Of a DNA stretch of 32,000 bases, positions 1 to 32,000 are shown in pieces. Position numbers and translations under genes: made by a program. Source of the DNA: Deinococcus radiodurans R1 = ATCC 13939 = DSM 20539 (GTDB taxonomy: Bacteria > Deinococcota > Deinococci > Deinococcales > Deinococcaceae); contig NC_001263.1 of assembly GCF_000008565.1 (NCBI RefSeq), positions 1,124,929 to 1,156,928 on the forward strand, read 5' to 3'. Each line of letters opens with the position of its first letter. The first letter of the stretch is position 1. The notes below the pieces were generated by a model. It saw only the letters and a list, made by a program, of their open reading frames with translations, did not search any database and had not been told where the DNA came from.

Positions 1-699
1 CCGCACCCCATGCAGCGAGGGCGGCGTGCGCTGCTCGTGAATGGCGAGTGCCAGTCCTTCCACAATTGCGGTCTTGCCCACGCCGGGGTCGCCGATCAGC
101 ACCGGGTTGTTCTTGGTGCGCCGGGTCAGGATCTGGGTCACGCGCCGGATTTCCTCCGAGCGGCCAATCACCGGGTCGAGTTTGCCCTCGCGGGCCCACT
201 TCGTCAGGTCGCGCCCGTACTCGTCGAGAAAAGGCGTGGGCACCGGCTTGGCCGCCTTGCCGCCCTCACCGCTGTCCTCGGCCAGGATGCGCCAGCGAAT
301 CGTCTCGACATCCTTGGTGAGGTCTTGCAGGATGCGGAACGCCACCCCGTCGCCCTCCCGAATAATGCCGAGCAGGATGTGCTGGGTGGAGGTGGTCTGC
401 GAGCCCAGGGCGCGGGCCTCGGCGCCCGAAAGCTCCATCACCCGGCGGGCGCGGGGCGTGATGCTCGGGGCGTCGTTGAGGCGGCTGCCCTCGCCGCGGC
501 CAATGATGTCCTCGACCTTGCGGCGCAGCGAGTCGAGGGTGGCCCCGAACTCGCCCAGAATCTGCGCGGCGCTTCCTCCCTCGCGCATCAGGCCCAGCAG
601 CAGATGTTCGGGCCCGACCATCGCGTGGCCCAGACGGTTGCCCTCTTCACGGGCGTAGTGAAAGACGAGCCGGGCGCGGTCATCGAATCGGTTGGTCAT
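1..699 (-). CDS. clpC: ATP-dependent Clp protease ATP-binding subunit ClpC, N-terminal part (the gene runs off the window start)
   Basis: Absent from the ORF track because there is no stop in the window. Hand translation of the minus strand from ATG 699-697 gives [37 protein letters not shown] (Clp_N repeat). Near position 1 it gives [21 protein letters not shown], the Walker A of the first AAA+ module. A GGAGGAG RBS lies about 9 nt upstream. The listed + ORFs at 10..735 and 41..658 are its antisense shadows. Confidence 0.9.
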
Positions 700-923
700 A
701 GGGCGTTGCTCCTCCCTTGGGGTGTCTCTGGTTAAGCTCTGGGGTCAAACTCTGGGGCTCTGCGGCGTGGTGCCTTGCGGGCCCGCGCTTTTTTCCTCTG
801 CCAGGTACCCCTGGGCACGGCTCAGGCAGGGAACAGGCCCGTGCAGCATAGCGCCCACCCCGCAGGCGGGCAGGTTGACAGCTCACCATCTGGGCGTGGG
901 CAAAAGGGGGATGAAGACTAGGC

Positions 924-1946
924 TCAGGGCTGCTCGCGGTCGAGCTTGGCGAAGATCATGCGGCCCACGTTGGTCTGCACGTTGTTGACGACGACCACGT
1001 GGGCGGGCTTGCCACGCAGTTTCAGGCCTTCCTCGACGACCACCATGGTGCCGTCTTCGAGGTAGCCCACGCCCTGCCCCTGCTGCTGCCCGCCCTTACT
1101 GATGGTGACGGTCAGGGTGTCGCCCGCCTGAAGTTGGGGGCGCAGCGCCACTGCCGCCTCGTGGATGCTGAGGATATCGAGCCCGTGCAGCTTGGCGACC
1201 TTGGCGAGGTTGGTGTCGTTGGTGAGCAGCTTGGCCCCCGTTTCGCGGGCGAGCCGAATCAGTTTGTCGTCGGTGGTGGGCAGGTGGGGGTCGTCCCAGT
1301 CCTCGATCCGCAGGGGCCGCAGCTCGCGCAGTTCTTCAAGGACGCTCAGGCCGCGTTTGCCGCGCGTGCGCTTGTTGGCGTCGGCATTGTCCGACAGCGT
1401 CTGCAACTCGCGCAGGATAAAGGCCGGCACGATCAGATCCCCGTCGAGAAACCCCGTCTGCGCGAGCGCCACGATGCGCCCGTCGATAATCACGTTGGAA
1501 TCCAGAATTTTGCCGCCGGGCTTGCGCCGCACCTGCGCGAACGACAGCGCCCCGAACGCGTCGGCGTTGCGGACCGCGTAGGTCATGAAAAAGGCAGCCA
1601 GGATGGCAGTTACGGCCACGCTCAGCAGCCACGAGTAAAACGGCAGGCCGCGCAGCAGACTGGTCAGCAGCACGCTGAGCAGCAGCGCCACGATCAACCC
1701 GAAAGTCGCCGCCGCCACCGTGGTCGGCGCGAGCCGCTCGTACCACGTCCGGAAGCGCTCGGCCCAGCGCAGCGCGAATTTCTCGGCGCGCGGCGCGAGG
1801 AGCAGCGCCGACAGGGCGCCCGCCAGCATCAGGCTGACGGTGTTGATGGCGGCGGTTTCGGGCGGACCGCTGAGCGCCAGGATCTGCCCGCCGCTGTATC
1901 CCAGCACCAACCCCAGCGCCATCAGGGCGAGACGAAAGAACATCAT
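924..1946 (-). CDS. PIN/TRAM domain-containing integral membrane protein (YacL-like)
   Basis: 340-aa ORF. The N-terminal ~120 aa form about 4 hydrophobic helices. A PIN-like core follows (KILDSNVIIDGRI...LTNDTNLAKVA). The C-terminus is a TRAM-like beta domain (GDTLTVTISKGGQQQGQGVGYLEDGTMVVVE...VNNVQTNVGRMIFAKL). It lies upstream of clpC, as yacL does in Firmicutes. Confidence 0.8.
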   Translation of the reverse strand: MMFFRLALMALGLVLGYSGGQILALSGPPETAAINTVSLMLAGALSALLLAPRAEKFALRWAERFRTWYERLAPTTVAAATFGLIVALLLSVLLTSLLRGLPFYSWLLSVAVTAILAAFFMTYAVRNADAFGALSFAQVRRKPGGKILDSNVIIDGRIVALAQTGFLDGDLIVPAFILRELQTLSDNADANKRTRGKRGLSVLEELRELRPLRIEDWDDPHLPTTDDKLIRLARETGAKLLTNDTNLAKVAKLHGLDILSIHEAAVALRPQLQAGDTLTVTISKGGQQQGQGVGYLEDGTMVVVEEGLKLRGKPAHVVVVNNVQTNVGRMIFAKLDREQP

Positions 1947-2067
1947 GCGTTTGCCAGTGTACCCGCTGCTTGATCAGCCGTCAGGATCATCCCTGCCGCA
2001 AGCCGCCCCGCCGCCGTCCCAGGACCGGTCGCCGCGTTGTCACTGCCGGGGTGTCAGGGCCGGGGTG

Positions 2068-2796
2068 TCAGGGCTGGAAGGTCGGGGGGGCCGCTTCCCC
2101 GGTGTCGAGCAGCAGCCGCGGCCGGAAGCGCAGGCCGTCGGCAGCGACGAGGTGGGCCGGAATGCCGCCCACGTAGCTCATCGCCCGTTCGGGGGGCACG
2201 CCGTGCAGGTGGCCGTACACCACCACGTCGGGCCGAGCTTCGGTCACGACCTTCATCAGCGGATTCGCCGGGTACGGCGGCGAGGCGGGAGGGTAGTGCA
2301 GCATTAGGATGAAATGGTCGCCCGGTTGCCGCAACCGCTCGGCGGCCCCCACGCTCAGGCGCAGGCGCTCGGCTTCGCGGGTCAGCAGCCGTTCGTCTTC
2401 GGCACTCAGCGGCTCGTAGCCAGGGGTCAGCCAGCCGCGCGAACCGCCAATGACCACGTTGCCGAGCCGCACGGCGTCGTTGACCACCGCGAGCTGATCG
2501 GGGGGCAGGGCCGCACGCAGCCGGCTGGCGGTGGGCCACCAGTAGTCGTGGTTGCCGCGCAGCAGCACCTTGGTGCCGGGGAGGTCGCTCAGCAGCCGCA
2601 GGTCGGTGAGTGCCTCGGGCAGCCGCATCGCCCACGACAGGTCGCCGGGGAGCAGCACCACGTCTTCCGGGCGCACCAGCCCTCGCCAGTGCTCCCAGAT
2701 CGCCTCCGGGTGCCCGGCCCAGCCCGGCCCGAACACCGTCATCGGCTTGGGCTGTGCCGTGGACAGGTGCAGGTCGGCAATGGCAAACACGCGCAT
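2068..2796 (-). CDS. Metallophosphoesterase (calcineurin-like phosphoesterase family)
   Basis: 242-aa ORF starting [12 protein letters not shown] (the D-x-H motif). It also has LLPGDLSWA (GD), LLRGNHDYW (GNH[DE]) and YGHLH motifs. Confidence 0.85.
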
Positions 2797-2884
2797 GACT
2801 TTCAGGATACAGAGGACGGCGCCGCGCGGGAGAGCGGAGCATAAAGAAAACCTCCCGCCCGTTGCCGGGGGGAGATTTGACGCT

Positions 2885-2962
<78 letters not shown>

Positions 2963-3083
2963 TCTCGACCACAAACTTCGCCTCTGCAACAGAGGCAGGG
3001 GGTAGTGTACGCGCGGGTTTTGGGGGCTGTCAAGGTGCGGTGCGGCGGGCATGGCAATTTGTCCGGAGCTGCACTACGCTGGC

Positions 3084-4235
3084 ATGTCTATGATCGCGCA
3101 CGTCATCAATCCGGGGATCAGCGGCGTCAAGCTCGCGTGTGCAGTGATTGAGCCGGGGCAAAACCCGGCCTTCCCCAGCCACTTGCAGGTGAGCCTGACC
3201 CGTGAGGAACTCCCGCTGGAGGCGGCGCCCGACGAACTCGGTCTGGACGCCCTGGCCGAGCGCATTCTGGAGCAGACTGCCGCGTGGCCCGCCCCCGACG
3301 CGGTGGTGGGACGCGGCGGCCTGATGGGCCGGGTGCCTGCCGGGACGTACCACGTCACCCCGGAACTCGCCCGCTACGTCCTTGAAAATGTCTCCGGCTC
3401 ACAGCCTGCCGACGACCCCAATCCGGGCATAGGCGCGCCGCTGGCGCTGCGGGTGGCGCAGGCGCGTGGGGTGCCCGCCTACATCGTGGACCCGCAGAGC
3501 GTGGACGAACTGCTGCCCGAGGCCCACATGACCGGGGTGCCCGGCGTGCGCCGCGAGGCCCGCTTCCACGCCCTCAACGCCCGCGCCGTGGCCCGCCGCG
3601 CCGCCTACGAGGTCGGCAAGCAGTTCCGGGAAGCCCGCGTGGTGGTCGCACACCTCGGGGTGACCACCAGCGTCACGGCCTTCGACCAGGGCCGCGCCAT
3701 CGACACTACGGGTACGGCTCCCGACGGTGGCCCGATGGGTGCCCGCCAGAGCGGTCCACTGCCCACCCGCGCCGTGATTCGGCTGCTCCAGACCCAGAGC
3801 GAGTCCGAGCTGCTGCGCCTGCTCACGCGCGGCAGCGGCTTTTTTGCCCTGACCGGAACGGCGGACCTCAGCGAAATCGAGCGCCGTCAGGAACAGGGTG
3901 AGGACAGCGTAGTGCAGACCGCCATCGCCGCGTTCGTGCATCAGGTGTGCAAGGCCATCGGGGAGCAGACGGCGGCGCTGCCGGGGCGCCCGGACGCGGT
4001 GGCGCTGACCGGCGGCATCGCCCGCTGGGACGCGGTGGTGGACCGCATCGAGCGTCGCCTCGCCTGGGTCGCGCCTTTCATCGTGCTGCCGGGTGAACTC
4101 GAACTCGAAGCGCTCGCTGAGGGCGCGGGCCGGGTGCTGCTCGGCCTCGAAGGGGTGCGCGAGTGGACCCCGGAAGGCGTCACCCTACGCCCCGCCGCGC
4201 CGCTGGTGCAGGTCGAAACGGTGGAGGAAGTCTGA
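3084..4235 (+). CDS. buk: Butyrate kinase-like acyl-phosphate kinase (ASKHA superfamily)
   Basis: The ORF track gives 3051..4235. ATG 3084 (MSMIAHVINPGISGVKLA) best matches the usual Buk N-terminus (M..ILxINPGSTSTK). The C-terminus GGIARWDAVVDRIERRLAWVAPFIVLPGELELEALAEGAGRVL is the typical Buk tail. Start choice among 3051, 3084 and 3090 is uncertain. Confidence 0.75.
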   Translation: MSMIAHVINPGISGVKLACAVIEPGQNPAFPSHLQVSLTREELPLEAAPDELGLDALAERILEQTAAWPAPDAVVGRGGLMGRVPAGTYHVTPELARYVLENVSGSQPADDPNPGIGAPLALRVAQARGVPAYIVDPQSVDELLPEAHMTGVPGVRREARFHALNARAVARRAAYEVGKQFREARVVVAHLGVTTSVTAFDQGRAIDTTGTAPDGGPMGARQSGPLPTRAVIRLLQTQSESELLRLLTRGSGFFALTGTADLSEIERRQEQGEDSVVQTAIAAFVHQVCKAIGEQTAALPGRPDAVALTGGIARWDAVVDRIERRLAWVAPFIVLPGELELEALAEGAGRVLLGLEGVREWTPEGVTLRPAAPLVQVETVEEV

Positions 4236-4615
4236 TGGCCCGCCGCACTGGCCGCCACCACACTGAGCACGAGCCGATTCGGGCGACGAGCATGTGGCGG
4301 GTGGATCAGGTGTTTCTGGCGCGGCGCGGGCAGCGCATCGAAGTCATTTGCTCGCTCGTCAACGACCGGGGCGGCGACCTGCGGCACCTCAGCGTAGTGG
4401 CCCCCACCGACGACCCCGCGCAGGCCGTGCGCCACGCGGCGCGTTTCGTGGCGGGCAAGGGCAACGTGTTCTCAGCCCGCAACGCCCGGGTGCGCTGGGC
4501 GCGCGAGCAGCTCACCACACTGCAAGACGAGTTGATCCGCGACACCGACCTCGAAGACACTTTTCAGGACGAATTCGAGGAGACGCTGGCCGCCGTGCGC
4601 GACCGCCTGCGCTGA
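4235..4615 (+). CDS. Hypothetical protein (~126 aa) with a basic N-terminus and acidic C-terminal helix
   Basis: Its ATG overlaps the buk stop (TGATG at 4233-4237). Third-position GC is high through the ORF. I recognise no motif. An alternative start is ATG 4292 (MWRVDQ...). Confidence 0.45.
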   Translation: MARRTGRHHTEHEPIRATSMWRVDQVFLARRGQRIEVICSLVNDRGGDLRHLSVVAPTDDPAQAVRHAARFVAGKGNVFSARNARVRWAREQLTTLQDELIRDTDLEDTFQDEFEETLAAVRDRLR

Positions 4616-4685
4616 GTGCTGGCCCGGCAAGCTTGACCGGACAGCCCGGATTCTGGCAGTGCAGGAGCGTGTTAGCCTCCACGCC

Positions 4686-5804
4686 ATGACTGACCCCACG
4701 CCGCAGCCGCCCGCCGTCCTCTTCGAACGGGTCGTGGTGGCCGGAGTGGGACTGATCGGGGGCAGCATGGCGTTGGGTCTGCGCGAGCGTGGGCTGGCGC
4801 GCCGCATTGTCGGTTTGGATCTCAACCCCGACGCCCTGCGTGAAGCCGAAGCTCTGGGCGTGGTGGACGAGGTGCGTTCACGCCCTGGCGAGTGGTTGCG
4901 CGAGGCCGATCTCGTGGTGCTGGCGGCCCCGATGCGCTCGCTGGCCCCGCTCGCCGCCGAACTGGCGCCTTTCCTCGACCCGGCGGCGCTCGTCACCGAT
5001 GTCGGCAGCGTCAAGTCGGGCATCGCCGCCGAGTTGCAGGCGCTTGGGGTCCGGCATTTTGTCCCCGGACATCCGATGGCGGGCAGCGAGCGCGGCGGCG
5101 TCACCCACGCCCGCGCCGCGCTGCTGGAAAACGCCGTCTGGGTGATGACGCCGACCGAATTTACCCCGCTGACCGCCCTGACCCGCGTGCGTTCGCTGGT
5201 GGAGGCGCTAGGCGCCGCGCCCGTCGTGATGCCGCCCGAGGCGCATGACCAACTGGTCGCCACCATCAGCCATCTGCCTTACCTCGCCAGCCTCGCGCTG
5301 ACCCACATGGTGGCCCGCGACGAGCGCCTGAGCCTGCTCGCCGCCGGGGGCTTCCGAGACCTGACGCGGGTGGCGAGCGGAGACCCGCTCATGAGCCGTG
5401 ACATGGTGGTCGAAAACCGGGCCGCCCTGCGCGACGCCCTGGGCCGCTTCCGCACCCAGCTTGAGCGTCTCGAAGCCGACCTCGACGACCCCGAAGAACT
5501 CCTTGCCGCCGCCCGCGAAGGCAAGCGCACTCGCGACAGTCTGCCCGTGGTGCGCCGCAGCCTGCTCCCGCTGCGTCACGATCTGGTGGTCGCCCTGCCC
5601 GACCGACCCAACCAGATCCGCGCTGTGACCCAGGCGCTCGGCGCCGAGCGGGTCAACATCAAAGACATTGAAGTGCTGGCGATCCGCGAGGACGGCGGTT
5701 CGCTGCGCCTTGGCCTCGAATCTCCCGAGGATGCTGCCCGTGCCGCCGTCATCCTGCGCGAGGCCGGCTTCGAGGTGCGGGGCCGGGGCGCGGGAACGGC
5801 TTGA
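4686..5804 (+). CDS. tyrA: Prephenate dehydrogenase with a C-terminal ACT-like domain
   Basis: It has a Rossmann motif (VVVAGVGLIGGSMALGL). The core contains HFVPGHPMAGSE and THARAALLENAVWVMTP. The C-terminal part ~LVVALPDRPNQIRAVTQALGAERVNIKDIEV is ACT-like. The track ORF begins at a GTG at 4659, but ATG 4686 is preferred. Confidence 0.85.
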   Translation: MTDPTPQPPAVLFERVVVAGVGLIGGSMALGLRERGLARRIVGLDLNPDALREAEALGVVDEVRSRPGEWLREADLVVLAAPMRSLAPLAAELAPFLDPAALVTDVGSVKSGIAAELQALGVRHFVPGHPMAGSERGGVTHARAALLENAVWVMTPTEFTPLTALTRVRSLVEALGAAPVVMPPEAHDQLVATISHLPYLASLALTHMVARDERLSLLAAGGFRDLTRVASGDPLMSRDMVVENRAALRDALGRFRTQLERLEADLDDPEELLAAAREGKRTRDSLPVVRRSLLPLRHDLVVALPDRPNQIRAVTQALGAERVNIKDIEVLAIREDGGSLRLGLESPEDAARAAVILREAGFEVRGRGAGTA

Positions 5805-5827
5805 CCTGCCAGAGGGGCCAATAAAAG

Positions 5828-5871
5828 GGGAGAGGGGCCGCACACGACACAGGTTGTGCGGCCCCTCTCCC
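5828..5871. terminator. Bidirectional hairpin terminator between convergent tyrA and murA
   Basis: There is a perfect 17-bp stem GGGAGAGGGGCCGCACA / TGTGCGGCCCCTCTCCC with a 10-nt loop. It is flanked by an AAAA run on the left and a T-rich CTTCTT on the right. Confidence 0.7.
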
Positions 5872-5883
5872 TTCTTGCTGTGC

Positions 5884-7164
<1,281 letters not shown>

Positions 7165-7758
7165 GGGGCATTCCTTTGAAAACGCGGCGCGCGGGCGAGG
7201 TCTGGGTCGTGCGCTGGCCGGAGAAGACGTAAAGACATGTGGACAATCTGGTCTGACGTTCCGTACGCCTCTGCTGCAGCCGGCGTGAGGAGTGGAACGC
7301 TAGGCGAGTGCATCTTACACATGCTACTCAAGGTGTGTCTAGCGTCCTGCACGCTGTGTACCTGTTAAAGGAAACGGTCAACTGGTCAGGTCTCGGTGAG
7401 TGTCAGAGAAAACAGGGGCCTGTCGTCTTGTCTCCGTCTGGTCTAGAAACGCTGGCGAAGAGCCTCACATTAAAATCCTCATGAGACTAGAAAATAAGAT
7501 TGTCGTCTTCTATCTCATGAGATGGTGGATTGGGCAGGCTCTGATGGGAGAAAACGCTTCACATAAGAAAGTCTATATTCATCATTAAAACCACATGATG
7601 TGTTCTAACTGCTCTTTTCTGACGAGCCCTCCTCCAGTGAATACTCACGGAAAAGACAATTTTCACAGAATGCTCATGGAGGCTGTCTACCGTAGTGAAA
7701 GGAGCTGATAGAGGTTCAGAACTTCTCTTGCCTTTTTCAGCCGCTTAAGGAGAACCCC

Positions 7759-9030
7759 ATGCGAAAGACCCTCGTGATTTCTTCCATCCTGGCTCTGGGC
7801 CTGGGTGCTGCCAGCGCTCAGACTGCGGCCCCCGTGACCACCACCGCTGCCACTCAAGTGACGCAGTTCACCGACGTTCCTGCCGGCCACTGGGCCAAGG
7901 ACGCCGTTGACCGCATCACCCAGTGCGGCCTGATCCAGGGCTTCCCCGACGGCACCTTCCGTGGGAACGAGAACCTGACCCGTTATCAGGCTGCCCTGAT
8001 TTTCTACCGCATGCTCAGCACCAACGCGCTGTCCACCTGCGGCCTGAGCCAGGGCGACATGACCGTCGTGATGAACGGCATGCAGGAAGTCAGCACCGAA
8101 CTGGCCGCCATCGCCACCCGCGTGGGTGATCTGGAGCGCGTGACCGCCGACCAGACCGCTCGCCTCGCGGCCCTCGAAGAGCGCATCAACGGCATGGCCA
8201 GCGGCACCGCCAACCAGGACGTGACTGCTCTCACCGCCCGTATCGACGCGCTGGAAGCCGCCGTGCGCAACATCCCCGCTGGTCCCCAGGGTCCCGTCGG
8301 TCCTCAGGGCCCCGTCGGCCCCCAGGGTCCTGCTGGTCCTCAGGGTCCTGCCGGCACGGTGACCACCACCGACACCACCACGACGACCACCAACACCACC
8401 ACGACCGATGCGCCCGTGACCAACACCGGCAGCACCACTGTCGTGATCGGCAACGTGCCGACCACCACCGACACCACCGCGAGCAACCTGTACGCGGGCG
8501 TGACCGTCGGCGCCAAGCAGGGTGACAGCAGCCAGCCCTGCGTGACCAAGGTTGGCAAGAACAACGCCGGCAAGGCCGTGGACTACTGCGTCAACATCGG
8601 CGGCGTTGTCGGCGCCAAGAGCGTCTTCGGGCCCGTGGGCGCCCGCGTGGCCGCTGTCTACCAGCCCGGCTGGAACGGCGTGAGCGCTGACGTGGCCGCC
8701 ACTGGCAGCTTCGACGTGGCCGAGAACTTCGGCGTGTACGCTGGCGCCGGTCTGGGCATCACCAACAGCCGTGCCCGTATCGCTGCGGGTCAGACCAACG
8801 CCGGTTACGGCGCCACCACCGGCAGCGCGACCGATCCCTACGCGCTGGGCCTGGTCGGTGTCGAGTACCGCGTGAACAACAGCGTCGCTGTGTTCGTGGA
8901 AGGCAACGGCCGCTACTACCTGAGCAACAAGGGTGTGGGCACCGGTCTGAACACCGCCAGCAGCAGCTACAACGCCAACCAGAAGGGCTTTAACCTCGGC
9001 GGCAAGGCCGGCCTGAAGTTCTTCTTCTAA
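7759..9030 (+). CDS. SLH-domain envelope protein: signal peptide, SLH, coiled coil, collagen-like (GPX)8, Thr-rich linker and C-terminal beta-barrel (SlpA-like outer-membrane to peptidoglycan tether)
   Basis: An AAGGAG RBS lies 6 nt upstream. The signal peptide is MRKTLVISSILALGLGAASAQ. The SLH motif is FTDVPAGHWAKDAVDRITQCGLIQGFPDGTFRGNENLTRYQAALIFYRML. Heptad-like helices follow (LAAIATRVGDLERV...LAALEERI...IDALEAAV). GPQGPVGPQGPVGPQGPAGPQGPAG occupies 8281-8352. The C-terminal half has alternating G/aromatic beta-strand character and ends GLKFFF, an outer-membrane-protein-type terminal Phe. Confidence 0.9.
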   Translation: MRKTLVISSILALGLGAASAQTAAPVTTTAATQVTQFTDVPAGHWAKDAVDRITQCGLIQGFPDGTFRGNENLTRYQAALIFYRMLSTNALSTCGLSQGDMTVVMNGMQEVSTELAAIATRVGDLERVTADQTARLAALEERINGMASGTANQDVTALTARIDALEAAVRNIPAGPQGPVGPQGPVGPQGPAGPQGPAGTVTTTDTTTTTTNTTTTDAPVTNTGSTTVVIGNVPTTTDTTASNLYAGVTVGAKQGDSSQPCVTKVGKNNAGKAVDYCVNIGGVVGAKSVFGPVGARVAAVYQPGWNGVSADVAATGSFDVAENFGVYAGAGLGITNSRARIAAGQTNAGYGATTGSATDPYALGLVGVEYRVNNSVAVFVEGNGRYYLSNKGVGTGLNTASSSYNANQKGFNLGGKAGLKFFF

Positions 9031-9049
9031 GCTCCGCCGAGCTTTGAGA

Positions 9050-9073
9050 CCCCCTCCCCGTGAGGGGGTTTTT
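9050..9073 (+). terminator. Rho-independent terminator of the SLH gene
   Basis: The stem is CCCCCTC / GAGGGGG (7 bp) with a 5-nt loop. It is followed by TTTTTGCTGTTTT and lies 20 nt after the stop codon. Confidence 0.8.
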
Positions 9074-9254
9074 GCTGTTTTGGGCTTTCGCTCCGGTTGT
9101 TCAGCGGGCTTGCGTTAGTGCAGTTCTCCGAATTACGCGTGCGTCGGAACAACGCCGCCACCCGCTCCATTCTCCGTCCTGCTGAGTGTTTTGTACTCGC
9201 TTCGCTCGCCAAAAAGCTATGCCATCTTTTTGGCAAATGCTCTAGACTGACCGA

Positions 9255-9602
9255 ATGCGCGTCATGCCGTTTGTCCAAGTGCTTCTTCTGCTGGCGCTGC
9301 TCGCCTACCTGCTGCTGGTGGGGCTGGAAAATCCTGGCATTGTGCGGCTCCCGCTCCCGCTGGGACGGGGTGAAGTGCTGCTCTCGACCGGCTGGGCAGT
9401 ATCGCTGTTCGCTGTGCTGGGCGGCGGCTATGTGCTGCTGCTGTTGCTGCCGCCCGTGGTGCGCGGTGCCTTACAGCGGCGGACCGAGCGCCGGGAGCGT
9501 CACCTGCTCGAGCGCCGCCTCACCGAGACGCTAGGGGCGCGGGTGGCCCTGACCTCGGCCCCGAGTGCCACGGAGACGGTGGCTGTAGGGGGGAACGAAT
9601 GA
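9255..9602 (+). CDS. Small two-TM membrane protein (LapA/DUF1049-like)
   Basis: There are two hydrophobic helices (VQVLLLLALLAYLLLVGL and WAVSLFAVLGGGYVLLLLL). A basic helical tail follows (RGALQRRTERRERHLLERRL). Its stop overlaps the recJ start as ATGA at 9599-9602. Confidence 0.55.
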   Translation: MRVMPFVQVLLLLALLAYLLLVGLENPGIVRLPLPLGRGEVLLSTGWAVSLFAVLGGGYVLLLLLPPVVRGALQRRTERRERHLLERRLTETLGARVALTSAPSATETVAVGGNE

Positions 9603-11844
9603 GCCGGCCTGCCCACTGGCTGCTGGCGCCGCCCGCGAGTCGGGACGCTCTGCTGGCGACCATGCGCGAATGGCAGGTGTCGCCCCCAGTGGCGCAGGTG
9701 CTGTGCGGACGTGACCTGCGGACGGAGCTGCTCGCTCTCCCCCTAGAACTGACGCCCAACCCGGCGCTGCGTGAGGCCGCCAGCACATCGTGGCAGCGGT
9801 GCGCGAGGGAAAGCGCATCCGTATTCACGGTGACTACGACGCCGACGGGGTGAGTGCGACTGCGACTCTGGTGCTGGGCCTGCGCGCCATCGGGGCGAAT
9901 GTGCACGGGTTCATTCCCCACCGATTGAACGAGGGCTACGGGATTCATCCTGACCGGGTGCCTGAGCACGCCGCCGCTGCCGATCTGGTGGTCACGGTGG
10001 ACTGTGGGGTGTCCAACCTCGACGAGGTGAAGTCGCTGCTGGCAACGGGCACTGAGGTCGTGGTCACCGACCACCACGCGCCGGGCGAGAACTTTCCCGA
10101 ATGTTTGGTCGTCCACCCCCATCTGACGCCGGACTATGACCCCGACCGCCACAATCTGACCGGGGCCGGAGTCGCCTATCACCTGCTGTGGGCGGTGTAC
10201 GAGGAACTGGGGAGGCCCGAGCCGCGTGCATTGTTGCCGCTGGCGACGCTGGGCACGGTGGCCGACGTGGCGCCGCTGCTGGGTGAAAACCGTGCTCTGG
10301 TCCGCGCCGGGCTGGCCGAAATGGCCCGCACCGAGTTGCCCGGTCTGCGCGCCCTGATGAACGAAAAGCGCGTGCGGCAGCCTACGGCGCGTGACGTGGC
10401 CTTTATCCTCGCGCCGCGCATCAATGCGGCTGGGCGGATGGGGGAGGCGGACCGGGCGCTGGAGCTGCTGACCACGCCCAGCGACCACGAAGCGAAGAGC
10501 CTGGCCGCCTACCTGGAAATTCGCAACCAGGAGAGGCGCAAGATTCAGGACGATATGTTCGCGCAGGCGCTGCAACTCGCCGACCCGAACGACCCGGCGC
10601 TGGTGCTCACCCACGACGACTGGCATGCGGGCGTGATGGGCATCGTGGCGAGCAAGCTGGTGGAGACGTTCAACCGGCCCGTGTATATCGTCGCGCAGGG
10701 CAAAGGCTCGGTGCGCTCCACCCCCGGCATCAGTGCGGTGCAGGGCCTCCGCGAAAGCCGCGACCTCCTGGGGCGCTTCGGCGGGCACCCCGGCGCGGCG
10801 GGCTTTTCGCTGGACCCGCAGAATTTTGGCGCGCTGCGCGAGCGGATTCATGGGTATGTTCGGCAGTTTCCGACCCCGGTCCCGGCAGTGCGGCTAGATG
10901 CCCCGCTGCCTGTGGCGGCCCTGACCCCCGAGCTGCTGTCCGAGCTGAGCATTCTGGAACCCTTCGGCGAAGGCAACCCGCGCCCGCTGTGGCACCTGCG
11001 CGGGCCGCTGACTGACACCCGATTGGTGGGCAAGCAGGGCGACGTGCTGCAATTCCGGTTCGGTGGCGTCAAAGGCATGAAATACAGCGAACGCGACGAC
11101 GCTGCGGGCGAACGTGACGTGGCGGCAGAACTTGCCCTCAACGAGTGGAAGGGCCGGACCTCCCTGGAACTGCACGCGGCGGCGCTGCGCCCGCTGGCTC
11201 CCCTCGCGCTGGCAGGAACTGAGGAGGGGCTGCCCACCCTGCCCCGGCTCAATCCCCGTGAGGCGATGACCTTCCTGAAAACGGGCGCGGCGGCCTACGC
11301 CGAGCAGGGCGTCGCCACCTACCTGCGCGACAACGTACCGGGCCTCACCCTGCTGGACACGAACGCGCCGCACCCCGGCGGTGACCTGATCCTGTACGGT
11401 TTGCCCCCCGAGTCGGCCCTGCGCCGCTGGCTGCATGAGGCGCAGGAGCAGGGAGGCCGGGTGGCGTTTGCGCTGGGACCGAAGACGCTCGCAGAGCTCG
11501 ACGCTGCCCTGACGCTGGCGAAGCTGTTGCCTGACTCTCACACCGAGGCCGCGCAGGAAGCTGCCGCTGACGCTTACCGCAGCTGGCAGTGGGCGCACCA
11601 TTACCGCGTGCTGAACGACGCGGGGTGGAGCGCCTCGGTCTACGCGATGCTCGGGCTGCCTGTACCGGCAGCGCTCCCGAAGCGGCGGAAGCGCTGGCGC
11701 TCGCTGCGGGTTAAAGCCTCAGTTCGCCTTCCTGCTGCACGTTCAACCCCTGGGCGATTTCGTGTGAGGCTTCCTGCCGTTCGCGGTCGAGGTAGTGCTG
11801 CGCCTGTCCCACTTCCTTATCGAGCACGCGAATGGTTTCACTGA
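9599..11844 (+). CDS. recJ: Single-stranded-DNA-specific 5'-3' exonuclease RecJ, interrupted in this sequence by apparent 1-nt omissions near 9780 and near 11678 (probable true stop at 11712-11714)
   Basis: The main ORF 9790..11844 has the DHH motifs (RIRIHGDYDADGVSATA, VTVDCG, VVVTDHH), a DHHA1 domain (GGHPGAAGFS) and an OB-fold region. The upstream ORF 9599..9853 encodes the canonical RecJ N-terminus (W..L..P....V.P..A...C.R......L.LPLEL.P.P.LREAA) in another frame. The last ~45 codons of the track ORF are antisense to telA and have poor third-position GC. Confidence 0.9.
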
Positions 11845-12925
11845 AGCGCTCGAGCGCCTGCTGGCGGTAGCTGCTGATGCTGTCGAGGGCACCGTACACC
11901 TCGCGGAAGGCGTTCTGGATGATTTGCGGGTCCACCGTGGCGCTCCCCGCCTGCTGCTGGATGGTGGTGGACTGCTGGCGCAGGAGCTGCGCGGTGGAGG
12001 AAATCATCTTGCCGGTGGTGTCGTTGACCGCCGTAACTTGCCCCAGCACCGCCTGCTGCGTGCCGAGCGCCTGCGAGACCATCAGTGCGGTCTTGAGGGC
12101 ACTCACGGTGGTCGTCGTGGCGCGGTCCACCCCCTTGATAAGTTCCATGTTGTTGCGCCGCACGAGGTCGAGGGCGAGGTAGCCCTGAATGCTTACGGCG
12201 AGCTGCGTCATCAGGTCGGTTACGCGCTGGCGCACGGCAAAGAGCAGTTCCTCGGACACGACGCGGGCCTTTTCGGGGTCGGTCTGCGCGAGTTGCGTGA
12301 GCTGCGCGGTCAGCGCCTCGTCCACTGCTTTGCCGACGTGGGCGTACTGGCGCAGCTTCTGCATCGTTTCCCAGAGGTGGACTTTTTCAGTCTCGATGAC
12401 CGCGTTGTCGCGCCGCAGCTCGTCCTGGCCCCGGTAGAGCGATTCCAGAATGCCGTTGAGGTGACTCTGCGCCGACTGGTATTTGTCCAGATGGTTCTGA
12501 ACCTTTTTGGCGCCCGGCAGCAGCCCAAAGAGGCGGCGCGGCGTGGGCGTGCGGCTGGGGTCAAGGTCTTCGACTGTGCGGCGCAGGTCGGTCAGGCCCC
12601 GCAGGATGTCACTGCCCTCGGCGAGCGCCCCGGCGCGGGTGGCGCGCAGCGGGCGGTCGAGCATCCGGTTGCTGCTCTGAGCGGCGGCGCGCTGCTCGGG
12701 GAGGCCGAGGTCATGCACGGCGTCGAGCTTGCGGCGAAACTCGGGCGAGTTGGTGCCAGCCACCAGCACGTCCTCGGCAAAGGCGCGGGCCATGCCGTCG
12801 AGCCGCACGCGGTCTTCGGGCGAGAGCGGCACCATCTCGGGGGCGTCTTGCGCCTGTACGCTCGGCACCGCCTCCGGGGCCTGAAGCAGGGCGTCGGGCG
12901 GGGTCAGCATCGGCTTGTCGGTCAT
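11711..12925 (-). CDS. telA: Toxic anion resistance protein (TelA family)
   Basis: The sequence is helical and of TelA length and pattern (LDP...LFGLLPGAKKVQNHLDKYQSAQSHLNGILESLYRGQDELRRDNA.IE.EK..LW). ATG 12925 (MTDKPMLTPP) is preferred over the track start at 13033, which would overlap the upstream gene. Confidence 0.8.
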   Translation of the reverse strand: MTDKPMLTPPDALLQAPEAVPSVQAQDAPEMVPLSPEDRVRLDGMARAFAEDVLVAGTNSPEFRRKLDAVHDLGLPEQRAAAQSSNRMLDRPLRATRAGALAEGSDILRGLTDLRRTVEDLDPSRTPTPRRLFGLLPGAKKVQNHLDKYQSAQSHLNGILESLYRGQDELRRDNAVIETEKVHLWETMQKLRQYAHVGKAVDEALTAQLTQLAQTDPEKARVVSEELLFAVRQRVTDLMTQLAVSIQGYLALDLVRRNNMELIKGVDRATTTTVSALKTALMVSQALGTQQAVLGQVTAVNDTTGKMISSTAQLLRQQSTTIQQQAGSATVDPQIIQNAFREVYGALDSISSYRQQALERFSETIRVLDKEVGQAQHYLDRERQEASHEIAQGLNVQQEGELRL

Positions 12926-12989
12926 GCTTCCATTACGCGCCCAGGAGCTGAGAGGTTGCATCAGGCAAAAGGTGGAGGGGCCGTCAGGA

Positions 12990-13694
12990 TTACTTGCGCG
13001 CCTTTGCTCCTTTTCCCCGCGCTTCCAAAACACTGCCGACCTGCAAACACCACAGGAAGAGCAAGGCGCAAATCAGCGAAAAAAGGCCCCACAGTCCCAC
13101 CAGGCTGACCGGGACGCCGCGCCGCAAGACGGCCAGCGTCGGCATGATGGGATTGACATAGGCCGTGGTCATTAGCTTCCCGGTCTGCGGGTCCCTCTCG
13201 CCGGCCTGAAGCTCTTGCCAGAGCGGCTTCCCGCAGTTGTTCAGATTATCGTTGCTGAAAGGAGGCGGCAGCACACGCGAACTGCTGTATTCGCGGCCCT
13301 CAAAGGTGTAGGTGTAGTGGATACCCCAGACAGGTGGCCCACCCGCGACCTTGCCACACGGCCTCGGCGCAAAAAGAGTGATGTGGGCAGGCACGGGCCG
13401 GTAAGCGTAGGATGCGAGGGCGCTCGGCAGACCCGGAATCCAGACGAGCCCGAAAATGAGGGTACTCGCCCAGCCAATCGTCAGAGTGTAAACCAACGTG
13501 AAGGTCGCAATACTGCCCCAGCGGCGGTAGGTCTGCTGCTCGGCGGGAGAAAGCTGCTGCACGGTGGGGGGCAGGTCCTCAAGTTGGCGCCGGGCGTGTT
13601 TCTCAGCCGCTGCCCGCGCCCGCGCCTCATCCTGCTGGCGGCACAATTCCTGCCATTCTTGCAGGTCCTTTGTTTTCCGCTCAGGCTGGGGCAT
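12990..13694 (-). CDS. Membrane protein, DUF3592-like architecture (cytoplasmic charged N-terminus, 2 TM helices, beta-rich loop domain, C-terminal TM)
   Basis: 234-aa ORF. The TM segments are IATFTLVYTLTIGWASTLIFGLVWIPGL and VSLVGLWGLFSLICALLFLWCL, flanking a ~100-aa Y/T/G-rich domain. Third-position GC is high. The family assignment is from memory of the architecture only. Confidence 0.55.
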   Translation of the reverse strand: MPQPERKTKDLQEWQELCRQQDEARARAAAEKHARRQLEDLPPTVQQLSPAEQQTYRRWGSIATFTLVYTLTIGWASTLIFGLVWIPGLPSALASYAYRPVPAHITLFAPRPCGKVAGGPPVWGIHYTYTFEGREYSSSRVLPPPFSNDNLNNCGKPLWQELQAGERDPQTGKLMTTAYVNPIMPTLAVLRRGVPVSLVGLWGLFSLICALLFLWCLQVGSVLEARGKGAKARK

Positions 13695-13702
13695 GGGTCA
13701 GT

Positions 13703-14314
13703 TTAGTGCCGGCACCCCCGCATCCCCGCCGGAATCTCAAAGCTCGCGCTGGCCCGCTGCGTGGGGTCGGCGTTCAGGGTCGCCTTGATTTTGACCCAGC
13801 CGCGCTTTTCCAGGCAGGGAGGCACATAAAACCCTGTTTTGGCGTCAATGCGGCCCAGGTTCGGCGGGTTGAGGCTCCACGTTACTCCCTGGCGCACGAT
13901 TTCGGGTGGGGCGTCCAGATACAGGCCGAAGGGGTGCCCGTATCCCGTCAGCCGGAACCCACGCACGGCGGGTGCGTCAGCTTTGGGCTGGAGAATGAAA
14001 TTCACCTTCTGCGTGATGGGGTGACAGCCGTCAGGCGTGCGCGGCACTTTGATGCCCGTCTTCCCGGCGGGCTGATAATTGGGCGCACTTACGCGGACGC
14101 TGAGGCCGTCTTTGCCGCGCTCGGTGTGGATGGATGCGCCCGTGAGCTGCAAGCCGCGTTCGTTGCGGACAGTGACGTTCAGTTCGGGGATACCGACGGC
14201 GGTGCAAGCACGGACAGGGGGCGCTTTGGTGGGCTGACCGGACGATGAAAAGCCCCCGCCCGACACTTCATCAGGCAGGGGAGAACAGCCGGGCATTTCA
14301 CCCTTATCCATCAA
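13703..14314 (-). CDS. Hypothetical protein (beta-rich, Cys-containing, no recognisable signal peptide)
   Basis: 203-aa ORF with high third-position GC, lying 20 nt after the hemY stop. The start is TTG 14314 or ATG 14311. An upstream in-frame stop leaves no room for a leader peptide. Confidence 0.5.
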   Translation of the reverse strand: MMDKGEMPGCSPLPDEVSGGGFSSSGQPTKAPPVRACTAVGIPELNVTVRNERGLQLTGASIHTERGKDGLSVRVSAPNYQPAGKTGIKVPRTPDGCHPITQKVNFILQPKADAPAVRGFRLTGYGHPFGLYLDAPPEIVRQGVTWSLNPPNLGRIDAKTGFYVPPCLEKRGWVKIKATLNADPTQRASASFEIPAGMRGCRH

Positions 14315-14334
14315 CCATCAGCGCAGCGGAACCC

Positions 14335-15684
14335 TCACCCATCCACGCCCAGCGCGGCAACCACATCCCGCGCCGCCGTCCGGCCCGCGTTCACGCAGTC
14401 GGGAATGCCGACGCCCGTGTAACTCGACCCCGCCACCTGAATATTCGGCGGCAGCGCGGCGCGGATGCGGGCGATGTGGTCCAGGTGCCCCACCTGATAC
14501 GCCGGATTCTTGCCCCGCCAGTCGGCATAGGCGTGCCAGAGCGGATCGCCCTGCGCGCCGAACAGCCGGGCGACTTCGTGAACCGCCTCGGCCAGGGCTT
14601 TTTGCGGGTCCAGGTCCTTGAAAAAGACCCGCAGCAGCACGTGTCCCTCGGGCGCGCGGCCATGCAGCTTGGCCGAGTGGACGGTGATGGCTTTCATCTC
14701 TATGCCCTCGTCGGCGGCGACTTGGAGCCCGTGCAGGTGCATGTCGCGGGGAAACTGCCCCTCACGGTAGGCGAGGATAACGGCCACCGAGCCGTTCGTC
14801 TGCAGCTCGCCCACCAGCGCGGACGCTGCGGGGAAACTCTGACCCAGCGTTGGCGCGGCGACCCAGGCGGGAGCCGTTAAAACAACGCCGCTTGCCGCAA
14901 TTTTTTCGCCGCCGGTTAGGGTTACGCCGTCCGGGTGAACGGCCAGCACGGGCGTATTCAGCCGCACGTCGCCGGTCAGCTTGGCGGCCACCGCGTTCGC
15001 CAGGGTGGACATGCCGTCCTTGAACGACCCGAAAATCGGCCCCTGGGCACGGGGCGTGGCGCGGCTGCCCTTGATGACGCTGCCATATTTCTGCTCCAGC
15101 GCGAGAAACTGCGGAAACGCTGCTTTCATGCTGAGTTCAAAGGGATTGGCGACGTAAATGCCAGCCGCCAGCGGCACGATGAAATTCATTGCCTCCGCCC
15201 CGAAGCGCCGGATGATGAAGTCGGCGAGCGACTCGTCCTCGTCGGTGTTTTCTTTGGGCGGCACGTTCTGCTCGTCGAGCATCCGGCGCAGACCCTCCGG
15301 CGAGAGGACGCCGCTTTGCAGAAACGACTCGTCGTCGAGCGGCACGAACATTTTCAGGTTCTGCGGAAAGTCGAGCAGCTCGCCGCCGCGCAGGAAATAC
15401 AGCTTTTTGGTCTCCGCGCGCGGGTGAATAAGTTCGTCTTGCAGCCCGACTTCCTGCGCGAGTTGCAGCGCCCAGGGCTTGCCGAGGATGAAGGCGTCGG
15501 CGGCCTTTTCCACCAGAAATTCGTCCTCCGTGCGCTCGCTCTGTACCTTGCCGCCGAAAGAGTCTCCCGCTTCGAGCAGGACATACGGCACGCCCCTCTG
15601 TTGCAGCTCCCAGGCGGCGGCGAGGCCGGTCATGCCCGCGCCGACGACGATGATGGGTAGGGTATGGGCGTTAGGGTTGGTCAT
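14335..15684 (-). CDS. hemY: Protoporphyrinogen/coproporphyrinogen III oxidase (HemY/CgoX type, FAD-dependent)
   Basis: It has an FAD Rossmann motif IIVVGAGMTGLAAAWELQQRG...LEAGDSFGGK. The C-terminus reads AGSSYTGVGIPDCVNAGRTAA. ATG 15684 (MTNPNAHTLP) is preferred because it lies 10 nt after the hemH stop behind a G-rich RBS. Confidence 0.88.
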   Translation of the reverse strand: MTNPNAHTLPIIVVGAGMTGLAAAWELQQRGVPYVLLEAGDSFGGKVQSERTEDEFLVEKAADAFILGKPWALQLAQEVGLQDELIHPRAETKKLYFLRGGELLDFPQNLKMFVPLDDESFLQSGVLSPEGLRRMLDEQNVPPKENTDEDESLADFIIRRFGAEAMNFIVPLAAGIYVANPFELSMKAAFPQFLALEQKYGSVIKGSRATPRAQGPIFGSFKDGMSTLANAVAAKLTGDVRLNTPVLAVHPDGVTLTGGEKIAASGVVLTAPAWVAAPTLGQSFPAASALVGELQTNGSVAVILAYREGQFPRDMHLHGLQVAADEGIEMKAITVHSAKLHGRAPEGHVLLRVFFKDLDPQKALAEAVHEVARLFGAQGDPLWHAYADWRGKNPAYQVGHLDHIARIRAALPPNIQVAGSSYTGVGIPDCVNAGRTAARDVVAALGVDG

Positions 15685-15694
15685 CGGCCCCCCC

Positions 15695-16645
15695 TCACGC
15701 CACCTCAGCCGCCTTACGCTCAATCACGCTCGCCAGAGTCCCGATAAACAGCGGGTCGGTGTTCAGCGCGGGCGGGCGCACCAGCGTCATGCCGAGTTCG
15801 TGGGCGACTTCCTGCGCGGCGATGTCGATGTCGAACAGGATTTCCACGTGGTCGGACACGAAACCGATGGCGATGCTCACGACCTTTTTGATGCCCTGCT
15901 CGTTCAGGTCGCGCAGGTGCTCGTCGAGCTGCGGCCCCAGCCAGGGCTCGGGGCTGCGGCCCGCCGACTGGTAGCTCCACGACCACTGCTCATCGGTCAA
16001 GCCCGCCTGCGCCGCCACCAGGCGCGCCGTCTCGTGGAGCTGGTCAGCGTAGGGGTCGCCCTCCTTGATAATCCGGACCGGCAAGCTGTGGGCTGAAAGA
16101 ATCACGTGCACGTCGTCGCGCTCGTCCTCCGGAAACTCCTGAATGCCTATCCGGACGCGGTCAGCGAGCGCAGTGATGTAACCGGGCTCGGTGTGGTAGT
16201 TGTCGATATAGGCAAAATCGATGTGACCGTGGTTCATTTCCAGCGCGGCCTTGATTTTTTTCTGGTACTTGGCGACGCTCAGGCTGGAATACTGCGGCGC
16301 CAGCACGATGGCGATGGCCTGCTCGATGCCGTCGTCGAGCATCTCGCGCACGGCGTCCTCGATCCAGGGCGACCAGTGGCGCATCCCGATGTAGGCCTTC
16401 AGGGGCCGCCCGGTGCTGGCGAGTTGCTCCATAGTGGCTTCCACCTGGGCGCGGGTAAATTCGGGCAGCGGCGACTTACCCCCGATCAGGCGGTAGTTGT
16501 TGGTGATTTCGTCCAGAATCGCCTGCGAGGTCACGCGCCCGGCGCGGATGTCAGCGAGGTAGCCGGGCATCTCGCCCAGGTTTTCCGGGCCACCGTAGGC
16601 CATGAAGAGGACGCCGAGGGGTTTTTGGTTGGTGAGGGTGGTCAT
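15695..16645 (-). CDS. hemH: Ferrochelatase (coproporphyrin ferrochelatase CpfC type)
   Basis: Motifs include GVLFMAYGGPENL, LIGGKSPL, ILSAHSLP and IGFVSDHVEILFDID. ATG 16645 has an AAAGGAG RBS, and the upstream track extension is not needed. Confidence 0.9.
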   Translation of the reverse strand: MTTLTNQKPLGVLFMAYGGPENLGEMPGYLADIRAGRVTSQAILDEITNNYRLIGGKSPLPEFTRAQVEATMEQLASTGRPLKAYIGMRHWSPWIEDAVREMLDDGIEQAIAIVLAPQYSSLSVAKYQKKIKAALEMNHGHIDFAYIDNYHTEPGYITALADRVRIGIQEFPEDERDDVHVILSAHSLPVRIIKEGDPYADQLHETARLVAAQAGLTDEQWSWSYQSAGRSPEPWLGPQLDEHLRDLNEQGIKKVVSIAIGFVSDHVEILFDIDIAAQEVAHELGMTLVRPPALNTDPLFIGTLASVIERKAAEVA

Positions 16646-16657
16646 GGTTGCTCCTTT

Positions 16658-16745
16658 AAAAGACCCCTCACCCTTCCGCCGCTTTGCGGCTCCCTCCCTC
16701 TCCCCTGGGGAGAGGGCCTTGCGCAGCAAGGGGTGAGGGGTCTTT
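16658..16745. repeat. 88-bp nested palindromic intergenic element (possible small non-coding repeat / terminator-like structure) between ilvD and hemH
   Basis: The outer perfect 15-bp arms are AAAGACCCCTCACCC (16659-16673) and GGGTGAGGGGTCTTT (16731-16745). An inner palindrome CCCTCTCCCC-T-GGGGAGAGGG lies at ~16696-16716. A related TAAAAGACCCC string recurs at ~18623 in the hemE-ilvD spacer. Confidence 0.6.
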
Positions 16746-16748
16746 GCG

Positions 16749-18572
16749 TCAGATATTCCGCACCGCGCCCCGCGAAGCGCTCGTCGTCATAGACGCATAG
16801 GCGCGTAGGGCAGCGGTGATTTTGCGGGGCCGGGGTTCGGCGGGGTGCCAGCCTTCTTCCTCGCGCTTCTGGCGGCGGGCGGCGAGTTCAGCGTCCGGCA
16901 CGGCGAGGTGAATGGTGCGGTTCGGGATGTCGATTTCGATGAGGTCGCCCGTCTCGACCAGGCCGATGGTGCCGCCCTCCGCCGCCTCGGGCGAGACGTG
17001 GCCGATGCTCAGGCCGCTGCTGCCGCCCGAGAAACGACCGTCGGTGACCAGCGCGCAGGCTTTGCCCAGCCCCTTGGACTTGAGGTAGCTCGTCGGGTAG
17101 AGCATTTCCTGCATGCCGGGGCCACCGCGTGGGCCTTCGTAGCGAATCAGCACGACCTCGCCTTCCTTGACTTCGCCGCTGAGGATGGCGTCCACCGAGG
17201 CGTCTTGCGACTCGAAAACGCGCGCCGGGCCGCTGAACTTCAGGATGGATTCGTCCACGCCCGCCGTCTTGACGATGCAGCCGTCTTCGGCGAGGTTGCC
17301 GTACAGCACCGCCAGCCCGCCGTCCTGCGAGAAAGCGTGCTCGGCGCTGCGAATGACGCCTGCTTCCCGGTCGGTGTCGAGTTCGCGGTAACGGCGCGAC
17401 TGCGAGAAGGCGAAGACGGTGGGAATGCCGCCGGGCGCGGCGCGGTAGAACTCGTGGTGGTTCTCATTGCGGACCACGTCCCACTCGTTCAGGGCGGCGC
17501 TCATGCTGGGGGCGTGTACGGTGCTCACGTCGGTCTTCAGCAGCCCGGCGCGGTCAAGCTCGCCCAGAATGCCCATGATGCCCCCAGCGCGGTGCACGTC
17601 TTCCATGTGCACGTCGTTCTTGGCGGGCGCCACCTTGCACAGCACCGGCACCCGCCGCGAGAGCTGGTCGATGTCCTGCATGGTGAAATCCACCCCGGCC
17701 TCGTGCGCGGCGGCCAGCAGGTGCAGCACCGTATTGGTCGAGCCGCCCATCGAGATGTCGAGGGTCATGGCGTTCTCGAAGGCGTCGTAGGTGGCGACAC
17801 TGCGCGGCAGCACGCTCTCGTCATCGCCCTCGTAGTAGCGCTTGGCGAGGTCCACGATCAGGTGCCCGGCGCGCTTGAACAGGTTCTGGCGGTCGGAGTG
17901 GGTCGCCAGCACCGAGCCGTTGCCCGGCAGCGAGAGGCCCAGCGCCTCCGTCAGGCAGTTCATCGAGTTGGCGGTGAACATGCCCGAGCACGAGCCGCAG
18001 GTGGGGCAGGCCGAGCGCTCCACCAGTTCGATGTCTTCCTCGCTCACGCTGTCGTCGGCGGCCATCACCATTGCGTCCACCAGGTCCAGCGCGTGCTCGC
18101 CGTCACCGAGCTTGACCTTGCCCGCTTCCATCGGCCCGCCCGAGACGAACACGGTGGGGATATTGAGGCGCAGCGCGGCCATCAGCATGCCGGGGGTAAT
18201 CTTGTCGCAGTTGGAGATGCAAACCATCGCGTCGGCGCAGTGGGCGTTGACCATGTACTCCACGCTGTCGGCGATGATTTCGCGGCTGGGCAGTGAGTAG
18301 AGCATCCCGTCGTGGCCCATGGCGATGCCGTCGTCCACGGCGATGGTGTTGAACTCCTTCGCCACGCCGCCCGCCGCCGCGATTTCACCCGCGACGAGTT
18401 GCCCGAGGTCCTTGAGGTGCACGTGCCCCGGCACGAACTGGGTGAACGAGTTGACCACCGCGATGATCGGCTTCTGGAAATCGCCGTCGGTCATGCCGGT
18501 GGCGCGCCACAGGGCACGGGCGCCGGCCATATTACGGCCCTCGGTGGTGGTTCTGGAACGGTAAGTCGGCAT
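16749..18572 (-). CDS. ilvD: Dihydroxy-acid dehydratase
   Basis: 607-aa ORF. The N-terminus is [26 protein letters not shown]. It has [11 protein letters not shown], the Fe-S cluster Cys region [17 protein letters not shown], and [25 protein letters not shown]. Confidence 0.96.
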
Positions 18573-18646
18573 GGGGTATTTTCCGCCCTTCGGGGAAGCG
18601 AAATGAGAGGAGTGTCTAAAAGACCCCCGTTTACAGCGGCGGCTGT

Positions 18647-19825
18647 CTAGCGCTGCGTCTGCTCGTGCACGTAGTCGGTCAGGCGGTGCACCATGTCCTG
18701 CGGGGTTTCGGGCAGCAGGCCGTGGCCCACGTTGAAGATGTGACCGGGCCGCCCGTTCGCCTCGTGCAGGATGCGGTCGGTCTGATGCTTGAGTTCGCGC
18801 CAGGGCGCTTGCAGCAGCAGCGGGTCGAGGTTGCCCTGAATGCTCTGGCCGGGCTGAATGAGGTCCCAGGCCTTGTCGAGCGGCGTGCGCCAGTCCGCGC
18901 CCATCACGTCGCTGCCCAGACTCGCCATATCGGGCATCAGGTGGGTGGCCCCGGTGCCGAAATAGATGACCGGCACGCCGAGTTTCTTGACGCGCTCGAT
19001 CAGGCCGGCGGTGGCGGGCTTGACGAAGGTCTGATAGTCGTAGACCGACAGCGCGCCCACCCAGGAGTCGAAAATCTGCACGGCGCTCGCTCCGGCTTTG
19101 ACCTGCTCGGTCAGGTAATCGGCCAGCACCGACTCGAACTTGCCCATCAGCCGCGCCCAGGCGGCGGGCTCGGCGTACATGAAGCGCTTGGTCTTCTCGT
19201 AGTTGCGCGAGCCTTTGCCCTCAATCGCGTAGCTTGCGAGGGTAAACGGCGCGCCGACAAACCCGATGAGCGGAATCCCGCGCGAGTTGAGTTCGGGCAT
19301 CAGCAGGCGGATGCTCTCGGCGGTGTACGGCATCGTCTCGGCGGTGGCAGGCACGCCGAGCACGTCCACGTCTTTAGGCGTATTGATGGGGTTGTGAATG
19401 ACCGGGCCGACGCCGCCCACGAAGTCCAGACTCAGGCCCATGGTGGGCAGCGGGGTCAGGATGTCGTTGAAAAGAATCGCGGCGTCGAGCGGCATCGCCT
19501 TGATGGGTTGCAAGGTGATTTCGGCGGCGAGGTCCGGCGTGCGGATGCACTCCAGCATGGTCTTGCCGGCCCGCAGAGCGCGGTACTCGGGCATGTAACG
19601 CCCCGCCTGGCGCATGAACCAGACCGGCGTGTAAGGGGCCTGCTCGCCGCGCGCCGTTTTCAGAAACGCCGAGTCGCGCACGCGGGGGTCGAGTTCGGGC
19701 CGGCTGACGCCGGGGCGTCCGGGCACCCGCCCCACCGAGGGGTCGAGGGCGGTGGGCTGGTCGGCGGGCGGCGGCGCCGTGGCCGGTTGTTTTTCCGGCG
19801 CCTGTTCACTTTGAGGACGAGTCAC
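18647..19825 (-). CDS. hemE: Uroporphyrinogen decarboxylase (with a ~45-aa Pro-rich N-terminal extension, or a later GTG start)
   Basis: Motifs include [16 protein letters not shown] and FDSWVGALS, and the C-terminus has [15 protein letters not shown]. The N-terminal 45 aa are low-complexity, so the true start is uncertain. Confidence 0.9.
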
Positions 19826-20307
19826 CCGCGCAGCTTACGCCGCCGAAAATCCCGAAAAGTCCCGTACTGAACGGTAAGAAAGGGCGGGAGGGCTAACGTC
19901 GCAGGCCATTCAGAAAGACCAGGACAACCGGCGTCAGCAAGGCGGCCAGCCCGCTGAACAGCACGAAACTGAGCAGCAGACTGCCGAGGTTGTGAGCCAC
20001 TTCCGCGTCGGTGTCGAAACTCGGTCCCCAGAGGATTTCCCCACAAAATTTCACTGTAGAGCCACGCCAGAAGAGGCAGGTAAAGGCAGGCAAAGACGTA
20101 CAGTGCTCGCCTCAACCGCTGGCATCCAGTCACCGACAACCGACGCCACAGCCAGCGCGAAAGCAGATAGAGCAGTGGGGCAGAAGAAAAAGCGCGGCGA
20201 AGAAAAGAACGTCGGCCATCAGCCCAGTGTGAGAGCCGCAGGCGTGGGAGCATCCGCCGAAAGTCTGGCCTCACGTCTCGTCAGCAAGCGGGTGAAAAAC
20301 TGCGACC

Positions 20308-20964
20308 ATGCGTTTATTTGTGCCGCTGCTCGCCCTGGCTTCTCTGTCCGCCGCTTCCGCGCAGGCGCCTGCAAAGTGCGCTCTGGCCGCGCGGGTGGAC
20401 GCCGCGAGCTACGCCGCCCTGACCATGACCGGGGCGAGTGAAGCCGACCAGGACAATGTCGCCTTTACCTGGGCGCAGTGCCGCGCCGCCGCGCTCAACG
20501 CCAATCTCAGCAACAGCCCCCAACTGCGGGCGCGGATAGTGAACCTGCGCGGGCAGTACCGGGAACTGCGGGACATCGAAAGCGAACTGGCGGGCATCCG
20601 TGCGGGCGGCGGCACCATGTACGGCCACGCCGTGCCGCGCAACTACGCCGTGCTCGAACCCCGTATCGAAAGCCTCGCCAACCTCGCCCGCAGCAGCGCT
20701 GGAGCGGTGAAAAGTGTTCAGTACGAAGGCGCTTTGCGTGACGCCAGAGACATGCAGGCCGCCTACATCAAGACCCTGCGCGCCTACAAGCCGCGGCCTG
20801 ACGAAACGTATGTCCGGTATGACGCCAAAGACTGGAATGCCCGCGTCAACCGCTACGAAGCCGTCAGCAAAAGCATCATGCGGACGCTTGGCAATCGGGG
20901 CGACGCCGCCACTGCGCTGGGCTACAGCATCCTGACCGACTGGGCTTTCGGAGCTGACGAGTAG
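20308..20964 (+). CDS. Secreted hypothetical protein (helical, possibly LprI/DUF1311-like)
   Basis: It has a clear signal peptide MRLFVPLLALASLSAASAQA. The mature part is helical with two Cys (KCALA, WAQCRAA). The family guess is weak. Confidence 0.55.
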   Translation: MRLFVPLLALASLSAASAQAPAKCALAARVDAASYAALTMTGASEADQDNVAFTWAQCRAAALNANLSNSPQLRARIVNLRGQYRELRDIESELAGIRAGGGTMYGHAVPRNYAVLEPRIESLANLARSSAGAVKSVQYEGALRDARDMQAAYIKTLRAYKPRPDETYVRYDAKDWNARVNRYEAVSKSIMRTLGNRGDAATALGYSILTDWAFGADE

Positions 20965-20986
20965 ACCTCCGCACGCCCAGTTCGTC

Positions 20987-21511
20987 TTATTTAGGCCCCG
21001 GAAACAGCGTCAACTGCCCCTCAATCGGCAGCAGCACATAAGGCCCACTCGGCGCGGGCCGTCCGGCTCCCTTCGCCTGATATTTGACCTTCCCAGCCTC
21101 GTCGAAAACCACCGTTCCCCACCCCGTCGTTAGCCCCAGCCAGCGGCCTAAAGGCGTAAAATTCGGGATACCTGCGCCCAGCGGCAAAGGAATGGGTTGC
21201 AGCTTGCCGCCGCGCAGAACTGCCACGCTGCCCGGAGTGGAGACGAAAATGCTCTCCCCATGCGAGAAAAGCCGCACCTCGCCATCATCCACGTTCGGCA
21301 GCCACCCGGCAGGCAGCGGCCAGAGCCTCAGGCCGGCAGCGTCCACCCGGACGAGGCGCGAACCACCGCCGCCCGGCGCATGGACCACCAGCCAGAGCGT
21401 GTTTTGATTGTCCAGCAGTGGAGAGCCGGCCCCTGCCTTTTTTCCCTCATCTGACGTTGGGTCATTTGAGCAGGTTCGGCTGGTCGGCCACGCTCCCGGC
21501 GAGTGACTCAC
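20987..21511 (-). CDS. Hypothetical protein (beta-rich; start uncertain)
   Basis: 174-aa ORF with good third-position GC from about 21400 downwards. The annotated ATG overlaps the upstream GNAT gene by 50 nt, so the real start may be an internal CTG or GTG. I recognise no motif. Confidence 0.45.
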   Translation of the reverse strand: MSHSPGAWPTSRTCSNDPTSDEGKKAGAGSPLLDNQNTLWLVVHAPGGGGSRLVRVDAAGLRLWPLPAGWLPNVDDGEVRLFSHGESIFVSTPGSVAVLRGGKLQPIPLPLGAGIPNFTPLGRWLGLTTGWGTVVFDEAGKVKYQAKGAGRPAPSGPYVLLPIEGQLTLFPGPK

Positions 21512-22433
21512 CCTCTCGGAACAGCTCCCATTTCCCCACCTGCGGCGCGAAGCCCAGCCGCCGGTTGACCGCCAGCATCGGCGCGTTGGCGCTGTGGTTG
21601 TTGGTCGCCATCGTGCTCAGGCCCGCCGCCCGCGCCCGGCGAATCGCGTAGAGCTTGAGCGGCAGCGCCAGCCCGCGTCCCCGCGCCTGGGGGGAAACGG
21701 CGGTGAGTTCGTTGTAGGCGAGGTCGCGGTACTGCACCATCGCCGTGGTGCCGAGCCACTCGCCGTCCGGGCCGGCGGCCAGCACCAGCCAGTCGGGACG
21801 TGGATTCTTGTCCAGATGCAACATCCCGCGCACCTGTTCGCGCTCCCAGCGCGGGTGTCCGGCGAGGTCGGGCGTCTCGATCAGGCGGTCGGCCACGAAG
21901 TCCAGATACCGCGTGACCGTCGCCTCGTCTGCCCCCGCCAGGTTGCTGAAGGTGACGCCCTGCGCCTCGGCCCGCACCAGGGCCGGCAGAAAGGGCGTCT
22001 CGTCAAAACTGGCGAGGTCCAGCCGCGAGGAGAAACGGTGGGCGTGCAGCGCAAAGCCGCGCCGCTCGGCCCATGTCCGGCTCGGCGGGTCGTCGTCGCG
22101 CACGTTGGTCGCCAGCGAGGAGATGCCGAGGGCTTGCGTCTCAGCGAGTGCCGTCTCCCAGAGGGCCGAGCCGTGCCCCCGCCGACGAGCGTCCGGCGAG
22201 ACGGTGAGGTCGAGTTGCAGAAAATTGGGCGGCAGGAACGGGAAAAAATAAAGGTGCGCGAGGCCCACGACCTGCCCGCCTTCCTCTGCCACCCAACGCC
22301 GACTGACCTGCTCGGCGAGGCGTGCCGCGTCCTCGGCCAGCAGCCCCGCTGGCGTGGCGGTGCGGTTCCAAACAGCGTTGTTCAGGACTGCCCACGCGGG
22401 CGCATCGGCGGGCACGAAGGGGCGCACAGGCAT
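21462..22433 (-). CDS. GNAT family N-acetyltransferase (tandem two-domain)
   Basis: There are two acetyl-CoA binding-type motifs: LTVSPDARRRGHGSALWE and TAVSPQARGRGLALPLK (Q/RxxGxG/A). ATG 22433 (MPVRPFVPADAP) is preferred, since the TTG at 22451 would overlap the upstream terminator. Confidence 0.85.
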   Translation of the reverse strand: MPVRPFVPADAPAWAVLNNAVWNRTATPAGLLAEDAARLAEQVSRRWVAEEGGQVVGLAHLYFFPFLPPNFLQLDLTVSPDARRRGHGSALWETALAETQALGISSLATNVRDDDPPSRTWAERRGFALHAHRFSSRLDLASFDETPFLPALVRAEAQGVTFSNLAGADEATVTRYLDFVADRLIETPDLAGHPRWEREQVRGMLHLDKNPRPDWLVLAAGPDGEWLGTTAMVQYRDLAYNELTAVSPQARGRGLALPLKLYAIRRARAAGLSTMATNNHSANAPMLAVNRRLGFAPQVGKWELFREGESLAGSVADQPNLLK

Positions 22434-22449
22434 GGGCCGAGCATCCCAC

Positions 22450-22479
22450 AAAAAAAGGCTGGAGCGATGGCCCCAGCCT
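22450..22479 (-). terminator. Rho-independent terminator of the secreted-protein gene
   Basis: The minus-strand RNA reads AGGCTGG-GGCCATCGCT-CCAGCCT followed by TTTTTTT. It starts about 20 nt after the restored TAA stop at 22498-22500. Confidence 0.65.
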
Positions 22480-22497
22480 CTTCAGTTCAGGCGGCGT

Positions 22498-23297
22498 TTA
22501 CTGAACGGTGACCCGGAAATCCTCGGCGGGAATCAGGGTGCCCGCGCCCCGGAACACGGCGCGGATGGTGTACTCGCTGCGGGAACCGGCTGCCTGGCGC
22601 CGTTTTTGCCTTCCCAGCGGATTTTCTGCACTTCGCGTTGCTCGCCGGGGGCCACGTCGGTCACGACGAGTTGCAGCGTGCAGATGGTGTTGGTGGGGTC
22701 GGGCCGCACGATCTCGCCACTGGCACTGAAGACTTCGAAACGCACGTCACAGGCGCCGTGTTCGAGGTGAATCGTGCTGCTCCCGGTGTTGCCGAGCACG
22801 AAGCTCCAGGTGTTCGCCTCGCCCGCCCGCACCGTGCGCGGGCCGCTGAGCTGCGCGGTGTGGGCCTGCGCGAGCGGGGCGCCATTGGTCGGCAACGAGC
22901 TGTTCTGATTGCTTGAGTTCTGGGTGCCCGTGCCCGGAGCGGCAGGCGTCTGGGTCACGGTGCCGCTGGTCGTCCCGCCAGCGAGCGGCACTCCGTCGAA
23001 GGCGAGCACGCCGGTCGGCAGGCCCGCTGCGGCCACCTGGGCAATGGCCTGTTGCCGGGCCGCGTCGTTGGCGACGGTGAGGTTGAGGTAGCCCCGGTCG
23101 TCGAAGCCCACGCCGCGCAGCTCCACGCCCTTCAGCGCCCCGAGCGCGTCGAGCATCTGCCGGAAGGTGTAGCCCGAGGCGTAGCTCGGCGCGGTGGTGG
23201 ACTGCGGCGTGGTCGTGGTGGTCGTCACGCTCTGAGCGGCGGTCTGGGCCTGAGCGGCGCCCGCCAAGAGGGCCAGGGTCAACAGAAAGTTTTTCAT
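22498..23297 (-). CDS. Secreted protein with Thr/Gln-rich linkers and a C-terminal beta-sandwich-like domain (possibly BsuPI-type protease-inhibitor fold); apparent 1-nt omission near 22600
   Basis: The signal peptide is MKNFLLTLALLAGAAQAQ. The track ORF ends at 22533 with an implausible tail (RQPVPAASTPSAPCSGARAP). Shifting frame at AACGG-CGCCAG gives ...EGKNG-RQAAGSRSEYTIRAVFRGAGTLIPAEDFRVTVQ*, which has high third-position GC and a terminator right after it. Confidence 0.7.
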
Positions 23298-23373
23298 GCT
23301 TCCACCTTGCCCCCTGCGGTCTGACTATGGGTGAGGAGCCGTTAGGAAAACCGGGAAAAGCGGGCCGCCGGGG

Positions 23374-23769
23374 TCACTCCGCCGCTGACAGCCCGGCCAG
23401 CCACGCCTGCGCCTCCGCCGCGCCCTGCACCTGCGCGCCGCGCTCCGGGGGAAACCAGGCGAGCAGGGCTTCCAGGCCAGCCTTCAGCTCGCCGAAAATG
23501 ACCTTGTGGTCGCCGTCGGCCAGCCAGAGCAGGCCACTGGGGGCAAGGTCGGTTTCGGTGCCCACCGCGAGCGGCTCACCGAGCCACACCGCGTCCACTT
23601 CGGCGTCGTCGGCGGGGTTGAGGGTGCCGGGCAGGCAGCCGTAGTTGACCGGCGCGGGCAGCGGCTCGGTGCGGTAGGGCTGCACCGCGTCGCCGCGCCA
23701 GATGAAGCGTTCGCGTTCGCCCGCGCGCCATTCCACCACGCCGCGCCAGGGTGTTGCCGGCCCACTCAT
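23374..23769 (-). CDS. Short inorganic-pyrophosphatase-like protein (divergent, possibly non-catalytic)
   Basis: 131 aa. [25 protein letters not shown]...[14 protein letters not shown] resembles the family I PPase core (NYGfIPxT..DGDPlDvlv...m.D.g..D.KiI). It is shorter than canonical PPases and has substitutions in the acidic positions. Confidence 0.6.
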
Positions 23770-24140
23770 GGCTTGACCTCGTACAGTTCCACCTGCCGCA
23801 GCACCGTGCCGCCGAAACTCAGGACGGCGCGGTAGGCGCCCGGCGCCGGGGCCGGCAGCGTCAGCTCGGCGGTGCGTTTGGCGGCGTCTAGAAAGACACT
23901 GTCGGTGCCGAGGTCACGCGAACCGTCGAACCAGTGGACGGTGAGGTAGCCGGGTTCCAGCCGCCCGTCGAGGGTGACGCTCAGGCGCAGCTCCTCGCCC
24001 GCGCGTTTCAGCTCGGCCTGGGTGATGCGGGTGGGCAGCGTGACCGAGGTCGCTGGCGGAATCAGCGGCACGAAGTTGAAGCGGCAGCCGCCGAGCAGGG
24101 GAGAGGCGAGGGCCAGGGCGAGGAGAACGGGGCGCTTCAT
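23766..24140 (-). CDS. Small lipoprotein
   Basis: The leader [19 protein letters not shown] carries a lipobox (LLGG-C). The mature part is beta-rich and ~105 aa. Its stop overlaps the start of the PPase-like gene as ATGA at 23766-23769. Confidence 0.65.
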
Positions 24141-24241
24141 GTCTGCTCAGTATGGCGGCGCGGGGCTGAGAAGGACCTGATGCCAACGGGAGCTGTCGTC
24201 AGACCCGCGTGAGCCGCCCACCCGCTATCCTGCGCCCCGCC

Positions 24242-25705
<1,464 letters not shown>

Positions 25706-25838
25706 AGCACTGGTCAAACGGTCTGACTGTCAAACCGCAGGAGGCGAATTGTCGTCCAGTTGCGGCTCGACGGTTCGACGGTTTGACCTTCTCCTCTTTG
25801 CAAGAGGTGCGGTGCCTGACACCAAAAGACCCAGCACT

Positions 25839-25866
25839 AAAAAAGGCCACCCTCCAGCCCGGAAGG
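25839..25866 (-). terminator. Candidate terminator of the coiled-coil operon
   Basis: The minus-strand RNA reads CCTTCC-GGGCT-GGAGGG (6 bp with one G-U pair) followed by TGGCCTTTTTT, about 25 nt after the stop at 25890. The stem is weak. Confidence 0.35.
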
Positions 25867-25889
25867 TCGCCCCCTTTGGACTCCTGCGC

Positions 25890-27038
25890 TCAGTTCTTGC
25901 CCTTGCCCTGGGCTTTGGCCTGCTCCATCGCCAGTTCCTTGAAGGCGCTGAGGCTGCTGGCGTTGGCCTGCCCCTCGATGGCCTTGACCGCGAGGTCCTG
26001 CATCTGGCGGCTGGCGGCGCTGACCTGCTCGGACAGTTGCTGGGCGCGGACGCTGAGCAGGTCGAGGCGGGTCTGGGCGCTCTGGATGCGCTGCTCGTAG
26101 ACGCGGCGCTGGCCTTCGATGTCCTTTTCCTGCAACTCGGTCCGCACGCGGGCCTGCCGGGTGCCGATGCCGTTGCCCTCGGCTTCGGCGCGCTTGAGGG
26201 CGGCTTCGCGCTCGGCGGGCAGGGCGGCGGCGCGCTCGGTGACTTCGCGCCACTTCTGCTCGCGTTTCGTCAGCTCGGCTTCCAGGCTATTCCACTCGCG
26301 CTCCTGGGCGTCAAGCCGCTCGGCGCGGGCGCGGGTCAGTTCGGCCTGCTCGGTGCGGTAGGTCTCGTCGTCGAGGCGGCGGTCGAGGTCGCGCTGGTAG
26401 CTGTAGTCGGCCGTGTCGCGCTCGCGGGCGGTCCGGGCGGCGAGGTCGCGCTCGGCCGTAGCGCGTTCGCGGGCGTCCTCCTCGTCTTCCCACTCGCGCT
26501 GGCGCGCTTCCCATTCCTCGGCGGTGGCCGTCTGCTGCGTTTCGAGCTCGGTGCGCGAGGCTTCGGCGGCGGCATCGTACTCGGCGAGCAGGTCACGCAG
26601 CGCGTGTTCGCCCGCCGTCAGGCCGTAGAGGTCACGCAGCGCCTCGCGTTCGGTCTGCGCCAGCTTGAGCACACCCTGGAGCCCGGCGGCCTCGGCGCTG
26701 AGCTGCTCGGACAGCTCCGCCAGCGTGCCCGACGCCCCGGCCTGAAGCTGGGCGAGCAGCCCGAGCGCGACGGTCATGCGGCCCGACGCTTCGCCCGGCT
26801 CTGTCGGCAGTTCGCGGCTGGCTTCCTGCATCGGGCCTTTGGGGGCGGCCTGCTGCTGGACCACCTGCTGCTGTGCCACCTGCTTCTGAGCCTCGCGCAC
26901 TTCCTTGTCTTTCTGGGCGAGCTGGCCCTTGAGGGCGCCGAGCTGACCTTCGAGCTGGCTGTACTCCTGAATCAGGTCGTCGAAGGCTTCGAGGATTTTG
27001 GCCTTGGTGGCGCTGTCGGCGGGGCGTTTGACGCTCAT
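25890..27038 (-). CDS. Long coiled-coil protein B (382 aa), function unknown; second gene of an RDRM-preceded operon
   Basis: High third-position GC. It is E/R/A/Q/L-rich with heptad character throughout, and has no TM segment, signal peptide or catalytic motif. Its ATG 27038 overlaps the stop of the upstream paralogue (ATGA). Confidence 0.75.
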   Translation of the reverse strand: MSVKRPADSATKAKILEAFDDLIQEYSQLEGQLGALKGQLAQKDKEVREAQKQVAQQQVVQQQAAPKGPMQEASRELPTEPGEASGRMTVALGLLAQLQAGASGTLAELSEQLSAEAAGLQGVLKLAQTEREALRDLYGLTAGEHALRDLLAEYDAAAEASRTELETQQTATAEEWEARQREWEDEEDARERATAERDLAARTARERDTADYSYQRDLDRRLDDETYRTEQAELTRARAERLDAQEREWNSLEAELTKREQKWREVTERAAALPAEREAALKRAEAEGNGIGTRQARVRTELQEKDIEGQRRVYEQRIQSAQTRLDLLSVRAQQLSEQVSAASRQMQDLAVKAIEGQANASSLSAFKELAMEQAKAQGKGKN

Positions 27039-28017
27039 GCTTCACTCCTGCTGGTGCTGGCGGTGGTAAAGGCGCGGGTGGCGAGGTTCTGGGTCTGTTC
27101 GCTGACGCGCTGCTGCTGGGCCTGCAACTCGGCGACCTGCGCTTCGGCGGCGGCGACGGCGGCTTGCAGCGAGTCGAGGTGCAGTTCGTAGCTCTGCTTG
27201 CTCGCTTCCCAGTCGCGTTCCAGCAGGTCCGAGCGCACTTTGGCGTCGGCATTGGCCTGCCGGATGCCTTCTTCGCGGGCCTTTTTGACGGCTTCTTCGA
27301 GTTCGGCGGGGAACGCCTCCACCTTGATGCGGTCTTGCTCGAACTGCTCGGCGCCCGCTTGCAGGGCGGCCTCGCGCTCGCGCCAGTCGCGTTCCAGGGT
27401 CAGGCGGCGTTCGGCGAGGTCGCGTTCCTGGGCGCGGTCGGCGGCGTGCTGTGCGTCGGCGTCGTGCTGGCGCTCGCGTCGCGCCGGTAGCTGTGATCGG
27501 CTTCCTCCTGCTGGCGCTCACGGGCCGTTTCCTCCTGCTGACGCCTTTCTTCTGCGGCGAACTCGGCGTCCTCGCGTTCCCAGGCGCGGCGCTCGGCGCT
27601 CTGCTCGCGGTTCAGGGCGTCCAGCCGCGCCTGATGCTCGGTCTGGAGCCGGGCGACGCGTTCACGGCCTTCTTGCTGCAAGGCGGCCAGCGCGTCGGCG
27701 GCCACCCGGATGCGCCGCAGCTCGGCCAGTTCGCGCCCGGCGACCTCGCCAGCGGTCACCAGCTCGGCGAGCTTCGACGTCTCGCCCGAAAGCCGCTCCT
27801 CCAGTTGCGCCAGCACCGCGCCGACTTCGAGCTGCACGTCCGCCGACTGCCGCACGATGTGGTCCACCGTGTACCCCGCCGCCCGGTCCAGCACCTCGCG
27901 GTCCCGCTGGGTGCGCTGCACCTCGGCGCGGCTCTGAAACCTTCCCTGCGCCGCAGCCTGCTCTTTCCGCACCTCGGCAAACGCCTGCTGTAAAGCCTGA
28001 GATTCGTCCTTCGTCAT
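27035..28017 (-). CDS. Long coiled-coil protein A (about 327 aa after restoring one base near 27478), paralogue of protein B; first gene of an RDRM-preceded operon
   Basis: ATG 28017 follows AAAGGAGAAGCT. The frame of track ORF 27400..28110 is coiled-coil up to ...EEADHSYRRD and then degenerates to ASASTTPTHSTPPTAPRN. Shifting one base gives RERQHDADAQHAADRAQERDLAERRLTLERDWREREAALQ..., which runs directly into track ORF 27035..27322. Confidence 0.7.
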
Positions 28018-28045
28018 AGCTTCTCCTTTAAAACCCGCTTTGTTT

Positions 28046-28062
28046 TTACGCTTAAAACATAA
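28046..28062 (-). promoter_or_regulatory. RDRM-like 17-bp palindromic operator (candidate DdrO binding site) overlapping the putative -10 of the coiled-coil operon
   Basis: The coding-strand sequence is TTATGTTTTAAGCGTAA. Its half-sites TTATGT and TTACGC fit the TTMYGY-N5-RCRKAA pattern. It sits 29 nt upstream of ATG 28017. TTGCAC (28085-28080), an 18-nt spacer and TATGTT form a sigma-70-like promoter around it. Confidence 0.65.
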
Positions 28063-28145
28063 CACGGCGGGAGGACTTTGTGCAAGTGGACACACTGGGC
28101 TGTGACTCACGGTTGGGCTGAAGTGCTGGCGCTTCTGGGCAGAGT

Positions 28146-28889
28146 TCAGGTGACCGGCGGATAGGCAATCGGATTTTGTGCGTTCCTGGCGAAAGAGGCC
28201 GTCACCGAGTGATAGAGATAGCGGTTCCTCACCTCTTCCGGGGCAACGTGTCCGACAAATTCCCAGCGCTGCGGGTCGTTGACCGCTTCGGCGAGTCGGG
28301 TCTGATAGGGAGTTTGGCCCGCCGGGTGCCAGGACTCGATGGTGTACACCTCACGCACGACTCCTTCAAAGACGGCCAGCGCGTATTTGACTTCCTGCTG
28401 GCGCCACTTCGCCACCTTCCAGACGCCCCGCGTCGCCTCGTACAGCTCCTGCGCGGGCATCCCGTGCCAGTAGAGCCGATTGCTGCGGATAAGCATCACT
28501 GGGTCGGTGATCACGGCGGGCGGCGCGGCGTAGTAAGTGACGAGTTCTTCAAGCGACCTGCGTCCAGAGCGCACACTTTGCCAGCCCCTCACCAGATTGG
28601 ACAGCGAATCCAGTCCCAGCAGATCAATGGCCGCCGCCTCGATTCGGTAGGCCGTGGCTTCGTCGGGCAGTCCGTGGGCCAGGATGTCGAGCCTCGGTGA
28701 CAATTGCGCCTGTCGGAGTTCAGCCAGAATCTGCGCCTTGCGTGACTCGCCCTCCGCCGATAAATGCGAAAGAACACGCTGGCCCTGGCCTTTGCCGACA
28801 TAGAAGACCTGTTCCGTCCTGGGGTCTACGTACAGATAAACGTAATACCCCAGGTGCTGAGCGACTTCCGGCGGGATGCTGGGGGTCAC
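28146..28889 (-). CDS. GIY-YIG nuclease-domain protein with an uncharacterised C-terminal domain
   Basis: The N-terminal HLGYYVYLYVDPRTEQVFYVGKGQGQRVLSH matches the GIY-(10-11 aa)-YIG/YVG motif plus the downstream Arg. A helical R...E region follows (YRIEAAAIDLL). The ~140-aa C-terminal domain is unrecognised. It starts 7 nt after the lepA stop. Confidence 0.7.
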   Translation of the reverse strand: MTPSIPPEVAQHLGYYVYLYVDPRTEQVFYVGKGQGQRVLSHLSAEGESRKAQILAELRQAQLSPRLDILAHGLPDEATAYRIEAAAIDLLGLDSLSNLVRGWQSVRSGRRSLEELVTYYAAPPAVITDPVMLIRSNRLYWHGMPAQELYEATRGVWKVAKWRQQEVKYALAVFEGVVREVYTIESWHPAGQTPYQTRLAEAVNDPQRWEFVGHVAPEEVRNRYLYHSVTASFARNAQNPIAYPPVT

Positions 28890-28896
28890 GGCCCGC

Positions 28897-30717
<1,821 letters not shown>

Positions 30718-30858
30718 GCTCCGCAGTGTAGAGCAGTTGTCTGAGCAGCGGTGTGGACGCAGTCATCGCTCTCTACCCGGCGCCCGCGCCCTGACGAAAC
30801 CTTAAGACGGTGGGCCGGGCCTCAGAAATGAATGTGTGGTCTGGCCCATTCTCCGGAT

Positions 30859-31413
30859 ATGAGCGACAACAAGAACGCCGGACAAAGCAGTGACAGCCAG
30901 GGCAACGGTGCGCCGCAGATGAGCCGTGACGAAGCCGTGAAGACGGTCGCTGGGCTGGTCAAGGGCATCAAATTCGCCATGCTGGTGTCGGTCAACGACG
31001 CGGGCCACATCCACTCGCGCCCCATGACCACCCAGGAAACCGAGTTCGACGGCGATATCTGGTTTATCGGCGCCAAGGACAGCGAGGTCGTTCACGATGT
31101 CCGCAGCCGCCCCCAGGTCAACGTGAGCTACGCCGACACCGGCAGCAACAACTACGTGAGCGTGCACGGCACCGCCGAACTGATCGAAGATCGCGCCAAA
31201 CTCGACGAACTGTGGAGCGACATGTACAACATGTACTTCGAGGGCGGCAAGGAAGACCCGAATGTCCAGCTCATCAAGATCAACGCCGAGGGCGCCGAAT
31301 ACTGGGAGAGCGGCGGCAAGGTGCGGACCCTCTTCGCCTTCGCCAAGAACCTGATTCCTGGCCAGCGCGCCGACGCGAGCGAGCTGGGCAAGAACGACAC
31401 GGTTAATCTCTAA
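30859..31413 (+). CDS. Pyridoxamine 5'-phosphate oxidase-like FMN-binding protein (general stress protein 26 family)
   Basis: The pattern IKFAMLVSVNDAGHIHSRPM...GDIWFIG...VNVSYAD..SNNYVSVHGTAELIEDRAKLDELWS...YFEGGKEDPNVQLIKINAEGAEYWES is typical of the YdaG/GSP26 family. An alternative ATG lies at 30832. Confidence 0.8.
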   Translation: MSDNKNAGQSSDSQGNGAPQMSRDEAVKTVAGLVKGIKFAMLVSVNDAGHIHSRPMTTQETEFDGDIWFIGAKDSEVVHDVRSRPQVNVSYADTGSNNYVSVHGTAELIEDRAKLDELWSDMYNMYFEGGKEDPNVQLIKINAEGAEYWESGGKVRTLFAFAKNLIPGQRADASELGKNDTVNL

Positions 31414-31436
31414 CCTGACCGCAACGAAAAAGTAAG

Positions 31437-31471
31437 AAGGAGCTGAAGCACGGGCCTCAGCTCCTTTTTTT
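31437..31471. terminator. Bidirectional rho-independent terminator between the GSP26-like gene and pheA
   Basis: There is a perfect 10-bp stem AAGGAGCTGA / TCAGCTCCTT with a 10-nt loop, followed by TTTTT on the plus strand. An A-rich run precedes it, which would serve the minus strand. Confidence 0.8.
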
Positions 31472-31483
31472 GACCTGCCGCCT

Positions 31484-32000
31484 TTACTGGACCGTCCCCT
31501 GCGCCGCCGGATAACTGCCGATGATTTTGGCGTAGCTCGCCTTGACCAGAATCCCAGCGAGGGCCTGCGCCACCTGCGGATCGCTCGCTTTGCCCTCGAT
31601 GTCCACGTACATCAGGTAGCTCCAGGCACGGTCGCGGCGGGGGCGGCTCTCGATGCGCGAGAGGTTCAGGCCGCGCAGTTCGCCCAGGGTTTCCAGCAGA
31701 AAACCGGGGGTGTGGCGCACCGCGAAAATCAGGCTGGTCTTGTGCGGCGCGTCGCTCGGCTCCGGGGCGTGGCGCGAGAGCACCATGAAGCGGGTGAAGT
31801 TGAACGGCTCGTCCTCCACCCCGGTTTGCAGGATGTTCAGGCCATACAGCTCGGCGGCGCGGCGGCTGGCGATGGCGGCTTCGTCGCGGGCACCACGCTC
31901 GGCGAGGTCTTTGGCGCTGCCTGCCGTGTCGTGTTTGGCGAGTGGTTGCCAGCCGTGCTCGCGGATGAGGTGGGTGCACTGGTCGAGGGCCGGTTGCTGG
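31484..32000 (-). CDS. pheA: Prephenate dehydratase, C-terminal part including the ACT domain (the gene continues past the window end)
   Basis: Hand translation upstream of the track ORF stays open to the window edge: ...[34 protein letters not shown].... The ACT region reads [31 protein letters not shown], which contains the ESRP motif. Confidence 0.88.

What the first reader, a model, noticed from the sequence alone, without database searches (positions are those of the whole stretch)
25890..28085. RDRM-type operator in front of a translationally coupled pair of paralogous, function-unknown coiled-coil proteins (candidate uncharacterised DNA-damage-response module)
Seen in sequence: on the coding (minus) strand the 17-mer TTATGTTTTAAGCGTAA (28062->28046) lies 29 nt upstream of ATG 28017, which has a perfect AAGGAG RBS. 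A TTGCAC-N18-TATGTT promoter-like arrangement places the -10 inside the palindrome. Two ORFs follow, of about 327 aa and 382 aa, joined by an ATGA stop/start overlap at 27035-27038. They are clear paralogues, sharing EADHSYRRD / DTADYSYQRD, FPAELEEAVKKAREEG / LPAEREAALKRAEAEG, and QRVSEQTQNLATRA / QQLSEQVSAASRQM. Both are E/R/A/Q-rich heptad-type helices from end to end. Neither has a TM segment, signal peptide or catalytic motif that I recognise. Established knowledge: the half-site pattern TTMYGY-N5-RCRKAA is the radiation/desiccation response motif of Deinococcus. It is bound by the repressor DdrO, and DdrO is cleaved by the metalloprotease IrrE/PprI after irradiation. Inference: this is a damage-inducible heteromeric coiled-coil pair of unknown mechanism, perhaps a scaffold, a nucleoid-associated factor or a membrane-remodelling factor. 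It sits directly beside a GIY-YIG nuclease gene. It is the best candidate for an undescribed system in this window.
Basis: partly seen in the sequence, partly recalled or inferred. Interest (0 to 1): 0.8.

Follow-up and report, generated by a model that had tools for sequence, protein, structure and literature searches.

The report
Damage-induced ZicK/ZacK-type filament protein operon
This is the already published DdrO-repressed, radiation-induced operon DR_1143/DR_1142 of Deinococcus radiodurans. Its two "unknown" coiled-coil proteins turn out to be counterparts of ZicK and ZacK, a cyanobacterial pair that only forms cytoskeletal filaments together.

Summary
The 17-mer TTATGTTTTAAGCGTAA (28062->28046, minus strand) is the only exact RDRM match in the window. 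It scores 26.1 bits on a matrix built from 21 published sites; the next best hit scores 13.8. It sits at -44/-45 from the start codon in four other Deinococcus species.

It is not undescribed. The window is D. radiodurans R1 and the genes are DR_1143/DR_1142. The site was predicted in 2007. ChIP-seq, EMSA and irrE-mutant data confirmed it later. DdrO depletion induces the two genes 42-fold and 26-fold.

The first ORF is frameshifted in this window because one G is missing. This is an error of the 1999 assembly: the intact 327-aa protein occurs on 176 contigs and the truncated one on a single contig.

The new result is that the pair belongs to the same family as ZicK/ZacK (Alr4504/Alr4505) of Anabaena, which form intermediate-filament-like filaments only together. 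Identity is 37% and 33% over the full length (E about 1e-62). The A->B gene order holds in 75 of the 78 cyanobacterial loci with usable upstream sequence, in Enhygromyxa and in Deinococcus.

Cyanobacterial zicK promoters carry a LexA-box palindrome in 60 of 78 loci. This suggests, but does not show, that the family was recruited to a stress or damage regulon in two phyla.

The GIY-YIG neighbour resembles the PD-T4-3 defence gene, is missing from the same position in other species, and is not part of the module.

The parts
28080..28085 (-). -35-like hexamer TTGCAC. CTTGCACAAA is invariant in five Deinococcus species.
   Evidence: Below the threshold of the generic sigma-70 scan.
28046..28062 (-). 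RDRM operator TTATGTTTTAAGCGTAA, the DdrO binding site. It overlaps the -10-like TATGTT (28061-28056), which has TGT immediately upstream.
   Evidence: 26.1 bits. Conserved at -44/-45 in L084-L087 and in L092/L093. Published ChIP-seq and EMSA evidence.
28023..28028 (-). Ribosome-binding site AAGGAG, 5 nt before the ATG at 28017.
27035..28017 (-). Gene A = DR_1143 (DRO_1140), the ZicK-type subunit, 327 aa when intact. In this window it is broken by a missing G between 27479 and 27478, an error of the 1999 assembly.
   Evidence: 37% identity over 319 aa with no gaps to the ZicK homologue WP_015137204.1, E = 4e-62. AF2 helix 51-321.
27035..27038 (-). ATGA stop/start overlap between A and B (translational coupling).
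   Evidence: The same 4-nt overlap is present in L084-L087, L092 and L093.
25890..27038 (-). Gene B = DR_1142 (DRO_1139), the ZacK-type subunit, 382 aa. It has a conserved C-terminal motif Q.QDLAVKAIEG...AMEQAK.
   Evidence: 33% identity over 381 aa to the ZacK homologue WP_015137203.1, E = 1e-63. AF2 helix 146-356.
25840..25867 (-). Terminator-like hairpin followed by a T-run, just after gene B; the probable end of the operon.
   Evidence: The scan found 2 sites against 3.2 expected in shuffles, so this is weak on its own; the position fits.

Best explanation
This is a two-gene operon of D. radiodurans, DR_1143-DR_1142. Its promoter is occluded by the repressor DdrO, which binds the RDRM palindrome overlapping the -10 element. 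After irradiation or desiccation the metalloprotease IrrE cleaves DdrO, and the operon is derepressed about 25-40-fold.

The two products are paralogous, acidic, all-helical rods. They are the Deinococcus counterparts of ZicK and ZacK of Anabaena. By analogy, they most likely need each other, in equal amounts, to assemble without nucleotide into intermediate-filament-like heteropolymers. The ATGA overlap would help keep the two subunits at 1:1.

The filament is proposed to act as a transient cytoplasmic scaffold during recovery, influencing nucleoid distribution or segregation, or cell division and shape.

Basis of each step:
- Shown here or published: the operator, its conservation, DdrO control, co-induction of both genes, family membership, the conserved gene pair, and the predicted rod architecture.
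- Inferred by homology: heteropolymer formation in Deinococcus.
- Speculative: the cellular role.
For: Regulation:
- Exact RDRM, the top PWM hit at 26.1 bits.
- Same site, same distance from the ATG and same -35 in D. hopiensis, D. arcticus, D. aquaedulcis and Deinococcus sp. HMF7604, while the surrounding sequence diverges. Also present in two divergent loci, L092 and L093.
- Published ChIP-seq + RNA-seq + motif evidence, plus EMSA, irradiation-transcriptome and irrE-mutant data. Induction of 41.7x and 26.3x on DdrO depletion.

Family:
- A vs WP_015137204.1 and B vs WP_015137203.1 give E = 4e-62 and 1e-63 over the full length. These accessions are listed as the ZicK/ZacK homologues of Nostoc PCC 7524 in Springstein et al., supplementary file 2.
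- Lengths match: ZicK 327 aa and ZacK 359 aa.
- Synteny phoU-sphS-sphR | A B matches all4501-all4503 | alr4504-alr4505.
- The A->B order holds in 75 of the 78 cyanobacterial loci with usable upstream sequence, in Enhygromyxa and in all Deinococcus-type loci.
- A-type and B-type sequences form separate clades, each holding all three phyla.

Mechanism by analogy:
- ZicK and ZacK co-assemble only together and only at equal amounts. They interact with each other, with MreB and with SepJ; an interaction with ParA is also referred to. The double mutant shows altered DNA distribution.
- AF2 models give 211- and 271-residue continuous helices with pLDDT above 90 in the core.
Against: - No experiment addresses the Deinococcus proteins themselves.
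- D. radiodurans is a coccus. I recall that it lacks MreB, and it has no SepJ or trichome context, so the cyanobacterial partners and phenotype do not transfer (from memory, not tested here).
- The in vitro ZicK/ZacK assemblies were obtained by renaturing denatured protein, and the authors found no common transcript in Anabaena.
- Identity to ZicK/ZacK is only 33-37%.
- The charged middle third has no heptad pattern, so the analogy to canonical intermediate-filament rods is loose.
- The AF2 models are monomers with pTM 0.32.
Confidence: 0.6

Rival explanations
1. The pair is a nucleoid-associated DNA-repair factor that acts directly on DNA, in the way proposed for DdrC or PprA (compaction, end-tethering or recombination scaffold), rather than a cytoskeletal filament.
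For: - Most RDR-regulon members act on DNA.
- The zicK zacK double mutant has more condensed DAPI signal and DNA strings between cells, and a ParA interaction is referred to.
- RecA is listed among proteins in the ZicK-GFP pull-down tables.
- The BMAA proteomics authors group Alr4504/Alr4505 with DNA metabolism, on the basis of STRING partners.
Against: - Both proteins are acidic, pI 5.06 and 4.94, with a net negative charge.
- No DNA-binding or ATPase domain is detected.
- 'SMC' or 'SbcC' labels given by some sources reflect coiled-coil composition only.
- The pull-down lists contain many abundant proteins.
Confidence: 0.2
2. The pair is a stress-protective or membrane-remodelling helical protein, in the manner of PspA/Vipp1 or LEA proteins. 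It would be induced to protect the envelope or proteins during desiccation, with no role as a filament.
For: - Induced by desiccation- and radiation-type stress and by BMAA stress in Nostoc.
- Highly charged helical composition.
Against: - No Pfam match to PspA/IM30 or LEA families in the hmmscan of A, B and 31 family members.
- The models show one long rod, not an ESCRT-III-type hairpin.
- There are strongly conserved specific residues (W, Y, R and the C-terminal motif) rather than low-complexity repeats.
Confidence: 0.08
3. The pair forms one functional island with the adjacent GIY-YIG nuclease, either as a defence system or as a nuclease-plus-scaffold repair module.
For: - The genes are adjacent and on the same strand in D. 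radiodurans.
- A and B match phrog_29668, a family from phage or prophage genomes.
Against: - The GIY-YIG gene is absent between lepA and the pair in four other Deinococcus species.
- It matches the single-gene defence system PD-T4-3.
- The RDRM promoter lies downstream of it.
- No neighbour is conserved across phyla.
- No phage genome hit was found by tblastn.
Confidence: 0.04
4. DR_1143 is a decaying pseudogene, so only DR_1142 is functional in D. radiodurans.
For: The window carries a frameshift, and Makarova et al. noted one.
Against: The intact 327-aa protein is on 176 D. radiodurans contigs, including later assemblies. The truncated products are on 1 contig only, of 2,648,638 bp.
Confidence: 0.02

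Closest known systems
ZicK (Alr4504) / ZacK (Alr4505) of Anabaena sp. PCC 7120: heteropolymer-forming, intermediate-filament-like coiled-coil-rich proteins (Springstein et al., bioRxiv 10.1101/553073)
   Same: - Full-length homology, with each Deinococcus protein in the matching paralogue group.
- Same lengths: 327 aa for the A type and about 360-380 aa for the B type.
- Same A->B gene order.
- All-helical, acidic, cytoplasmic.
- Strong induction under stress in both organisms.
   Different: - 33-37% identity.
- The Deinococcus genes overlap (ATGA), and both are co-induced on DdrO depletion, which fits one operon. No common transcript was found in Anabaena.
- The regulator is DdrO/RDRM rather than a LexA-like box.
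- The host is a unicellular coccus, so trichome shape, SepJ and probably MreB are irrelevant.
- Polymerisation has not been tested for the Deinococcus proteins.
RDR regulon genes of unknown function in Deinococcus, for example ddrC, ddrD and ddrF, all controlled by DdrO/IrrE
   Same: - 17-bp RDRM overlapping the promoter.
- DdrO ChIP peak.
- Strong induction after damage or DdrO depletion.
   Different: I recall that those genes are essentially restricted to Deinococcus (not tested here). This pair belongs to a family also found in Cyanobacteria, Nannocystales myxobacteria and an uncultured clade with a single-gene form, and is present in only a minority of Deinococcus species.
Crescentin and FilP/Scy-type bacterial intermediate-filament-like proteins
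   Same: Long helical rod and nucleotide-independent assembly. Assembly has been shown only for ZicK/ZacK.
   Different: - No detectable sequence homology.
- Assembly needs two different subunits, whereas the other bacterial IF-like coiled-coil proteins are reported to self-assemble from one subunit.
- The middle third of the rod lacks heptad periodicity.
Cyanobacterial LexA regulon (box RGTACNNNDGTWCB; Mazon 2004, Li 2010)
   Same: The palindrome TAGTAC-N4-RTACTA at zicK promoters has the same form as published boxes. AGTACAAAAGTACT is itself among the sites Li et al. predicted in PCC 7120.
   Different: - This concerns the cyanobacterial relatives, not the window.
- LexA binding at zicK has not been shown.
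- alr4504 and alr4505 do not appear in Li et al..

Membership tests
RDR (DdrO/IrrE) regulon of Deinococcus | 17-bp RDRM palindrome in the promoter region | tested here: met
   Exact consensus match, unique in the window. PWM score 26.1 bits against a training median of 20.5.
RDR (DdrO/IrrE) regulon of Deinococcus | Site conserved upstream of the corresponding genes in other Deinococcus species | tested here: met
   Exact RDRM at -44/-45 in four species. One or two mismatches at -45/-44 in L093 and L092. Weak in Deinococcus sp. Arct2-2.
RDR (DdrO/IrrE) regulon of Deinococcus | DdrO binding, and induction that depends on IrrE and DdrO | not testable with these tools
   Published: ChIP-seq peak, RNA-seq, EMSA, irradiation transcriptome and irrE mutant (PMC8533742). 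Induction of 41.7x and 26.3x on DdrO depletion (PMC12934235).
ZicK/ZacK coiled-coil-rich protein family | Full-length sequence homology to ZicK and ZacK, each protein matching its own paralogue type | tested here: met
   E = 4e-62 and 1e-63. Accession link through. phmmer bit scores separate the A and B types in every locus. The NJ tree shows two clades.
ZicK/ZacK coiled-coil-rich protein family | Adjacent, co-oriented A->B gene pair | tested here: met
   75 of the 78 cyanobacterial loci with usable upstream sequence, Enhygromyxa, and 8 of 8 Deinococcus-type loci.
ZicK/ZacK coiled-coil-rich protein family | Cytoplasmic, all-helical, coiled-coil-rich, no TM segment | tested here: met
   AF2 helices 51-321 (A) and 146-356 (B). 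No hydrophobic run longer than 9 residues.
ZicK/ZacK coiled-coil-rich protein family | Mutually dependent, nucleotide-independent co-polymerisation | not testable with these tools
   Shown only for the Anabaena proteins.
Canonical intermediate-filament-like rod (crescentin/FilP type) | Continuous heptad-based rod | tested here: inconclusive
   A 3.5-3.6-residue periodicity is present in the outer thirds and absent in the charged middle third. No Foldseek match in the PDB.
SMC/RecN/SbcC-type coiled-coil ATPases (labels some sources give to relatives) | Walker-type ATPase head domains flanking the coiled coil | tested here: not met
   No Pfam or NCBIfam domain in A, B or 31 relatives. The PDB profile hit to RecN is only E = 0.019, on a coiled-coil stretch.
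PD-T4-3 phage-defence GIY-YIG nuclease (neighbouring gene, 28146-28889) | Match to the PADLOC model. For the 'one island' idea: conserved linkage to the pair. | tested here: not met
   The model match is strong (E = 2.2e-44; Pfam LEM-3_GIY-YIG). Linkage fails: the gene is absent from this position in four species.
Cyanobacterial LexA regulon (concerns the relatives, not the window) | LexA-box palindrome at the promoter | tested here: met
   AGTAC-N4-[GA]TACT occurs in 60 of 78 upstream windows, against 9 sites in about 918 kb of the same loci. It extends to a 16-nt palindrome placed 26-31 nt after TTGACA. LexA binding is untested.

The most novel reading that the evidence does not exclude
The ZicK/ZacK family may be a conserved, stress- or DNA-damage-inducible two-subunit cytoskeletal filament. 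On this reading it was wired independently into the damage regulon of two phyla: DdrO/RDRM in Deinococcus and a LexA-type box in cyanobacteria. Its primary role would be to handle the nucleoid or pause division after genotoxic stress. The trichome-shape defect in Anabaena would then be a secondary effect. This would be, to my knowledge, the first damage-inducible intermediate-filament-like system in bacteria.
Probability: 0.3. Interest if true: 0.7.

Novelty: new member of a known kind. Interest (0 to 1): 0.42.

Why it matters
The finding as written is already in the literature: the RDRM operator and the damage-induced paralogous pair. On that basis it is ordinary.

What the follow-up adds is a functional handle on one of the most strongly induced RDR-regulon genes still listed as a hypothetical protein. 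DR_1143/DR_1142 can now be tested directly as a ZicK/ZacK-type heteropolymer, by co-assembly, localisation after irradiation and double deletion.

In the other direction, the conserved LexA-like box at cyanobacterial zicK promoters, and the 20-fold stress induction of Alr4505, suggest that ZicK/ZacK may belong to a stress response rather than being a dedicated multicellularity factor.

The work also shows that the frameshift quoted since 2007 is an error of the 1999 assembly, and that the GIY-YIG neighbour is an unrelated defence-type insertion.

Tried and rejected
- Pfam, NCBIfam and PADLOC scans of A and B gave only coiled-coil noise.
- A PDB profile search gave nothing below E = 0.016, all on coiled-coil stretches.
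- Foldseek of the B model against the PDB gave no match. A single long helix is not a searchable fold, so the remaining fold-search jobs were not used.
- tblastn against 50,697 phage genomes found no match, despite a match to phrog_29668.
Deinococcus loci had to be fetched one at a time through the look-up of encoding contigs.
- A functional link to the phosphate two-component system (sphS/sphR/phoU) was considered, because it lies next to the pair in 61-64 loci. It was rejected: the synteny is confined to Nostocales and their closest relatives, and is absent from Oscillatoriales, Leptolyngbyaceae, Crocosphaera, Waterburya and others.
- Damage-type operators were sought upstream of the Enhygromyxa pair and of the single-gene form. 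Nothing convincing was found with one to three sequences.
- No RDRM occurs upstream of any cyanobacterial zicK.
- An A+B heterodimer was not modelled.
- I could not confirm that Alr4504 of PCC 7120 itself was among the homologues returned; it did not appear in the 120 hits listed. The link therefore rests on the PCC 7524 accessions, the matching lengths and the synteny.
Full report
**What is in the sequence**

On the minus strand the region reads: TTGCAC (28085-28080), an 18-nt spacer, then TATGTT (28061-28056) with TGT just before it. The 17-mer TTATGTTTTAAGCGTAA (28062-28046) covers this -10-like element. AAGGAG (28028-28023) lies 5 nt before the ATG at 28017.

The 17-mer is the only exact match to TTMYGY-N5-RCRKAA in the 32-kb window. 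I built a weight matrix from 21 published RDRM sites, leaving this one out. On it the site scores 26.1 bits. The training median is 20.5, and the next best position in the window scores 13.8 and is intragenic.

Two ORFs follow and are joined by ATGA at 27038-27035. A hairpin with a T-run follows the second ORF at 25867-25840.

The stretch 28017->27035 is 983 nt, not a multiple of 3. Frame 0 ends at 27400 after ..HSYRRDASAS.., and the conserved C-terminal part continues in another frame.

An exact look-up shows that the truncated products (205/236 aa, DR_1143, AAF10725.1) occur on one contig of 2,648,638 bp. An intact 327-aa protein reading ..HSYRRERERQHD.. occurs on 176 D. radiodurans contigs, including later assemblies. 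The window therefore lacks one G between 27479 and 27478. This is an error of the 1999 R1 assembly, not a pseudogene or programmed frameshift.

With the base restored, A and B are paralogues: 33% identity over 260 aa, E = 6e-16.

**The finding is already known**

B is 100% identical to a D. radiodurans protein seen on 228 contigs.

- Makarova et al. 2007 list DR1143 with exactly this site (TTATGTTtTaAgCgTAA, score 4.78) in the predicted radiation/desiccation-response regulon. Their note reads 'Similar to DR1142, but with a frameshift' (PMC1978522).
- Eugenie et al. [quoted passage not shown] They cite earlier EMSA, irradiation-transcriptome and irrE-mutant evidence (PMC8533742).
- A 2026 paper lists DRO_1140 at 41.7-fold and DRO_1139 at 26.3-fold among the genes most induced by DdrO depletion (PMC12934235).

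In these papers the products remain 'hypothetical protein'.

**Conservation within Deinococcus**

The pair is present in only some species. In D. hopiensis, D. arcticus, D. aquaedulcis and Deinococcus sp. HMF7604 it has these features:

- The same 4-nt overlap between the two genes.
- An exact RDRM at -44/-45 from the ATG.
- The invariant CTTGCACAAA at the same spacing, although the rest of the intergenic sequence has diverged and the spacer of the palindrome varies.

Two divergent metagenomic or read-assembly loci keep an RDRM-like site at the same place: L093 (GC 44%) with ATATGTTATTAGCGTAA, and L092 with TTATGTTTACAGCTAAA. Deinococcus sp. Arct2-2 has only a weak half-site.

In all four complete species the pair follows lepA directly. 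The GIY-YIG gene of D. radiodurans (28146-28889) is absent there. It matches the PADLOC model for the single-gene defence system PD-T4-3 (E = 2e-44) and Pfam LEM-3_GIY-YIG. It is a lineage-specific insertion, not a partner of the pair.

**What the proteins are**

Neither protein hits Pfam, NCBIfam or the PDB beyond coiled-coil noise. Homology searches nevertheless show a well-conserved family outside Deinococcus. It is found in hundreds of cyanobacteria, in Enhygromyxa and other Nannocystaceae, and as a 342-aa single-gene form in uncultured bacteria.

- Among the 78 cyanobacterial loci with usable upstream sequence, and in Enhygromyxa, an A-type gene lies immediately upstream of a B-type gene on the same strand in all but three loci. 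In two of these the B gene lies near the end of the retrieved DNA (L064, L009); in the third (L004) only a fragment of an A-type gene was found, about 2.3 kb upstream.
- No other neighbour is conserved across orders. The phoU-sphS-sphR block seen in 61-64 loci is confined to Nostocales and their closest relatives.
- That block gave the link to the literature. In Anabaena PCC 7120 phoU, sphS and sphR are all4501, all4502 and all4503. The next genes, alr4504 and alr4505, are ZicK (327 aa) and ZacK (359 aa).
- The A and B homologues of Nostoc PCC 7524 that I retrieved are WP_015137204.1 and WP_015137203.1. These are the accessions Springstein et al. list as the ZicK and ZacK homologues of that strain.
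- D. radiodurans A aligns to that ZicK homologue at 37% identity over 319 residues without a single gap (E = 4e-62). B aligns to the ZacK homologue at 33% over 381 residues (E = 1e-63).
- A neighbour-joining tree puts the A-type and B-type sequences in two clades, each holding Deinococcus, cyanobacteria and Enhygromyxa, with the single-gene form apart. The duplication is therefore older than the spread among these phyla. DR_1143 corresponds to ZicK and DR_1142 to ZacK.
- No paper in the library mentions ZicK/ZacK together with Deinococcus.

**How it most likely works**

For Anabaena the following is reported:

- ZicK or ZacK alone aggregates.
- Together, and only at equal amounts, they form filaments without nucleotide.
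- They interact with each other, with MreB and with SepJ; an interaction with ParA is also referred to.
- The double mutant has zigzag filaments, swollen cells, mislocalised MreB and more condensed DNA.

AF2 models built from family alignments give essentially one long helix for each Deinococcus protein. A has a helix at 51-321 and B at 146-356, with pLDDT above 90 in the core. B also has an N-terminal helix, a disordered linker at 61-103, and a short conserved tail. Both proteins are acidic, pI about 5, with no possible TM segment. Hydrophobic periodicity of 3.5-3.6 residues marks the outer thirds. The strongly charged middle third, with the conserved RE..(D/E)Y.Y motif, lacks it.

The best-supported reading has three steps:

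1. DdrO sits on the -10 region. (Shown or published.)
2. IrrE-mediated cleavage of DdrO after damage releases a 25-40-fold burst of both subunits. The overlapping stop and start codons would favour 1:1 synthesis. (Induction is published; the coupling is inferred.)
3. The two rods pair and polymerise into a transient cytoplasmic scaffold. (Inferred by homology.)

What the scaffold does in a coccus is speculative. Candidates are nucleoid positioning or segregation, a division pause, or mechanical support.

**An unexpected parallel in cyanobacteria**

The A-gene promoters of the cyanobacterial loci share the layout TTGACA-N17-TATATT, followed 4-7 nt later by the palindrome TAGTAC-N4-RTACTA.

- The core AGTAC-N4-[GA]TACT is present in 60 of 78 upstream windows (1.9 per kb). 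Only 9 sites occur in the remaining roughly 918 kb of the same loci (0.01 per kb).
- One-mismatch variants such as AGAACAAATGTACT and AGTACATTTGTTCT occur in most of the other loci, including some outside Nostocales.
- The flanking T and A, which my pattern did not select for, are invariant. The spacer and the surroundings vary.
- This is the form of the cyanobacterial LexA box RGTACNNNDGTWCB. AGTACAAAAGTACT itself is among the predicted LexA sites of PCC 7120 (PMC3091678).
- alr4504 and alr4505 do not appear in that study. Its rank-3 site in N. punctiforme is assigned to a two-component-regulator unit, Npun_F4214-4216. This is probably the gene block transcribed divergently from the same intergenic region, but I could not verify it.
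- Independently, proteomics in Nostoc PCC 7120 found Alr4505 up 20-fold and Alr4504 up 4.35-fold under BMAA stress (PMC8147232).

This suggests, but does not prove, that the family is stress- or damage-inducible in two phyla through two unrelated repressors.

**Verdict**

The regulatory interpretation is right but already published and experimentally validated. The 'undescribed system' claim and the GIY-YIG link do not hold.

The pair is a Deinococcus member of the ZicK/ZacK heteropolymer family under DdrO control. I found no mention of this family assignment, or of the LexA-box parallel, in the searchable literature. Both give concrete experiments.

Noticed in passing
window 28146-28889 (-): The GIY-YIG gene next to the operon matches the PADLOC model for the single-gene phage-defence system PD-T4-3 (E = 2.2e-44), phrog_5356 and Pfam LEM-3_GIY-YIG. 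It is absent between lepA and the pair in four other Deinococcus species, so it looks like a D. radiodurans-specific insertion of a defence gene.
   Followed up: partly
window 27478-27480 (-): One G is missing relative to all later D. radiodurans assemblies, which splits DR_1143 into 205/236-aa and 95-aa ORFs. The window therefore comes from the 1999 R1 assembly, and other frameshifts in it may also be sequencing errors.
   Followed up: yes
window 3842-3858: The second-best RDRM matrix hit in the window is TTTTGCCCTGACCGGAA at 13.8 bits, just above the weakest training site (12.3). It lies inside long ORFs (3051-4235 on the plus strand, 3399-3941 on the minus strand) and is probably chance.
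   Followed up: no
L006-L083, about 120-380 nt upstream of the A-type (zicK) start codon: Conserved promoter layout TTGACA-N17-TATATT followed by the LexA-box-like palindrome TAGTAC-N4-RTACTA, in 60 of 78 cyanobacterial loci. This is about 200-fold enriched over the rest of the same loci. It is not reported for alr4504/alr4505 in the papers searched.
   Followed up: partly
L093 (Logan SRR33677519 contig), positions 4956-4972: An organism with only 44% GC carries the overlapping A/B pair with an RDRM-like site (ATATGTTATTAGCGTAA) at -45 and a TTGCAA -35. This suggests DdrO-type control outside typical high-GC Deinococcus. The organism was not identified.
   Followed up: no
L088-L090 (gene at 7001-8032): A single-gene, 342-343-aa form of the family with no adjacent paralogue occurs in uncultured bacteria, between an OPT transporter and a rhomboid protease gene. 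It keeps the ZacK-like C-terminal motif AVKAIEGASGA..AMEQAK. It may represent the state before the duplication, possibly a homopolymer.
   Followed up: partly
phrog_29668: A and B match a PHROG family of unknown function nearly end to end (E = 6e-12 and 1e-7). Yet tblastn of A against 50,697 phage genomes found nothing. The PHROG members may come from prophages or be too divergent.
   Followed up: partly
PMC3091678 supplementary tables (N. punctiforme, rank 3): The high-scoring predicted LexA site AGTACTTTTGTACT is assigned to the two-component unit Npun_F4214-4216. Given the synteny sphR | zicK, it may in fact belong to the divergent zicK promoter. This was not verified because the N. punctiforme locus was not retrieved.
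   Followed up: no
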